Shown piece by piece: positions 1-64,000 of a stretch of 64,000 nt of DNA. The notes beneath the pieces were generated by a model. The model made no database searches, was not told where the DNA came from, and saw only the letters and a list, made by a program, of their open reading frames with translations. Within the stretch, counting starts at the first letter, position 1. Each line of letters starts with the position of its first letter. The stretch covers positions 9,338 to 73,337 of the forward strand of contig MHWB01000013.1 in assembly GCA_001823925.1 (NCBI GenBank), given 5' to 3'. The translations under genes and the position numbers were made by a program. Origin of the DNA: Candidatus Zambryskibacteria bacterium RIFCSPLOWO2_01_FULL_39_39 (GTDB taxonomy: Bacteria > Patescibacteriota > Minisyncoccia > Phycocordibacterales > WO2-35-19).

Positions 1-1277
1 TCACCTTCTTTAAGGATGCTATGCATAGGAGAAAGTTTGCCGTTTATTTTTACTCCCGACATTTTGTTGCCTATATCTGAATGGATCAGATAAGCAAAAT
101 CAATAGCCGAAGATCCGACCGGCAAATCAACCACATCCCCTTTGGGTGTAAAAACGAATATTCTCTCGCTTAAAAAATCTTTCTTTATTTCTGTTACTGA
201 ATGTGGAAGCATAGATTCTATCCACGGCGTCAGATGCTTTCTGTCGCCTCCTTTATAAAGAGCGTGAGCGGCCACCCCATACTCTGATTCATGATGCATT
301 TCTTCTGTTCGTATTTGTATTTCTACTAAATCTCCGTTTCCGGTAAATACAGTGGTGTGCAAACTTTGGTAGCCATTTTGTTTTGGGCGGGCAATATAAT
401 CTTTGATCCTGCCAGGCAAAGGTTTCCAAGAAGAGTGAATGATGCCAAGTGCTCGGTAGCAATCCTCGGTTTTTTCAACAGTCAATCTAATTGCCAAAAT
501 ATCGTATATTTTTTCAATATCCTTTTTATTTTTTAAATATTTTTTGTACAGACTGTATAGACCTTTGACCCTGTAGTCAGAACGAAAATTGACGAAACTG
601 GCCTTGGCCAACTCCTTCATAACTGATTTCATAAATTTCTCTAGATTTTCAAGTCTCTCGCTATAATTTTCCTTGAAGACGGAAGATATTTCAGCATATC
701 CATCTTTGTAGACAAAGGGAAATGCCAAATCTTCAAGCTCGCGAGAAAGTTTGCGGATACCAAGGCGATAAGCAATAGGAGCATAAATCTCCAATGTTTC
801 TCTGGCGATTCTTTCTTGTTTTTCTAATGGTAAGAAAGAAAGAGTGCGCATATTGTGAAGACGGTCACAAAGTTTTACCATGAGGACTCGGATATCTTTT
901 GAAGTTGCCAAGAGTAATTTGCGCAATGATTCGTTGTGACGATCGGCTCCGTGGTATTTTAAAGCGCCAAGTTTAGAAACACCCAAGACTATAAACAAAA
1001 CTTCTTTACCAAATTCTTTCTCAATCATTTCAGGTGGGGTCTCTGTATCTTCTAAAATGTCGTGCAAAAATCCAGCCACGATAGTTGTAGTATCCATCCC
1101 CAACTCGGCAATATTTTTGGCTGTTTCAAAAAGGTGATTAAAATACGGCTCGCCACTCAGGCGTCTTTGTCCCTCATGCTTTACTCTGGCAAATTCATAT
1201 GCTTTTTTTATAAAATCCTTTTCCTCCTCGTCAGCTTTAATTAAGAGAGATATTAATTTTTCTAAGTCTTTTTCCAT
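1..1277 (-). CDS. relA: Bifunctional (p)ppGpp synthetase/hydrolase RelA/SpoT family, C-terminally truncated by window edge
   Basis: Minus-strand translation from ATG at 1277 (RBS GGAAGGAG) gives MEKDLEKLISLL...HD domain motif (HDILEDT), RelA/SpoT synthetase region (LHTTVF...EIQIRT) and TGS-like region. Runs off window start so absent from ORF track. Confidence 0.8.
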   Translation of the reverse strand, partial: MEKDLEKLISLLIKADEEEKDFIKKAYEFARVKHEGQRRLSGEPYFNHLFETAKNIAELGMDTTTIVAGFLHDILEDTETPPEMIEKEFGKEVLFIVLGVSKLGALKYHGADRHNESLRKLLLATSKDIRVLMVKLCDRLHNMRTLSFLPLEKQERIARETLEIYAPIAYRLGIRKLSRELEDLAFPFVYKDGYAEISSVFKENYSERLENLEKFMKSVMKELAKASFVNFRSDYRVKGLYSLYKKYLKNKKDIEKIYDILAIRLTVEKTEDCYRALGIIHSSWKPLPGRIKDYIARPKQNGYQSLHTTVFTGNGDLVEIQIRTEEMHHESEYGVAAHALYKGGDRKHLTPWIESMLPHSVTEIKKDFLSERIFVFTPKGDVVDLPVGSSAIDFAYLIHSDIGNKMSGVKINGKLSPMHSILKEG

Positions 1278-3580
1278 CTCCTTCCTATTTTTTTAGGCTC
1301 TTTTAATATTTCGAGAGCGCGTTCTAGAGTTATTTTATATACATCGTCTGTTTTGAGAGAACGAAAATCTTTTTGGTGGACGATATATGGTCCAAACCTG
1401 CCAATATTGGCAGAGATCATTTCTCCTGTTTCTGGCTGTGGCCCAAGCTCTCTTGGTAAACTCAAATATTTGAGTGCTTCATCCAAAGTAACACTATTTG
1501 GATCTTTATCTTTGGGGATACTTGATCTCCTTGGTTTTTCTTTCTTTTCTTTTTTAGTTTTTTCTTTTGGATTTGGTGCTTCGGATTTTGAATTTTGTCC
1601 CCCCAACTGTACATAAGGCCCAAACCTACCGTCCATTATAAAAACCGGAAGCCCTGTTGCACTGTCAACTCCAATAGGTTCTGCTTCCTTTATTTCAGAA
1701 CCGTCAATATTTCGCATACCCTTGCAATCTGGAAATTTTTCGCAACTCAAAAATTTGCCTCCCTTACCGAGCTTGATTATCATACCTGCGCCACAGATGG
1801 GGCATTTAAGTTTGGGATCGGCGTCTCCTAGGTTAGTGAGTTTGGCCGTCTTTTCCTTTTCTTTTACATCTTTCAAAAATGGTTTATAAAATTCTCGCAG
1901 AGTTGGTTCGTACTCTCTTTTACCTTCTGCAATTTGGTCAAGTTCATCTTCCATTTCGGCAGTGAAGGTGTCGCTTATATAATTTTCAAAATTATTTTCT
2001 AAAAATGTTGAGACGACATCGCCGGTGTCTGTCGGTTTAAGTGTCCGACCATCTTTATCTACATAACCTCTATCTATGATGGTACCGATGATAGAAGCAT
2101 AGGTGCTAGGTCTGCCAATACCCCTTTTTTCCAATTCTTTGATGAGCCCAGCTTCGCTATATCTGTTTGGTGGTTCGGTCTGTTTTTCTTCTTGTTTTAA
2201 ATCTAATAAGGAAAGATTATCTCCTTGTTTAACTTTTGGCAACAAGGTATCCTCACTCTTTGCTTCTGGGTCAGCCATGAGCCAGCCACTTTTTATAACT
2301 CGGGAGCCATTGGCTGCAAAATCTGGGACGGTGGCAATGTCAAAGACGGGCTTTTTGGAAATTTCTTCAAAGCCCGTCTTTGACATTGCGGACACCTGCG
2401 CCGTTATCTTGGTACGCATCATCAAGGCATCTTGCATTTGGGAGGCGACAGCTCTCTGCCATATCAGTTGGTACAACTTCTTTTGATCATCATTTGCGCC
2501 AGCATTCTCTTTTTCAAAATGAGTGGGCCTTATCGCTTCGTGAGCCTCCTGGGCATTTTTGGATTTAGTTTTATAAGTGCGAATTTGGTGAAGTTCTGCT
2601 CCAAATTTTTTTGTTACCACACTTTTTATTTGCCCCAATGCTACAGTCGCCATATTTAAACTATCAGTACGCATATAGGTGATGTGTCCAGCTTCATAAA
2701 GTTTTTGAGCCACCATCATCGTCCGCTTAGGACTAAACCCTAGTCTAGTACTTGCTACTTGTTGTAAAGTAGAGGTGGTAAAAGGGGCTTTGGGCGCTCT
2801 CTTTACTTCGGTCTCGGTCACATCTTTGACAGACCAAACTCCTTCTTTGGCTACATTATAAATTTTATCCGCCTCAATTTTTGTTTTTGGTTCTTCCTCG
2901 CAAAAAGCAGTGAAGGTAGCAATGTCAAGGGCGGGCTTTGAAGAAATTTCCAAAAAGCCCGCCCTTGACATTGCACCCACTTTCAAATTTGCAGAAATAA
3001 CGAAAAATGTCTCTGGTTTGAAAGCTCGTATCTCTCGCTCTTTTTCCATTAGTATTCGCAAAGCTGGGGATTGAACTCGGCCAGCCGAAAGACCGTATCT
3101 GACTTTTTTCCAAATAAGTCCCGATAAGTCATATCCCACCAGTCTATCAAGCACCCTTCTGGCTTCTTGGGCCTTTCTCAAATTTTGATCAATACTTCTG
3201 GGGTGTTTGAGAGCTTCCTCGATCGCTTCCTTGGTAATTTCGTGATAAGTAACTCTGCTAATCTTTTTCTTGCTTCCAAAATCATCTTTAATTATTTCAG
3301 CCAAGTGCCAAGCGATAGCCTCACCTTCTCGGTCGGGGTCGGTCGCGAGCAAAACTTCATCTGCCTTTTTTACAAGAGCTTTTATCTCTGCGACCACCTT
3401 TTCTTTACCCTTTGAAATTTCATAGTGGGGGATAAAGCCACCTTCTATGTCGATGGCTTTTTTATTACTTTTTGGCAGATCACGAATATGGCCGACGCTA
3501 GCTACAACCTCGTATTCACTTCCTATATATTTGCCAATAGTTTTTGCTTTGGCAGGGGATTCTACAATTAATAATTTCAT
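1262..3580 (-). CDS. topA: DNA topoisomerase I
   Basis: 772 aa; N-terminal TOPRIM MKLLIVESPAKAKTIGKYIG, C-terminal Zn-ribbon CPICGAGMII...CEKFPDC; carries two in-frame palindromic insertions (see repeats). Confidence 0.9.
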   Translation of the reverse strand: MKLLIVESPAKAKTIGKYIGSEYEVVASVGHIRDLPKSNKKAIDIEGGFIPHYEISKGKEKVVAEIKALVKKADEVLLATDPDREGEAIAWHLAEIIKDDFGSKKKISRVTYHEITKEAIEEALKHPRSIDQNLRKAQEARRVLDRLVGYDLSGLIWKKVRYGLSAGRVQSPALRILMEKEREIRAFKPETFFVISANLKVGAMSRAGFLEISSKPALDIATFTAFCEEEPKTKIEADKIYNVAKEGVWSVKDVTETEVKRAPKAPFTTSTLQQVASTRLGFSPKRTMMVAQKLYEAGHITYMRTDSLNMATVALGQIKSVVTKKFGAELHQIRTYKTKSKNAQEAHEAIRPTHFEKENAGANDDQKKLYQLIWQRAVASQMQDALMMRTKITAQVSAMSKTGFEEISKKPVFDIATVPDFAANGSRVIKSGWLMADPEAKSEDTLLPKVKQGDNLSLLDLKQEEKQTEPPNRYSEAGLIKELEKRGIGRPSTYASIIGTIIDRGYVDKDGRTLKPTDTGDVVSTFLENNFENYISDTFTAEMEDELDQIAEGKREYEPTLREFYKPFLKDVKEKEKTAKLTNLGDADPKLKCPICGAGMIIKLGKGGKFLSCEKFPDCKGMRNIDGSEIKEAEPIGVDSATGLPVFIMDGRFGPYVQLGGQNSKSEAPNPKEKTKKEKKEKPRRSSIPKDKDPNSVTLDEALKYLSLPRELGPQPETGEMISANIGRFGPYIVHQKDFRSLKTDDVYKITLERALEILKEPKKIGRRWKKT
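2335..2388. repeat. 54-bp palindromic element (TGTCAAAG stem) inserted in frame in topA, encodes MSKTGFEEISKKPVFDIAT
   Basis: tgtcaaagacgggcttt / aaagcccgtctttgaca perfect 17-bp stems around loop ttggaaatttcttcaa. Confidence 0.7.
2920..2973. repeat. Second copy of same palindromic element in topA, opposite orientation, encodes MSRAGFLEISSKPALDIAT
   Basis: tgtcaagggcgggcttt / aaagcccgcccttgaca stems; loop is reverse complement of loop of copy at 2335. Confidence 0.7.
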
Positions 3581-3688
3581 GACACGACACTAATTACGAA
3601 TAAGGAACGAATGACACAAATAAATTAAGAATAATAGGATAAGGATATGTTATAAAAATAAAAAAAGCAAAAATACCTCACCCCCCAA

Positions 3689-3714
3689 CCCCTCTCCTAG
3701 ATGTAGGAGAGGGG
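3689..3714. repeat. GC-rich hairpin cccctctcct-agatgt-aggagagggg (possible bidirectional terminator between topA and flp-like gene)
   Basis: perfect 10-bp inverted repeat in AT-rich intergenic DNA; member of CCCTC..GAGGG hairpin family. Confidence 0.5.
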
Positions 3715-3807
3715 AGGAAAATAATAAATTTGTAAATAAAAAACCACCCCATGGAGATCTGTGTGCCGTGTCGGCTCACAAATCTCCACGAGGTCGGCTG
3801 TTTTCCG

Positions 3808-4251
3808 TTACATCCCATCGTTTCTGTCGTTCTCAGCCCGCTCCTTCCGGCGCAGGACGATCAAACTAAGGAAAAGTGCTGCCAGAATGGCGGCTCCTAC
3901 TCTCACGATAAGCGTAGGTATGTCTCGCAGAGACAAAATTTTACCCACAATCGGGGTAACTGTTTCTGCCACTGAGCCGAAGGTTACCACGACGGCGACG
4001 GCGACAAAGCCGGCCATCAATGCGTATTCAACCAGATCCTGACCGCGAGTGTCCGCGGACATCGACCTGAAAAAGTCGTTGGTTGACCGGCAGATCACGC
4101 GTCGCCGGTAGTAAATCAAGAGTCCCGCCACAAAAATCAGCGGGAACACAACAACAAACAAAAGACCCATACCCATAACGTAACGCCTCCTATCCACAAG
4201 TATAGCATAGTTGGCACTTCCTGTCAAGATGTCAAGGTTCGACCTTGACAT
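3808..4251 (-). CDS. Flp/Fap-family type IVb pilin-like protein (true start probably internal GTG near 4130)
   Basis: Motif RGQDLVEYALMAGFVAVAVVV matches Flp prepilin G/xxxxEY cleavage motif plus hydrophobic helix; lies in a ~450-bp segment of markedly higher GC than flanks. Confidence 0.45.
   Translation of the reverse strand: MSRSNLDILTGSANYAILVDRRRYVMGMGLLFVVVFPLIFVAGLLIYYRRRVICRSTNDFFRSMSADTRGQDLVEYALMAGFVAVAVVVTFGSVAETVTPIVGKILSLRDIPTLIVRVGAAILAALFLSLIVLRRKERAENDRNDGM
4229..4251. repeat. Short palindrome atgtcaagg-ttcga-ccttgacat flanked by tgtcaag direct repeats
   Basis: perfect 9-bp stems; same TGTCAAGG family as 11970. Confidence 0.6.
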
Positions 4252-4255
4252 TGTG

Positions 4256-5146
4256 TCAAGAAAGCCTTATTTCACCGAGAGTTTCTTTGATGAGGCACTT
4301 GAGTTCCAAAAGAGAGAGTAGAGTTTGGGTTTCGCCGACTGATATCTGGTGTTCCAGATTTGCCTGTCTCAAAATCTCATCGCGTGGCAATGGTTCTATC
4401 AAAAGTTTTATAATGAGCATTTCTTTTTCCGAACAATCAAAATATTTTTCCTCGTCACTCTGAGACTTTGCGGAAGCAGACTCATCATTTTCCAAATGCA
4501 ACGCTTCCAATAAGTCGTCACTGTCCCTTATTGGTGTGGCTCCAAGACGAATGAGCATATGAGGACCTTGGCTTGTGGTATTAAAAATACTGCCAGGTAG
4601 AGCTAAGACATCTCTATTATATTCGGTCGCTAATCGCGCAGTGATTAAAGTACCTGACTTTTTTTCTGCTTCTATCACCAATGTGGCATGGCTCATACCA
4701 GCCATAATCCTATTTCTTTGAGGGAAGCTCCATTGGGTTGCTTTGAATTCTGAATCAAATTCGTTTAAGAGTGTGCCGCCTTTTTCTACGATTTCCTCTG
4801 CCAGACGAGTATGTGACTGAGGGTGTAAGACATCTAATGAAAGTCCCGAGCCGGGCACGGCGATGGTGGGCAAGTTGTTTTTGAGGGCGGCTCTATGAGC
4901 GATAGAGTCAATGCCTAAAGCCAGACCGGAAACGATAGTAATGGGATAATTTTTCAAACCTTCTATAAAAGTTTCGACCGCCTCCTTTCCATAACTTGTG
5001 TTTTTGCGAGCGCCGACTATGCACAAAAGCTTCCTCTCCCAGTCTGGTATTTTGCCCACATAAAGCAGTTTTTTTGGTAGTTGATTGATTTCTTCCAAGA
5101 GTGGCGGCCAATCTTTTCTCTCTAATTTTTTGATTTCATATTTCAT
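4256..5146 (-). CDS. dprA: DNA processing protein DprA (Smf)
   Basis: 296 aa; Rossmann-like DprA core LCIVGARKNTSYGKEAVE...SGLALGIDSIAHRAAL... Confidence 0.85.
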   Translation of the reverse strand: MKYEIKKLERKDWPPLLEEINQLPKKLLYVGKIPDWERKLLCIVGARKNTSYGKEAVETFIEGLKNYPITIVSGLALGIDSIAHRAALKNNLPTIAVPGSGLSLDVLHPQSHTRLAEEIVEKGGTLLNEFDSEFKATQWSFPQRNRIMAGMSHATLVIEAEKKSGTLITARLATEYNRDVLALPGSIFNTTSQGPHMLIRLGATPIRDSDDLLEALHLENDESASAKSQSDEEKYFDCSEKEMLIIKLLIEPLPRDEILRQANLEHQISVGETQTLLSLLELKCLIKETLGEIRLS

Positions 5147-5193
5147 CTTTTTTAAGCACTCGCATTTATTGTATCATTTGTTATTATTTAAAC

Positions 5194-6474
5194 ATGCTGG
5201 ATATTAAGTTTATAAGGGAAAACGCGGAGTTGGTGCAGGAAGGTGCTAAAAAGAAGCACATTCTTTTTGATGTTGCTAAACTCATAGAAGTTGACGATAA
5301 AAGAAAAATAATAAGTCAAAATTTGGAAGAAAAAAGGGCTAGACAAAACAAAGTAAGTATTGATGTATCTAAAGCGGGACAATCTGGAAATATTGAAGAA
5401 AAAGAAAAACTAATAAAAGAGATGCAACCATTGAAAGAGGAAATGCAAAAAATGGAAGAAGAATTGAAAGAGGTGATGATAGCGTGGCAAAAACTTATGG
5501 TTTCGGTACCAAATATTCCCGACATGTCGGTGCCAGAGGGTGACGACGATGGTACCAATATTGAAGTAAAGAAATGGGGGGAAATTCCAAAATTTAATTT
5601 TACATCAAAAGATCACATTGAACTCATGGAAAATCTTGACTTAGCTGATTTTGAGACTGGCGCTAAAGTTTCTGGCTTCCGAGGTTATTTCTTGAAAAAC
5701 GAGGGAGCGGAACTGGCTTTTGCTATTTGGCAACTGACCATGAATTTATTTAGAGAAAAACACAAAGATTATTCGGTAATGTTTGTGCCGTCACTGGTAA
5801 AAAGGGAGACTCTGCTTGGATCAGGGTATTTGCCACAAGGTGAAGATGATTTATATAAAACTCAAGATGGGGAATATCTTTCCGGTACAGCCGAAGTGGC
5901 TACCATGAGTTATTTTGCCGATAAAATTTTGGACAAGAAAAATTTACCAACGAAGGTCTTAGCTTTTTCCCCGGCCTTTAGAAAGGAAGCTGGGAGTTAT
6001 AGCAAAGACACCAAAGGTCTTTATCGAGTACATGAGTTTATGAAATTTGAGCAAGTGATTTTATGTGAAGCTAGTCACGAAGAAAGTGTAAAGCATCATG
6101 AAGAGTTGCTTTCAAACGCCGAAGAGATGTTACAAGCACTCGGTTTACCATATCATGTAGTTATAAATTGCGGAGGCGATCTGGGCTTAGGACAGGTCAA
6201 AAAATATGACATAGAGACATGGATGCCTTCAAAAGAAAAATACGGCGAGACTCATTCTTGTTCATACTTTCACGACTTCCAAACTCGTCGGCTCAATATA
6301 AAGTACAGAGATACAGATGGAAAATTAAAATTTGCTCATTCTTTAAACAATACAGCCATTGCTACTCCAAGAATACTTATTCAATTAGTTGAAAACAATC
6401 AGCAAGCCGACGGTTCTATCATTATTCCCGAAGTCCTGCGTCCTTATATGGGTGGCAAAAGCAAAATAGAATAA
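5194..6474 (+). CDS. serS: Seryl-tRNA synthetase
   Basis: 426 aa; N-terminal coiled coil then class II core (motifs FRKEAGS, GLYRVHEF, ...). Confidence 0.9.
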   Translation: MLDIKFIRENAELVQEGAKKKHILFDVAKLIEVDDKRKIISQNLEEKRARQNKVSIDVSKAGQSGNIEEKEKLIKEMQPLKEEMQKMEEELKEVMIAWQKLMVSVPNIPDMSVPEGDDDGTNIEVKKWGEIPKFNFTSKDHIELMENLDLADFETGAKVSGFRGYFLKNEGAELAFAIWQLTMNLFREKHKDYSVMFVPSLVKRETLLGSGYLPQGEDDLYKTQDGEYLSGTAEVATMSYFADKILDKKNLPTKVLAFSPAFRKEAGSYSKDTKGLYRVHEFMKFEQVILCEASHEESVKHHEELLSNAEEMLQALGLPYHVVINCGGDLGLGQVKKYDIETWMPSKEKYGETHSCSYFHDFQTRRLNIKYRDTDGKLKFAHSLNNTAIATPRILIQLVENNQQADGSIIIPEVLRPYMGGKSKIE

Positions 6475-6495
6475 CACCCTCGCGCTACGCGTCGA

Positions 6496-6516
6496 CCCCT
6501 CTTATATTAAGAGGGG
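6496..6516. repeat. GC hairpin cccctctta-tat-taagagggg after serS (possible left end of DUF559 element)
   Basis: perfect 9-bp inverted repeat; near-identical hairpin at 7252. Confidence 0.5.
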
Positions 6517-6539
6517 TAAAAACAAAAATAATAAAAAAT

Positions 6540-6866
6540 ATGAGACAGTCAAAAAATGTAAAAATAGTGGTATTTGTACCAGTATCCTATGCGGACGTAA
6601 TTAGAGAAGTAATTGGGAAAAGTGAAGCTGGAAAAATTGGCGACTGTACTCATTGCAGTTTTTCTTCACAGGGTATTGGAAGATTTATACCAAATAATGG
6701 TGCTCACCCAACAATTGGTCAGGTCGGAAAATTAGAATCTGTACAAGAAGAACGTATAGAGTTTATTTGTGGCCGTGATTTTGTAGAAAATGTTGTTGCA
6801 GAAATTAAAAAAGTTCATCCGTATGAGGAGGTTGCTTTCGATTTATATTCATTGGAGGAATTATAA
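6540..6866 (+). CDS. Small NIF3/YqfO-like (PII-fold) domain protein, uncertain
   Basis: 108 aa; pattern VVFVP...HCSF..QG.G.F.P..GA.P.IG...E...ER.E..C.R...E.V...IK.VHPYEEVAFD resembles C-terminal part of NIF3/YbgI family. Confidence 0.3.
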   Translation: MRQSKNVKIVVFVPVSYADVIREVIGKSEAGKIGDCTHCSFSSQGIGRFIPNNGAHPTIGQVGKLESVQEERIEFICGRDFVENVVAEIKKVHPYEEVAFDLYSLEEL

Positions 6867-6880
6867 AAAATGTAATATTA

Positions 6881-7267
6881 ATGAACTCTAAATTTCTTTA
6901 TAATAATAAAGTTTTGAGAGATCGCAGACAAGAGTTAAGAAATGGTGCGACTGAATCGGAAAAAATTCTTTGGAATAATTTGAAACACAGTAAACTCGGA
7001 GGTTTTAAATTTGTAAGACAGTATAGTGTTGGCCCTTATATTCTGGATTTTTATTGTCCAAAATTGCGATTGGCAATAGAATTAGATGGAAGCCAACATA
7101 GCGAGCGAGATGCAATTTTGTATGATAAAGATAGGAATGATTATTTGGACGCTGTGTATATAAAAGTTTTGAGATTTTGGAATATGGAGATAACAAAAAA
7201 TATAAAAGGGTCGATTGATAAAATTTTACAAGAAATACTTAAAGTAGCAGACCCCCTCTTAAAATAA
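6881..7267 (+). CDS. DUF559 (Vsr-like restriction-endonuclease fold) domain protein
   Basis: 128 aa; ILWNNL...FKFVRQYSVGPYILDFYCPKLRLAIELDGSQH...RNDYLD..YIKVLRFWN.EI matches DUF559 pattern; same domain is embedded inside tgt at 49915-50160. Confidence 0.75.
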   Translation: MNSKFLYNNKVLRDRRQELRNGATESEKILWNNLKHSKLGGFKFVRQYSVGPYILDFYCPKLRLAIELDGSQHSERDAILYDKDRNDYLDAVYIKVLRFWNMEITKNIKGSIDKILQEILKVADPLLK

Positions 7268-7274
7268 GAGGGGG
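7252..7274. repeat. GC hairpin ccccctctta-aaa-taagaggggg at 3' end of DUF559 gene
   Basis: perfect 10-bp inverted repeat followed by cagggggtg. Confidence 0.5.
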
Positions 7275-7295
7275 CAGGGGGTGATATGAAATAAT

Positions 7296-8102
7296 ATGCA
7301 TAATACCAGGTATAAAAAAGCCTCTTCTAGGATAAGCAGAAGAAGTGAAGTAAGAAGGTTTTTAAGTTTATTTTTTAAAATAGGGATACCCATCACTTTT
7401 TTGGTCTGTTTGATTTTTCTTTTGCGGGCGGATTTTTTGCAGGTAAAAACTTTTGAAATCTTGGGGGCAGAAGTTATCCAAGTGGCAGAAATCGAAAATA
7501 CTGCTTTGAACTTTACCCTGGGCAATCAGTTTTTTCTGATACCCAAATCAAATCTGTTTTTTTTGAATAAAGAAAAATTAGCATCTGTTTTATTATCAAA
7601 ATTTGGAAGATTAGAGGAAGTGTCCGTGAACAAACACTTTTTAAGTAAAAATATTGAATTAAAGATAGTAGAGAGAAAAGATGACTTTTTTTGGTGTTTG
7701 ATACAGACAGAGTGTTTTTTGATGAGCAAAGATGGGTTGGTCTTTGAATCCTATTCTGCAGAAGCTACGCGAGGCAAGGTAATTTTTGGCGGTATCTTGG
7801 ACGGAGATCCTTTAATGAAAAATTTTGCTACTCCAGAAAAAATGCAAAATTATTCAAATTTAATTAGAGTTTTCAAAGAAGCCGGTTTTGAAGTTTCCTC
7901 TATAAATATAGAATCTTCTGACAAGGCAGTGGCCAAAATTGAAATTGTAGACATAATATTTAATCCAGAGGAGGAGAATCTCTCTCTTACGGCTGAAAAT
8001 GTCGTACTTTTAATAAATGAATTAAAAAGTAAAAATTCCTCCACCACTTTCAATTATATAGATGCTCGTTTTAACAACAAAATTTTTTATAAACTCTACT
8101 GA
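7296..8102 (+). CDS. ftsQ: Cell division protein FtsQ/DivIB-like (POTRA domain)
   Basis: basic N-terminus, one TM helix, then POTRA-like pattern FEILGAEVI...LIPKSNLFFLNKEKLASVLLSKFGRLEEVSVNKHFLSKNIELKIVERK. Confidence 0.5.
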   Translation: MHNTRYKKASSRISRRSEVRRFLSLFFKIGIPITFLVCLIFLLRADFLQVKTFEILGAEVIQVAEIENTALNFTLGNQFFLIPKSNLFFLNKEKLASVLLSKFGRLEEVSVNKHFLSKNIELKIVERKDDFFWCLIQTECFLMSKDGLVFESYSAEATRGKVIFGGILDGDPLMKNFATPEKMQNYSNLIRVFKEAGFEVSSINIESSDKAVAKIEIVDIIFNPEEENLSLTAENVVLLINELKSKNSSTTFNYIDARFNNKIFYKLY

Positions 8103-8138
8103 TAATATTTTTTAGTAGAGTTTGCTATAATATAAGCT

Positions 8139-8540
8139 ATGTCTGAAGTTTACGAAAAGAGTCCATTTCTTTTGGCTTATATAAAGTGGCACTATGGCCG
8201 AGGGCTAAAAGAGCTTTTTGCAGTTTTTGGAAATTTTTTGTGGTTTGTGTCTAATTTTTTTTCATTCAAATTATTACTTAAGACTTTATTTTATCCATGG
8301 AAGAGATTGGGCGAAACTTATGAAGGAGGTCTCAATCTAAACGCTTTTGCCTCCACCCTGATAGTCAATGGACTCATGCGGGCGGTTGGTTTTTGTACCA
8401 AAACCTTAGTGATGCTAGTCGGCCTCGTCTCTTATGTTTTTTTACTTATTTTTTCTTTTTTTATTTTTGTTATCTGGGTTTTAGCACCCATTATACTTTT
8501 GGGTAGCGTCGCTCTGTCGGCAACCTTTTTTGTAATATGA
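8139..8540 (+). CDS. Hypothetical integral membrane protein
   Basis: 133 aa, several hydrophobic helices; stop overlaps next start (ATGA). Confidence 0.4.
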   Translation: MSEVYEKSPFLLAYIKWHYGRGLKELFAVFGNFLWFVSNFFSFKLLLKTLFYPWKRLGETYEGGLNLNAFASTLIVNGLMRAVGFCTKTLVMLVGLVSYVFLLIFSFFIFVIWVLAPIILLGSVALSATFFVI

Positions 8541-10954
8541 CATTTAAACAACTCAAAGAAATATCCGCGCCACATTTTTACTGCTTTTCTTTAGATAAGT
8601 TTTTTCCTAAAACTTTGCGTAATGTTTTAAGGAAGGCTGCGGCTTTGGCCGCTCTCGTCTCCTTTGCTTTTTCTTTTGATTCATTGCCACTTTACTTGGG
8701 ACTTGCTGATGGTTTGTTTTTCCTTTTTATTTTTATTTACCTCACACTTTCTTTTTTGGAATTTTTCTATAGATCAATGATAAATGAAGGCTTACAGACG
8801 AGGATCAACGAAAAACTTTTGGGTGGTGAAAAAAATATTGACTATGCCCTCTCCAGTATTTTATTTGCCACTTCCGAGATTGATGTCACGCTAGCTTTTT
8901 TTGAAACCAGAGTGGGTATAGAAACTTTGCTGAGGTCTGGTTTAGATTTGGCAGAATTAAAAAATTTTGTTTATTCCGAAAGAACTCCAATCGTAGCTTC
9001 TTCTCTAAACCTTCCGAATGATTTTGTCGATCTCCCAAGTTTCGCTAGTCTTGTTTATGAGGCCGACAAATCTTTGCGAGCCTTTCTCTCTAAAAATTCT
9101 ATAAATAAAGAAGAATTTATCGGAGCGGTAAATTGGGTGATGAATACGGAAAACCAAAAGATACATAAAGATAGATTTTGGAGCCGAGAAAATTTGGGAG
9201 CAATACCATCGATTGGCACTAGTTGGTCATATGGAGTCTCTGCCGATCTGGGTAAGTATGGGGTCTCTTTTGATCGCTTGAGTAATGTTTCCTCGCTTCT
9301 CATTGAAAATGGTTATCGCAATAGGGAAGTAACAGCTCTTGAAAATGTTTTACTTCGGAGAGAAGAGGCTAATGTCATCATTATCGATGATAGCGAAGAC
9401 GTGGTGAGGGACATTGTCGGTCGATTCTTAAAAAAAATTAGACTTGGTATCTCCCTCCCAGCTTTTGAGCATAAAAATATTATTGAACTAGATTGGACAT
9501 CTTTAACCACCTCTTATAAAAACAAAAGCGAACTTGAGGCCGAGATTTTAAAAATTTTAAATCAGTCTATTTCGGCCGGTAATATTATTTTATATATAAG
9601 AGATTTGTCTGGGTTTGTGTCGAGCGTCAAATCTTTGGGTGTAAATTTACCATCTCTTATCTCTCCTTATCTTTCTTCAAAAAATTTATCGGTGATTGCT
9701 TCAGCCACCAATGCTGATTTTCATTTTTTTATTGAAACCACACCCTCTCTTTTAGAAAAATTTGAGAGAATTGTGCCTGATGCTCTTGGAGCAGAAGCTT
9801 CGGTAGCTGTCTTATTGGAACAAATACCTTCTATTGAAAAACAGTATGGTTTAATTTTTTCTTTCCCAAGTATTTTGAGTTTAACCAAAACTGCTGATCG
9901 TTTTATAAGTTACGGTGAAATGCCCGGCAAAGCTCTTGATATGTTGATTGAGATAACTCCATGGGCTATTGAAAGAAATATAGAGGTCTTAAAAGAGAAT
10001 GATGTTTCGGTATTTGTCTCGGAAAAAACAGGCATTGTGACTGGAGACATTAAAGAAAAGGAGGCGGGCAAAATAGAGCATTTAGAAGAATTGTTGCATC
10101 AAAGAGTAGTCGGCCAAAATGAAGCCGTAGATAGTATTGCGGGCGCCGTGAGAAGAGCGCGTTCTGGCGTAGGCAACCCCAAACGGCCACTTTCTTCATT
10201 CCTCTTTATTGGACCGACAGGGGTTGGTAAGACAGAAGTCTCTAAAGCTTTGGCTGAGAGTTTTTTTGGTGATGAAAAAAAGATGATTCGTTTTGATATG
10301 TCTGAATATAATGGGCCCGAAGCAGCCAGCCAGCTTATTGGAGATTTTGCGATGAATAAAAGTGGTTTGCTTGCAAGTAAGGTCAGAGACAATCCATACA
10401 GCGTACTTTTGTTGGATGAATTTGAAAAGGCAGCAAGAGATGTCTTGGATTTGTTCCTTCAAATTTTAGATGAAGGTGTTTTCACTGATGCTTTGGGTAG
10501 ACAGGTTGGGTGTCGCAACCTTATCATCATCGCCACTTCAAATGCGGGGAGTTCTTTTATTTGGGAAAGTATAAAACAAGGAAAAAATTTAATACAAGAA
10601 AAAGATAAAATAATAAATAAAATTATAGAAGAAAAAATATTTAGACCAGAACTTATAAATCGTTTTGATGGAGTTATCCTTTTTCATCCTCTAGAAAAAA
10701 AGGAACTTGAAGATATTGCTCGCTTGGAACTTGAAAAATTAAGAAAGAGGCTCTCGGATCAGAATATTGAATTTGTAATAAATGAAGAAGTGATAAATTT
10801 TTTGGTTGAGAAGGGGAGTGACCCGGAGTTTGGTGGGCGTTCTGTGAATCGGGCGATTCAAGACAAGATAGAAAACCTTGTTGCCAGAAAGATCGTAAGC
10901 GGGGAGACTCTACCCGGAAGTAAAATTGAAATCAAAAAAGAGGAACTTCTATAA
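8537..10954 (+). CDS. Membrane-anchored Clp/Hsp100-family ATPase (ClpC/ClpB-like; degenerate NBD1, intact NBD2)
   Basis: 805 aa; N-terminal TM helices, Clp_N-like repeat, NBD1 lacking Walker A, NBD2 with FLFIGPTGVGKTE, LLLDEFEKA, sensor/arginine finger region and ClpB_D2-small. Confidence 0.7.
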   Translation: MTFKQLKEISAPHFYCFSLDKFFPKTLRNVLRKAAALAALVSFAFSFDSLPLYLGLADGLFFLFIFIYLTLSFLEFFYRSMINEGLQTRINEKLLGGEKNIDYALSSILFATSEIDVTLAFFETRVGIETLLRSGLDLAELKNFVYSERTPIVASSLNLPNDFVDLPSFASLVYEADKSLRAFLSKNSINKEEFIGAVNWVMNTENQKIHKDRFWSRENLGAIPSIGTSWSYGVSADLGKYGVSFDRLSNVSSLLIENGYRNREVTALENVLLRREEANVIIIDDSEDVVRDIVGRFLKKIRLGISLPAFEHKNIIELDWTSLTTSYKNKSELEAEILKILNQSISAGNIILYIRDLSGFVSSVKSLGVNLPSLISPYLSSKNLSVIASATNADFHFFIETTPSLLEKFERIVPDALGAEASVAVLLEQIPSIEKQYGLIFSFPSILSLTKTADRFISYGEMPGKALDMLIEITPWAIERNIEVLKENDVSVFVSEKTGIVTGDIKEKEAGKIEHLEELLHQRVVGQNEAVDSIAGAVRRARSGVGNPKRPLSSFLFIGPTGVGKTEVSKALAESFFGDEKKMIRFDMSEYNGPEAASQLIGDFAMNKSGLLASKVRDNPYSVLLLDEFEKAARDVLDLFLQILDEGVFTDALGRQVGCRNLIIIATSNAGSSFIWESIKQGKNLIQEKDKIINKIIEEKIFRPELINRFDGVILFHPLEKKELEDIARLELEKLRKRLSDQNIEFVINEEVINFLVEKGSDPEFGGRSVNRAIQDKIENLVARKIVSGETLPGSKIEIKKEELL

Positions 10955-10956
10955 AA

Positions 10957-10990
10957 TGGCTATTTTAAGCCATTTTGTGTCACGGCTACA
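10957..10990 (+). terminator. Intrinsic terminator after Clp-like gene
   Basis: aaaatggct-atttta-agccatttt hairpin followed by TTTT. Confidence 0.5.
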
Positions 10991-11018
10991 TACAAAATTA
11001 TTTTTCATGTCGAAATAC

Positions 11019-11046
11019 TTGACATATTTTGTGGTTGTGCTATATT
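11019..11046 (+). promoter_or_regulatory. Sigma70-like promoter TTGACA-16-TATATT
   Basis: consensus -35 at 11019-11024 and -10 at 11041-11046. Confidence 0.45.
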
Positions 11047-11052
11047 TGTATG

Positions 11053-11271
11053 CAGAAGGGTTGGGCTGAAACCTGACCCTCCGGGAGAAGAAAATGACCC
11101 ATTGTACCCATTCGGCTTCCACAGCCAAAAACTAATTGCACTCGCCGGCGCCGGCCGTCCCCAAATCTTCTAACGGAGACAAAGGACAACAAGCGTGAAA
11201 AGCCCCCATTTCTCAGTATCCTCTTAGATTCGTTCTTTGAGGCTCTACAGGAAGCGGGGGCTTTATTTTTT
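11053..11271 (+). ncRNA. Candidate small structured RNA (promoter + ~220-nt GC-rich transcript + intrinsic terminator); identity unknown
   Basis: GC-rich segment in AT-rich genome, terminal helix aaagccccc...gggggcttt closed by T-run at 11265-11271, immediately upstream of dusB start; no convincing ORF. Confidence 0.3.
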
Positions 11272-11287
11272 ATGTTAAGATAAAAAA

Positions 11288-12355
11288 ATGAATTTTTGGA
11301 ATGAAATGAAAAAGCCGATACTTTGTCTCGCGCCATTAGCAGATGTTACTGATGTGGCTTTTAGGCATATTATTGCTAAATATTCGAAAGAAATGTCAAA
11401 GGGCGCCTTCGAAATGCCCCGGTCCCAGAAGGCGCCCTTTGACATTTCTACCTACGTTACTTATACCGAATTTGTTTCGGCCGATGGACTTGTTTTGGCT
11501 CCGGAAACAGGTAGGAGAAGACTCTTAAAAGATTTGGAATATTCTGAAATAGAAAGGCCGATCGTGGCACAACTTTTTAGCAGTAATCCAGAGAATATGA
11601 AAAAAGTTGCTTCTCTTGTTATGGAATTAGGTTTTGATGGTGTAGATATAAATATGGGTTGTCCCGATAAAAGTGTAGAGAAGCAGGGAGCTGGTGCCGC
11701 CCTTATAAAGAACCCAAAGCTTGCAAGAGAAATAATAAGATATGCAAAGACAGGTATAAAAGAAGCAGCAGAGAGGCTGGGTAAAGAAGAAATACCGCTG
11801 TCAGTAAAAACCAGACTTGGTTATAACGATGATGAGTTAGAAAGTTGGTTGCCAGAATTATTGGCGGAAAATCCGGCAGCTATTATTATCCATGCTCGCA
11901 CAAGGAAAGAAATGTCTAAAGTCCCTGCTCGTTGGGAGCGTATCAGACGTGCCGTTGAGATAAGGGATGAAGTGTCAAGGTTCAACCTTGACACTCAAAA
12001 AACTTTAATAATTGGTAATGGAGATGTTTTAGATGTTGCAGATGCAATAAAAAAATGTGAAGAGAGTGGCGCAGACGGGGCCATGCTCGGGAGAGCAGTT
12101 TTTGGCAATCCTTGGCTCTTTTCTACCCACGTGCCGACCGCTTCCGAAAAATTAAAAGTCTTGCTGGAACATATTAAACTTTTTGAAGAAAAATTGGGTG
12201 GGGTAAAAAATTTTGCTGTTATGAAAAAACATTTCAAAGCTTACCTTTCTGGTTTTCCTGTTGGTAGTGATTTTAGACTAAAAGAATTAAGAGATAGGCT
12301 CATGCAAACAAAGGACGCTAAAGATGCGGAGATTTTGTTAAGCGAATACTTATAA
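11288..12355 (+). CDS. dusB: tRNA-dihydrouridine synthase (DusB-like) carrying two in-frame palindromic insertions
   Basis: 355 aa; LAPLADVTDVAFRHI...YTEFVSADGL...DINMGCPDK...IHARTR...GNGDV motifs of Dus family. Confidence 0.8.
   Translation: MNFWNEMKKPILCLAPLADVTDVAFRHIIAKYSKEMSKGAFEMPRSQKAPFDISTYVTYTEFVSADGLVLAPETGRRRLLKDLEYSEIERPIVAQLFSSNPENMKKVASLVMELGFDGVDINMGCPDKSVEKQGAGAALIKNPKLAREIIRYAKTGIKEAAERLGKEEIPLSVKTRLGYNDDELESWLPELLAENPAAIIIHARTRKEMSKVPARWERIRRAVEIRDEVSRFNLDTQKTLIIGNGDVLDVADAIKKCEESGADGAMLGRAVFGNPWLFSTHVPTASEKLKVLLEHIKLFEEKLGGVKNFAVMKKHFKAYLSGFPVGSDFRLKELRDRLMQTKDAKDAEILLSEYL
11391..11447. repeat. 57-bp palindromic element in dusB (20-bp perfect stems aaatgtcaaagggcgccttc, loop gaaatgccccggtccca), encodes MSKGAFEMPRSQKAPFDIS
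   Basis: insertion sits where Dus family has short KYG-to-TEMVSA linker; loop shared with elements at 21781 and 25994. Confidence 0.7.
11970..11994. repeat. Short palindrome agtgtcaagg-ttcaa-ccttgacact inside dusB (encodes VSRFNLDT)
   Basis: perfect 10-bp stems; family member of 4229 copy. Confidence 0.6.
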
Positions 12356-12866
12356 AAAGCCAAAAAAGTCCAACTGTATATCCAATCAAAACATCAGATA
12401 AATAGTGCACTCCCAAATACAGCCGACTTAAACCGATTAGTACAATCAAGACGGCAAGGAAAATAATAAATGGGTTTCGAAGATGGTGTTTGTCATGCTT
12501 CCAAATAACATAAAAAATAAATCCATATAAAGCCATCGCCACCGTCGCATGTCCACTTGGGAAAGAGAATGAATTTTCGATATAGATTGCCTCAACAGGC
12601 CTTGCCCTGTAAAAAATATTTTTAAGAATAAAAGTTGAAATGGTGCTACCAGCTACTGTCAAAAAAAGAGGCAAAATCCTGTATGTATGCTTGTGAATAT
12701 AGAAAGAGATTGCAGAAAGAAGGGAGAGACTGCCTGCGACCAAGTAGCTTCCGGCATAGGTGATAACAAGCATCAAAAAAGAGAGCCACTCTACTCTGTT
12801 GTTGGTGAAAAAATTTAAAACAGCTTGGTCAATCGCTTGCATGCAGATATTATACTTTATTTGCAT
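12318..12866 (-). CDS. PAP2-family phosphatase (undecaprenyl-diphosphatase / PgpB-like)
   Basis: 182 aa; KxxxxxxRP, PSGH (FPSGHATVA) and SRxxxxxHxxxD (SRLYLGVHYLSD) PAP2 motifs, 5 TM helices. Confidence 0.75.
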   Translation of the reverse strand: MQIKYNICMQAIDQAVLNFFTNNRVEWLSFLMLVITYAGSYLVAGSLSLLSAISFYIHKHTYRILPLFLTVAGSTISTFILKNIFYRARPVEAIYIENSFSFPSGHATVAMALYGFIFYVIWKHDKHHLRNPFIIFLAVLIVLIGLSRLYLGVHYLSDVLIGYTVGLFWLFISIRLTKSPHL

Positions 12867-12991
12867 AAATTTGTGTTTATGCTATTCTAAAAAAAGACAA
12901 GTACCACTGAAACTAAAAGAGAAAACTACAAAGTTTTTATATGCAGATTTCTCCTTTAGCTTCAAAAATAAAATAAGAAAGGATGCACTAA

Positions 12992-13387
12992 ATGATAAGA
13001 CGAGGATTAGTGGCTTTGACAATAATCGCCATCAGGACTTCTGATGCCTCCAAGCCCATGGCTTTGGGGGCGAAAGATATTCCTAGTTGTCAGATTTTGG
13101 GAGAGGCAGAGGTGACATATTATGGTGGAGATTTTCACGGCAGGCCAATGGCCAACGGGAAGGTTTTTGACAAAGAAGACCCAACCATTGTTGCTTCGCC
13201 GATTTTAGACATGGGCAGACGAGTGAGGATCACACACGTTGCAAACAGGAAGAGCATTGAAGTAGTGGTCCAAGACAGGATGCCCAAAGATGCTCCTCTC
13301 AACGCTTTGGATGTTTCTGAGGCAGCCGCTCGTAAGCTCGGGATTCAGACAGTTGGTCGAGCTAGGCTCTTTGTAGAAGCGTACTAA
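12992..13387 (+). CDS. RlpA-like double-psi beta-barrel (DPBB) domain protein
   Basis: 131 aa; TYYGGDFHGRPMANGKVFD...RVRITHVANRKSIEVVVQDRMPK...LDVSEAAARKLG matches RlpA/3D domain pattern; higher GC than neighbours. Confidence 0.65.
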   Translation: MIRRGLVALTIIAIRTSDASKPMALGAKDIPSCQILGEAEVTYYGGDFHGRPMANGKVFDKEDPTIVASPILDMGRRVRITHVANRKSIEVVVQDRMPKDAPLNALDVSEAAARKLGIQTVGRARLFVEAY

Positions 13388-13417
13388 GCTCGGAGAGTTT
13401 GTCTTCCTTTCAAATAC

Positions 13418-13476
13418 TGTGCTCCCAGATTTAGAGGCTCATCCTCTGATTTGGGAGTATTTTTTATATTTTGCTT
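13418..13476 (+). terminator. Long hairpin + T-run after rlpA-like gene
   Basis: ctcccagatttagagg-ctcat-cctctgatttgggag then tatttttt. Confidence 0.45.
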
Positions 13477-13547
13477 TCAGACTCTTTTTTGATACAATGG
13501 CGATGTTCTTTAAAAAAGTACGTTTGAAAATTAAATGATCATTTGGC

Positions 13548-13619
13548 TCCGGGATAGCTCAGCGGTAGAGCGATCGCCTGTTAAGCGATTGGTCGTAGGT
13601 TCGATCCCTACTCCCGGAG
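13548..13619 (+). tRNA. tRNA-Asn (anticodon GTT), no encoded CCA
   Basis: cloverleaf: acceptor TCCGGGA/TCCCGGA, D stem GCTC/GAGC, anticodon stem ATCGC/GCGAT with loop CTGTTAA, T arm GTAGG-TTCGATC-CCTAC, discriminator G. Confidence 0.9.
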
Positions 13620-13866
13620 CAAAGGTCGTGAATTGGACACAATGTGTTCGAGTCGTGGCTTAACTGAAGACTTTTTTGAGGTTCGAGAATCATCTCGGAG
13701 TTCCGAAGGTCTTAACGGATAATCAAGGTTCAATGAATGCAAATCACCGCTTGAAATAATCATTTCGGCGGTTTTTTGCACCGGTTCGAGAACTGCATTG
13801 ACCTTTGGCATCTGAGCTAATTGACGTCGAGTTGAGAATATACTAGTATCTTTACTGGAGGTTACC

Positions 13867-14145
13867 ATGCGAAAGTTGGAGATGCGTGAAGTAGAGACGG
13901 GATATTGCGACTTCTGTAAAGAAAAGGCGTCTCACCTGAAAAAATGTGCAATCTGTAAACGCGAAATGTGTGGAAGGGGTGGCTATAGCGAGCATTCTGC
14001 ATATGGCATGGAAGTCTACAGATACGGGGATGCAAACCGCCTGGTGAGTAGCCACATCTGCAAAGAGTGTGTCGACAAATCGCTTACCATCACGGTGGGT
14101 GAATTGTTTGAGGGAATATTGGGGCCTACCCCAATACAACTCTAG
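13867..14145 (+). CDS. Small zinc-ribbon (4x CxxC) protein
   Basis: 92 aa with CDFC...CAIC...C...CKEC; strong RBS GGAGGT 5 nt upstream. Confidence 0.5.
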   Translation: MRKLEMREVETGYCDFCKEKASHLKKCAICKREMCGRGGYSEHSAYGMEVYRYGDANRLVSSHICKECVDKSLTITVGELFEGILGPTPIQL

Positions 14146-14283
14146 TGGTGCTTGTCCGCCCGAGAGCCGCTCGCTTCTCGAGCGGTTTTCTTTATATAAT
14201 TTATTCAAACAATTCCTAAAAAATCATCTATTTACAAAAGAAAATAAAATACTCGATGCATTTGAGGTGCATCGAGCGTGTAT

Positions 14284-14733
14284 CTAAATAATAATGTTTT
14301 TTCGACGCAATCGTCGTAGCTGTTGAGAGATAGAATCAATTGACCTGCCAGGAAAGCGTTCATTCAAAAATAAGCTTCTGGCAGTGTAACCACATACACT
14401 GACCAAATGTATGAGATTTCTGACCTCTGCCGTTTTCCATTGATGGATGTGGCGCCTTTTCGGTTTCCATATCTCCGCTCGTATTGCCTTGTTTCTTATG
14501 GCAATTTTGGTTCTCCCGGGAATATCAATTTCCCAAGGTTTTTTACCTTCTGAAACTAATTTTTCAAGAATGGTCAACTCACTTCTCTTCCATCGTTTTA
14601 TATATAGACCAAGTTGGTACACCTGATAGCGAATTGATATGTGAGTACGATCTCCGATCTGAACTTCTTTGATCGGCACACCACTCCTCATTTGTTTTCG
14701 CAGTTTTCGTTTCTCTTGCGCGGTCCACAGCAT
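14284..14733 (-). CDS. Three-repeat Myb/SANT-like (W-x-E-x-L ... W) DNA-binding protein, hypothetical
   Basis: 149 aa; repeats WTAQEKRKLRK..., WKRSELTILEKLVSEGKKPWEI..GRT, WKTAEVRNLIHLV; RBS GGGAGGAAAG. Confidence 0.4.
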   Translation of the reverse strand: MLWTAQEKRKLRKQMRSGVPIKEVQIGDRTHISIRYQVYQLGLYIKRWKRSELTILEKLVSEGKKPWEIDIPGRTKIAIRNKAIRAEIWKPKRRHIHQWKTAEVRNLIHLVSVCGYTARSLFLNERFPGRSIDSISQQLRRLRRKNIII

Positions 14734-14916
14734 AAGTACTTTCCTCCCACACTTAAAGTATCATAAAGTAAATCAAGACTCAATCTGTTAAAACAAGGGC
14801 CAGTAAGCTCATTAAAGATATACCCAAGCCCTGTAGATATGGCAATAAATATGGTATACAATTATTGTTGTAACTGTTCTCTATATTATTTTATTATTTA
14901 AAAATTAAAAAATATT

Positions 14917-16458
14917 ATGAAAAAAATAATCACACTCTCTGTACTTGCATTTTTCTTAAGTTTCGTATCCTTGGTGTCTTTTGAAAGTGTAGAAGCACAG
15001 ACAGATAGTACCTGTCCTTCTATTGCGCCATATAGATGCAATAACGGATCTTGTACAAATGATGCCGCTCTTTGCGATCAGTCTTGGGGGGGTGGACTAA
15101 ATACAGACCCAGGAGGTACCACAACTGGTGGCACAACGACAGTTACTCCTCCTTCTACAAACAATAGTACTTTTGGTAGTCAGTGCACAGGAAATATAAG
15201 ATACGATGCCGCAACAGCAAAGGCTTGTGCAGACTTGGCAGAAGCTCAAGGTAAAGCTCTTGGCTATAATATAGATTGTTCAGTAGAAACTAGGTCAGAG
15301 CAATTGTCTTTAAATTCAAGTCCTACGGGAGAGACGGTCAATGCCTACTATGGCGCTTGTACAGTAAATGGTGTATCTGGATTTTATGATATAGACCTCG
15401 TAGGTTATACAGGTACAGGGGCTGCAGTTCAGAGATATCCAGGGAAAACTGGTTATGATGCCAATGATTATATTTTTGGAAGCAACTATCAAAGAAGTGC
15501 TGGTTGGAATATTTTGCCTTGTGATCTTGCGAACACTGCGTCTGGATCGGCTGGGGTAACGGCTGGTTCTGGTAATTGTGCTATTGGTGCAAGTAATTAT
15601 TTTGGCACTTCAAATCCTTCAGGCTGGAGTCCTAGGACCACAACTTCTATAAATAAACCGCTGGGTAGTATAACTTCTGGATCGGCCGGATCAGCTGGTG
15701 GTACAACAGTAGGAACCAACATCTACGGTAGCGCGGGTTCGGCTGGTGGCTATGTAAACCAACTTCTTGCTCTTCTAAATAAAATTATTGCCGACTTTAA
15801 ACAACTATCTTCTTCAATCACATTATCTACTCCAATTGTGGGTAGTAATAACACAACCAACACCACTAATACAACAATCCCGAACTCTTCTGACCCCAAT
15901 TACTATGCTCTGGGTGATCTTGTAACAGATAAAACAAGTTATTGCGTGGGAGACACACCAAGGTATACTCTCACAGGTGGTCCTGGTCTTGCGGGATATA
16001 AAATCCTTTGGACTTCTTACTTTAATAATGTAATTACAAAAGAAATAGACGCAGACTATGGGTTCAAACTTGCAAGTAATGGCACCGGTTCATCGTGGAC
16101 GGCTTATGGCTCTACTTGGGACTCTTCAAATATAGGTAATTGGGAAAAGGTAGCCAATGTTGGCGGCGGGTTAAAAAGAGCGAGCTTTACTGTAAAGAGT
16201 TGTAATGCTCCTACGGTCACCGTTACCACTTGTAGTCCTAAAATGCAAAGAAGAGGGACATTTTCTGTAGCCTCTTGGACAGGTAGCGGAGCAGGCCCTA
16301 CTTATGATTGGGTAGCACCAGGTAGTACTAAAGTATTTGGATCTGGCAGTAATTTTGGTACATCCTATGCAGTACTTGGCACTTACTATGTCACGGTGCT
16401 CAGTAATGGTAAAAGTGATACTTGTAGCATTGTTATTGATCAGCAAAATGCTCCCTAA
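14917..16458 (+). CDS. Secreted Cys-rich N-terminal, Gly/Ser/Thr-rich surface protein, hypothetical
   Basis: 513 aa; signal peptide MKKIITLSVLAFFLSFVSLVSFESVEA, SGSAG repeats, no recognisable catalytic motif. Confidence 0.55.
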   Translation: MKKIITLSVLAFFLSFVSLVSFESVEAQTDSTCPSIAPYRCNNGSCTNDAALCDQSWGGGLNTDPGGTTTGGTTTVTPPSTNNSTFGSQCTGNIRYDAATAKACADLAEAQGKALGYNIDCSVETRSEQLSLNSSPTGETVNAYYGACTVNGVSGFYDIDLVGYTGTGAAVQRYPGKTGYDANDYIFGSNYQRSAGWNILPCDLANTASGSAGVTAGSGNCAIGASNYFGTSNPSGWSPRTTTSINKPLGSITSGSAGSAGGTTVGTNIYGSAGSAGGYVNQLLALLNKIIADFKQLSSSITLSTPIVGSNNTTNTTNTTIPNSSDPNYYALGDLVTDKTSYCVGDTPRYTLTGGPGLAGYKILWTSYFNNVITKEIDADYGFKLASNGTGSSWTAYGSTWDSSNIGNWEKVANVGGGLKRASFTVKSCNAPTVTVTTCSPKMQRRGTFSVASWTGSGAGPTYDWVAPGSTKVFGSGSNFGTSYAVLGTYYVTVLSNGKSDTCSIVIDQQNAP

Positions 16459-16482
16459 CAAAATCTGCTATACTCTTTAAGT

Positions 16483-17349
16483 ATGAAAACAAAAGGTTCC
16501 GATAAGACCCTAGTTGTATTTGGGGTGATAATTGTATCTCTCTTAGGTTTTTTAATTTGGGGCTATAGTCAATATACCACTCTGGATAAATTACAAAAAG
16601 AATTAATCTTAGAAAAAAAGACAGTAGAAGAAGATTTAAAGGCTAAGACTGAAGAAAATGTATACATATTTTCTAAACTAACGGCAGAGCAACAAAAAAA
16701 TCTGAGCTTTGAGAATCAAATAAAAGATATAACAAGCCAAGTGGGAACACTGGACAAATTATCTAAAACTGACAAGGAACTTCTGCAAAAGTATTCTAAA
16801 GTATATTTCTTAAATGAAAATTATGTGCCAGAATCACTGGCTCCAGTTCCCAATGAGTTTATTTACGAAAAAGATAAACAAATACAAATTCATACCAAAG
16901 TTTTATCAAATCTTACAGATCTTCTCAGGTCGGCTCAAAATAATAGTATGGATCTAAAAATAATTTCTGGTTTTAGGTCGTTTGGAGAACAGAGTGTTTT
17001 AAAAGGTGCTTATACTGTAAGTTTTGGTAGTGATGCCAATAAATTTTCGGCTGATCAGGGATATTCAGAACATCAACTGGGCACAACTGTTGACTTTACT
17101 ACCGCTTCTGTCGGCGCCACTTTTTCTGGATTTTCTAAGACCAAAGAATATGAGTGGTTGCTTCAAAACGCTTACAAATACGGATTTATAATCTCATATC
17201 CAGAGGGAAATGCTTATTATCAATTTGAACCTTGGCACTTTCGTTTTGTTGGCAAGCAGTTGGCAGAAAGACTTTATGTAGAAAAGCAAAATTTTTATGA
17301 TTTAGATCAACGTAAGATAGACGCCTATCTTATAAATATTTTTGATTGA
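16483..17349 (+). CDS. D-alanyl-D-alanine carboxypeptidase, VanY / peptidase M15B family
   Basis: 288 aa; N-terminal TM, SGFRS...SEHQLGTTVDF...EPWHFRFVG zinc-ligand motifs. Confidence 0.8.
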   Translation: MKTKGSDKTLVVFGVIIVSLLGFLIWGYSQYTTLDKLQKELILEKKTVEEDLKAKTEENVYIFSKLTAEQQKNLSFENQIKDITSQVGTLDKLSKTDKELLQKYSKVYFLNENYVPESLAPVPNEFIYEKDKQIQIHTKVLSNLTDLLRSAQNNSMDLKIISGFRSFGEQSVLKGAYTVSFGSDANKFSADQGYSEHQLGTTVDFTTASVGATFSGFSKTKEYEWLLQNAYKYGFIISYPEGNAYYQFEPWHFRFVGKQLAERLYVEKQNFYDLDQRKIDAYLINIFD

Positions 17350-17418
17350 CTTTTTAGTATAAAAGATGGAATTCTGCTAGACTTAGCGTAGAGTTGTACT
17401 TTTGGAAAGGAGAAGCAA

Positions 17419-18243
17419 ATGCTCTTTGGTGTTTCTTTTGATCTATCTTCTTGGGTATCTTGGATCTCGGATTTGCCTGGGTGGTTTTGGTTTTGGTCGT
17501 ATGTCATTGTGACAGGACACATAACCACAGAGACGGTGACGATATATCTACATCGGTATCAAACTCACCGGTCGGTGTTGTATCTTGCTCCCCTAGTTGA
17601 ACATCTCTGCAGGTTTTGGGGATGGTTTTTTACGAGTATTAATACTCGGCAATGGGTCTCTGTCCATCGCAAACATCACCACTTAGTGGATAAAAAAGGA
17701 GATCCCCATTCTCCGTTTATGGAAGGGATATTCCCGATTCTTTTTGCTGGCGTCTGGTATTACCGACGTGAAGCTCACAATCCAGAGACAATAAAAAATT
17801 ACCAATTACCAACACTGCCAAATGACTGGATGGAAAAAAACATCTATGTTCCGTTTCAGTATGTTGGCGTTTTGGTACTTCTCGCAATCAATATCTCCTT
17901 CTGTGCTTGGAAATTTGATTGGTGGTGGGGGGTAGTGGCCTGGGCCCTCCAAATGATCTGGATTCCATTTTTTGCGGCAGGAGTGCTGAATGGTTTGGGG
18001 CATTACTTTGGTTATCGCAATTTTGAAACCAAAGACGCTTCCAGAAACATTCATATTTTTTCTTGGGTGTTTACTTTCTTGTTTATATTTACAGGAGGGG
18101 AGGAGCATCACAACAACCACCACGAGGAGACGAACTCGCCCAAATTTTCAGCCAAATGGTGGGAGTTTGATATAAGTTGGCTGTATTTGAAGTTGCTAGA
18201 AGCTTTTGGGCTAGCCAAACTTAGACCAGTGAGAATTATGTGA
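17419..18243 (+). CDS. Membrane fatty-acid desaturase (stearoyl-CoA delta-9 desaturase family)
   Basis: 274 aa; three histidine boxes HRYQTH, HRKHHH, HNNHH with SCD-like spacing; RBS AAGGAG. Confidence 0.75.
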   Translation: MLFGVSFDLSSWVSWISDLPGWFWFWSYVIVTGHITTETVTIYLHRYQTHRSVLYLAPLVEHLCRFWGWFFTSINTRQWVSVHRKHHHLVDKKGDPHSPFMEGIFPILFAGVWYYRREAHNPETIKNYQLPTLPNDWMEKNIYVPFQYVGVLVLLAINISFCAWKFDWWWGVVAWALQMIWIPFFAAGVLNGLGHYFGYRNFETKDASRNIHIFSWVFTFLFIFTGGEEHHNNHHEETNSPKFSAKWWEFDISWLYLKLLEAFGLAKLRPVRIM

Positions 18244-18273
18244 AGCGGGCGGAAGGTGGTTGTCGCAGATTGA

Positions 18274-18316
18274 CCCGGTTGCAAGAAAGGAGCTTGTCCT
18301 TGCAACCGGGTTTTTG
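18274..18316 (+). terminator. Intrinsic terminator after desaturase
   Basis: cccggttgcaag...cttgcaaccggg 12-bp stem followed by TTTTT. Confidence 0.7.
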
Positions 18317-18347
18317 CATAAAATTTTAGGAGAGTTATAATTAGGGT

Positions 18348-18713
18348 ATGAAGATAAACACAAAAGCTACTGGCATCTCGCTCACACCCGCGATATCTGA
18401 ATACATTGAAAAGAAAGTAAATATGCTCGATAAATTTTTTCGGGGAGAAGAAGCTTTAGTAAACATAGAAGTCGGTAGAACAACTAGGCACCATAAATCA
18501 GGAGATATTTTTAGAGCTGAAATCCGCGTCAATGTAAGCGGAGAAGAATATTATGCTGTAGCAGAGACTGAGGACTTATATGCCTCTATTGATAAAGTCA
18601 AAGATGAGATAATTCGTGAGCTCACTTCTCAAAGAAAAAGAGCTAAAAGACTTTTTCGCAAGGGTGCCGCTAAAATTAAAAACTTATTAAAAGGACTTAT
18701 AAGTAGAAAATAA
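18348..18713 (+). CDS. hpf: Ribosome hibernation promoting factor / RaiA (YfiA family)
   Basis: 121 aa; MKINTKATGISLTPAISEYIEKKV...VNIEVGRT...FRAEIRVNVSGEEYYAV. Confidence 0.8.
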   Translation: MKINTKATGISLTPAISEYIEKKVNMLDKFFRGEEALVNIEVGRTTRHHKSGDIFRAEIRVNVSGEEYYAVAETEDLYASIDKVKDEIIRELTSQRKRAKRLFRKGAAKIKNLLKGLISRK

Positions 18714-18716
18714 TTT

Positions 18717-19628
18717 TTATTTATTGCCCCGTAAAAAATCTTCGTAAAGCATTTCTTTTTTACCTTCTGGTATTATTTTTAATATTTTTAATTTATCATC
18801 TTCAATTGTGGCATCTGTTATTATAATGCGTTTTTCTTTATTAAAATAATAAGAAGTGGGCCACTCTTCAAAGGCTTTTATTTTAAGCAAATTTTTAAGT
18901 GGATTGTCACTTAAATCAAGAAAGCCATCTTCTTTTTTTATTTTTTGGCAATAAGTTGCTTTATCTTCATTTTGTATTATTGGATCTATTGCTCCCAAGA
19001 GCCATTCTGGTAAAATATGAGCAAATAGTCCTGCTCCCTCTATTGCTAAAATTTTTTCTAATTCTTTTCTGCCGACCTCACCCCATGCCCCTTTGGTGCC
19101 TTGCTCCTCCCCTTGACAAGGGGAGGGGTTGGGGAGAGGTTTTTGAATTACAATAGGTCCTGTATCCATTGCTTCTTCAATCTGCATAATACTTACCCCC
19201 ACTTCCGTATCGTTATTTAAAATCTGACTCTGGATAGGAGAAGCGCCACGATATTTTGGCAACAGAGAAGGGTGGATATTTAAAGTTTTGTGTTTTGGTA
19301 TTTCAAAAATTTCTTTAGGAATTATTTTGCCGTAAGAAGCGACTAAAAAGAGATCCCAATCTCCAAATTTTACTTCGGTATTACGAAGAAATTCTTCTGC
19401 ATTAGAGCCCCGCTCACTTCTTAAGGTTTCTGGATCAAAAACTTCTATATTATTTTTTTGACCCCATACCCTTACTTCATTTGGAGTAAGTATCATCTTT
19501 CTGCCTTTTGGTCTGTCAGGAATTGTTATCAAAAGGTTTGGCAACATACCATGTTGTTTCAATTCGTCCAAAACATAAACAGAAAATCTTGAACTGCCAA
19601 AGAATGCCCAATGTACTTTGTTTATCAT
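18717..19628 (-). CDS. fmt: Methionyl-tRNA formyltransferase with Pro/Gly-rich insertion
   Basis: 303 aa; formyl-transferase N and C domains; insertion PLPNPSPCQGEEQGTKGAWGEVG coded by GC hairpin at 19104-19139. Confidence 0.85.
   Translation of the reverse strand: MINKVHWAFFGSSRFSVYVLDELKQHGMLPNLLITIPDRPKGRKMILTPNEVRVWGQKNNIEVFDPETLRSERGSNAEEFLRNTEVKFGDWDLFLVASYGKIIPKEIFEIPKHKTLNIHPSLLPKYRGASPIQSQILNNDTEVGVSIMQIEEAMDTGPIVIQKPLPNPSPCQGEEQGTKGAWGEVGRKELEKILAIEGAGLFAHILPEWLLGAIDPIIQNEDKATYCQKIKKEDGFLDLSDNPLKNLLKIKAFEEWPTSYYFNKEKRIIITDATIEDDKLKILKIIPEGKKEMLYEDFLRGNK
19104..19139. repeat. GC hairpin ctcctcccctt-gaca-aggggagggg + ttggggagagg inside fmt
   Basis: inverted repeat of CCCTCCCC/GGGGAGGG family. 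Confidence 0.55.
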
Positions 19629-20197
19629 TTTAATTTTTCTTTTGTCGGAGGCACTTCTTTTAAATTACTTGCTTTGTCTGTAAAGAGTATACCGTTCAAA
19701 TGATCCGTCTCATGTTGAAATGCTTGGGATAAAAGTCCTGAACCACCTAAGGTAAACGACTTACCGTTTTCGTCGTAGGCTTTGATGAGTGTCTTTTTTG
19801 ATCTTTTAACTTTACCATAAAGCCAACGTACTGAGAGGCACCCCTCGTCAACAGTTATTTTTTCTTTTGAAATTTTTAATATTTCTGGATTTATAAAGAC
19901 CATATCTTTAAAATCTGTCTTTTTATTTTCAAATTTATCCAAGTTTTCTCTTTTAGATTTTTTACCTATTTTCTCATCTTCCATTATTTCAAATATTTTT
20001 TTAGAAACTATGAAAATACGCAAGTTTTCTCCGATCTGGGGTGCGGCGATAGCCACTCCGTCATCTTGACTGTTTAAAGCTTTGATCATTCTCCTTATTA
20101 TGGTTTCCACTTTACGGCTCCTAATGTTTTCAATTGGTACTTCTTTGGAAACTTTCCTCAAAATTTTATTTTCTTTTTGCACTATTTCACCACTCAT
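19625..20197 (-). CDS. def: Peptide deformylase
   Basis: 190 aa; GIAAPQIG, EGCLSV, QHETDHLNG motifs. Confidence 0.85.
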   Translation of the reverse strand: MSGEIVQKENKILRKVSKEVPIENIRSRKVETIIRRMIKALNSQDDGVAIAAPQIGENLRIFIVSKKIFEIMEDEKIGKKSKRENLDKFENKKTDFKDMVFINPEILKISKEKITVDEGCLSVRWLYGKVKRSKKTLIKAYDENGKSFTLGGSGLLSQAFQHETDHLNGILFTDKASNLKEVPPTKEKLK

Positions 20198-20229
20198 ATA
20201 TTTATTCTACAATAAAATTTCTTTTAAAT

Positions 20230-22224
20230 CTATAACAAATTATCTGGATCTGTCTTAATCTCAAAGTGGGGAGGTAAAGATTTTAAAATAGAAAAAAGAG
20301 CAGAATCTACCCATTTTTCTTTGGGTATTTTAATGACGGCATTTATGGCAGATTGCTCACCCCTTTTTTCATGAATGGATGGGAAAATGGTGGCGCTATA
20401 ATTTTTATTTTCGGAATTTTCAAACACATTCTTCAACACTTGAGTTTCTTTTCCGACAAAACTTTTAGTGCCTCTCACTGTTATTTTTATAAAAATACTA
20501 AAAGGTGGGTAACTTAAAACCGCGCGATCCTCTATTTCCTTTTTATAAAATTCTATTAAATTGCCACTTCTTGCAAATTCTACAGTTGAATCTTTTGGGT
20601 TTCTGGTCTGTATCAAAAGGTTTTCTTTGGCTATACTTTTGGTTTGTAAAATAAGACGGAAAATTTTTTCTCTGATACGAAAATCAGGAATAGAGAATAG
20701 GGAATCAAAAGAACAAATAGCACTACTTCCCACTTTTTTATAAATATAAGAGAGAGCCATCTCGGTACCCAAAAGTATTGAGCCTTTATTTTCATAAAAG
20801 TTTTTGATTACATTTAAGGCTTTGGCGTTTGTTTCAACAATATCTTTGTGTAATTCAAAAAGATTTATGTTTGGGACACTCTTTCTTAATTCTTCGGCTA
20901 CTCTGTCAATACCAGAACCAAATGCCGCAAGCTTCCAGCTGTGACAATTTTGACAAACTTCTGCCGCGTCTCGTGTTTCGCCACATTGATGACATTTAAA
21001 AACGGCGCCATTTTGGGTACTTTGGTCCGGAGATGTTTTAGTTTTATATAAGATCATAGGAGATGAGCAGTTGAAACATTTTACCTGTTCTCCGCAGTCA
21101 CGGCAGACAGTAACCGACGATAAGCCTTTTCTAGCCGCAAATATAAACATATTAGAACCTTTTTCTATGGTTTTTTTGATTAAATTTAGTAATTCTGGCG
21201 ATATGGTTTTGAATTCTTTTCCTTGCCCCAATTCTTTCAAGTCTATTATGGTCGTTTTGATTTCAAGAGGCATTCGCCATTTGACGTTTTCAAATTCAGA
21301 TACTTCCCCTTGTTTGTATCTGTATAAAGTTTCTATTCTCAAAAAAGAATCTCCAATCACGGTACGGATATTTTTTTTATTAGCCAAAATTTCAGCAAAA
21401 AATCGAAGGTCTATAAAAGGTCGCGATAAAGTTTTCCAACCAGTTTCATTTTCTTTATCTATAATAATGGTGCCGAAATCTAATCTTGGCAAAAATAACC
21501 ATTTGGCTGTGGCTATAATTAATACAGGATGCTTTGTTTCGCATGCCCTTTTCCATTCCTTGATTAAATCCTTTTTCTTCATTTCATTATGAAAAGTGCA
21601 GACAAAGGATTCTATACCACGTTCTAGTTTTTCCTGAGTTTTTCGCACGTTTTCATTTTGAGGTAAGCATAGAAAAACTGATTTTTTCTTAGCAAATTCT
21701 TCCCTGATAAGAGATTTATAAAGATCTAATCTTTCCTCGTTTGGAGCTTGTAAGATAGCAATTTCATTTTTAATACTGTCGTTGCCAAGGACAGTCCTTA
21801 AACTGCCCCGGTCCCAAAGGACTGTCCTTGGCAACTGAAGCAAGTTTGGGTTTTCTAAAATGAAAGAAGGAATAAGTTGGGGAATAATATTGCCTTCTGT
21901 GGCGACAAAATATTTGGCCGTCTCTCTCACCGCTTCCAAGAATTTTTTTTGTAAAAATGGTTTAGCAGTTACGGCTGAAATTTTTTTTAATTGAAAATTT
22001 GCGGATTTTATAGAAAGTTTTGCCTCTGTCACGTCCTTACTTTCTAAAACCAAAGCTGAAACACTTTTTCCTCTAATGTTTATTTTTAACAAAGAACCGG
22101 GCTCTAAATATTTAGGTCCAAAATATGACAGTGACTCTTTACTCAAACCTTTTGAAAGTGGTAGACATTCTATGATAAACATATGCTTTAAGTAAAAAGC
22201 AAAAAGCCTAAAGTAGCAAGTCAT
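20230..22224 (-). CDS. priA: Primosomal protein N' (PriA helicase) with in-frame palindromic insertion
   Basis: 664 aa; helicase core plus Cys4-Cys4 zinc module CRDCGEQVKCFNC...CHQCGE...CQNCHS. Confidence 0.85.
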   Translation of the reverse strand: MTCYFRLFAFYLKHMFIIECLPLSKGLSKESLSYFGPKYLEPGSLLKINIRGKSVSALVLESKDVTEAKLSIKSANFQLKKISAVTAKPFLQKKFLEAVRETAKYFVATEGNIIPQLIPSFILENPNLLQLPRTVLWDRGSLRTVLGNDSIKNEIAILQAPNEERLDLYKSLIREEFAKKKSVFLCLPQNENVRKTQEKLERGIESFVCTFHNEMKKKDLIKEWKRACETKHPVLIIATAKWLFLPRLDFGTIIIDKENETGWKTLSRPFIDLRFFAEILANKKNIRTVIGDSFLRIETLYRYKQGEVSEFENVKWRMPLEIKTTIIDLKELGQGKEFKTISPELLNLIKKTIEKGSNMFIFAARKGLSSVTVCRDCGEQVKCFNCSSPMILYKTKTSPDQSTQNGAVFKCHQCGETRDAAEVCQNCHSWKLAAFGSGIDRVAEELRKSVPNINLFELHKDIVETNAKALNVIKNFYENKGSILLGTEMALSYIYKKVGSSAICSFDSLFSIPDFRIREKIFRLILQTKSIAKENLLIQTRNPKDSTVEFARSGNLIEFYKKEIEDRAVLSYPPFSIFIKITVRGTKSFVGKETQVLKNVFENSENKNYSATIFPSIHEKRGEQSAINAVIKIPKEKWVDSALFSILKSLPPHFEIKTDPDNLL
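21781..21835. repeat. 55-bp palindromic element in priA (stems ttgccaaggacagtcctt, loop aaactgccccggtccca) encoding LPRTVLWDRGSLRTVLGN
   Basis: near-identical to intergenic copy 25994-26048. Confidence 0.75.
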
Positions 22225-22257
22225 CTAAATCACTAATTTTATGGTAAAATATCTATT

Positions 22258-23028
22258 ATGAATTTATCTTTTGATAAAAAACTAGCAGATAATTATACAA
22301 GTCAATCTCAAAAAATCAGAGTTTTAACTGAAGATTGGGTTGATAATCAAATTTTTTGCCCAAATTGTGGACATCTTAATATAGATAAATATGAAAATAA
22401 TAAACCAGTCGCCGATTTCTTCTGTTCAAATTGTAAGGAAGATTATGAATTAAAAAGTAAAAAAGAAACAATTGGCAATAAACTTGTTGATGGTGCATAC
22501 CACACGATGATTGAAAGATTGCAAAGTAGTAATAACCCTAATTTTTTTCTTCTTAATTATGATTTACAAAATTTTGAGGTTTTAAATTTTTTTGTCATTC
22601 CAAAACATTTCTTTATTCCAGATATTATAGAAGAACGCAAAGCATTATCCCAAACAGCAAGGCGTGCTGGTTGGATTGGTTGTAATATTTTACTACAGAG
22701 CATTCCGCAAAGCGGAAAAATATTTTTTGTAAAAAATCGTCAAATTGAGTCAAAAGAAAAAATTCTCGCAAAATGGCAAAAAACGCTATTTCTCCGAAAA
22801 GAAAAAGAAATTAGTGCAAAAGGTTGGCTTTTAGATATAATTAATTGTATTGAAAAATTAAAAAATAAAGAATTTACCATTGATGAAATTTATGTTTTTG
22901 AAAGTTTTTTATCCAAAAAACATCCTGAAAACAAATATATCAAAGACAAAATTCGTCAACAACTACAGATTTTGAGGGATAGGGGGTATTTATATTTTAT
23001 TAGCAGAGGAATTTATAAAATAAAATGA
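22258..23028 (+). CDS. DpnI-like Type IIM (methyl-directed, G-m6A-TC) restriction endonuclease / Dam-replacing protein family
   Basis: 256 aa; segments SQSQKIRVLTEDWV, CPNCGH, KPVADFFCSNC, ELKSKK, DGAYHTM, NNPNFFLL, RRAGWIGCNI, KIRQQLQILRDRGY match my recollection of DpnI/DRP family. Confidence 0.6.
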   Translation: MNLSFDKKLADNYTSQSQKIRVLTEDWVDNQIFCPNCGHLNIDKYENNKPVADFFCSNCKEDYELKSKKETIGNKLVDGAYHTMIERLQSSNNPNFFLLNYDLQNFEVLNFFVIPKHFFIPDIIEERKALSQTARRAGWIGCNILLQSIPQSGKIFFVKNRQIESKEKILAKWQKTLFLRKEKEISAKGWLLDIINCIEKLKNKEFTIDEIYVFESFLSKKHPENKYIKDKIRQQLQILRDRGYLYFISRGIYKIK

Positions 23029-23189
23029 CAATAAAAAAATTTATCAAAAAATTAGAAAGAATTGTAAAGGAACATGGACCATCTCTTGAGGTGAAAATGG
23101 CAGATGATATACCAGTAGTTAGTCCTGTTTGTACGAGAGATTTTATGGATAAAAAGGTGGTTGTCATAACAGATCAAGAAGGAGATGGA
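23025..23189 (+). CDS. Small hypothetical protein (54 aa) translationally coupled to DpnI-like gene (ATGA overlap)
   Basis: ORF MTIKKFIKKLERIVKEHGPSLEVKMADDIPVVSPVCTRDFMDKKVVVITDQEGDG read from sequence; below ORF-track length cutoff. Confidence 0.3.
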
Positions 23190-23226
23190 TAGGTTAGAGC
23201 TAAAATTTTAAAAAGTTACAGGTTCT

Positions 23227-23442
23227 GTGGATGAGAAACTGCAAACCTGTGATTTTAAGAAGAAACAATTTCGGAAACTTTTTGCAACTCTTAATATTGA
23301 AATTGAGTACATTTATATTCTAGGAGATTGGTTTAAATTACCAAAATATAAAGATGTTCTTGATTACGTCATCTCTGTTGGTTGTCAGTATTATTTTGGA
23401 TATTTACCTTTGCAAAAATTGGGGTTGCCTGTACCTAAATAA
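23227..23442 (+). CDS. Hypothetical protein
   Basis: 71 aa ORF in very AT-rich accessory segment. Confidence 0.25.
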   Translation: MDEKLQTCDFKKKQFRKLFATLNIEIEYIYILGDWFKLPKYKDVLDYVISVGCQYYFGYLPLQKLGLPVPK

Positions 23443-23445
23443 AAA

Positions 23446-24237
23446 ATGTCAGCGAAGAATTTAATAAAATGGTTGAAGAAATTAAAAATAAATAAAGAAA
23501 AATTACCAATTCTTCTTAGGATATTTGAGATAATTATTTTATTTTTAGTTCCTATTGTTTTCTATATAGCATGGTTTATATCTGAATATGAAGAGGTACA
23601 CATATTCAGCAATCTAGAAGTGATTGGAAATAAACTAACTTTTAATAACCGGCAAGAAATGATGGCTTTAAAAGATTCTATGTATGAAAATACAAAAAAT
23701 GATTTCCCAGTACAATTCTCAAAACAAAAAATTTCTGATTTTGATAACTTCAAATCACAAGTTTCTGAAAGGTTCATTGAGGAACTTAGTGTATTTTCAT
23801 CACTTCCTATTCATAGGGCATGTTTAATCAACAAAAACGAAATATTTATACTAGGCAATCTACAAGAAAATATTGGCCTTTCAACGGGGGGAGCTGCTAT
23901 AAACCAAAAAGATGGCTATAATTTCTATGCAGAGAGAAATGGTGAAGATTGCAAAAATATTTCCATAAGCAAATTTAGAGAAAGCCCATCTAGAGCAGAA
24001 TACGCATATCCTTTTACTACGATCATGAGCCAAGAAGAAGGTGTAAAATTCCAAAATGGAGAAAAATTTACGGCAGATATAGCAACTTCTTCTGTAATTG
24101 CTTCCGATACGATAATTAAAATCCGCCTAAATTATTGGACATTTGTTATTTTTTATTTTATCGTTCTTCCTGCATGGTCGGTTATCTTTTTTCAGTACAA
24201 GAAAATCTCTAGCTACTTAAAAAATCCCAGCAATTAA
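23446..24237 (+). CDS. Hypothetical membrane protein (N- and C-terminal TM helices)
   Basis: 263 aa; no recognised motif. Confidence 0.4.
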   Translation: MSAKNLIKWLKKLKINKEKLPILLRIFEIIILFLVPIVFYIAWFISEYEEVHIFSNLEVIGNKLTFNNRQEMMALKDSMYENTKNDFPVQFSKQKISDFDNFKSQVSERFIEELSVFSSLPIHRACLINKNEIFILGNLQENIGLSTGGAAINQKDGYNFYAERNGEDCKNISISKFRESPSRAEYAYPFTTIMSQEEGVKFQNGEKFTADIATSSVIASDTIIKIRLNYWTFVIFYFIVLPAWSVIFFQYKKISSYLKNPSN

Positions 24238-24345
24238 ACAAGTTTCAACTTCGTACTAGATGGCCAGCATTTATTTCATACAAAGATTGTGGCAGAGATT
24301 TGAAGTATTCTCAAGATTGCCGATTAGACGACTTCCTTGTAGTAT

Positions 24346-25365
24346 TTGGATATGTCATTTTTTTCTAAAAAATTGGGTATTGATTTGGGAACGGCCAACA
24401 CTCTGGTTTTTGTGCCGGGTAAGGGTGTAGTTTTAAACGAGCCTTCGGTGGTGGCTATTTCCCTTGAAGATAATAAAATTTTAGCAGTTGGTAATGAAGC
24501 AAAAATAATGATAGGCCGGACTCCTAAAGCTATTGTGGCTTATAGACCAATGAAAGATGGGGTAATCGCCGATTATAAAGTTACGGAAGCAATGCTTTCT
24601 TATTATATGAAAAAAGCTATGGGTGGCTGGGGTTTTATAAAACCAGAAGTGCTGATTAGTGTGCCAGCCGGAGTCACTTCTACCGAAAGAAGGGCGGTAA
24701 TAGAAGCGGCTATAAAAGCGGGGGCCAAGAATGCTTATGTCGTCAAAGAGCCCATTTTGGCGGCTATTGGAGCTGGTATCCCTATATATGAAGCCAGGGG
24801 ACATATGGTTGCTGATATTGGTGGGGGTACCACGGATGTGGCAGTGATCTCTTTGGGTGGTATTGTTTCAGCCACTTCGGTCAAATGTGCTGGTAACAAA
24901 ATTGACGAAAGTATAATTGATTACATCAAAAAAACTTTTAATTTGGCCATTGGAGATAAAACAGCGGAAGATATAAAAGTTAAAATAGGATCGGCATTAC
25001 CCATAGATGAAGAGCTTGTCATATCTATAAAAGGTAGAGATTTTATTTCAGGGCTCCCTAGATCAGTTGAAATCAAAACTAACGAAATAGTCAAAGCTAT
25101 TTCACGAGAACTTCGAGAGATAATAAAAGCGATCAAAGATGTCTTGCAAGAAACCCCACCCGAACTCGCTGCCGATATAATGGACCATGGTATTATCATG
25201 ACCGGAGGGACTTCCGCTCTCAGAAATCTTCCTGAACTGATCTTTAGAAGAGTTGGGGTAAAAGCAATCCTTGCAGAAAATCCTCTTTACTGCGTTGCAG
25301 AGGGTACTGGTATTGCTTTGGAACATTTGGGTGCCTACAAAAGAGTGGTGGCCTCTAAAAGATAA
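24346..25365 (+). CDS. mreB: Rod shape-determining protein MreB (paralog 1)
   Basis: 339 aa; actin-fold motifs GIDLGTANT, DIGGGTTDVAV, MTGGTS. Confidence 0.85.
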   Translation: MDMSFFSKKLGIDLGTANTLVFVPGKGVVLNEPSVVAISLEDNKILAVGNEAKIMIGRTPKAIVAYRPMKDGVIADYKVTEAMLSYYMKKAMGGWGFIKPEVLISVPAGVTSTERRAVIEAAIKAGAKNAYVVKEPILAAIGAGIPIYEARGHMVADIGGGTTDVAVISLGGIVSATSVKCAGNKIDESIIDYIKKTFNLAIGDKTAEDIKVKIGSALPIDEELVISIKGRDFISGLPRSVEIKTNEIVKAISRELREIIKAIKDVLQETPPELAADIMDHGIIMTGGTSALRNLPELIFRRVGVKAILAENPLYCVAEGTGIALEHLGAYKRVVASKR

Positions 25366-25373
25366 AATAAAAA

Positions 25374-25991
25374 ATGCATCACGCCAATATCATAATAAGC
25401 AGAGAAGATTGTCGGGATTATGTTTTTGATATTTTAGAAAAAGATTTAAATTTTAATATTAAAGCCAACCCCGATTTTTTGCTTGTAGAAACAGAATCTT
25501 TCAGTATAGATCATGCCAGGGATCTGATAAAATGGTCTATTGGCAAAGCCCTAGTGGGTGAAATAAAAGTTTCCTTGATTATCGTAAAATCTATAACCTT
25601 AGAAGCTCAAAATGCTCTGCTTAAAATTTTGGAAGAATCACCAGAAGGCACTTTTATTTTTATTAGTTTAGAAAATTTGGGGGGAATTTTGCCCACACTT
25701 GTTTCAAGAGTCAGGATTTTAAATTTACACAAGGAAGTTAACAATTTGGAAGATGATGCCCAAAAGTTTTTCTCTTCCAAGATTAAAGACAAACTTTCTG
25801 TCATACGCACTCTTTCAAAAAAAGAAGACAAGAGTGATATAAAAGAACTTATAAAAAATTTAGAGCAAATAGCTTATCAAAATAAGGCGTCGGCAAATCA
25901 TATAAAAAACGTATTAACCGCAAAGATTTTTGCTAGTACCAGGGGGTCTTCCCCCAAGATGCTTTTAGAATGGTTATCAGCCGTGTTATAA
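25374..25991 (+). CDS. holB: DNA polymerase III delta-prime-like subunit (short, no P-loop)
   Basis: 205 aa; QNALLKILEESPEGTFIFISLENLGGILPTLVSRVR resembles HolB sensor region. Confidence 0.55.
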   Translation: MHHANIIISREDCRDYVFDILEKDLNFNIKANPDFLLVETESFSIDHARDLIKWSIGKALVGEIKVSLIIVKSITLEAQNALLKILEESPEGTFIFISLENLGGILPTLVSRVRILNLHKEVNNLEDDAQKFFSSKIKDKLSVIRTLSKKEDKSDIKELIKNLEQIAYQNKASANHIKNVLTAKIFASTRGSSPKMLLEWLSAVL

Positions 25992-25993
25992 TA

Positions 25994-26048
25994 GTTGCCA
26001 AGGACAGTCCTTAAAATGCCCCGGTCCCAAAGGACTGTCCTTGGCAAC
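25994..26048. repeat. Intergenic copy of 55-bp palindromic element (holB-frr spacer)
   Basis: ttgccaaggacagtccttaaaatgccccggtcccaaaggactgtccttggcaa; 1 nt different from priA copy. Confidence 0.75.
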
Positions 26049-26052
26049 TTAA

Positions 26053-26601
26053 ATGTTTGATTTTTCGGAATTAAAAATAAAAAGCAAAGACATAGAAAAC
26101 TGGCTTAGCAAAGAGCTTTCGGTTATTCGTACTGGCAGAGCTACCCCGGTTATTCTTGATTTTGTACAAGTAGAAGCTTATGGCTCAAAGATGTCTATCA
26201 AAGAATTGGCCAATATTTTAGTGGAAGACGCTAAGACGGTGAGAATAGAGCCGTGGGATTTGAGCGTTGGCAGAAGTATTGAAAAGGCAATAGGTTCTTC
26301 CAACTTAGGACTTTCTGTTGCCCCATTTGAAAAAGGGTTAAGAATTATTTTTCCCGAGCTAACTGCCGAAAGAAGAGAGCAGTTTGTCAAAGTGGTTGGT
26401 AAACAACTTGAAGAGGCCAAAGTATCACTGCGAAATCTACGTGATAAAACTTGGAAGGCGATTGAAGAAAAAGAAAAATCTGGTGGTATGGGTGAAGACG
26501 ATAAGTTTAGAATGAAAGAAGAAATGCAGAAGATAATAGATGATACAAGTAGAAAGCTGGAAGAGTCGGCAGATAAAAAAGAGAAGGAGATAAAGATTTA
26601 A
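26053..26601 (+). CDS. frr: Ribosome recycling factor
   Basis: 182 aa; typical Frr sequence LSVIRTGRATPVILDFVQVEAYG. Confidence 0.9.
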   Translation: MFDFSELKIKSKDIENWLSKELSVIRTGRATPVILDFVQVEAYGSKMSIKELANILVEDAKTVRIEPWDLSVGRSIEKAIGSSNLGLSVAPFEKGLRIIFPELTAERREQFVKVVGKQLEEAKVSLRNLRDKTWKAIEEKEKSGGMGEDDKFRMKEEMQKIIDDTSRKLEESADKKEKEIKI

Positions 26602-26606
26602 AGCAA

Positions 26607-27794
26607 ATGACCTTTTTAATTTTTGTAATTATTTTAGGGATTTTAGTGTTTGTCCACGAGCTTGGACACTTTTTGGCTGCCAAAAAGGCCAATGTCCGTG
26701 TAGACGAATTTGGATTTGGTTATCCACCCAGAGCTTTAAAAATAGGTGAGAAGTGGGGGACGCTTTTTACTTTAAATTGGATTCCGTTTGGTGGTTTTGT
26801 TAAAATTTTTGGCGAGAATTATGAGAAAGATGAAATAAGCCCACAGGAAAGCTCTTCTTCAGAAAGTCCTCGGGTCTCCCCGCAGAGCGGGGCCAGACTT
26901 TCTTCAGAAGACTTTCCTGTGGGCAGGAATTTTACACAAGTTTCTAAGAAGTGGCAGGCTACTATATTGGTAGCTGGAGTTACTTTTAACATTATTTTTG
27001 CTTGGTTTCTTTTTTCTTTAGGATTCGTGATTGGTCTACCAACTTCGGTTGACAATGATTTTGGCGCTGTTGTCAAAAACCCAACTCTCACTGTCGTGGG
27101 GCTCATCCAAGATTTTCCAGCTCAAAAATCTGGTCTTAAAACTGGCGATAAAATAAAAGAAATTTCTCTTTCGAATGGCAAAATGTTGCAAAATTTAAAT
27201 CCAGAAGAAGTGTCTGATTTTATAAATAATTCTGAAGGTGAAATTGAAATACAGATTGATCGGGGAGGAGAAATTTTAAATTTTGGAATTACCCCAAAGA
27301 CAGAGATAGTAGAAAATCCCCCGAGCTCTTTAGGGCAGGAAAGGAAAATTATTGGTATCAATATGGATATGGTGGGCACTCTTTCTCTGCCAATTCATAA
27401 GGCTATTTATCAGGGTGGCAAAACCACTTTAAAACTTTCTTATCTCACAGTTTTTGGGATTGCAAATTTAATTCTTGACGCGGTGAAGGGTGAAGCCGAT
27501 ATTTCGGAAATAGCGGGTCCAGTGGGTATCGTCGGTTTGGTGGGGGATGCGACACGACTCGGTTTTTCATATCTCATCACTTTTACGGCTCTTATTTCTA
27601 TAAACTTGGCAATTATAAATTTAGTACCCTTTCCAGCACTCGACGGTGGTCGGATCCTTTTTGTGGCCATCGAAGGTATAACTAAAAGAAAAATTAACCC
27701 AAAAGTAGCCAACATTGCAAACACTGTCGGCTTTGCTCTCCTCATCACCCTAATGCTCATCGTCACCTACCGCGATATTTTGAAATTGTTTTGA
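26607..27794 (+). CDS. rseP: RIP metalloprotease RseP (site-2 protease, M50) with PDZ domain and in-frame palindromic insertion
   Basis: 395 aa; HELGHF, PDZ region, NLVPFPALDGGRIL. Confidence 0.85.
   Translation: MTFLIFVIILGILVFVHELGHFLAAKKANVRVDEFGFGYPPRALKIGEKWGTLFTLNWIPFGGFVKIFGENYEKDEISPQESSSSESPRVSPQSGARLSSEDFPVGRNFTQVSKKWQATILVAGVTFNIIFAWFLFSLGFVIGLPTSVDNDFGAVVKNPTLTVVGLIQDFPAQKSGLKTGDKIKEISLSNGKMLQNLNPEEVSDFINNSEGEIEIQIDRGGEILNFGITPKTEIVENPPSSLGQERKIIGINMDMVGTLSLPIHKAIYQGGKTTLKLSYLTVFGIANLILDAVKGEADISEIAGPVGIVGLVGDATRLGFSYLITFTALISINLAIINLVPFPALDGGRILFVAIEGITKRKINPKVANIANTVGFALLITLMLIVTYRDILKLF
26839..26925. repeat. ~87-bp imperfect palindrome inside rseP encoding Ser-rich peptide ISPQESSSSESPRVSPQSGARLSSEDFPVG
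   Basis: cccacaggaaag...tcttcttcagaaagtc...ctcccc / ggggcc...gactttcttcagaagactttcctgtggg arms. Confidence 0.6.
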
Positions 27795-27840
27795 TACAAA
27801 ACTTTTTGCTCAAAATGGTGATTTAGGATATTATTTAGAA

Positions 27841-29085
27841 ATGAGACAATCACAACTTTTTACAAAGACAAGAAGAGAAGCGCCAAGTGATGAGACAAGC
27901 AAGAATGCCCAGCTTTTGATACGGGCTGGTTTTATAAATAAAGAAATGGCCGGAGTTTATTCCCTTTTGCCTCTAGGTTTTAAAGTAGTAAATAATATAA
28001 AAAAAATAGTTTCTGAAGAAATGGAGAGGATTGGTTCTGAGGAGATAATAATGTCTACACTTCAAAATAAAGAAACGTGGAAAAAAACTGACAGGTGGAG
28101 TGATGAAAAAGTAGATGTTTGGTTTAAATCAGAATTGAAAAATGGAAATGATGTTGGTTTTGGCTGGTCTCATGAAGAGCCCATTACAGAGATGATGAAA
28201 TCTTTTATTGCTAGTTATAATGATTTGCCAAGATATGTTCATCAGTTTCAAAATAAATTAAGAAATGAAGTAAGGGCCAAAAGTGGCATTATAAGATGTA
28301 GAGAATTTTTGATGAAAGATATGTATGCTTTCTGTGCTACTGATGAAGATAATATGGATTTCTATAAAAAATCAACCAATGCCTACATGAATGTATTTAA
28401 ACGAATTGGACTTGGAGATATCACATTCATTACTTCAGCGTCGGGTGGTTTTTTCACAGATAAATTTAGTCATGAATTCCAAACTATTTGTGAGACGGGC
28501 GAAGATATTATTTATATAAATAAAGAAAAAAAAGTTGCTGTAAATAAAGAAATTTACAACAAGGAAACAGTAGAAAAAATGGGGATGGTTCTAGAAGATT
28601 TTGGAGAAAAGAAAGCAGCAGAAGTTGGAAATATATTTAATTTCGGGACAGGTAAATGTGAACAGATGGGACTTTATTTTAGTGATAAGGATGGAGTTAA
28701 AAAACCAGTACACCTGAGTTCTTATGGTATTGGTATAACAAGACTCTTGGGAGTGTTGGTTGAGGTATTTGCTGATGATAAGGGTATTGTTTGGCCAGAG
28801 TTTGTGGCACCATTCAAATTGCATTTGATTGAAATTCTTAGTGGCAAACCGGAAGTGAAAGAAAAAGCAGAAAAAATTTATAAAAAAATGGGTGAAGCAA
28901 ACGTTTTGTATGACGACAGGGACGCGCGAGCGGGGGAGAAATTTGCAGATGCAGATCTAATCGGTATTCCTTATCAAGTGATAGTGAGCGAGAAAAATTT
29001 GTTAGAGGGAAAACTAGAACTAAAAAATAGGAAAACTGGTGAAATTAAAATGATTAAAGAAGACGAACTCCAGGATTTGTGCTAG
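27841..29085 (+). CDS. proS: Prolyl-tRNA synthetase (short form)
   Basis: 414 aa; N-terminus MRQSQLFTKTRREAPSDE...LLIRAGFI..AGVYSLLPLG parallels ProRS; class II motifs; C-terminal anticodon-binding YGIGITRLLG. Confidence 0.75.
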   Translation: MRQSQLFTKTRREAPSDETSKNAQLLIRAGFINKEMAGVYSLLPLGFKVVNNIKKIVSEEMERIGSEEIIMSTLQNKETWKKTDRWSDEKVDVWFKSELKNGNDVGFGWSHEEPITEMMKSFIASYNDLPRYVHQFQNKLRNEVRAKSGIIRCREFLMKDMYAFCATDEDNMDFYKKSTNAYMNVFKRIGLGDITFITSASGGFFTDKFSHEFQTICETGEDIIYINKEKKVAVNKEIYNKETVEKMGMVLEDFGEKKAAEVGNIFNFGTGKCEQMGLYFSDKDGVKKPVHLSSYGIGITRLLGVLVEVFADDKGIVWPEFVAPFKLHLIEILSGKPEVKEKAEKIYKKMGEANVLYDDRDARAGEKFADADLIGIPYQVIVSEKNLLEGKLELKNRKTGEIKMIKEDELQDLC

Positions 29086-29094
29086 ATTATCTCT

Positions 29095-30162
29095 ATGTTC
29101 AAAGAGAAATTGGAAGAGTGGAAACGTGTTTTGCGCAATGATATAGGTATTGATTTAGGGACGGCCAACATGCTTGTTTATGTTCGTGATAAAGGTATTA
29201 TTTTAAACGAACCTTCAGTGGTGGCGGTCAATCAAAAAACAGGACAAGTAGTCGCTGTTGGGACGGAAGCTAAAAATATGCTTGGTCGAACACCGCCACA
29301 TATTGTTGCAGTGCGACCCATTGTTGATGGGGTTATATCTGATTTCGAAGTGACAGAAGAAATGCTTCACTATCTTTTAAACAAAGCCCAATCAGTGTCA
29401 AAAAAAATATTGGGACCTAGGGTAGTGGTAGGAGTGCCTTCCGGTATAACCAATGTAGAAACTAGAGCAGTCCGTGACGCTACCAAAAATGCAGGAGCAA
29501 GTGAAGTGCATATAGTAGAAGAGCCAATGGCAGCTGCTATAGGGATGCATTTACCGATAAATGAACCAACAGGTAATATGGTAATCGATATGGGCGGAGG
29601 CACGGCAGACATTGCAGTTATTTCTTTAAGTGGAGTTATTAGTTCTAAAAATGTCCGCATAGCGGGTGATAAATTAAGTAATGACATTGCCGCCTACATA
29701 AGAAGTGAATTCAAAATAGTAATCGGAGAAAAGACTGCTGAAAATATAAAAATAGCAATATGTTCACTCTTACCAGAAGAGGATCCATTAGAGACAGAAG
29801 CTAGGGGGCGAGATCTAATAACCGGATTGCCACGAGAGGTTGTGGTCACTGACTCTGATATGAGAGATGCGGTGTCACATTCGATCGAGAGGTTGGTAGA
29901 AGCTACCAAAGAAGTGTTGGAAATCACTCCACCAGAAATACTTTCTGATATTATGCATCGTGGTATTCATTTGGCTGGCGGAGGGGCTCTTATAAAGGGG
30001 TTTGCTAAAGTTTTGGAAAGAGAAATAAAAATACCAGTTTATATTGCCGATGACCCTTTGACCTGTGTTGTTCGTGGTACTGGTATAATTTTGGAAAAAC
30101 TTGAACAATTTAGAGAGGTTTTAATAGCTGATGAAAATGACATTTCAAATAAAACACACTAA
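29095..30162 (+). CDS. mreB: Rod shape-determining protein MreB (paralog 2)
   Basis: 355 aa; GIDLGTANMLVYV, DMGGGTADIAV, LAGGGA. Confidence 0.9.
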   Translation: MFKEKLEEWKRVLRNDIGIDLGTANMLVYVRDKGIILNEPSVVAVNQKTGQVVAVGTEAKNMLGRTPPHIVAVRPIVDGVISDFEVTEEMLHYLLNKAQSVSKKILGPRVVVGVPSGITNVETRAVRDATKNAGASEVHIVEEPMAAAIGMHLPINEPTGNMVIDMGGGTADIAVISLSGVISSKNVRIAGDKLSNDIAAYIRSEFKIVIGEKTAENIKIAICSLLPEEDPLETEARGRDLITGLPREVVVTDSDMRDAVSHSIERLVEATKEVLEITPPEILSDIMHRGIHLAGGGALIKGFAKVLEREIKIPVYIADDPLTCVVRGTGIILEKLEQFREVLIADENDISNKTH

Positions 30163-30943
30163 ACACAGCTCATTTGGTAGAAATTTTTTAAAAATACTTA
30201 CAATATTTTTATTAATTTTGATATTTGTTTTAGTATTTAACTTTTCTATTTCAGCGCGTTCTTTAGCTCTTGATTTTTTTACTGTTTTTTTAAAAGGTGG
30301 GGATTATTTTTATAAAAATATTGGTCAAGTATCAAAGGTTTTTTCTAGTAAAGATAAATTGATAGAAGAGAACAAAGACCTTAGAGATAAAGTAGAAAAA
30401 GACTATCTTGATTTGATTGACTATGAATCAATAAAATACGAAAATCAAAAGTTACGCGAGACTCTAAAAATAAAGCCAGCAGAAAATTTTATTGTTGCGA
30501 GTATCATAGCCAGATCTCCTCAAATACCGATGGACTCTTTATTTTTAGATAAAGGTATTAGTGATGGTGTAAAAGAGGGGGATCTGGTACTTATTGGTGA
30601 AAGGGTGCTCATTGGTAAAATTGTTGAAACATCCAAAAATAAATCAATCGCCTCTCTCACCTCTTTTGCTGACCTTGTTTCTTATGGATTTGTAGATAGG
30701 ACAGAAGAATCTCTGGAAATCAAAGGAACGGGTGGTGGCAGTATGGGCATGAAGGTGCCCATTGATTTTGATATTATCGTTGGAGACAAAATAATGCTTT
30801 CCGGCGTCTTCACTTATTTGGCGGCTGTTGTTGGGATAGTCGAAGAAGACCAATCGTCCGGTTTTAAAAATATTTTGATGTCTTTGCCAGTGAGTATCTC
30901 TAAAATAAATATGGTTTTTATAGAACCCCGCATCAATGAATAG
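30131..30943 (+). CDS. mreC: Rod shape-determining protein MreC-like
   Basis: 270 aa; N-terminal TM, coiled coil, C-terminal beta domain; follows mreB. Confidence 0.55.
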   Translation: MKMTFQIKHTKHSSFGRNFLKILTIFLLILIFVLVFNFSISARSLALDFFTVFLKGGDYFYKNIGQVSKVFSSKDKLIEENKDLRDKVEKDYLDLIDYESIKYENQKLRETLKIKPAENFIVASIIARSPQIPMDSLFLDKGISDGVKEGDLVLIGERVLIGKIVETSKNKSIASLTSFADLVSYGFVDRTEESLEIKGTGGGSMGMKVPIDFDIIVGDKIMLSGVFTYLAAVVGIVEEDQSSGFKNILMSLPVSISKINMVFIEPRINE

Positions 30944-31196
30944 AGTTTTGTATTTTTTAACAATTATTTTTGTTCCAGTTATTTTTAGTTGGTGGCTTTT
31001 TATACCAATGGCGCTACTTTCGGTTTATCTTATTAAATTGCCATTTGAAATTGTAGTAGTTGGTTTTTTGCTTGATTTTCTTTATTATTTTGGAGATGGT
31101 TTTTTTGCCAAACATTTACTCACTCTATTTTCTCTAATTTTAATTATTTTGGCCTTATTTTTAAATAAGAAAGTCCATTGGCAAAAAACTATATAA
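30936..31196 (+). CDS. mreD: MreD-like small membrane protein
   Basis: 86 aa polytopic membrane protein between mreC and PBP2. Confidence 0.4.
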   Translation: MNRVLYFLTIIFVPVIFSWWLFIPMALLSVYLIKLPFEIVVVGFLLDFLYYFGDGFFAKHLLTLFSLILIILALFLNKKVHWQKTI

Positions 31197-31203
31197 AATT
31201 AAT

Positions 31204-32916
31204 ATGCTTGGAATTTTAAAAAGAACACTAAATAAGTGGAAAAGAAGGGGCTATGAGGATATTGCTCCGGATGAAATTTTTCTTGATTCAAAAAACTTAC
31301 CAGAATTTGATATTTATCAATTTGAAGGTAGATTAGAAAAACCTATTTCTAGTAAAGCCTTTTCGATTTTTAATTTAATTTGTATTTCGGTGGTTGTTAT
31401 CTTTTTGATAAAATTGGGCTCTTTACAAATCGTCCACGGATCTTTTTATAAAAATAAGAGCGAAAACAACAAGTTAAAGCAAATTTTAATAGTGGCTCCC
31501 CGAGGTGCCATTTATAGTCGAGAGGGAGAACCTTTGGCTTGGAATCAAAAATCAGAAGTAGAAAATGATTATCCTTTGCGTAAATATATAAAAAATGTTG
31601 GCTTCTCCAATCTCTTGGGATTTATAAAATATCCAGCCAAAGATAGGGCGGGGTTTTATTATGAAGAAGAATTTTTGCCCAAAGATGGAGCAGAACTTTA
31701 TTTAAATGAAATTCTTTTTGGTAAAAATGGTTTAAAACTTATAGAAACTTCAGTAGATGGAGAAGTCATTTCTGGCAGCGTTATTGAATCACCCAAAAGT
31801 GGAGAAAGTGCGGTCCTCTCGATTGATAGTAGGGTACAGAGTAAATTTTTTAGCATAATTCAAAATTTGTCTGGCTCGGTAGGATTTCAAGGTGGGGCGG
31901 GGATAATTATGGATGTTAATTCTGGAGAAGTGCTTTCTATGGTGAGTTTCCCCGAGTATAGTTCGGAAGTGATGACCGAAGGAGTAGATGTCCAAAAAAT
32001 AGAGGATTATTATAAAGATCCAGATAACCCATTTTTAAATAGAAGTCTTTCCGGACTTTATACGCCGGGTTCGATCATTAAACCATTTTTGGCCTTTGCT
32101 GCTTTAGAAGAAAAAATTATTTCTCCAGAGAAAGAAATAATAAGTACCGGCAAAATCGAAATACCTAATCCTTATAATCCAGACAAACCTTCCATTTTTA
32201 AAGACTGGAAAGCTCATGGGGCGGTAGATATGAGAAGGGCAATTGCTGTTTCTTCGGATGTTTATTTTTATGAAATAGGTGGTGGCTTTGGAAGTCAAAA
32301 AGGTTTGGGTATTTTAAATATCAAGAAATATTTGGAGATGTTTGGTTTTACCAAAAAGACAGGCTTTGATACTCAAAAAGAAGCGATTGGTGTCATCCCA
32401 GATCCGGATTGGAAAGCAGAAACTTTTGATGGGGAGATATGGCGATTGGGAGACACTTATAATACCGCCATTGGTCAATATGGAATGCAAATCAGCCCAA
32501 TACAAGTGGTGGTCGCTACTGCCGCCTTGGCAAATGGAGGCAACTTAATTACACCTTCAATACTTTTTACTTCCACTAGTACGACAGTGGCGGGTACAAA
32601 AATAAAAGGTTCACTAGAAAGTTTTCAAATACCCAGAGAGGGGATGCGGCGATCTGTCCTAGAAGGTACCGCTGCAGGATTAAACATAGGTGTTGTGCAA
32701 ATAGCTGGTAAAACCGGTACTGCCGAACTTGGCGCAAGGAAGCAATTTGTCAATTCTTGGGTGATTGGTTTTTTCCCTTATGAAAAACCAAAATATGCTT
32801 TTGTAGTGGTGATGGAGAGAGGTCCCGTCAAAAATCTTACTGGCGCCACTTATGTTATGAGACAGTTATTAGATTGGATGGCCATAAATACTCCTGAATA
32901 TTTAAAAAATGAATAA
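31204..32916 (+). CDS. mrdA: Penicillin-binding protein 2 (elongasome transpeptidase)
   Basis: 570 aa; N-terminal TM, SxxK (GSIIKP), KTG (KTGTAE) motifs. Confidence 0.8.
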   Translation: MLGILKRTLNKWKRRGYEDIAPDEIFLDSKNLPEFDIYQFEGRLEKPISSKAFSIFNLICISVVVIFLIKLGSLQIVHGSFYKNKSENNKLKQILIVAPRGAIYSREGEPLAWNQKSEVENDYPLRKYIKNVGFSNLLGFIKYPAKDRAGFYYEEEFLPKDGAELYLNEILFGKNGLKLIETSVDGEVISGSVIESPKSGESAVLSIDSRVQSKFFSIIQNLSGSVGFQGGAGIIMDVNSGEVLSMVSFPEYSSEVMTEGVDVQKIEDYYKDPDNPFLNRSLSGLYTPGSIIKPFLAFAALEEKIISPEKEIISTGKIEIPNPYNPDKPSIFKDWKAHGAVDMRRAIAVSSDVYFYEIGGGFGSQKGLGILNIKKYLEMFGFTKKTGFDTQKEAIGVIPDPDWKAETFDGEIWRLGDTYNTAIGQYGMQISPIQVVVATAALANGGNLITPSILFTSTSTTVAGTKIKGSLESFQIPREGMRRSVLEGTAAGLNIGVVQIAGKTGTAELGARKQFVNSWVIGFFPYEKPKYAFVVVMERGPVKNLTGATYVMRQLLDWMAINTPEYLKNE

Positions 32917-32932
32917 AGTATAATTATAAATT

Positions 32933-33703
32933 ATGAAAATTTTGATAAATAATTTGGTTACAGAATATGAAGATGTTTACCCGAATGGTGAAGCTGGGCG
33001 GGAAGGTAAGACTATTTTGATGTTGCATGGGTGGTGGAGAGATATGTCTGACTTTGATAAAATAACAGAAATTTTAAAAAATAATTATAGGGTAGTAAGG
33101 CTAGACTTACCGGGATTTGGAGGAACAGAAATGCCCCTAAAGACTTGGAAACTTAATGATTATGTAGATTTTGTAAAAGATTTTATTTTAAAATTAGAAA
33201 TAAAACCAGAGGTACTTTTAGGACATTCATTTGGTGGCAGGATTATTATAAAAGGAGTTGGGGAAAATAAATTAGAAGCGGGGAAATTGGTTTTGGTGGC
33301 AGCTGCCGGAGTAAAGGTAGATGTATTTAGGAAGAAAATATTTCAACTTCTCGCCAAGATTGGAGACGTAGTCTCTTTTATTCCACCACTTATATTTGTG
33401 CGTAGAAAATTAAAAAATAAATTTTATAAAATTATCGGTAGCGACTACCTTGAATCTGGTAATTTGAAAGAGATTTTTAAGGCGGTGGTGGAAGAAGATT
33501 TGGCCACTTTTGCAAAAAAAATAAAAAAAGAGACGCTATTTATTTGGGGAGAAAAAGATATGGCGACTCCACTCAAAGATGGGAAACTCTTACACTCTCT
33601 CATCGCTAATTCCAAACTAGAAGTTATAAAAGACTCTGGACATTTTATTCATATAGAAAAATCAGAAGAAGTAGCAGAAAAAATTTCCAAATTTGTGGGA
33701 TAA
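32933..33703 (+). CDS. Alpha/beta-fold hydrolase
   Basis: 256 aa; nucleophile elbow GHSFGG, catalytic His near C-terminus. Confidence 0.65.
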   Translation: MKILINNLVTEYEDVYPNGEAGREGKTILMLHGWWRDMSDFDKITEILKNNYRVVRLDLPGFGGTEMPLKTWKLNDYVDFVKDFILKLEIKPEVLLGHSFGGRIIIKGVGENKLEAGKLVLVAAAGVKVDVFRKKIFQLLAKIGDVVSFIPPLIFVRRKLKNKFYKIIGSDYLESGNLKEIFKAVVEEDLATFAKKIKKETLFIWGEKDMATPLKDGKLLHSLIANSKLEVIKDSGHFIHIEKSEEVAEKISKFVG

Positions 33704-35189
33704 TATTGAAATGAAAAAGTTTTTATCAAAATATAGCCTTAAATATCCAAGGAGTTTGGTCTATATGCTTCAGGCGAGTGAATATAACATTGTCGAATTT
33801 TTAGACTGGTTTAGGCGAGTAAAAGATTTTGCTAAAGTAGAAGAGAGGAAAACGCTTGTAAAAACAATCAAAGCGAGTCTTTTGTATGCTATTGCTTGGA
33901 ATCTTTTTATACTTTCTTTTGCTATTGCGATTGCTTCTTTGTGGTTTTTTGAAGGAGTGAGGAGTCTTCTTGTTTTCCTTGTTATCTTTTTATTTGCCCC
34001 GTATCTTACTTTGTATTTGCTCTCGCTCTGCACTTTTCTCTTGAATTCCGTCCAGAGACCAATTGAAAGGATAATTATAAATAAAGCAAAAGAAAAACTT
34101 CAAAATCACAAAGCGTTGAAAATTGGCATAGCGGGATCTTTTGGAAAGACTACCATGAAAGAAATCATTAAGACTGTTTTGGAAGGAAGTAAAAACGTAG
34201 CAGCCACTCCAGATAATAAAAACACACCACTGGGTATAGCCAGATTTGTCGAAAGTTTAGATGGGGATGAAGAGATTTTAATTTTTGAGATGGGTGAATA
34301 TTATGAGGGAGATATTAAAAAACTTTGCGAGATAATAAGTCCAGATATAGGGGTTATCACTGGAGTAAACGAAGCCCATCTGGATAAATTTAAAAATATA
34401 GAAAGAACGGCTAAGACTATTTTTGAACTAGCAGATTTTCTTTCAAAAAAAGAGGGTACGAAAGTGTATGTCAACAAAGAAAGTAGGAGTGCATCTGAGT
34501 CGGCGGCTCATATTAAAAATGAAAATAAACCGTTTCCCAAAGTTATCTATTATGGACATGGTGGCATAGAGGAGGGTGGTGGTAATTGGAAAGTAGAGGG
34601 GGCAGAAACAAATCTCTCTGGTACGAGCTTTATATTAAAAAATAACAAAGAAGAAGGAGTAGTAGTAAGGTCTAAACTTTTGGGATTGCATCAGATAGGG
34701 CCTCTTGCCGTTGCTTCTCATATTGCGCAAAGTTTGGGTATCAAATTGGAAAAGATAGAATTAGGTTTGAAAAATACCAAACCTTTTAAACATAGGATGG
34801 AGCCCAGAGAAGATGCCGGAGGAGTGCTTGTGATAGACGATAGTTACAACGGCAATCCCGATGGGGTAAAAGTTGCTATAGAATTTCTAAAAGAAATTAA
34901 AGATAAAAGAAGGTTTTTTATAACTCCAGGTCTTGTTGAGATGGGTAGAAAGACAGAAGAAGTACACAGAGAAATAGGAAAAGAACTTGCAAATACTGGA
35001 ATAGAGAAGGTTGTACTAATCAGGAATTCTGTAACTCCGTTTATAGAAGCCGGACTCAAAGAAAATAATTTTAAAGGTGAAGTAATTTGGTTTGAGTCTA
35101 GCTTAGAGTGTTTCTCTTCTCTCCCCAAGCGCACCATAAACAACGATCTGCTCTTATACCAAAACGACTGGCCAGATAATTACTCATAA
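33693..35189 (+). CDS. murF: Mur ligase family protein, probable UDP-MurNAc-pentapeptide synthetase MurF with ~130-aa membrane N-terminal extension
   Basis: 498 aa; P-loop IGIAGSFGKTT, Mur ligase middle/C domains. Confidence 0.65.
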   Translation: MWDNIEMKKFLSKYSLKYPRSLVYMLQASEYNIVEFLDWFRRVKDFAKVEERKTLVKTIKASLLYAIAWNLFILSFAIAIASLWFFEGVRSLLVFLVIFLFAPYLTLYLLSLCTFLLNSVQRPIERIIINKAKEKLQNHKALKIGIAGSFGKTTMKEIIKTVLEGSKNVAATPDNKNTPLGIARFVESLDGDEEILIFEMGEYYEGDIKKLCEIISPDIGVITGVNEAHLDKFKNIERTAKTIFELADFLSKKEGTKVYVNKESRSASESAAHIKNENKPFPKVIYYGHGGIEEGGGNWKVEGAETNLSGTSFILKNNKEEGVVVRSKLLGLHQIGPLAVASHIAQSLGIKLEKIELGLKNTKPFKHRMEPREDAGGVLVIDDSYNGNPDGVKVAIEFLKEIKDKRRFFITPGLVEMGRKTEEVHREIGKELANTGIEKVVLIRNSVTPFIEAGLKENNFKGEVIWFESSLECFSSLPKRTINNDLLLYQNDWPDNYS

Positions 35190-35201
35190 AGTTGTGGTAA
35201 T

Positions 35202-36380
35202 ATGTGGGGTATGAAAAAGACTATTGGGGTGGTATTTGGGGGGAGGAGTGTGGAGCATGAGGTCTCCATTATTACTGCTCACAATCCAATAATTGACTCA
35301 CTACTTGCTACGGGCAAGTATAATGTCGTACCGATTTATATTGGCAAAGATGGAAGCTGGTATTCCGACCCAGCTATGAACGATATAAACTTTTTCCGAA
35401 ATGATCTGGAAGAAAAATTAAAGAAATTAAAAAAGCTTCAGTTGGATCTAAATAATGGCCTGCAAATAATGATTCCTGGATCTTTGGGTAGTAAGAAGAT
35501 TAATATAGATATTGTTTTCCCTGCAATGCACGGTACATACGGAGAAGACGGTTCTCTTATGGGTTTACTCCGAATGGCAAATGTTCCCTTTGTTGGTTGT
35601 GATCTTTTTGCCTCTGCTGTTGCAATGGACAAGGTGCTTACAAAGCAGATTCTGAAAGCGGAGGGTGTGCCGGTAGTAAGTGATGTCTGGTTTACAAAAG
35701 AAGATTGGGAGTCAAAAAGAGAAGGATATTTACACAAAATAAAAAATCTCAGGTATCCTCTGTTTATAAAACCAGTACACTTGGGTTCTAGTATAGGAAT
35801 TACAAAAATAAATCCGTTAGCTGATCAAGAAAAAAATTTAATCAACGCAATAGAAGTTGCTCTACACTATGATGAGAAGGTGCTTGTAGAAGAAGGAGTA
35901 GAGAATCTAGTAGAAGTTACTTTACCTATAATGGGCAATGACGAACCAATATTAGCCAGTATTGAAAGACCACTGAACAAGACAGAGTTTTTTGATTTTC
36001 AGGACAAGTATCTTTCTGGTAGTAAAAAAGTTGGAGGAGTAAATAATAATTATAGTGAGATACCAGCAAACATTGAGCCATCTCTTGCAGAAAAAGTAAA
36101 AGAATTGGGAGAAAAAACATATAAAATTTTGGGCTGTTCCGGTATTGCACGAGTAGACTTTCTTATTGATAGTGTCTTGAATCAGGTTTTTGTAAATGAG
36201 GTAAATACTTTGCCCGGAAGCATATATCAGCACAACTGGAAGAAGAGCGGGGTCTCAAATATTGATTTGGTGGAAAGACTTATAAAATTTGCAGAAGGAA
36301 GATTTGAAAACCAAAAAAATACTACCTATTCTTTCAACTCTGAAATATTAAATCAATATAAATCATCTAAAAATCAATAG
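35202..36380 (+). CDS. ddl: D-alanine--D-alanine ligase
   Basis: 392 aa; IGVVFGGRSVEHEVSI, ATP-grasp motifs, with lineage-specific insertions. Confidence 0.85.
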   Translation: MWGMKKTIGVVFGGRSVEHEVSIITAHNPIIDSLLATGKYNVVPIYIGKDGSWYSDPAMNDINFFRNDLEEKLKKLKKLQLDLNNGLQIMIPGSLGSKKINIDIVFPAMHGTYGEDGSLMGLLRMANVPFVGCDLFASAVAMDKVLTKQILKAEGVPVVSDVWFTKEDWESKREGYLHKIKNLRYPLFIKPVHLGSSIGITKINPLADQEKNLINAIEVALHYDEKVLVEEGVENLVEVTLPIMGNDEPILASIERPLNKTEFFDFQDKYLSGSKKVGGVNNNYSEIPANIEPSLAEKVKELGEKTYKILGCSGIARVDFLIDSVLNQVFVNEVNTLPGSIYQHNWKKSGVSNIDLVERLIKFAEGRFENQKNTTYSFNSEILNQYKSSKNQ

Positions 36381-36445
36381 AGTTAAAAGATTGACTTTTG
36401 GCTCAAATAGTCTACAATAGAGCATACTATTTTAATTTTTAAAAC

Positions 36446-36910
36446 ATGGAAGAAAAAGAATATTTAACAAAAGAAAAATTTAAGGCGCTTGGAGATGAAC
36501 TTGAATATCTCAAAAAAGTTAAGCGTAAAGAAGTTGCCGAACAACTGGAATATACCAAGTCTTTGGGTGATTTGTCAGAAAATGCCGAATATCACGAGGT
36601 GCGTGATATGCAGGGGGTGGTAGAAGATAGAATTCAAAAAGTAGAATCCATTCTTAAAAATGCTACCATTGTTTCTTCACATGGAAACGAAGCTGTTGTT
36701 GTTGGCTCGGTGGTGACTGTAGCTAAAAATGGAGACAAAGATCATAAAATTTATACTATTGTTGGTGGCGAAGAGTCGGATCTTTCCTCTAATAAAATCT
36801 CGGTGCACTCTCCTTTTGGTGAGGCGGTGATGAGTAAGAAAAAAGGTGACTCTTTTACCTACAATGCACCCTCTGGCCCTATCACTTATAAAATAATTGA
36901 GATAAAATAA
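36446..36910 (+). CDS. greA: Transcription elongation factor GreA
   Basis: 154 aa; coiled-coil N domain with DLSENAEY, FKBP-like C domain. Confidence 0.9.
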   Translation: MEEKEYLTKEKFKALGDELEYLKKVKRKEVAEQLEYTKSLGDLSENAEYHEVRDMQGVVEDRIQKVESILKNATIVSSHGNEAVVVGSVVTVAKNGDKDHKIYTIVGGEESDLSSNKISVHSPFGEAVMSKKKGDSFTYNAPSGPITYKIIEIK

Positions 36911-36914
36911 TCGA

Positions 36915-38507
36915 GTGAGACTAGATATAGAAAAAGAAAGTAAACCAGGAGAACATTGGAGTGAAACGGTGGCGCAACAAGTAAAAAAAATATTTCCCAA
37001 CTCTCCGACTTATACCACTGCTGCCGGCATTAGTCCTTCCGGAGTGGTTCATTTTGGCAACTTTAGAGATGTGATAACCTCTTACGCCGTTTATCTACAA
37101 CTAAAATCTCAAGGACTCAACGCTAAATTTATTTTTTCTTGGGACAATTTTGATCGTCTTCGTAAGGTGCCGGCAGGTGTTCCAGAAAATTTTAGCCAAT
37201 ATATTGGTATGCCTCTCTCGGCGATCCCAAGTCCCAAGGAGGGATACAGTTCTTATGCAGAATATTTTCAAAAACCCTTTGAAGAAGCTATGAAAGAATT
37301 AAGTATTGATCTTGAATACAGATATCAAACTGATGAATATAAAAGTGGCCGATATGACGAATTTATTTTTTTGGCCTTAAAAAAAAGAAAAGAAATTGCC
37401 AAAATTTTACTATCTTTAATGACTGAAAAAGGCAAACAAGAAGGAGGAATAGTGGAAGCTGAATATATAGAAAATTATTATCCGATTTCAGTTTATTCCC
37501 ATTTTACCGGTAAAGACTCAACTAAAGTACTTTCTTTTGATGGGAAAAGTTCTATCACTTATCATTGTATAGAAAGTAATAAAACTGAAACTATAGATTT
37601 ATCAAGAGATAGAATTGTCAAACTGGCATGGAAAGTTGACTGGCCGATGAGATGGGGGGTTGAAAACATTGTTTTTGAACCTGGTGGCCATGATCATGCT
37701 TCACCGGGTGGCAGTTTCGATGTTTCTAGTGTTATTGCTAAAGAGATTTTTGGTATTAAGGAGCCAATTTTTGCTGAATATAAATTTGTCGGCATTCAAG
37801 GTGGCGGAGTAAAGATGTCTGGTTCTAAAGGTAATGCCATTTCTCCGACTGAACTTTTGGAAATATATGAGCCGACACTTTTAAAATGGCTTTATATGCG
37901 GAAAAATCCGAGTCAAGCTTTTAGTTTGGCTTTTGATACCGAAATTTATCGACAGTATGATGAGTTTGATAAAGGGGTAAGTTTACCAGAGGAAAGTATG
38001 GCTCTCAAATTGAGTAAAAATCCAAAATATAATAATCCCATTCCTTTTAAGCAGGCAGTGGCTTTAGGCCAGATCACTCAATGGAATGAAGAAAAAATAA
38101 AACATTTAATTTCTGATTTAGGCGTCAATTATGATGAAAAATCGATTCAAGTTAGATTACCTCGTGCTAAAAATTGGCTAGAAAAATATAATCCAGAGGA
38201 AGTCATAAAATTGTTGGATGTTATTAATGTATCTTATATTGTCACTTTGGATGAAAAAACTAAAGAGCAAATAAAAAAATTAAAAAAAGAATTAACCAAA
38301 GAATATTCCTCTATTAAGGAGCTAGAGCTTTTGGTTTATTCTATTCCTAAAGATCCGACTAAAACTGATAAAGAAAATGCGCCGGCTCAAAAAGAATTTT
38401 TCAAACACATCTACAACCTCCTTATCGGTCGTGATGCTGGTCCTAGACTTTCTACTTTCCTCTGGGCGGTTGATCGCGAAAAAGTTTTGAAGTTATTAAA
38501 TATTTAA
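36915..38507 (+). CDS. lysK: Class I lysyl-tRNA synthetase (LysK-type)
   Basis: 530 aa; HFGN (HIGH-like), SWDNFDRLRKVP, KMSGSKGN (KMSKS). Confidence 0.7.
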   Translation: MRLDIEKESKPGEHWSETVAQQVKKIFPNSPTYTTAAGISPSGVVHFGNFRDVITSYAVYLQLKSQGLNAKFIFSWDNFDRLRKVPAGVPENFSQYIGMPLSAIPSPKEGYSSYAEYFQKPFEEAMKELSIDLEYRYQTDEYKSGRYDEFIFLALKKRKEIAKILLSLMTEKGKQEGGIVEAEYIENYYPISVYSHFTGKDSTKVLSFDGKSSITYHCIESNKTETIDLSRDRIVKLAWKVDWPMRWGVENIVFEPGGHDHASPGGSFDVSSVIAKEIFGIKEPIFAEYKFVGIQGGGVKMSGSKGNAISPTELLEIYEPTLLKWLYMRKNPSQAFSLAFDTEIYRQYDEFDKGVSLPEESMALKLSKNPKYNNPIPFKQAVALGQITQWNEEKIKHLISDLGVNYDEKSIQVRLPRAKNWLEKYNPEEVIKLLDVINVSYIVTLDEKTKEQIKKLKKELTKEYSSIKELELLVYSIPKDPTKTDKENAPAQKEFFKHIYNLLIGRDAGPRLSTFLWAVDREKVLKLLNI

Positions 38508-38515
38508 TATAAAAT

Positions 38516-38535
38516 GTAGCGATTAATCGCTACAA
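38516..38535. promoter_or_regulatory. Perfect 20-bp palindrome TGTAGCGATTAATCGCTACA (copy 1), candidate operator
   Basis: exact self-complementary 20-mer; identical copy at 42459-42478. Confidence 0.45.
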
Positions 38536-38569
38536 AAGGAAGAAAAATAGCCTAAATCCGGGCTGTTTT

Positions 38570-38670
38570 TAGTTATCCACTTATCCACAGGTCAAAGTGG
38601 TAGACGAACATAATGAGGTGGTATAAGATGGAACCAAGTGGGAAAAAGTGGATAAGTATTTTAGGTGGTA
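38570..38670 (+). promoter_or_regulatory. mraZ promoter/operator region with phased GTGG(G/T) repeats and GTGGATAAGT repeats
   Basis: GTGG at 38597, 38618, 38638, 38648, 38666 (10-21 bp spacing) as expected for MraZ autoregulatory boxes. Confidence 0.45.
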
Positions 38671-39120
38671 AAAATCAATCAGATGCTCATAGGAGAATAT
38701 ACACACACTATAGATGACAAGAACAGAGTTTCTCTGCCATCTAAGTTTAGATCTCTTATGGGCAAAAAGATTGTGATTACTCCGGGGTTGGATCAGTGTT
38801 TGTTTGCCTTCACCGTCAAAGAATGGGAAAAGATTGCAGGCAAACTATCGGAGAATTCATCAATACTTTCTTCTGATATGCGTAGTTTTGGAAGATATAT
38901 GTTTGGTGGAGCAAGTGAGGTTGAGGTAGATAATATCGGACGAATTTTGGTTCCGGATTTCCTAAGGGAGCGCGCTAATCTCAAAACTAAAGTAGTTTTG
39001 ATAGGGGTGCAAAATCGATTGGAAATATGGAACGAGAAATCGTGGACCGATTATAAGAGACAAGTAGAAAAAAGTGCCGATGGTCTGGCAGAAAAATTAT
39101 CAGGTCTAGGCATAATGTGA
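38665..39120 (+). CDS. mraZ: Transcriptional regulator MraZ (true start likely MLIGEY at ~38683)
   Basis: two MraZ repeats with DxxxR motifs (DDKNRVSLP, DNIGRILVP). Confidence 0.85.
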   Translation: MVKINQMLIGEYTHTIDDKNRVSLPSKFRSLMGKKIVITPGLDQCLFAFTVKEWEKIAGKLSENSSILSSDMRSFGRYMFGGASEVEVDNIGRILVPDFLRERANLKTKVVLIGVQNRLEIWNEKSWTDYKRQVEKSADGLAEKLSGLGIM

Positions 39121-39129
39121 TCCACCACG

Positions 39130-40029
39130 ATGGCTCATGTAAGTGTTCTTTTAAAAGAAGCTATAGACGGACTCTCTCTGGAAGACGGTGATATCTATTT
39201 GGATGCGACCGTCGGGAGTGGTGGCCACATGGAAGAGGTCTGGCAAAGGATGCAAGGAAGAGTAACTCTTACCGGCATTGATGCCGATCTCATGTCTATA
39301 ACAATAACTGAAGAGAAGTTAGCTCTTTCCGGAGCCAAGCCGAAACTTAGGGTGCTCAATTTTAGAAATATTGATAAAGCTCCTGAAATTTTGGACATCA
39401 AAAATCCAACAAAAATCTTATTTGATCTTGGTTGGAGCACTGACCAGTTTGACGAAGGGGGTAGAGGCTTTAGTTTCCAAAAAGATGAACCTCTCATTAT
39501 GACTTTCGCTAGCAAAGCTACTCTAGACGAAACTACTGCTTATGATGTGGTAAATGTCTGGGGTGAAGAAAATCTGGCCGACGTTATTTACGGATACGGT
39601 GAAGAAAGGTACGCCAGAAGAATTGCTAAAGCTATAGTAGAGGCAAGAGGAGAGAAACCGATTGAAACCTCAAAGGAGTTGGCAGAGGTGGTAAAAGCTT
39701 CGGTACCGATATTTTATCGCTTTGGGAGGATTCACCCAGCCACCAGGACTTTCCAAGCCATAAGAATAGCCGTCAATGACGAACTTCAGGCTCTCAGGGG
39801 AGGTTTGGAAAAGGGGTTTGAGATTTTGAAAGAAGGGGGCAAGATGGCCGTGATCTCATTTCATAGCTTGGAAGACAGAATAGTTAAAAACTTCTTCAAA
39901 CAGCAAGTGGCCATGAATAGAGGAAAACTTCTAAACAAAAAGCCAATTGTACCAAGTGAGGAAGAGATAGGTAACAACCCAAGATCTAGAAGTGCCAAAC
40001 TAAGAATACTTCAAAAAATCTCAGCATAA
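39130..40029 (+). CDS. rsmH: 16S rRNA (cytosine1402-N4)-methyltransferase RsmH
   Basis: 299 aa; HVSVLLKEAI, DATVGSGGH SAM motif. Confidence 0.9.
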   Translation: MAHVSVLLKEAIDGLSLEDGDIYLDATVGSGGHMEEVWQRMQGRVTLTGIDADLMSITITEEKLALSGAKPKLRVLNFRNIDKAPEILDIKNPTKILFDLGWSTDQFDEGGRGFSFQKDEPLIMTFASKATLDETTAYDVVNVWGEENLADVIYGYGEERYARRIAKAIVEARGEKPIETSKELAEVVKASVPIFYRFGRIHPATRTFQAIRIAVNDELQALRGGLEKGFEILKEGGKMAVISFHSLEDRIVKNFFKQQVAMNRGKLLNKKPIVPSEEEIGNNPRSRSAKLRILQKISA

Positions 40030-40059
40030 ATACTTCAAAAAATTTCAATATAAATAAAA

Positions 40060-40386
40060 ATGGCCGATATTATAAAACAAAAAACCAAGTCTCTAGTGAT
40101 GCACAAGATCACCAATTATGCGCTAGCTTTTTTTATCTTTGCTCTCGCTTTTTCTTATATATATTTTGCCAATCTGGCTGTCCGCAACCTAACTATCTTA
40201 GAGAAAACAAAAGACAAGAAGCAGTCTTTAAGTGTGACAGTAAGCGAAATGGAATCAAAACGTCTTTCAATAGAAAACACCATGAATATGGAAAAGACGC
40301 TAAGTTTGGGTTTTGTGGAAGTAGAAAATCCTATTTTTATAATGAAGTCTGCTAAAAAGACTACTCTTTCTCTTAAAATAGATTAA
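40060..40386 (+). CDS. ftsL: FtsL-like small bitopic division protein
   Basis: 108 aa, single TM, position between rsmH and ftsI. Confidence 0.4.
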   Translation: MADIIKQKTKSLVMHKITNYALAFFIFALAFSYIYFANLAVRNLTILEKTKDKKQSLSVTVSEMESKRLSIENTMNMEKTLSLGFVEVENPIFIMKSAKKTTLSLKID

Positions 40387-40395
40387 AATAAATAA

Positions 40396-42117
40396 ATGAC
40401 CGGCAGGATTCGTTTTTTATCCATTATTATAATCATGGTGGCGCTCATCATGTCTATTCGTTTGTATTTTGTGCAAATAGTACATGGTAAGTCCTTCACA
40501 ACTCTCGCCGAGAGACAAAATATAAACGAAAATACTATTTCTTATGATAGGGGAGATATTTATTTTGAAAGCAAAGATGGAGAAGTGATACCAGCGGCAG
40601 TTTCTAGGTCTGGTTTTACTGTTGCCATAAATCCTAAAATAATAAAAGATCCAGAAGAGATTTATAAAAATTTGAGTAAGGTTTTGGTCTTGGACAAAGA
40701 AGAGTTTATCACCAAAACTTCAAAGAAGACCGACTCTTATGAAGAAATTGCAAAACATTTAAATACAGAAACAGCTGACAAAATAAAAGCTTTAAATATT
40801 TATGGTGTTACCATTGCAACCGATAAATGGCGTTTCTATCCTGGGGGCAAATTGGCCTCTAGCATTATCGGTTTTGTGGCCTACAACGAAGACGAATTGG
40901 CTGGTCGGTATGGGTTGGAAAGATACTATGAAGATATTTTAAAAAAAGATCCTTCCAAAGCTTATAACAATTTTTTTGCTGAATTTTTTTCTAATGTTAA
41001 AGAATCCCTGTCGCAGTATCCACAAGAGGAAGGTAATATCATCACTTCTATTGAACCGGCAGTGGAGCTTTTCCTTGAAGATGAACTGAAAAATGTCAGG
41101 GAAAAGTGGGGAAGCAATGGGGCGGGTGGCATAATCATAAATCCAATGAATGGAGAGATTGTGGCGATGGCTTGGAACCCGTCTTTTGATTTAAACAATT
41201 TTAAAGAAAGTGATGTCAGTCTTTTCAATAATCCCTTAGTGGAAAATAGATACGAAATGGGTTCTATCATAAAACCTCTCACTATGGCGTCTGGTATTGA
41301 CTTGGGTACAGTTTCGGCAACTAGCACTTATTACGATGCCGGCTTTTTATTTTTAAACAACAAGCGTATTTCAAACTATGACAATAAAGGTAGGGGCACG
41401 GTTAGTATGCAAGAAGTCTTAAATCAATCTTTAAACACAGGCGCTGCCTTTGTGGCGATGAAAATGGGCAATGAAAAATTTAGAGATTATATGAAAAATT
41501 TTAGCGTTGGCACAGAAACTGGTATTGATCTGCCAAATGAAGGTATTGGTCTCACCAACAACCTAGATAGCAAAAGAGATATTGAAATTGTCACCGCCTC
41601 TTATGGTCAAGGAGTGGCTTTTACCCCTATCGCTACCGTCAGGGCTCTCTCGAGTTTGGCCAATGGTGGAGTACTCATCACTCCCCACTTAGTTAAAAAA
41701 ATAGAATACGAAACAGGTCTTTCAAAAAAAGTCTCTTTTGCTCCGGGTAAACAGGTGATCAAAAAAGAGACTTCAGAAGAGATTACTCGAATGTTGGTGG
41801 GGGTCGTCGACAAAGCTTTGCGGGGCGGTACCGCCAAAATACCGGGCTACTCGGTGGCGGCCAAAACTGGTACTGCCCAGATGACAGATGAAGGCAGGGC
41901 GGGCTATGTAGAAGGCAAGTATTTGCATTCTTTCTTTGGATATTTCCCAGCTTATAAGCCTAAGTTTTTAGTTTTTCTTTTTCATATTTATCCCAAAGAT
42001 GTTCGCTATGCTTCTGAGACTCTAACCGACCCATTTTTAAACATTACCAAATTTCTTATAAATTATTACCAAATCCCTCCTGATCGGCCGGAAGATCTCA
42101 GTACTAAACCACAATAA
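40396..42117 (+). CDS. ftsI: Penicillin-binding protein FtsI-like (class B transpeptidase)
   Basis: 573 aa; N-terminal TM, SxxK (GSIIKP), SxN, KTG (KTGTAQ). Confidence 0.85.
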   Translation: MTGRIRFLSIIIIMVALIMSIRLYFVQIVHGKSFTTLAERQNINENTISYDRGDIYFESKDGEVIPAAVSRSGFTVAINPKIIKDPEEIYKNLSKVLVLDKEEFITKTSKKTDSYEEIAKHLNTETADKIKALNIYGVTIATDKWRFYPGGKLASSIIGFVAYNEDELAGRYGLERYYEDILKKDPSKAYNNFFAEFFSNVKESLSQYPQEEGNIITSIEPAVELFLEDELKNVREKWGSNGAGGIIINPMNGEIVAMAWNPSFDLNNFKESDVSLFNNPLVENRYEMGSIIKPLTMASGIDLGTVSATSTYYDAGFLFLNNKRISNYDNKGRGTVSMQEVLNQSLNTGAAFVAMKMGNEKFRDYMKNFSVGTETGIDLPNEGIGLTNNLDSKRDIEIVTASYGQGVAFTPIATVRALSSLANGGVLITPHLVKKIEYETGLSKKVSFAPGKQVIKKETSEEITRMLVGVVDKALRGGTAKIPGYSVAAKTGTAQMTDEGRAGYVEGKYLHSFFGYFPAYKPKFLVFLFHIYPKDVRYASETLTDPFLNITKFLINYYQIPPDRPEDLSTKPQ

Positions 42118-42124
42118 AAAAAGG

Positions 42125-42334
42125 CTTCCAGGGTGCTCTGCTACGTGCACCCCGGGTAGCCTTAGTGACTGACTCAACGAAAGGGCACCACTCCTTTCGT
42201 GCTGAGGATAGTGGGATCGGTACCTCAACATCCAGCGATTATGACCCGTAGTATCCTGCAAAACAGGACCCTTCGTTGGCTGATTATTATTATGCACGAT
42301 ATTTAAATAATTGCAAATGTGTGCCTAAAACACT
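42125..42334. ncRNA. GC-rich structured segment of unknown identity next to tRNA-Glu (candidate small RNA)
   Basis: ~50% GC with multiple hairpins (e.g. acgaaagg-gcaccact-cctttcgt); on minus strand ends in hairpin + T8; no ORF; could not match to SRP, RNase P, tmRNA or 5S consensus. Confidence 0.2.
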
Positions 42335-42336
42335 TG

Positions 42337-42408
42337 TGACGCTACGGGGGATCGGACCCCGATTCCAGCCTTGAGAAGGCTGTGTCCTAACCATTAGACG
42401 ATAGCGCC
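42337..42408 (-). tRNA. tRNA-Glu (anticodon CTC), no encoded CCA
   Basis: minus-strand GGCGCTATCGTCTAATGGTTAGGACACAGCCTTCTCAAGGCTGGAATCGGGGTCCGATCCCCCGTAGCGTCA; D arm GTCTA..GGTTAGGACA is Glu-like; anticodon loop TTCTCAA. Confidence 0.85.
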
Positions 42409-42458
42409 TCAAGTAAAAATAATAACACTAAAATCCATTTATACAAATTTTTTAAACT

Positions 42459-42478
42459 TGTAGCGATTAATCGCTACA
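42459..42478. promoter_or_regulatory. Perfect 20-bp palindrome TGTAGCGATTAATCGCTACA (copy 2)
   Basis: identical to 38516-38535 including 3' AAA flank. Confidence 0.45.
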
Positions 42479-42617
42479 AATAGATAGTATTGCTTTCTGT
42501 TAGTTTTTTTAATTATTATTATACACACCCTCTATTTTATTTCAAAAAATTACGTTGTATAATTTTGGTGTGAATAAATGGTCGAGTAAACTTAATAAAT
42601 ATTAAAAATTAAATCAA

Positions 42618-42806
42618 ATGGGTAAATTAGCACACTGGCTCCTCATTATTGGAGGCCTCAATTGGCTCCTAGTTGGTCTATTGGGTTGGGATATAGGTAA
42701 TTTGTTTGGTGGACAAGAAGCCGTTGTTTCAAGAATTATCTACATTCTAGTTGGTCTCTCGGCTCTCCTCGCTTTGAAACCAAAATCTTCTGCTCCTCAG
42801 ATGTAA
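42618..42806 (+). CDS. DUF378-like small membrane protein
   Basis: 62 aa; LLIIGGLNWLLVGL..D motif and two TM helices. Confidence 0.5.
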   Translation: MGKLAHWLLIIGGLNWLLVGLLGWDIGNLFGGQEAVVSRIIYILVGLSALLALKPKSSAPQM

Positions 42807-42831
42807 ATAAAAATAAATCGGGACTAATTAT

Positions 42832-42892
42832 TTTGCCCCTTACCTTAGACAAGGTGAGGGGCAGTTCCGCTTTAGCGGAACGGGGTGGGGTC
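42832..42892. repeat. Structured GC-rich element: ccccttacctt-agac-aaggtgagggg + cag + gttccgc-ttta-gcggaac + ggggtggggtc
   Basis: same two-hairpin architecture and conserved single-stranded tracts as element at 55089-55140, with compensatory changes in second stem. Confidence 0.5.
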
Positions 42893-42923
42893 TGAAAAGA
42901 TGGGATAAAACTTTGAAGGTGAC

Positions 42924-42977
42924 CTTTTGGAGCAGGGGACAGTTTAAAGGTCACCTTCTCAAAAAAATTTGCTATAA
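42924..42977 (+). promoter_or_regulatory. 13-bp inverted repeat gaaggtgaccttt/aaaggtcaccttc followed by TATAAT (-10), upstream of T4CP-like gene
   Basis: perfect IR with 18-nt loop at 42924-42967, -10 hexamer at 42972-42977, ATG at 42987. Confidence 0.35.
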
Positions 42978-42986
42978 TAAACGGGT

Positions 42987-45743
42987 ATGGAATATAAATT
43001 CCCATTGCCAAAAGAACCTTTTAAAAATAGAGAAGATGAGATCTCTCATTTACGCAAATTGATTGCCGAAAAAGAAAAGAATTTAGAAAACATTGGTTTA
43101 AAAAAAGATTTTTTAACACCAGCCAAAGAGGCTATCACAGAATACAAGACGGCTCCCACCACTTCAGCGCTCCATCCTGAATATGAAATAAAAAAAGAAG
43201 AAATAGACAAAATCGTACTCAAACTTTCTCCCGAAGAGCACGACAAACAAATAAATGAACTGGTAAATTTGGCCAAAGAAAAGGGCATCAAAAACGCTCT
43301 CTCGGTAGTAGAAAAAATGGGTAATTTCCATATTACCGATGATTTCCATCGTTTTATTGCTGAGTATTTGAAAGAAGGTGCTACTCTCCCCGGTATAAAT
43401 ATTAAAGAGAAAATTTCCAAAGGTTTAAATATGTCTCTTTATGAAATTTTAATACCGGAAGAAAATGATAAGAGCGGTGTTAAAAATACTTTAGAAGAAG
43501 TGATCTCCGGAATGGAGCAATTTTATGCTGGCATGCTCTCTATCTCGGACAGCAGTAAGCAAGAGGAAAATTGGATATCTTTAGAGATAGCTAACGCCAA
43601 TTTTTCTCAAGAAATAATTTTTTATGTGGCGGTACCGTCTTTGCGCAAAAGTCTTTTTGAAAAACAAATTCTCTCTATTTTTCACAATGCTAAAATCACC
43701 GAAAAACCAGATGACTACAATATTTTCAATGAAAAAGGTGTGACTTCTGGCGCTTTTGCCTCTTTTTCCAAAAACCCAATTTACCCTATCAAAACTTATG
43801 AAAGCTTTATCCACGATCCGCTCAATGTGATACTTTCTGGTTTTTCAAAAGTAAACAGAGATGGGGAAGGGGCGGCTATCCAACTCATTTGGTCACCCTC
43901 GGGAGACAAATATGTCAAAAAATATAAAAGCGCTTTAGGTAAACACCAAAAGGGCACACCACTCAAAGAGGCCATCGATATCCCCGATGGTGTTTCGGAA
44001 GAAATTTTACACACCTTTAAAGATGTATTCTTCTCGTCTTCAAAGTCTGGAAAGAAAGATGATTTAGATAAAAAAAGAGAAGGCATCGATGAAGGTGCTG
44101 TAGCCGAAATAAACAAAAAAATAACAGCGCCAATCGTTAGGTGCAACTTGCGCCTTCTTACATCTTCAAATACTAAAGAGGAAGCCGAAGAAATCTTAAA
44201 CAGCTTAAAATCGAGTTTCAATCAGTTTGATAATACTTTGGGCAATGCTTTTGAATGGAAAAAGGCAGAAAAGGGTGATTTGCGAAACTTAGTCAAAAAT
44301 TTTAGTTTTCGTATTTTTGATGACTCTTCTGCTTTGCCGATGAACTTGCGAGAAGTGACTTCAATCATGCATTTCCACACCAAAGCTTTGAGCGCTTCCG
44401 AGGGCCTGCGCCAATCTAGATCGGCTACTGCTCCGGCGCCACTCGATATTGGCAAGGAGGGGATACTGCTTGGTGTAAACAACCACCGTAATGAGAAGAC
44501 AGAGATAAAAATAACTGCTGATGATAGGCTGAGGCACTTCTATTGTATCGGACAGACTGGTACTGGTAAGACGACTCTGCTTAAAGAGATGATTATTCAA
44601 GATATGCAAATGGGTCACGGTGTTTGTATGATCGACCCTCACGGCTCTGACCTGCAATCTGTTTTGGCCAATGTGCCACCCGAGCGTTTCGAAGATGTCA
44701 TCTATTTTGATCCGGCATATACCGCGAGGCCCTCGGCTTTAAATATGCTTGAATATGATGAAAATTTCCCAGAGCAAAAAACTTTTGTGGTCAATGAGCT
44801 TTTTAGTATTTTTAGAAAATTATATGGCAATGTCCCAGAATCAATGGGTCCAGCTTTTGAACAATATTTTAGAAACTCGGCGCTTTTGGTGATGGACGAT
44901 CCAAGTTCAGGTAATACTCTAGTTGATATGTCGCGGGTGCTGTCAAACAAAGCTTACAGAGACCTCAAAATATCTAAATGTAAAAATCCTCTGGTGAAGC
45001 AGTTTTGGGTCAATGCCGAAAAGACGACCGGCGAGCAAGGTTTGTCCAACTATGTACAGTATGTTACCAACAAATTTGATGTCTTTTTGGCAAACGATAT
45101 TATGCGACCAGTTATTGCTCAAGAAAAATCTTCTTTTAATTTCCGCGATATTATGGACAATAAAAAAATACTTCTGGTCAATCTTTCTAAAGGCAGGCTG
45201 GGGGATATCAATGCAAATTTAATAGGACTTATTTTGGTGGGTAAGATACTCATTGCCGCCCTTTCTAGGGTGGATAGTTTTGGCAAAGATTTTCCGCCTT
45301 TCTATCTATATATAGATGAGTTTCAAAATATTACTACCGACTCCATCTCCACCATTTTATCTGAAGCCAGAAAATATAAACTTTCTTTAAACATTGCTCA
45401 CCAATTTATTGCTCAATTGGAAAAGGGTATTAGCGATGCCGTCTTTGGCAACGTCGGCTCCATATGCGCCTTCAGAGTAGGAGCCGAAGATTCTGAGACT
45501 TTGGAGAGTCAATTTGTACCCACTTTCTCTAGTAACGACCTAATGAATATAGACAATTATAATGCTTACTTGAGACTTCTGGTAAATGGCAAACCGGCCA
45601 AACCCTTCAATATAGAAGTGCCACCACCACCCTCGGGGGACATAAATCAGGTAGAAAAACTTAAAGAAATGTCATATCTCAAATACGGCAAACCTCGCGA
45701 AGAGATAGAGAAGCTCGTAATGGAAAAATATAAAATAGCCTAA
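42987..45743 (+). CDS. Soluble TraD/VirD4/TrwB-like P-loop NTPase with ~500-aa non-ATPase N-terminal region
   Basis: 918 aa; Walker A IGQTGTGKTT followed by MIDPHGSDL, Walker B YLYIDEFQN, C-terminal KYKLSLNIAHQF...FRVGAEDSETL like coupling-protein all-alpha/TraM-recognition region; no TM helices. Confidence 0.5.
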   Translation: MEYKFPLPKEPFKNREDEISHLRKLIAEKEKNLENIGLKKDFLTPAKEAITEYKTAPTTSALHPEYEIKKEEIDKIVLKLSPEEHDKQINELVNLAKEKGIKNALSVVEKMGNFHITDDFHRFIAEYLKEGATLPGINIKEKISKGLNMSLYEILIPEENDKSGVKNTLEEVISGMEQFYAGMLSISDSSKQEENWISLEIANANFSQEIIFYVAVPSLRKSLFEKQILSIFHNAKITEKPDDYNIFNEKGVTSGAFASFSKNPIYPIKTYESFIHDPLNVILSGFSKVNRDGEGAAIQLIWSPSGDKYVKKYKSALGKHQKGTPLKEAIDIPDGVSEEILHTFKDVFFSSSKSGKKDDLDKKREGIDEGAVAEINKKITAPIVRCNLRLLTSSNTKEEAEEILNSLKSSFNQFDNTLGNAFEWKKAEKGDLRNLVKNFSFRIFDDSSALPMNLREVTSIMHFHTKALSASEGLRQSRSATAPAPLDIGKEGILLGVNNHRNEKTEIKITADDRLRHFYCIGQTGTGKTTLLKEMIIQDMQMGHGVCMIDPHGSDLQSVLANVPPERFEDVIYFDPAYTARPSALNMLEYDENFPEQKTFVVNELFSIFRKLYGNVPESMGPAFEQYFRNSALLVMDDPSSGNTLVDMSRVLSNKAYRDLKISKCKNPLVKQFWVNAEKTTGEQGLSNYVQYVTNKFDVFLANDIMRPVIAQEKSSFNFRDIMDNKKILLVNLSKGRLGDINANLIGLILVGKILIAALSRVDSFGKDFPPFYLYIDEFQNITTDSISTILSEARKYKLSLNIAHQFIAQLEKGISDAVFGNVGSICAFRVGAEDSETLESQFVPTFSSNDLMNIDNYNAYLRLLVNGKPAKPFNIEVPPPPSGDINQVEKLKEMSYLKYGKPREEIEKLVMEKYKIA

Positions 45744-45777
45744 TAAAAAAGCGTCCACCAAACTTTCTGGTGGGACG

Positions 45778-46149
45778 CTAGCCGGGGTAAGGATGAGTGT
45801 CGATGAGTTTCATCTGCTCTTCCATACTCACGGCTCGGTGTTTTGAGGTTCGCTCTATGGCGCTTTGTCGCACCATTTTGTTTCGGCGCCTGATCCCCGA
45901 TCTGATACCGAGTCTTTCCCCGATAAGCTTTTTGGCTTCATCGATCTCAAATTCACAAAAGTAATCCCCGGTTACTTCCGTGAATGCCTCATGAAATCCC
46001 ATCCTCTGTCGCATCAAATCTGCGATCCCACTTACGTGAGATGTAAGGATCTTCATCTTCACCTCCATTTCTACTACCATTATACCATGCCTACATTTCT
46101 TGTCAACCAGCAGTTGTGGATATCTCACTCCCTCATTATAAACAAACAA
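45778..46149 (-). CDS. Hypothetical protein in higher-GC islet
   Basis: 123 aa ORF, no motif recognised. Confidence 0.3.
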   Translation of the reverse strand: MFVYNEGVRYPQLLVDKKCRHGIMVVEMEVKMKILTSHVSGIADLMRQRMGFHEAFTEVTGDYFCEFEIDEAKKLIGERLGIRSGIRRRNKMVRQSAIERTSKHRAVSMEEQMKLIDTHPYPG

Positions 46150-46215
46150 GCCTTGCTCTTTAACTATTTATTGTTATAAAATCATTATAATGGTTTATTA
46201 ACTAATTTAAATATT

Positions 46216-46467
46216 ATGGATTGGCAAAATTTTTATGCAGGTCCTGTCTCCTCTGGTTTTATGGGGGTAGCGGGGTTACTCCTAGTCTTGGTTGTCCTCT
46301 GGACACTTGTCTGGAAAGGGATGGCACTTTGGAAAGCAGCTAAAGAGGGGAGTAAGGGTTGGTTTGTTGTTTTGCTTTTAGTAAATACTCTTGGAATCTT
46401 GGAGATTTTGTATCTGTATGTCTTCAGCAAAAAATCTGGGCAATCAGTAGAAGCACCAAGGCTTTAA
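46216..46467 (+). CDS. Small two-TM membrane protein
   Basis: 83 aa, two hydrophobic helices. Confidence 0.35.
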   Translation: MDWQNFYAGPVSSGFMGVAGLLLVLVVLWTLVWKGMALWKAAKEGSKGWFVVLLLVNTLGILEILYLYVFSKKSGQSVEAPRL

Positions 46468-46516
46468 TAAGTGCAAATAATTTCACAATAAAAAGACCCA
46501 CTCTGTAGGTGGGTTC

Positions 46517-46792
46517 TCAGCGATGGGCCGATGCTTGTTGTTGCACTCGGTACACGGTTTTAACCAGCTTTGCTCCGCGATTGGGTGTCGGGTCGATAAG
46601 GATGACAATTCGTATCCCTTCCCGTTCTCGCCAGATGACATCTTGGCCGTCTGGGATGTCTGAGCCTGTCGGGCTGAGTAAAACCTTTTGAAACAATGAT
46701 TCAGAGATGTCTCCTTTTTGCATTTGCTCTTGAGCGTGGCGACTCACAGCCACATTGCCCAATCCCGGCACATCCCTATAAAAGTGCTCCAT
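46517..46792 (-). CDS. DUF4258-like small protein (toxin-like fold)
   Basis: 91 aa; VSRHAQEQMQKGDISE...IVILID....LVKTVYRV fits DUF4258 pattern (HA.EQM..R.I...IVTVY). Confidence 0.45.
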   Translation of the reverse strand: MEHFYRDVPGLGNVAVSRHAQEQMQKGDISESLFQKVLLSPTGSDIPDGQDVIWREREGIRIVILIDPTPNRGAKLVKTVYRVQQQASAHR

Positions 46793-46897
46793 ATCGATAT
46801 CGCCTCCATTTCTAATTTAATTAATGTCTATAATACAGAATACACTTAATGTCTCAATCTGTCAAATTTATATTAAATTTGACTTTGTACATAAGAC

Positions 46898-47191
46898 ATG
46901 ATAATATTCTTAGCAGAAGGAGTTTCAACAACAGTGTCTAAAAAAATTAGAATAAGTAAAACAAGGATTCAGTTAGAAGTCGGGCCAGAACGTATCAAAG
47001 AGCTCGAGACTCTCATGTCACAGACAGGTCTTCGAACGAAGGCTGATTTACTAGAGAGTGCTCTCGCATTATTTGAGTGGGCAATTCACGAGAGAAGTTC
47101 GGGTAATGTTATTGCCTCCTTGGATGAAGCATCACACGAATTTAAACAGGTTTGTGTACCCAGCATTGAGCGTGTCGCACCAAAGAAATGA
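46898..47191 (+). CDS. Ribbon-helix-helix (CopG/Arc-like) DNA-binding protein; start probably GTG ~46937 after AGGAG
   Basis: KTRIQLEVGPERIKELETLMSQTGLRTKADLLESALALF = beta-strand + two helices typical of RHH. Confidence 0.4.
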   Translation: MIIFLAEGVSTTVSKKIRISKTRIQLEVGPERIKELETLMSQTGLRTKADLLESALALFEWAIHERSSGNVIASLDEASHEFKQVCVPSIERVAPKK

Positions 47192-47383
47192 CAATGGGGA
47201 GTGCGCACTTATCTGGATCAACCTGCCGCCGTATCAACAGGGATTCCTGCTTGCTTCGGTTGGCGGGTTTTTAATTTTTATATAATTTCAATTCCATCTT
47301 ATGATACTAAATTACCAACAAATCATAAATCAGATTGTATTTTGGTGTGGTTATTGTAAGATGGTGGTGGAGAGGAGACTTTA

Positions 47384-47773
47384 ATGCACCAATCTTGGCA
47401 GACACCAAAAGAGTGGCAGGTAACGGTTGGGCGGTCATTGGGGAAAGTCTTGGAAAATGTTTTAGTCCATGCTGGTGTGTCTCAATACTTTGAACTTGTC
47501 TCTTTCCCCGATGAAGAGACATATCAGATCAAGATTTTCAGACTTGACCCAATGGGAATAAGTTTTTATGAGGGAACAAAAAGTAGAGGGTTTGAATTTT
47601 TGAGAGTTGGCATAAAACACCCAGATATTATCACCATCACTATTTTTGACCATTTGGGGGAAAGGAAAGCTGAATTAAGATTTTATAAGAGCCCCAAAAA
47701 ACTCACAAAAAAAGTAAAAAAAGTATTGGAAGAGAGTCTTTGTGTTTTTTGGATGGAACACATACGAAGCTGA
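47384..47773 (+). CDS. Hypothetical protein
   Basis: 129 aa ORF in higher-GC islet. Confidence 0.3.
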   Translation: MHQSWQTPKEWQVTVGRSLGKVLENVLVHAGVSQYFELVSFPDEETYQIKIFRLDPMGISFYEGTKSRGFEFLRVGIKHPDIITITIFDHLGERKAELRFYKSPKKLTKKVKKVLEESLCVFWMEHIRS

Positions 47774-47807
47774 AAGTGACCTTTCGGCTTTTTATTTTAA
47801 AATTTAC

Positions 47808-48608
47808 TTACCAACTAATCTTTTTAAAAAGACCACTTAAAGGTCCGTGATCATTTTGAGAAGAATCACTTGTTTTTACCTTTTCTAAATTTTCATCATA
47901 TTTAAGACCCATGCGTATCGGCGCTCGTTTTATGATTTCCAAAATTTCGTCTTCATTGTCGGTTATGGTGTATAAAGAAAGATCATTTTCTTCAATTGAC
48001 ATATTTTGTAGAAGCACTTCTCTAAAAAAAAGTTCTAAATGATTCCAAAAAGAGGTACCAATTAAAATAATTGGAGCTTTAGGAATTTTATTAGTTTGAA
48101 CTAGGGTCAAGATTTCCAAAAATTCATCTAAGGTGCCAAAACCGCCTGGGAAGAAAATATAAGCTTCGGCACTAAACGCCAGACAGACCTTCCGGCTAAA
48201 AAAATAATGAAAGTCTTCTTTATCGGTTAAGTATTGGTTGGTAAGTTGTTCGTGGGGCAAGTCAATCGTCAGTCCTAAGGAATTGCCACCAGCTTCAAAA
48301 GCACCACGGTTGGCGGCCTCCATTATGCCCGGTCCGCCACCGGTGGTAACAGAATAATGAAGCTCTTTTACAATTCTGCTCGCAAGTCCTTCAGCTTTTT
48401 TGTAATACAGGTCGTCTTCTTTAATTCTGGCTGAACCAAAAAAAGTGACAGAGCGAGGATAATTTTTTATAAACTCAAAACCATTTTCAAATTCTTTGGA
48501 TATAAAAGTAACTCGCCTCCTAGCGGCCTCGCTTATTTCAAGTAGAGTTAAGGGTTTAATATTGTTGTCCATATATCTACATTTTAATGGTTTTAAATAA
48601 TAAGGCAA
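47808..48608 (-). CDS. LOG-family (TIGR00730) cytokinin riboside 5'-monophosphate phosphoribohydrolase-like protein
   Basis: 266 aa; GGGPGIMEA and PGGFGTLDE motifs. Confidence 0.85.
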   Translation of the reverse strand: MPYYLKPLKCRYMDNNIKPLTLLEISEAARRRVTFISKEFENGFEFIKNYPRSVTFFGSARIKEDDLYYKKAEGLASRIVKELHYSVTTGGGPGIMEAANRGAFEAGGNSLGLTIDLPHEQLTNQYLTDKEDFHYFFSRKVCLAFSAEAYIFFPGGFGTLDEFLEILTLVQTNKIPKAPIILIGTSFWNHLELFFREVLLQNMSIEENDLSLYTITDNEDEILEIIKRAPIRMGLKYDENLEKVKTSDSSQNDHGPLSGLFKKISW

Positions 48609-48609
48609 T

Positions 48610-49149
48610 ATGCTATATTGTGAGGGTTATAAACTAAGAGTAAATCAGATGAAAAATTTATCTAAAAAAGAATGGGTTGCAGTAAGTGTTGGAGTCATTT
48701 TTGTTGGTTATACTTTGTTTGGCGCTGATATTATGAGTTTATTTCAAAAAAATACAATGAGTGACGATTCTTTGGCGGCGACCGTAGCTTCTAATTTTTC
48801 TAATAACGGGGTGATTATAAATGATATCGTGGTTGGGCAAGGCGCTTTGGTTAGACAAGGACAACTTATTTCGGTCCATTATATACTTTCTCTTTCTGAC
48901 GGTACGGTTATTCAAAATTCAAAAGATTTCGGTGTTCCTTTTCAATTTACTTTGGGGGCTGGTGAGGTTATTCCCGGCTGGGAACAGGGCTTTACTAGTA
49001 TGAAAGTTGGTGGGGTGCGCACTATTGTAATACCCCCAGAACTTGCTTATGGGTCACAACAAGCGGGACCAATACCCCCAAATTCTACTTTGGTATTTAC
49101 CATTGAGCTTTTGGATGCGACTGATGTGACTCCTCAGTTGATCCAGTAA
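48610..49149 (+). CDS. FKBP-type peptidyl-prolyl cis-trans isomerase with signal/TM anchor (start likely MKNLSKKEW)
   Basis: VHYILSLSDGTVIQNS...FQFTLGAGEVIPGWEQG...GGVRTIVIPPELAYG. Confidence 0.85.
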   Translation: MLYCEGYKLRVNQMKNLSKKEWVAVSVGVIFVGYTLFGADIMSLFQKNTMSDDSLAATVASNFSNNGVIINDIVVGQGALVRQGQLISVHYILSLSDGTVIQNSKDFGVPFQFTLGAGEVIPGWEQGFTSMKVGGVRTIVIPPELAYGSQQAGPIPPNSTLVFTIELLDATDVTPQLIQ

Positions 49150-49155
49150 TTTATA

Positions 49156-50778
49156 ATGTTTAAAATAGAGCAAAAAATCTCGAAGTCACTGGGTCGAGCT
49201 GGTGTTTTAATTACTCCACATGGGGAGGTACAAACACCTAGCTTTGTAGCTGTCGGTACTAAAGCAACGGTCAAATCTCTCTCACCCGAACAGGTCAAAG
49301 AGGCTGGGTCGCAAATAGTTTTGGCCAATACCTATCATCTTTATTTAGAACCCGGAGAAAAAATTGTGAAAGAAGCGGGGGGCTTGGGTAAGTTTATGAA
49401 TTGGCAAGGTCCAACTATGACAGACTCGGGCGGTTTTCAAGCTTTTTCTTTGGGGGTGGCTTATGGAAGTAAGCTTAGTAAATTTATTGGCAATGAGTCT
49501 CCAAAACAAGAAGAGATAGACGAAGCTTATAGAGAAGAGCGAGATAAGAAAGCAAAGATTACCGAAGATGGGGTGGAATTTAAATCTATTATAGATGGTA
49601 GCAAACATTTTTTTACTCCAGAAAAATCAATGCAAATTCAAAGTGACCTAGGAGCTGATATTATTTTTGCTTTTGATGAGTGTACTTCACCACATGCACC
49701 CAAGGAGTATTTGAAGGAAGCTTTGGCGCGGACTCATCGTTGGGCAGAAAGGTGTTTGATTGAATACAGAAAAAATCACCCCACCCCGACCCTCCCCGAA
49801 GGGGAGGGTGCCCAAAGGGGAACTTTCGGTTATCACACAACAGATTCGGTTACTTGGAAAAATCTTCAACAAAGAGTTTTAGAAATGAGAGAAAAACCTA
49901 CTCCCGCTGAAAATATGCTATGGCAACATTTAAGAAAAAATTCAACAAAATATCATTTTAGAAGACAACATATAGTGGGAAATTTTATTGTTGATTTTGT
50001 TTGCCTAGAAAAATCATTAGTAATTGAAGTTGATGGAGATATCCATGATTACCAAAAGGAAGAAGATAAATCCAGAACAGAGTTTTTAAATAAATTAGGT
50101 TTTTATATTTTAAGATTTAAGAACGAAGAGGTAGTAGAGAATATTTTAAAAGTATTAGAGGGTATAAAGGTTGGTCTTAAAGCCCTCCCCTTTGGGGAGG
50201 GTTTGGGTGGGGTTTCTTCCCAAGCTCTCTTTGGCATAGTCCAAGGTGGCAGGTATGAAGATTTGAGGAAAGAAAGCGCTAAGGTGATAGGAGAGATGGA
50301 TTTTGATGGTTTTGGCATTGGAGGCTCCTTTGTTAAAGAAGATATGGCGACAGCGGTCAAATGGGTGAGTGGAATTTTGCCAACTGATAAACCTAGGCAT
50401 CTTTTGGGGGTGGGAGAGCCTGTTGACATTATTTTTGGTGTTGAAAACGGATGCGACACATTTGACTGTGTCGCCGCGACACGTATGGCGCGCAATGGCA
50501 CACTCTATACCAAACGAGGTAAAATAAATATCAACAACGCCAAGTATAAAAATATTTTTGAGCCGATTGAAGAGGGGTGCAAGTGTTATACTTGTAAAAA
50601 TTATACCTGTTGCTACCTTTCCCACCTTTTTCGCTCCAAAGAAATGTTGGCCGCTACTTTAGCATCTATTCATAATCTTTATTTTATAAATTCTCTGGTT
50701 GCAGAGATGAGAGAATCAATTTTAAACGAAAATTTTTTTGATTTTAAAGAAAATTTTTTAAGAGATTATAAAGTTTAG
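49156..50778 (+). CDS. tgt: Queuine tRNA-ribosyltransferase carrying an in-frame ~145-aa insertion that contains a DUF559 endonuclease domain
   Basis: 540 aa; TGT N-terminal (LITPHGEVQTPSFVAVGT, LANTYHL, TDSGGFQ), then insertion between ERCLIEYRKN and QALFGIVQGG, then zinc site CKCYTCKNYTCCYLSH. Confidence 0.8.
   Translation: MFKIEQKISKSLGRAGVLITPHGEVQTPSFVAVGTKATVKSLSPEQVKEAGSQIVLANTYHLYLEPGEKIVKEAGGLGKFMNWQGPTMTDSGGFQAFSLGVAYGSKLSKFIGNESPKQEEIDEAYREERDKKAKITEDGVEFKSIIDGSKHFFTPEKSMQIQSDLGADIIFAFDECTSPHAPKEYLKEALARTHRWAERCLIEYRKNHPTPTLPEGEGAQRGTFGYHTTDSVTWKNLQQRVLEMREKPTPAENMLWQHLRKNSTKYHFRRQHIVGNFIVDFVCLEKSLVIEVDGDIHDYQKEEDKSRTEFLNKLGFYILRFKNEEVVENILKVLEGIKVGLKALPFGEGLGGVSSQALFGIVQGGRYEDLRKESAKVIGEMDFDGFGIGGSFVKEDMATAVKWVSGILPTDKPRHLLGVGEPVDIIFGVENGCDTFDCVAATRMARNGTLYTKRGKININNAKYKNIFEPIEEGCKCYTCKNYTCCYLSHLFRSKEMLAATLASIHNLYFINSLVAEMRESILNENFFDFKENFLRDYKV
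49777..50212 (+). mobile_element. DUF559-encoding insertion element with ~35-bp GC-rich hairpin terminal inverted repeats, integrated in frame within tgt
   Basis: left end accccaccccgaccctccccgaaggggaggg is approx reverse complement of right end ccctcccctttggggagggtttgggtggggt; internal 49915-50160 encodes MLWQHLRKNSTKYHFRRQHIVGNFIVDFVCLEKSLVIEVDGDIH...LRFKNEEV (DUF559). Confidence 0.55.
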
Positions 50779-50783
50779 ATAAT

Positions 50784-51635
50784 ATGATTTACAATCTTTA
50801 TAAACAGCGGGGGGAGACACCACTAGAATGTATCCAAAGATTTGCCAGAAAAACTCCAGAATTAAAGGGAGAGAAGATGACCTATTTGGGGAGGTTGGAC
50901 CCTTTGGCCGAAGGGGTTTTGCTTATGGCTAGTGGCATTGACGTAAAGAGGAAAGAGGAGTTTTTGGGGTTGGATAAGGAATATGATTTTATTTCTATTT
51001 TTGGCTTTGCTACCGACACCTATGATGTGCTTGGTAAAATTGTAAGAGTAGAAAAAGTGCCCATTCGACAAGCTCAGGGTGAAAATGCTAATACCATTTT
51101 CGAAAATGAAATTAGGAAAGTGGCGTTAATTTATGAAGGAGAAAGAGAACAGAAATACCCAACGTATTCTTCTAAAATTATAGCCAATAAAAAAACCTCA
51201 CCCCTCGCTTCGCGTAGCCCTCTCCTTGTTCAGGAGAGGGAAGGCGTGGAGTCAGGGTCTTTGGGTTTTCCCTCCCCTGAGCAAGGGGAGGGTGGGGTGG
51301 GGTTTTCTAAAAAAATTACTATACATAAAATTCAATTTCATAAATTAGAAACTCTAAACAATAAAGAACTTTTTGGTAGGCTTCTTTCAGATATTTCAAA
51401 AGTAAATGGTGATTTCAGACAGCATGAAATTTTGATTTTATGGAAAGAAATTTTACTTAATTCGGGTGCGCCCCGGAGTTATTTTTTGGGTAGGTTTAGC
51501 GCTCATGTCTCAAGTGGCACTTATATCCGCGGTTTGGTAAACGATATAGGCAATACTTTGGGTTGTGGGGCCACCACTCTTTCTATCAAAAGGACAAGGG
51601 TTGGGGATTACAAAATTGAAGACAGTATAAAATAA
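50784..51635 (+). CDS. truB: tRNA pseudouridine(55) synthase TruB-like with Pro/Gly-rich hairpin-encoded insertion
   Basis: 283 aa; LGRLDPLAEGVLLMA catalytic Asp motif, C-terminal SSGTYIRGLVNDIGNTLGCGATTLSIKRTRVG. Confidence 0.7.
   Translation: MIYNLYKQRGETPLECIQRFARKTPELKGEKMTYLGRLDPLAEGVLLMASGIDVKRKEEFLGLDKEYDFISIFGFATDTYDVLGKIVRVEKVPIRQAQGENANTIFENEIRKVALIYEGEREQKYPTYSSKIIANKKTSPLASRSPLLVQEREGVESGSLGFPSPEQGEGGVGFSKKITIHKIQFHKLETLNNKELFGRLLSDISKVNGDFRQHEILILWKEILLNSGAPRSYFLGRFSAHVSSGTYIRGLVNDIGNTLGCGATTLSIKRTRVGDYKIEDSIK
51199..51306. repeat. Tandem GC hairpins (ccctctcc-ttgttca-ggagaggg and ccctcccc-tgagcaa-ggggaggg) + ggtggggtggggtttt inside truB
   Basis: encodes SPLASRSPLLVQEREGVESGSLGFPSPEQGEGGVGF; same family as tgt TIRs. 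Confidence 0.6.
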
Positions 51636-52085
51636 TTAATTTAAAACTTCTTCAACTATCTTTTTGACCAAAGTGCCATCAGCTTCTCCCTTACATTCTT
51701 TCATAACAGCACCCATAAATTGGCCCATTTTACTTTTGTCTACCTCTCCCATTTCTGATTTTTTCTTAATTACAATTTCTCTTATTTTGTCTTCTGACAT
51801 TTGAGCTGGCAAAAATTCTTCTAGTATTTTGAGTTCGGATTTTTCGTTATCTGCTAGATCTTTACGGTCGCCTTTCAAAAATTGCTCAATGGAATCTTTC
51901 CTTTGTTTAACTAATCTGCGGATTACTACAGTAGCCTCTTCGTCTGAGAGTCTGTCTTGAGGTTTTCGTTTTAGAGCCACTGCTTCATTTGTAAAAGAAG
52001 CCAAAACACCACGCAAGGTAGTAAGTTTTACCTCGTCCTTAGCCCGCATCGCGTCTTTAATTTGATCTTGAATTTGATTGTGCAT
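51636..52085 (-). CDS. yqeY: GatB/YqeY domain protein
   Basis: 149 aa; characteristic YqeY sequence MKAKDEVKLTTLRGVLASF... Confidence 0.85.
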   Translation of the reverse strand: MHNQIQDQIKDAMRAKDEVKLTTLRGVLASFTNEAVALKRKPQDRLSDEEATVVIRRLVKQRKDSIEQFLKGDRKDLADNEKSELKILEEFLPAQMSEDKIREIVIKKKSEMGEVDKSKMGQFMGAVMKECKGEADGTLVKKIVEEVLN

Positions 52086-52121
52086 AAAGAAAGTCTACCA
52101 AATTTCTGATATAATTTCCAT

Positions 52122-53168
52122 ATGCAAAATGTAGCCTTAATAATATTAGCGGTTGGGCTTTTGGTGGCCGTTTTTGCTTTGCTTAAGAGAAAAACAGAGT
52201 CAAAAACAGACGATGGTGCTATGAAGCTTCTTTTGGAGCAGATGAACGAACTCTCTCGAGTCGTGGATAGAAAAATAGGAGAAACAACCAAACAAGTAAA
52301 TGAATCAATGAAAGATCAATTCAGAGAATCAAGCAAGCTTATTCGTGATGTGACTCAAGGCTTGACCAAGCTTGATGAGACCAATAAACAAGTGATCTCT
52401 TTTGCTGATCAGCTTCAAAATTTGCAAGATATTTTAAAAAATCCAAAACAGCGAGGGATTTTGGGTGAATATTATTTGGAAACACTTTTAAAAAATGTTT
52501 TGGCGCCGGCTCAATATCAAATGCAGTATGTATTTGGAAATGGCGAAATCGTAGATGCGGTAGTATTTGTCAAAGACAAAATAATTCCGATCGATTCCAA
52601 ATTTTCTCTTGAAAATTATAATCGTCTGATAGAAGCCAAAGACCCGATAGAAAAAGAGAGACTGGAGAAGATCTTTATAAATGATCTTAAACTACGCATT
52701 ACCGAAACATCAAAATATATCAAACCCTCAGAAGGCACTATGGATTTTGCCTTTATGTTTATCCCGCACGAGGCTATTTATTATGATTTGCTTATAAACA
52801 AAATAGGAGCAGTGGTTGAAGATACCGAAAATCTGATCCAAAGAGCGGCTGGCAAATATAAAGTGATTATTGTCTCGCCCACCTCTTTCTTGGCCTATCT
52901 TCAGACTGTCTTACAGGGTCTCAAAGCTATGCAAATAGAAGAAACGGCCAAAGATATTGTGAAGCGTGTCGGTGAGCTGTCCGAACACCTCAAAAAATAC
53001 GAAACATATCATAATAAACTCGGAAATTCACTAGAGACGGTGGTCAACCATTTCAATGCTTCCAGTAAAGAATTTAAAAAAGTAGACAAAGATGTGGTGC
53101 GCATCACTGGCGTCTCTCAGTCCTTTGATGTGCCTGTTTTGGATAAACCTGACAACGATTCTATATAG
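52122..53168 (+). CDS. rmuC: DNA recombination protein RmuC
   Basis: 348 aa; N-terminal TM, coiled coil, RmuC nuclease-like C-terminal (RGILGEYYLE, VDAVVF, IDSKF, FMFIPHEA). Confidence 0.75.
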   Translation: MQNVALIILAVGLLVAVFALLKRKTESKTDDGAMKLLLEQMNELSRVVDRKIGETTKQVNESMKDQFRESSKLIRDVTQGLTKLDETNKQVISFADQLQNLQDILKNPKQRGILGEYYLETLLKNVLAPAQYQMQYVFGNGEIVDAVVFVKDKIIPIDSKFSLENYNRLIEAKDPIEKERLEKIFINDLKLRITETSKYIKPSEGTMDFAFMFIPHEAIYYDLLINKIGAVVEDTENLIQRAAGKYKVIIVSPTSFLAYLQTVLQGLKAMQIEETAKDIVKRVGELSEHLKKYETYHNKLGNSLETVVNHFNASSKEFKKVDKDVVRITGVSQSFDVPVLDKPDNDSI

Positions 53169-53189
53169 AAAAATGATAGAAAAACTTTC

Positions 53190-53690
53190 TTGATGTTTTT
53201 CTTGCAATATTTTGATAAATCCTGTAGAGTAGTCTCTGTTATGCCAGAAACAAAAGAGACCAAAAAAGAATCAAAAAAGAGCCTCCCAAAGGCCAAGAGT
53301 ATCCCAAGTAAAGTCCCGACGCCCAAGGTCGGAGCGAAACCTAGCGATGGATCTTTCGCTATTATTGAGACAGGGGGCAAGCAATACAGGGTGGCCATAG
53401 GAGATACTATAAAAATAGAAAAGTTAAAAGCCGACTCCGCCAAAGGCTCCGCCCTGCCAAAGGAAGGGGATGTAATAGTTTTTGATAAGGTCCTTTTGAT
53501 TGATAATGGTACCGACTCTACTGATATTGGTACCCCGTATATTGAGGGAGCCAAAGTTTCTGCTACTCTAGTTGAGATTGCTCGCAATGCTAAAATTATT
53601 GTTATCAAATACAAACAAAAAAGCCGTTACTTCAAAAAAAATGGCCACCGTCAGCCATACTTCAAAGTTCAAATAAACAAAATTTCATAA
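53190..53690 (+). CDS. rplU: 50S ribosomal protein L21 with Lys-rich N-terminal extension
   Basis: FAIIETGGKQYRVAIGDTIKIEKL ... NGHRQPYFKVQINKI. Confidence 0.85.
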   Translation: MMFFLQYFDKSCRVVSVMPETKETKKESKKSLPKAKSIPSKVPTPKVGAKPSDGSFAIIETGGKQYRVAIGDTIKIEKLKADSAKGSALPKEGDVIVFDKVLLIDNGTDSTDIGTPYIEGAKVSATLVEIARNAKIIVIKYKQKSRYFKKNGHRQPYFKVQINKIS

Positions 53691-53724
53691 TAAAAAATAA
53701 AACCGGATCATTTCCGATTTTATT

Positions 53725-54318
53725 TTAACTAAAGAAGAAATCGCGGAATTGGAAGAGGATGAGGAAGATTATTATGAGATACCAAGTGGAGAGGATTTGA
53801 AAATGATTTTTCGATATAAAATGACCTAAAGTGTCAATTATTTTTTGTTGTTTTACTTTTAAAGATTGTAGGACAAAATGGTTTTCTCTAAAATTCCAAA
53901 TGGTGGTGTAGAGGAAGAGTGGCCAAGTGACTGTCCAGACGATCATACAATAAATACAGAGTGAACCAATATTGTAAACGCTTTGATAGAAAAACCACAT
54001 TATAAAAATCATAGAAGCCAAAGTGCCCAAATTAACCAATAGCCAAAGAGGTTTGCGAGAGCGACCACCAGAATAAAGCATTATACCGATAGAGAGGAGC
54101 ATACTGAAAGCAACAATCCCTAAAAGAGAATTGGGAAATCCAAACACTTCTCCCTGCCAAGCTGTTGCGACACTTGTACAACTTACGAATGGGTTTATGT
54201 TGCAGGGTAGACTTACATTAGGATTTTTTATAAGTTTTATAGTGTCTAGTGTGAGTAAAAAGGAAGCCAAAAGACCGATAATACTACCGACTATTAAAAT
54301 GTATGGATAAGATTTCAT
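53725..54318 (-). CDS. Vitamin K epoxide reductase (VKOR)-like membrane oxidoreductase
   Basis: 197 aa; loop cysteines LPCNINPFVSCTSV, TM CxxC (CIYC). Confidence 0.6.
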   Translation of the reverse strand: MKSYPYILIVGSIIGLLASFLLTLDTIKLIKNPNVSLPCNINPFVSCTSVATAWQGEVFGFPNSLLGIVAFSMLLSIGIMLYSGGRSRKPLWLLVNLGTLASMIFIMWFFYQSVYNIGSLCIYCMIVWTVTWPLFLYTTIWNFRENHFVLQSLKVKQQKIIDTLGHFISKNHFQILSTWYLIIIFLILFQFRDFFFS

Positions 54319-54442
54319 AATTTCTAATTGTTCTAATTATACTAATTATTCTAAATAAGTACCAATCTACAATTCCTAAATTTTAAAATTGGGATTTGTT
54401 TAGGTTAATTAGAGTAATTAGGAATTAGGTTAATTCAAGCTT

Positions 54443-55081
54443 TTAGCTTCTATTTTGCAGGGCGTTCCTCAATGTATCCTGATCTGCGTATTCAAGCTCT
54501 GTACCCATGGAAAGTCCCTTACCTAAATGAGTTATTTTTGTCTTATTTTTTTCTACTAGTGGTATCAAAAGTTTTTCTACATAATCTGCCGTATTTTCCC
54601 CATCTGGATTCCAGTTAACGCCCAAAATTATTTCTCTTAGTCGTGCCGAAGCATTCTGCGAAGGCGGGTTTATCCTCCTCTCAATAAAAATTTTAAGTTC
54701 TTTTACTCTTATCCTTTTTTCTGGTTCTTTTTCTAAGATGGGGACTGAGCCTCCAAGCACAAAATAGATGCCTCTGTAGCCTCCATTTTTCTCTACCGAT
54801 TCCAAATCCACATCTCTTTGTACCAACATAAGCACGGAGCTATCCCTAGTCTGGTCGGAACAAATTTTACATAAACTTGTTTTATTATTATTTTTTTGAA
54901 AAAATCTCCTGCAATCGGCACACATCACTACATCGTTTTTTAATTCCAAAATATTTTGAGAGAGATCTTCTAAGGTGCCATTGGCGCGAGTAAGTAGATA
55001 GTAGACAAAGCGTCTAGCCTGCCGAGGCCCTATCCCCGGAAACTCTGAAAATATTTTTATTAATTTTTCTATAGAATTCAT
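54443..55081 (-). CDS. recR: Recombination protein RecR
   Basis: 212 aa; HhH FPGIGPRQARR, C4 zinc finger, Toprim. Confidence 0.9.
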   Translation of the reverse strand: MNSIEKLIKIFSEFPGIGPRQARRFVYYLLTRANGTLEDLSQNILELKNDVVMCADCRRFFQKNNNKTSLCKICSDQTRDSSVLMLVQRDVDLESVEKNGGYRGIYFVLGGSVPILEKEPEKRIRVKELKIFIERRINPPSQNASARLREIILGVNWNPDGENTADYVEKLLIPLVEKNKTKITHLGKGLSMGTELEYADQDTLRNALQNRS

Positions 55082-55088
55082 TTTTTTC

Positions 55089-55140
55089 TTTTTCCCTTCA
55101 CCTTCGCAAGGTGAGGGGCAGTTTTCCGTAAGGAAAACGA
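55089..55140. repeat. Second copy of structured GC-rich element: cccttcacctt-cgc-aaggtgagggg + cag + ttttccg-taa-ggaaaac + gaggtggggtc
   Basis: architecture and single-stranded tracts identical to 42832 element; second stem differs by compensatory substitutions. Confidence 0.5.
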
Positions 55141-55150
55141 GGTGGGGTCG

Positions 55151-56539
55151 TTAAAACTCCCTAAACTCACTCTCAGCGCCACTAAATTGCGCTTTTTCTA
55201 GAGGCAGGAATGTGGCCTTCTTTTCATCAAAGAAGAGCTCCACTTTGCCAGTCGCGCCGTTTCGGTGCTTCTCAATCAATATTTCGGCGATGTTGGTCTT
55301 CTCTGATGCTTCTGTGTTTTTAGCTTTATCCTCTCGGTGGATAAACATAACCACATCAGCATCTTGCTCAATCGACCCAGAGTCCCGCAGGTCAGAGAGT
55401 TTAGGCTTACCACCTCGCTGTTCAATGGCGCGAGAAAGTTGGGAAAGGGCAAGGACGGGTACTTCTAGTTCGCGCGCCAAATTTTTAAGTGACCTTGAAA
55501 TTTCGGTCACTTGGTTGACCATTGAATCATAATTTTTGGTGGTGATCATGAGCTGTAAATAGTCTACTACAATTAGACCAAGACCTTTTTCATTTTTAAG
55601 TCTTCTGGCGACCGAACGCATTTTTAAAATATTATTACCAGGTTGGTCGTCTATAAAAATAGGCGCTTTAGATAAAACGTCCAAAGATTGGCGAATGGCC
55701 GCAAAGTCATCCTCCCTATTTAATTTGCCGGTACGCAGTTTCCAAGCATCTACATTTGACTGGCTTGCGAGCATACGATCCACAAGTTGTTGGGAACTCA
55801 TCTCAAGTGAAAATATGCCGACTGGCACATTGTGATAGACGGCCGCTTGGCGAGCGATGTCTAGAGCTAGTGCAGTTTTACCGACGGAGGGCCTAGCGGC
55901 CAAAATTATAAGATCTGATTTTTGAAGACCGGAGAGCTTTTCATCCAGCTCTTTAAAGCCAGTTGGTACGCCCCGCAGACCGTCTCCGGAATTATGAAGT
56001 CTGTCCAATCTCTCCCATGCTTCCGAGAGCTCTTCTTTAAGTTCTACAAATTTGTGGATACTGGATACATTGGTCACGTCATATATTTTCTTTTGAGCTT
56101 GATCCAAAAGTTCTTCTAACTCTGCGACTTCGTCATAACCCAAAGAGGAAATAAAATCAGCCGCTCCTATCAAATTGCGGGCGATGTGTTTCTTTTGGAT
56201 TATTTGTGCGTAATAAGAAGCGTTGGCCGCCGAAGGTACTGAATTTATTATTTCCCCTAGATAAGTATTGCCACCAGTTTCTTCCAAAAGATTCTTTTCT
56301 TTAAGTCTAGCCGAAACGGTGAGCAGATCCGTAGGGTTTCTCTTGCTGAAAAGCTCAAGCATCGTCTCAAATATCAGACGGTGTCTTTCAGAATAAAATG
56401 AGCTGGAGTGAGTGAGGTCGGTGATTTCAAACATTACCTCTGGCCGGAGCATTATAGAGCCGAGCAAAGCTCTTTCGGCCTCGGTGTTGTTGGGTGGGAT
56501 CCTTAAATGAGTTTTTTTCTGTTCCATGCTGATCATCAT
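55151..56539 (-). CDS. dnaB: Replicative DNA helicase DnaB
   Basis: 462 aa; N-terminal domain, Walker A ARPSVGKTALALD, RecA-like core. Confidence 0.9.
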   Translation of the reverse strand: MMISMEQKKTHLRIPPNNTEAERALLGSIMLRPEVMFEITDLTHSSSFYSERHRLIFETMLELFSKRNPTDLLTVSARLKEKNLLEETGGNTYLGEIINSVPSAANASYYAQIIQKKHIARNLIGAADFISSLGYDEVAELEELLDQAQKKIYDVTNVSSIHKFVELKEELSEAWERLDRLHNSGDGLRGVPTGFKELDEKLSGLQKSDLIILAARPSVGKTALALDIARQAAVYHNVPVGIFSLEMSSQQLVDRMLASQSNVDAWKLRTGKLNREDDFAAIRQSLDVLSKAPIFIDDQPGNNILKMRSVARRLKNEKGLGLIVVDYLQLMITTKNYDSMVNQVTEISRSLKNLARELEVPVLALSQLSRAIEQRGGKPKLSDLRDSGSIEQDADVVMFIHREDKAKNTEASEKTNIAEILIEKHRNGATGKVELFFDEKKATFLPLEKAQFSGAESEFREF

Positions 56540-56620
56540 ATCTTATACAAACAAGACTTCAAAATAAAACTATTAAAAAACTGTTTAGAAAAAGGGGATA
56601 ACTTATGCTAAAATATAAAT

Positions 56621-57508
56621 ATGGCCACTGCCTATACTCACCAAAGTTCAAACGTCTTCAAAACCTATATTTTGATGGGTTTATTTTTGGTCTGTCTGGC
56701 TGGTCTAGGGTATTTTGTTTCTGTTTATTATGATAATCCGGCCCTGTTTTATATCGCGATTATTTTTAGTTTAGTCATGAATTTTGCCAGTTTTTGGTTT
56801 TCTGACAAAATAGTGCTCTCTATATCCAAAGCTCGCGAGGCAAAGCGACAAGAATTTTTTGACCTTTATACAGTGACCGAAAATCTTTCTATCACAGCTG
56901 GACTACCAATGCCCAAAATTTATATTATTGATGACAGAGCTCCCAACGCTTTTGCGACCGGCAGAGATAAGGAGCATGCTGTTGTTGCTGTCACGACTGG
57001 CCTCCTTCAAAAATTAGAAAAGTCCGAGCTCGAAGGAGTGATCGCTCACGAACTTTCTCATATTGGTAATCGGGATATTTTGCTTATGAGCGCCGTGGTG
57101 GTGCTGGTCGGATTTGTTTCTATTATTTCTGATATGTTTTTGAGGGGTTTTATGTTTAGAGGTGGCAGTAGAGACAATAAAAGCGGGGGAGCCTTGGCTA
57201 TTGTTGGCATTGTTCTCATAATCCTATCGCCGATTATTGCTACTTTGATAAAACTTGCAATTTCTCGTCGGCGCGAATATCTAGCTGACGCCTCTGGAGC
57301 ACTGCTTACGAGATACCCGGAAGGTTTGGCTAAAGCACTAGAAAAAATTGCAAGTTTCAATATACCCATGAAAACGGCAAGTACTGCTACTGCCCATCTT
57401 TTTATTTCCAATCCGTTTGGCAGTAAAGGCACATCAATCTCAAATCTTTTCCAGACTCACCCACCCATAACAGAGAGGATAAAAATTTTACGCGGGCTGG
57501 ACAATTAA
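56621..57508 (+). CDS. htpX: Protease HtpX (M48 zinc metalloprotease)
   Basis: 295 aa; HELSHIGNRD HExxH, TM helices, last gene before GC shift. Confidence 0.85.
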   Translation: MATAYTHQSSNVFKTYILMGLFLVCLAGLGYFVSVYYDNPALFYIAIIFSLVMNFASFWFSDKIVLSISKAREAKRQEFFDLYTVTENLSITAGLPMPKIYIIDDRAPNAFATGRDKEHAVVAVTTGLLQKLEKSELEGVIAHELSHIGNRDILLMSAVVVLVGFVSIISDMFLRGFMFRGGSRDNKSGGALAIVGIVLIILSPIIATLIKLAISRRREYLADASGALLTRYPEGLAKALEKIASFNIPMKTASTATAHLFISNPFGSKGTSISNLFQTHPPITERIKILRGLDN

Positions 57509-57510
57509 AA

Positions 57511-57759
57511 ATGATGTATACTTTATTGCAGAGGTGGTCCGTGAATAACCAACTTCGTTTTCCACCCGATTGTCATGTGGTCGGGGAGGTTTCTGTCTCC
57601 AGACAAGGAGAATTAGAAACCAGTAACGTGTACGTTGAAGGTATTCACCCAGAGTTACACCTTTATGGTCCAGTCTCGTACCAACAAAAAGGGGATGGTA
57701 GTTTGGAAACGATAGTGAGAGTTGTTACGGGGTTGCCGCCGGAGGTATTTTTGGGATGA
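57511..57759 (+). CDS. Hypothetical protein at edge of high-GC island
   Basis: 82 aa ORF starting 3 nt after htpX stop. Confidence 0.25.
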   Translation: MMYTLLQRWSVNNQLRFPPDCHVVGEVSVSRQGELETSNVYVEGIHPELHLYGPVSYQQKGDGSLETIVRVVTGLPPEVFLG

Positions 57760-57876
57760 AGAATATGAGTATGGGATGGCACAATCCTCGTTGTCGTCCC
57801 TTTTTATATATAAATTATTTTGGAAATGAAAATGGCTCTATCCAATTGGATAAAGCCATGGTACTACGTATATTGC

Positions 57877-59289
57877 CTACAGATTGGCAAGACGATCAAG
57901 GTAAGGTTTGGCCTCAGGGCCAAAAGCTTTCCTTATCCTCACCGCGAACATTCTTCGGAAACCACCACTGGTACGCGAGAGCACTGCTCTCAGGGAACTA
58001 CCAAGAGCGGGCTTGTAGTAACCGAAATCTTTCTTCAGCAACTTCTCCCAAGTCCCGTTTTTCCACTTACCGCCCTGGGACTTCTTTAACTCAAGAGTCT
58101 TGAGTGCCCATGTGACTTGCTCGCGCGCATCAAGATCTTCCCACTTTCTCCGTTTCAGTGGCTTTCCGAGTGCCGGTTCCGCTGTTTTTGTCGGTTCTGT
58201 CTCTGCGATCGATGACTCCTGGGTGGGGGCGGGAGTTTCCTTTTCAACAACCTCATCAACATTTACCTCACCAACCACTCCCTTCAGGGATTCGATGATG
58301 GTGTCGAGCCTCTGGCTCTTTAGCAAAAGATCGTTATACTCTATCAATACATCTCCTCCGACCATGCTCGCGAGCGTAGCGAGTTTTGATGTCTGTGGTG
58401 TCATAGCCACTTCTCCTTTCACAACTTTTTCGGTTTTCTGAACAATTGGTGTTGCATCAATGGCAGATTTGACTTCAATAAAGTCATCTCCATTGGCAAA
58501 AAATAGTGGACTCTTTGTCCAGACTCTTGCGAAAGCTAGTTCTTCTCCTTTGCGACCCCCTGGTTTGAATTCGAAGCGGAAAAAATACGTCCGCATCCTA
58601 AATGGCCGCTCTTTATAGCGACTCACGTACACGTATCTCTCCACGATTACTGGTATCCAAGGGAAACCTCGGATCTTCAATAATTCTGTAAGTTCTACGA
58701 GTAAGCCGAATTCACGCTTTGCTCCTTTCTCAGGATCGAAAGGCTTGATAAAAGCTCGGGTATTCTTTCTGGTTGGAATAAGTCGCTGTTGGTAGAGGAT
58801 ATCTTCAAAGATATTTTCTGTTTGACTCCCAAAAATTTTTTTAGCGCGTCTTTGGAAATCTGGCCACTTCTCAAGCGCCGGGTTTCTGCGAGCGTCGGCA
58901 ATTGTAATCGCTAAGCATCGCCCTTTACTTTTGAGGACAAGGGGTAGCGCTGGAGCAAAGTTTGCAATTGTTGAATTAGAGAAAGTGCCGCACAAGTCCA
59001 GATGAAATCCATCCACAAATGCGTGGTCTTCTCCATGACCCGCCAAGATCTGATCGAAGGTGCCTAGTTGGTTCTGAGTTCTGTACCGATGACCTCCGAT
59101 CAACTTAGCGCTAAGTTTGCGATTGCGCTCGATGAGCCAACCATTTCCGTCGGGGATACCGAGCTCTGACCAAATCTTGGCTTCGAGTCCGTGCCCTCCA
59201 AGAGTTGCAAGTTGTGCCTCCTTCAGAGGAAGATACCGTGAGACTAATTCTAAAAATGACCTGACAACTTGCCCCTTAAGACTTTCCAT
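57877..59289 (-). CDS. Hypothetical 470-aa protein; N-terminal ~170 aa possibly Rossmann/ParB-like (GGHG..., LIGGHRYRT), basic C-terminus
   Basis: long ORF with coding-like composition in ~50% GC island; no confident family assignment. Confidence 0.45.
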   Translation of the reverse strand: MESLKGQVVRSFLELVSRYLPLKEAQLATLGGHGLEAKIWSELGIPDGNGWLIERNRKLSAKLIGGHRYRTQNQLGTFDQILAGHGEDHAFVDGFHLDLCGTFSNSTIANFAPALPLVLKSKGRCLAITIADARRNPALEKWPDFQRRAKKIFGSQTENIFEDILYQQRLIPTRKNTRAFIKPFDPEKGAKREFGLLVELTELLKIRGFPWIPVIVERYVYVSRYKERPFRMRTYFFRFEFKPGGRKGEELAFARVWTKSPLFFANGDDFIEVKSAIDATPIVQKTEKVVKGEVAMTPQTSKLATLASMVGGDVLIEYNDLLLKSQRLDTIIESLKGVVGEVNVDEVVEKETPAPTQESSIAETEPTKTAEPALGKPLKRRKWEDLDAREQVTWALKTLELKKSQGGKWKNGTWEKLLKKDFGYYKPALGSSLRAVLSRTSGGFRRMFAVRIRKAFGPEAKPYLDRLANL

Positions 59290-59370
59290 AAGATTTCCCC
59301 CTTTCCTCCATAGTATGTCAAAAATCTACTTGAGATTTCTGAGGGGTATTATAACTAAGTGGATTATTTT

Positions 59371-59408
59371 TGTCAATACATTGACATTGTAATAAAAAAA
59401 TATATAAT
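59371..59408 (+). promoter_or_regulatory. Consensus sigma70 promoter TTGACA-16-TATAAT overlapped by palindrome TGTCAATACATTGACA (candidate operator)
   Basis: -35 59381-59386, -10 59403-59408, RBS AAGGGAG before ATG 59436. Confidence 0.55.
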
Positions 59409-59435
59409 ACAGATAGAAAAAAGGGAGAACATTTC

Positions 59436-60170
59436 ATGATACCAAAGAAAAAAAATACTTCATCGTCGGGTGAATCTCTGCCCAAAGTTACAGAATTGCG
59501 CAACGAAAAAGAAATTGTCCGCGCTGTTTCGTACACTGAAGAAGAGCTGGCTACACACCTAGATCCAGAAACTTCAGATACGGCAGATTCAGAATCAAAG
59601 AGTTTAATTTTGCGTGGTTTACTTGGGGTGGTGAAAAATATCGGTCTCGGGCAAACCAATTATGAGCTCTCTTTAAGCATTGACGGATTAATCCACATCA
59701 TAACTGAACTTGATAGAGCTGCTCTCGATTTGGTAGCTGGCGCAGAGGCGCAGGTGGCAGAATTTGCAACAGAGCTCGAAAAATCTCAGGAGAAGAAGTT
59801 GACTCTGCCGACGCTGTCTCTCGCCGAGATTACCGTCGAACTCAAGCGCCGCGACGAGATACGAGAAAGAGTCTCTTCTATCCAAGAGGGGCTCGAGAAC
59901 GAGTGTGATTCGATAATTGAGGAGATCAGAACATTTGATCAGCTCCTGCAGCATAATGTGTCAAGCGATCCTAAAATCACGAAGATGAGAAGGGATCAAT
60001 TGGGGCAAAAGCTACAGAGTTTGAGCAAGACTGTTGATGGTATCGTCGGAGCCATATCCGATAACGATCGTAAAGTCGAAGCTCTGCTTGCTTACGAAAA
60101 CGCTGTAAAGCTCGTGAGTGAAGGGCTACCGGAAGGCATTATCGGCGAAGAGATCAGTCTCGGAAAGTAA
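59436..60170 (+). CDS. Hypothetical coiled-coil protein
   Basis: 244 aa, acidic, helical heptads; strong promoter and RBS. Confidence 0.5.
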   Translation: MIPKKKNTSSSGESLPKVTELRNEKEIVRAVSYTEEELATHLDPETSDTADSESKSLILRGLLGVVKNIGLGQTNYELSLSIDGLIHIITELDRAALDLVAGAEAQVAEFATELEKSQEKKLTLPTLSLAEITVELKRRDEIRERVSSIQEGLENECDSIIEEIRTFDQLLQHNVSSDPKITKMRRDQLGQKLQSLSKTVDGIVGAISDNDRKVEALLAYENAVKLVSEGLPEGIIGEEISLGK

Positions 60171-60230
60171 CCGAGTAGAAAACAACCCCAAGACCATATG
60201 GCCCTGGGGTTTTTGTATCCATCTAGGAAA

Positions 60231-61742
60231 TTACTTGAGGAACTCGCTCCGAATCTTGTTTGCAAACAGAGTCGCTTCGTTCGGATCGCGAGGGAACTTG
60301 CTTTTGCCGATCGCAGCCAGCACCTGCATGAGGCAGTGTTCGCGTCGGGCCTGCTTGGTTTCTGGCAACGCCTTGTACCCACCCCGCACGTTGGTGAAGA
60401 TCACCTTCGGATTGTTGGGGTTGACTTGGGCAAAAACGAACGGATGGAGAGTTTGTCCACGATAGAGATTATAAATCTCATCATGAACTCTGATCGAGAT
60501 ATACCGACGATACTTATCACCTGCCGGCGTGGGTTCTCCACCACCACTGGGCTTCGGACCATCGGTCGGCTCCTTGGGTTTTGGATCCCGCGGTTTCCTG
60601 GTGCCCCCCTCAGAGATATTCTCTCCGTCGGGTTCACCGAATCGATCATTGAACATCTCCGCGAGTTCGTCGAGCGTCTCCGCGGCATTACCACGGATAG
60701 CATCGCGCTCGATAAGCTGCTTCGAGACTGGAGCGACTTGGCTGATCAAAAACATCAAGAGCTTTGACCACTCCTTATTGCCCTTGCGAGTGAACTCCTT
60801 CGCCAAAGTGCTTCGCGCCGTATTCTGGTAGCGAAGCAATCCTGGAGCAAAGATGTCACCTACAAGATCGGGGTACCATAGCGGGTCGGGCAAAAGTCGC
60901 CCGAGCTTTTGGCAGCTTGCAACACGAAACCCAGTCTCGTCATCGCAAAGCCACACGCCATCGCTCTCGGTATTACCTACTCCAAGTCGGGCGCGATAAC
61001 GTCCGTCCTGGGAGGTAATGTTGATGTCCATCTCAAGTGGCGGAGGCCCATAAGTTTTACCACCGATGAGAAGATCGAACATCTTATCCTGTTCGCGAGG
61101 CAAGAGCCATTTCACAGCATCGTAAATTTCGCCGTGGCTCTGGAAGATCGGGGTCGGAATGATAATCGAAGTAAACGAGCCCGGAATATTCTTCAGCGAA
61201 CCCATTTCCGTCGAAGTCGGGGAAATGAAACGCTCGGTCTCAAATCCCTGCTCCGTCTCCGCTCTCTCCGGGATAACCGGTACAAACCTGACTTCACCGG
61301 ACTTGGAAGTTCGGGAAAGTAGATAGTAACCATGTTTGATCCGGGTCATGATGTCGTCATGCAAGCAGTTCTCATTCAGGGCAAGAGCGGCAAGCCGTCC
61401 GATACCTTTTTGAGAAGCTCCATTGTAGGAGCCATTTTGATGCTGCCTGAGTTGGGCAAGTGGCGTACCAAGCCAATTAAAATATCGCTCGAGTGCCGGA
61501 TCGGTGAGACCGCATCCGTGATCGAGGATAACGAGTGCTACACCCTTGCTCGGGGACAGTGGATGATTCGGAACGAGCGAAACTTCAATCTTCGCCCGCT
61601 TCGGCTCCCACTTGTTGGTTGGCATGCTGGCCACCAGCGAGTTGCGGATGAGTTCCATCACTCGCTGGCCTTCGCTCTCATAGAGACCGGTAGCCAGGTT
61701 GTCCACCATGTGGAAAGCCGTCACTTTCATTTGAAGCTTCAT
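60231..61742 (-). CDS. GHKL-superfamily (HATPase_c-like) ATPase with ~250-aa unknown C-terminal domain
   Basis: 503 aa; N-box ELIRNSLVA, G1 box VILDHGCGLT, G2 box SQKGIGRLAALAL; 3rd gene of operon (ATGA overlap with upstream ORF). Confidence 0.5.
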   Translation of the reverse strand: MKLQMKVTAFHMVDNLATGLYESEGQRVMELIRNSLVASMPTNKWEPKRAKIEVSLVPNHPLSPSKGVALVILDHGCGLTDPALERYFNWLGTPLAQLRQHQNGSYNGASQKGIGRLAALALNENCLHDDIMTRIKHGYYLLSRTSKSGEVRFVPVIPERAETEQGFETERFISPTSTEMGSLKNIPGSFTSIIIPTPIFQSHGEIYDAVKWLLPREQDKMFDLLIGGKTYGPPPLEMDINITSQDGRYRARLGVGNTESDGVWLCDDETGFRVASCQKLGRLLPDPLWYPDLVGDIFAPGLLRYQNTARSTLAKEFTRKGNKEWSKLLMFLISQVAPVSKQLIERDAIRGNAAETLDELAEMFNDRFGEPDGENISEGGTRKPRDPKPKEPTDGPKPSGGGEPTPAGDKYRRYISIRVHDEIYNLYRGQTLHPFVFAQVNPNNPKVIFTNVRGGYKALPETKQARREHCLMQVLAAIGKSKFPRDPNEATLFANKIRSEFLK

Positions 61743-62398
61743 AAACTTTTTCTCCTTTTCAATGTTTTAAATCCGAGATCTCGCAAATCTTCGCGAGTCA
61801 CCGGCTGGCTACGAGTCATATCTGGCTCAGGAAAAACTGCTTTGATACCGAACGCCTTGCAAGTGCGCGTGAGCGCATCACAAATTTGCATCCGGTCGCC
61901 GTCGTAAACATCGGAAGGCCTGACGCCCGTCTCGATGATGAGACCTACAAGTGAATTGAACAATGTGATGGTGTGGTCGATTAGTTTTCGAGCCGCACCA
62001 GAAGTGCTTGGCTCACTCATTTGCCTCTCCCGATAAATCTCTTCCGGAATTTTTTCGATCGGTTTTTCAATTTCTACTTTCAGAGTGCCGTTTGCGATTT
62101 GACTCAATGTCCTGAGGACTAGTCGGATGTCGTCTGCTCTCATTGGCTCGCCGTTAAGCCAGCCTCTTACTTTTTGAAATCCTTCGCCTTGTATTTTCAA
62201 ACAATGGCGAGTGAATTTTCTCACAGCATTACGACTGTTGACCGCATTGTGCGGGGAGATCACTTGGATTGCCCGCCTCAACTGCTCCATCATTTTAGAG
62301 AAATCCCAATCGAACATATTTTCACTGATCTCGTGCGCAACAGATTCTTTGGCGTCTTCAAACACTTCTGTTTGGCTTCTAGTTTGTTCGTTTTCCAC
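61739..62398 (-). CDS. Hypothetical protein (operon partner 2)
   Basis: 219 aa; stop overlaps start of GHKL ATPase gene. Confidence 0.45.
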   Translation of the reverse strand: MENEQTRSQTEVFEDAKESVAHEISENMFDWDFSKMMEQLRRAIQVISPHNAVNSRNAVRKFTRHCLKIQGEGFQKVRGWLNGEPMRADDIRLVLRTLSQIANGTLKVEIEKPIEKIPEEIYRERQMSEPSTSGAARKLIDHTITLFNSLVGLIIETGVRPSDVYDGDRMQICDALTRTCKAFGIKAVFPEPDMTRSQPVTREDLRDLGFKTLKRRKSL

Positions 62399-62558
62399 GT
62401 TTACCTCCTAGCATTGTGGATTGTAAAATAACATTCTCAAGTCCAGCTTGAGTTATTGCACGATATACTATTTCACACACAATGTCAACTCTCAAAATTT
62501 ATATAAAAATAAGCCGTGGATTCTGTGATCCACGGCCGTCTTGCACTCCTTACTCAAC

Positions 62559-63356
62559 TTATTTGGTCTGGGCGCCTCTAATTAAGGTACCCAAATTATT
62601 AATGGTGCTGGTGAGACGTTCAACTTCTCCATTCAGTCTCACGTTCTCCTCTGTCAGGGCCTTGTTTTCTCTGGCGATCAAATGTGCTTTCCGAAGCAAC
62701 TCTTCGGTTTCCGCAAGTTTTTCACCCTTTACCCTGAGCTCTTCGCGTAGCCTGTCGCATTCGATAGTTGTCGCCCTGACTTCGTCGGCAATGACGAGGA
62801 CAGCCAGTTGAGCTCCCTCCACAACACTGTTGAAGTTATTAAGTGCATCAAGTGCCGCCGCAACATTTTCGGGATTTTGAGGAGCTGGAGTGGGTGTATC
62901 GTCTGAACTTGAAGCTGGACTCTCCGAGACCTCAAATCTTTCAACTGGTGGGGGAGGGGTTGCTTCAAAAACTACCTCAGCGGGGGTGGAAGAACTTTTC
63001 CCATTATTTCCATTATTCTTTTCTCTCACCTGAGCAAGCAGGTTGAGGACCGCCTTGGCCTCACCAACAGCAAGGGCTTGTTGTATGCAGAGCACCCTTG
63101 AATTTTCTGCTGATTGGCGGACATTTGCCAAAGTTCCCGGAACAAGCCCCGCCATAGTTAGAACAATGGTGGCTTTGCTTGGGACGCTGGTTACGTGTGC
63201 ACGCCACTCAGCTCTGATCCAGTCGCCCTCTCGATTCAGTTCTTTTACTAGGCTTTTCAGTTGACCTATCCCTCTTTCATCATCTTTACCAACTAAGAAG
63301 ACGATGTCGTCTTTTGATAGGGAAGTTGGTAGTTGGTCTAAGATTCCTGGTCTCAT
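62559..63356 (-). CDS. Hypothetical protein: ~110-aa N-domain, Pro-rich linker, C-terminal coiled coil (operon partner 1)
   Basis: 265 aa; RBS GAGAGGAG before ATG. Confidence 0.45.
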   Translation of the reverse strand: MRPGILDQLPTSLSKDDIVFLVGKDDERGIGQLKSLVKELNREGDWIRAEWRAHVTSVPSKATIVLTMAGLVPGTLANVRQSAENSRVLCIQQALAVGEAKAVLNLLAQVREKNNGNNGKSSSTPAEVVFEATPPPPVERFEVSESPASSSDDTPTPAPQNPENVAAALDALNNFNSVVEGAQLAVLVIADEVRATTIECDRLREELRVKGEKLAETEELLRKAHLIARENKALTEENVRLNGEVERLTSTINNLGTLIRGAQTK

Positions 63357-63478
63357 TTATTTCTCCTCTCTGATTCCAGAGCCAATATAACTTACGTATC
63401 TTTATTTGTCAACAATGTGAATCATTTGATATTATGGTATAAAATCATTGGAAGCTCAGGAGTTATAAGGAGAAATCT

Positions 63479-63706
63479 ATGTCTCATTTTGTTTCCGGAT
63501 CATGCGAAGGAGAAAAGTGTCGAATGTGCAAAGATCCTACTCCCGCGACCCACAAAGTGGGGGAGGAAATCTTGTCAGACGATCCGAATCCAATTCGCCA
63601 CAATCTTACGGCATATGTCTGCTGTTTGCACTTTGGCCAGATCTTCGGGCCGGTTGCTCAGCAAGCTTGTTTAGAAAACAAAATATTGTGGGATTTCAAA
63701 GGATAG
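63479..63706 (+). CDS. Small Cys/His-rich (putative zinc-binding) protein
   Basis: 75 aa; CEGEKCRMC...H...H...CC.H; extended -10 TGGTATAAAAT and RBS AGGAG upstream; divergent from operon. Confidence 0.4.
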   Translation: MSHFVSGSCEGEKCRMCKDPTPATHKVGEEILSDDPNPIRHNLTAYVCCLHFGQIFGPVAQQACLENKILWDFKG

Positions 63707-63787
63707 AATTACAAAAAGGCGTTGCCAACAGAAGGCGACGCCGGATTTTTTATAGATATTCCTTAACTTACACAGAATACCTATATT

Positions 63788-64000
63788 TTACCTTCCCCAA
63801 AATCCATAGTCTTTGTGAAGTCTCTGTAGAGCATCGTGCATCACGCAAAATCCCTCATTACTCAAACCTGCTCGACGAAGCGCTTCCAGTTTTGCAAAAC
63901 TATGTCTATTCATTCCCGCTCGTAATTCACTGGATTTCCAATAAATACTTGAGTAGATGTAGTAGGGTAGGAAAATCGTCGACTTGATCAGATTACACAT
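63788..64000 (-). CDS. Hypothetical small protein
   Basis: 70 aa ORF starting at the last base of the window. Confidence 0.2.
   Translation of the reverse strand: MCNLIKSTIFLPYYIYSSIYWKSSELRAGMNRHSFAKLEALRRAGLSNEGFCVMHDALQRLHKDYGFWGR

Follow-up and report, generated by a model that had tools for sequence, protein, structure and literature searches.

MORC2, MORC3 and SMCHD1 are GHKL ATPases of chromatin compaction and silencing. The prokaryotic MORC/paraMORC ATPases sit in operons resembling restriction-modification systems and containing DNA methylases (Iyer, Abhiman & Aravind 2008, PMC2292703), the MORC family sensu stricto being defined by a GhXhhpXXRhl motif in the S5 domain (PMC2292703). 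In the paraMORC1-5 systems (PMC2292703) the GHKL domain is N-terminal, retains its ATP motifs and precedes S5 and a family-specific C-terminal extension, the distribution is sporadic and laterally mobile, and the gene neighborhood links the ATPase to a methyltransferase. The same features recur in a compact, self-contained cassette of five genes, four core (A-D) and one accessory (E), that occupies the end of the window (i.e., the whole stretch of 64,000 nucleotides that was analyzed) and matches no described system. Indeed, unlike the paraMORC systems, the cassette has no SFII helicase, RE-fold, HNH, HKD, Vsr or TIR partner in any locus; its putative methyltransferase represents an orphan family that is not Dam/Dcm-like; two extra partners, D and B (a coiled-coil protein encoded on the opposite strand), are obligatory; the ATPase does not clearly display the S5 motif GhXhhpXXRhl; family-level matches in PADLOC, Pfam and NCBIfam are lacking and the occurrence is, so far, essentially limited to Patescibacteria MAGs.

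Searches with the six ORFs of the region against Pfam, PHROGs, PADLOC and NCBIfam yielded only sub-threshold coiled-coil noise and a weak match to HATPase_c_3, in keeping with the preliminary description, which could put no name to this combination of genes and had proposed a PADLOC run. The latter revealed no known defense system: A, C, D and E find no match at E ≤ 1 in PADLOC-DB v2.0.0 and the weak match of B to PbeC (E 4e-4) is read as a coiled-coil artefact. PHROGs gave no match below E 0.006, and PDB-sequence profile searches with the alignments of A, D, B and the C-terminal domain of A returned nothing usable.

Organization of the cassette

The sizes and strands originally reported for the six ORFs are those found in the ORF listing of the window. 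Five of them constitute the cassette: gene A (470 aa, 57877-59289, minus strand), gene B (244 aa, 59436-60170, plus strand), gene C (503 aa, 60231-61742, minus strand), gene D (219 aa, 61739-62398, minus strand) and gene E (265 aa, 62559-63356, minus strand). The sixth, a small Cys/His ORF (F75; 63479-63706, plus strand) is, like an 82-aa ORF adjoining htpX, not conserved together with the cassette in related loci, so that the unit initially seen as six genes consists of five, four of them core, the small Cys/His protein being only a neighbor in this locus.

The left edge of the cassette is a terminator-like hairpin located after gene A (57832..57859, minus strand; palindrome I1), whose 12 bp stem leads into a T run, and its right edge is a promoter-like site upstream of E (63384..63412, minus strand; 11/12 match). 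The perfect consensus promoter previously noticed upstream of B proved to be real (59381..59408, plus strand; TTGACA, 16 nt spacer, TATAAT, 12/12 match) and a second 12/12 promoter, oriented in the opposite direction, serves A (59348..59376, minus strand; TTGACA, 17 nt spacer, TATAAT). The -35 boxes of these two promoters abut back to back and jointly form the palindrome TTGTCAAtacaTTGACA, which accounts for what had been taken as an operator near B; this back-to-back arrangement is kept in most related loci. Another promoter-like site (62460..62488, minus strand; 10/12 match) is located upstream of D-C, a terminator-like hairpin (62512..62537, minus strand) follows E, and a hairpin with a 12 bp stem containing 7 GC pairs, found in the 60 nt that separate the convergent genes C and B (60184..60211), is likely a terminator common to both genes. 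The three minus-strand genes had been placed in a single operon, but the promoter and terminator scans divide the cassette into four predicted transcription units (E, D-C, B and A), and the 4-nt overlap by which the stop region of D lies over the start of C suggests that these two genes are translationally coupled.

The base composition of the region is anomalous, with a GC content of 0.471 at 57510-64000 compared to 0.377 at 1-57509, while 6.5-kb segments elsewhere in the window reach at most 0.408 (mean 0.374, sd 0.019). The high-GC island of the preliminary description is therefore real, but the ~50% attributed to it is found only at 60-62 kb, in the stretch of gene C (0.53), and GC is back to 0.40 over the final 640 bases of the window.

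The ATPase and its partner proteins

The GHKL ATPase recognized earlier in the 503-aa protein is confirmed, since C displays all four motifs (I, ExxxN; II, DxGxG; III, GxxGxG; IV, G/T) and the Bergerat fold; an S5-fold domain directly follows GHKL, as in MORC/paraMORC-type modules, and approximately residues 1-320 make up the ATPase and its S5 transducer, together a unit of MORC/Hsp90 type. The ~250-aa portion to which no domain had been assigned resolves into the S5 transducer, a helical hairpin (residues 323-368), a disordered Pro/Gly/Lys linker (residues 374-409) and, lastly, an alpha+beta domain of 93 aa with basic character (residues 411-503, pI 10.1) in which E468 is invariant and H469 near-invariant; an active zincin or SprT-Wss1-like metalloprotease, considered for the last domain, was rejected for want of an HExxH motif. 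Structurally, 250-300 residues of C align with the GHKL+S5 of MORC3, MORC2, SMCHD1, TRAP1 and MutL-NTD, and C amounts to a MORC/Hsp90-type GHKL+S5 module, predicted to bind ATP, to which a basic C-terminal domain is added.

The resemblance of C to Hsp90/TRAP1 is as close as that to MORC. Its S5 segment G271-F-R-V-A-S-C-Q-K279-L fits the hydrophobic pattern of GhXhhpXXRhl, but the residue found at the conserved Arg position varies (K/Q/A/R/S/D in alignment A1), whereas R273, V274, A275, Q306 and R310 are invariant. Pfam HATPase_c_3 (PF13589) matches C with 21.6 bits (E 2.4e-4), below the 25-bit gathering threshold, and a precomputed PF13589 match exists for 12 of 52 C homologs. Compared to eukaryotic MORC2/MORC3 and SMCHD1, with which sequence identity is only 14-16%, C has neither CW zinc finger nor SMC hinge, and the coiled coil of the cassette resides on separate polypeptides. 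With the Hsp90 family (TRAP1, GRP94, HtpG), on the other hand, matches are found at marginal E-values only (0.0075), the Hsp90 C-terminal dimerization domain is missing, and Hsp90 systems offer no parallel to the obligatory methyltransferase partner.

Structure comparison of the predicted model of A assigns to residues 1-265 a class I SAM-methyltransferase fold, i.e., a Rossmann-like arrangement of seven strands in which motif I is rich in glycine, beta-2 ends in an acidic residue and beta-4 is followed by a catalytic motif; G31G32xG34xE36, E54, D93..H96xD98xCG101, D132xR134(R)N136..E140, R192E193, R218 and M232R233 are invariant in the family alignment. This domain (pI 9.8) is followed by a short conserved helical segment (residues 300-340) between two disordered acidic linkers and by a basic helical domain (residues 378-470, pI 10.6). 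According to the model, A combines a class I SAM-methyltransferase fold with a basic helical module; the ParB-like N-terminus formerly suggested is excluded by this methyltransferase-type Rossmann fold and by the lack of a Pfam ParB_N match. The A family comprises 242 clusters among 1.84 billion proteins, and a Pfam scan of its ten longest members found no fused known domain.

The best structural neighbors of A include nucleic-acid N-methyltransferases, namely Trm1 (top), Trm14, TrmN, Trm11 and the 12S rRNA m4C methyltransferase (7pnx_b), and most neighbors are RNA or small-molecule enzymes. A differs from the Trm1/Trm11/Trm14/TrmN and RsmH-type class I N-methyltransferases in having no detectable sequence homology to them (0 PDB matches at E ≤ 10; no Pfam match), an extra beta-hairpin and helical insertion, and a unique basic C-terminal module, also found as tandem repeats in a separate protein. 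Because A matches no known DNA-methyltransferase family and its neighbors are mostly RNA or small-molecule enzymes, its substrate could be RNA or protein. The cassette might then be a non-immune accessory module in which A would methylate RNA (tRNA/rRNA) or protein, C would be an Hsp90-like chaperone or remodeler of that ribonucleoprotein and the coiled coils would be adaptors. The fact that several of the best A neighbors, including the top match Trm1, are tRNA/rRNA methyltransferases and that the cassette has no nuclease argues for this alternative, whereas the NCBIfam HSP90 score of C (13.9 bits vs a cut-off of 455) argues against it.

D is the translationally coupled partner of C; its conserved residues include R137, S149, G-D168-R169-M-Q and P199xT201xxD204, and larger homologs (259-397 aa) occupy the same position at distant loci. 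B, an acidic, predicted helical/coiled-coil protein encoded on the strand opposite to the other cassette genes, has a conserved C-terminal motif (AYRxAxxLVxxGLPxGxIG in the alignment), gives only weak coiled-coil-type matches in Pfam and in the PDB profile search, and has homologs of 135 to about 900 aa, including long reverse-strand proteins of distant loci. E, with its alpha/beta-looking N-domain (approximately residues 1-115), Pro-rich acidic linker and C-terminal coiled coil, occurs in two sequence types, is inverted in some loci and is a variable, accessory member of the cassette. A Pfam scan of the larger D and B homologs at distant loci brought no known domain to light; neither these proteins nor A, B, D and E contain a recognizable nuclease, helicase or other effector domain.

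Distribution and origin

The functional link between the ATPase and its partner genes, surmised earlier, is borne out by the synteny of the cassette in about 25 independent loci. In all 25 distinct loci with enough sequence, A is found 1-2 kb downstream of C; in the standard layout a reverse-strand B-family gene is placed between C and A, and a D-family gene is found immediately upstream of C, usually with a 4-nt overlap. In two rearranged loci (L023 and L025) A and D-C are divergent, and the coiled-coil gene of the B family lies on the far side. The linkage persists down to 33-38% C identity, also in rearranged layouts, and the four core genes A-D always travel together. The cassette is present in 13 of 185,579 species representatives and has been seen so far essentially only in MAGs of a few ultra-small Patescibacteria/CPR bacteria, where its occurrence is sporadic; its chromosomal sites differ between loci and its flanks are housekeeping genes. 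In two genomes sharing the same site the cassette proteins diverge faster than the neighboring HtpX (identities of 39% for E, 47% for D, 50% for B, 58% for A and 69% for C, compared to 78%), and one copy of the cassette is decaying, having suffered an IS insertion and a frameshift in A.

Sporadic, multi-site, fast-diverging and decaying genes fit dispensable conflict or mobile elements and not RNA-modification machinery; these properties weigh against the non-immune accessory module, with which the housekeeping flanks would agree, and make it a rather unlikely explanation.

As to the horizontal acquisition proposed earlier, it is plausible because the chromosomal sites differ, but the GC excess by itself is no evidence of recent transfer here because it is present in every host examined, the cassette being always above its flanks. 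Integrases and att repeats, which were to be sought at the island boundaries, do not bound the cassette; flanking att-like direct repeats amounted to 12-14 nt matches, a length often reached by chance, and tRNA-adjacent integration was dismissed, the nearest tRNA being 15 kb away. A selfish, addiction-type or mobile module, persisting by its own transfer or by post-segregational effects with no benefit to the host, would be consistent with the many different insertion sites and clean five-gene boundaries, the constant GC excess, the strong autonomous promoters predicted and a methyltransferase-plus-partner logic reminiscent of restriction-modification addiction modules. Nevertheless, it has no consistently associated recombinase, transposase or terminal repeats, no recognized toxin-like domain and no relatives in phage, plasmid and viral collections (IMG/VR for C; INPHARED and PLSDB for A and C), and we regard it as quite improbable.

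Beyond the window end, about 2.5-3 kb from the cassette, this genome encodes a ParB_N-methylase and the small and large terminases (the latter matching phrog_38, E 1e-78), a proximity that would suit a cargo or remnant of an adjacent prophage belonging to a phage gene set (e.g., replication, anti-defense, superinfection exclusion). However, these phage genes have background GC (0.35-0.41 vs 0.48 for the cassette), the other cassette loci have no adjoining phage genes, and neither the IMG/VR, INPHARED and PLSDB searches, which led to rejection of a prophage or plasmid origin, nor PHROGs offered a match; the cargo explanation is very unlikely. Also, no recognizable defense island surrounds the cassette in its loci.

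Possible function and significance

Tentatively, and with a confidence a little short of even, we propose that the cassette is an undescribed nucleic-acid-directed conflict (defense-like) system of the "paraMORC plus methylase" kind, its defense function being suggested by analogy and distribution. A would bind nucleic acid via its basic domains and methylate a base, the resulting mark serving for self-marking or as a signal read by C. Together with D, C would dimerize through its GHKL heads upon ATP binding, like MORC, MutL and Hsp90, and would clamp or remodel nucleic acid that lacks the mark (foreign) or a nucleoprotein complex; B and E, with their coiled coils, would serve as scaffolds or adaptors, and each unit would be driven by its own near-consensus promoter. 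Since no nuclease or helicase is recognizable, the effector step may consist of entrapment or silencing or of an activity hidden in D, in the N-domain of E or in the C-terminal domain of C.

In favor of a conflict system are the linkage, the differing sites, the patchy distribution, the fast divergence, the decaying copy and the paraMORC precedent (PMC2292703), as well as the methyltransferase fold of A with its intact glycine loop and the strongly basic character of the A domains and of the C-terminal domain of C. Counting against it are the lack of an effector domain, of a PADLOC model match and of a surrounding defense island, the placement of A outside the DNA-methyltransferase families, the equally Hsp90/TRAP1-like nature of C and the GC excess in every host examined. 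A wholly novel type of nuclease-free prokaryotic immunity or epigenetic silencing, in which A would mark nucleic acid and the MORC-type clamp, joined by D and the coiled-coil proteins, would topologically trap or compact invading DNA that lacks the mark, thereby representing a bacterial counterpart of MORC/SMCHD1 evolved in or confined to CPR, is considered unlikely.

A 2008 study predicted that bacterial MORC-like ATPases cooperate with methylases in conflict systems; we know of no mechanistic characterization of these proteins since then. With four to five genes, strict conservation and neither helicase nor nuclease, the cassette is a minimal version and would offer a clean system to establish the action of a prokaryotic MORC clamp and its coupling to methylation, a question that also has a bearing on how MORC/SMCHD1 silencing arose in eukaryotes. 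Furthermore, it adds three or four protein families without known fold and an orphan clade of methyltransferases numbering only about 240 clusters among 1.8 billion proteins. The biology of CPR phages is almost unexplored, and the cassette would be among the few candidate lineage-specific defense modules of the CPR.

Gene organization and base composition

All six open reading frames named in the preliminary description were found, with the lengths and strands that it reported. They comprise the five genes of the cassette, namely A (470 aa, 57877–59289, minus strand), B (244 aa, 59436–60170, plus strand), C (503 aa, 60231–61742, minus strand), D (219 aa, 61739–62398, minus strand, with a 4-nt overlap with the start of C) and E (265 aa, 62559–63356, minus strand), together with F75, a small neighboring frame encoding a 75-aa Cys/His-rich product (63479–63706, plus strand). 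F75 and a frame of 82 aa adjacent to htpX (57511–57759, plus strand) flank the cassette, both having an elevated GC content (0.46); neither gave a family match nor had a homologue beside the cassette in other organisms.

The GC content of the segment 57510–64000 is 0.471 vs 0.377 in the remainder of the window, where no other 6.5-kb stretch exceeds 0.408. The elevation is limited to the 5.5 kb spanning E to A, with a peak of 0.53 over gene C, and the final 640 bases of the window are down to 0.40. In all 15 loci compared (L001, L005–L017 and L021) the GC content of the cassette exceeds that of its flanks by 2–9 points at any host GC, the host backgrounds ranging from 40% to 57%. The generality of this excess makes it weaker evidence for recent acquisition in the window genome, the initial reading having taken it as consistent with horizontal acquisition; it could reflect an intrinsic composition of the cassette or repeated transfer from GC-richer donors.

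The A/B intergenic region contains two back-to-back sigma-70 consensus promoters, each matching the pattern at 12/12 positions, so that the perfect promoter attributed earlier to the coiled-coil protein B is indeed present and is paired with a second one, whereas the “operator-like palindrome” noted at the same place is explained by the abutting −35 boxes of these two opposed promoters. The layout TGTCAA-n(1–5)-TTGACA is present again in most related loci. Near-consensus promoter patterns lie upstream of E (11/12) and D (10/12), and hairpin terminators are predicted 3′ of E, of the convergent C/B pair and of A. Four transcription units (E, D–C, B and A) are thus predicted from pattern matches, which are not evidence of function.

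Elsewhere in the window, a 540-aa tRNA-guanine transglycosylase is encoded at 49156–50778 (plus strand), and precomputed Pfam hits place a DUF559/MTES_1575 (Vsr-like endonuclease) domain between its two TGT segments; this housekeeping gene may have acquired an insertion of the homing-endonuclease type.

The encoded proteins

Twenty-six homologues of the GHKL protein C, 44–80% identical to the window protein, retain E30xxxN34, D74xGxG, G113xG115 and G188xFT191. A profile search of PDB sequences with C returned only the N-domains of Hsp90/TRAP1, with marginal significance (E 0.0075), and its Pfam HATPase_c_3 score is slightly under threshold. In the AlphaFold model (pLDDT 86, pTM 0.80) a helical hairpin follows the S5 transducer, and a disordered Pro/Gly/Lys linker of 36 residues leads from there to a basic C-terminal domain of 93 residues (pI 10.1) made of four strands and two helices.

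The ParB-like N-terminus proposed earlier for A is unsupported, this region having a methyltransferase fold. Conserved in this N-terminal domain among 45 homologues are G31G32xG34xE36, E54, D93..H96xD98xCG101 and D132xR134xN136..E140, as well as R192E193, R218 and M232R233. No sequence match of A was found in PDB or Pfam, and the ten longest members of its family contain no Pfam domain. Furthermore, when 1.84 billion representative proteins were searched exhaustively with the A profile, only 242 relatives were obtained at E ≤ 1e-3, which indicates that this profile is unconnected to the large methyltransferase families. The C-terminal 93 residues of A form a strongly basic (pI 10.6) helical module. 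In one distant locus the gene directly following A (L025:9713–11599) specifies a distinct protein of 628 aa built from three to four tandem copies of this module (~90-aa units), so that the domain behaves as a unit that can stand alone and be repeated.

Among the products of the cassette are an ATP-competent GHKL-S5 module of the MORC/Hsp90 type (C) and a protein with a methyltransferase fold (A), each bearing strongly basic additional domains; of the two to three other partners, two are apparently coiled coils. Searches with B, D and E against Pfam, NCBIfam, PADLOC, PHROGs and PDB sequences gave only coiled-coil noise. B is acidic, carries a conserved C-terminal motif and has weak matches exclusively with helical or coiled-coil proteins; D is conserved in its C-terminal half, which includes GDRMQ and PxTxxDL; in E, an N-domain of alpha/beta appearance is joined by a Pro-rich linker to a coiled coil. 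The tRNA-methyltransferase-like and Hsp90-like similarities would permit a non-immune module of RNA or protein modification plus chaperone, the main rival to a function in nucleic-acid conflict, and one that we regard as rather unlikely.

Linkage, chromosomal sites and distribution

Loci carrying the C family were retrieved from species-representative genomes, metagenomes and by exact look-up, and were compared by tblastn and profile searches. In their common layout E, D and C share a strand, B is encoded on the other, and A follows, lying 1–2 kb downstream of C in 25/25 distinct loci with enough sequence; the 4-nt D/C overlap is usual. In distant versions (C 33–38% identical) the D-position protein has 259–397 aa and the reverse-strand coiled-coil protein 355–909 aa, and profile comparison or transitive BLAST still identifies these enlarged products as homologues of D and B. 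All four families are also retained in two rearranged loci, in which A diverges from D–C. The sequences of E fall into two types, its orientation is reversed in some loci, and the distant versions gave no match to it. This linkage, the variability of E and the fact that F75 and the 82-aa frame are not shared define the functional unit as a core of four genes (D, C, B and A) joined by E as a variable fifth.

The chromosomal insertion sites vary among genomes. Flanking pairs include a flavodoxin-like gene with ychF, cpYpsA with PPDK and an M13 peptidase gene with alaS, and other copies adjoin, for example, addA, lgt or a sugar transferase gene. In one related genome the cassette is near htpX as in the window, with a MacAB-like transporter intervening; the identities between the two genomes are 69% for C, 58% for A, 50% for B, 47% for D and 39% for E vs 78% for HtpX. 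A decaying cassette occurs in a Doudnabacteria MAG (L005:7832–9073 and L005:12232–13943), where an rve-type IS separates E from D and A is frameshifted over several frames. The C family is present in 13 of 185,579 species-representative genomes, 11 of the 13 being labelled as Patescibacteria lineages and the other two being MAGs labelled Gammaproteobacteria, a label taken as given. The MAG contigs L016 and L017, carrying distant versions, are labelled “uncultured Gammaproteobacteria” and one spans 633 kb as a single contig; both may stem from small genomes that were wrongly binned or labelled. The cassette is strictly co-inherited, sporadically distributed and fast evolving. A selfish, addiction-type module is improbable, and ranks below the modification-plus-chaperone alternative.

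Many metagenome contigs matched the window by exact-sequence look-up and allowed the sequence past 64000 to be read. It contains two to three small frames, genes for a secreted PepSY-like protein and a ParB_N-N6/N4 DNA methylase, those for the small and the large terminase (the latter phrog_38, E 1e-78), a further pair of frames and then a multicopper oxidase gene. The prophage remnant so defined (L002:1916–5193, in a locus reversed with respect to the window) lies between the cassette and the multicopper oxidase gene, comprises the ParB_N+N6/N4 DNA methyltransferase (459 aa), a small terminase-like HTH protein (130 aa) and the large terminase (510 aa), and has the background GC content (0.35–0.41). 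Neither a tRNA nor an integrase bounds the region, nor does any convincing direct repeat, and searches of IMG/VR, of the INPHARED phages and of the PLSDB plasmids yielded no relatives. That the cassette is phage cargo is very improbable, and this explanation too is placed below modification plus chaperone.

Relation to paraMORC systems and predicted function

Conflict systems in which prokaryotic MORC/paraMORC ATPases are associated with methylases were predicted by Iyer, Abhiman and Aravind (2008; PMC2292703), and by its modeled folds the cassette appears to resemble them. On several points, however, the likeness fails or is ambiguous: the MORC S5 signature is not clearly recognizable in C, the window C is under the Pfam threshold, neither a helicase nor a nuclease accompanies it, and the A methyltransferase belongs to no known DNA-methyltransferase family. 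The earlier statement that the gene combination matches nothing nameable stands, since no paper describing the cassette and no PADLOC model match were found; it is unlikely that the cassette is a silencing system of a categorically new type, in which a GHKL ATPase and a methyltransferase act without a nuclease.

By analogy, the reading that we tentatively prefer, at somewhat less than an even chance, is that of a nucleic-acid conflict system of the predicted paraMORC-methylase kind. In such a system A would supply the mark and C together with D would act as an ATP-driven dimerizing clamp or remodeller, with B and E serving as scaffolds; as the cassette contains neither helicase nor nuclease, the effector step would be non-nucleolytic (entrapment or silencing) or would be housed in an unassigned domain.
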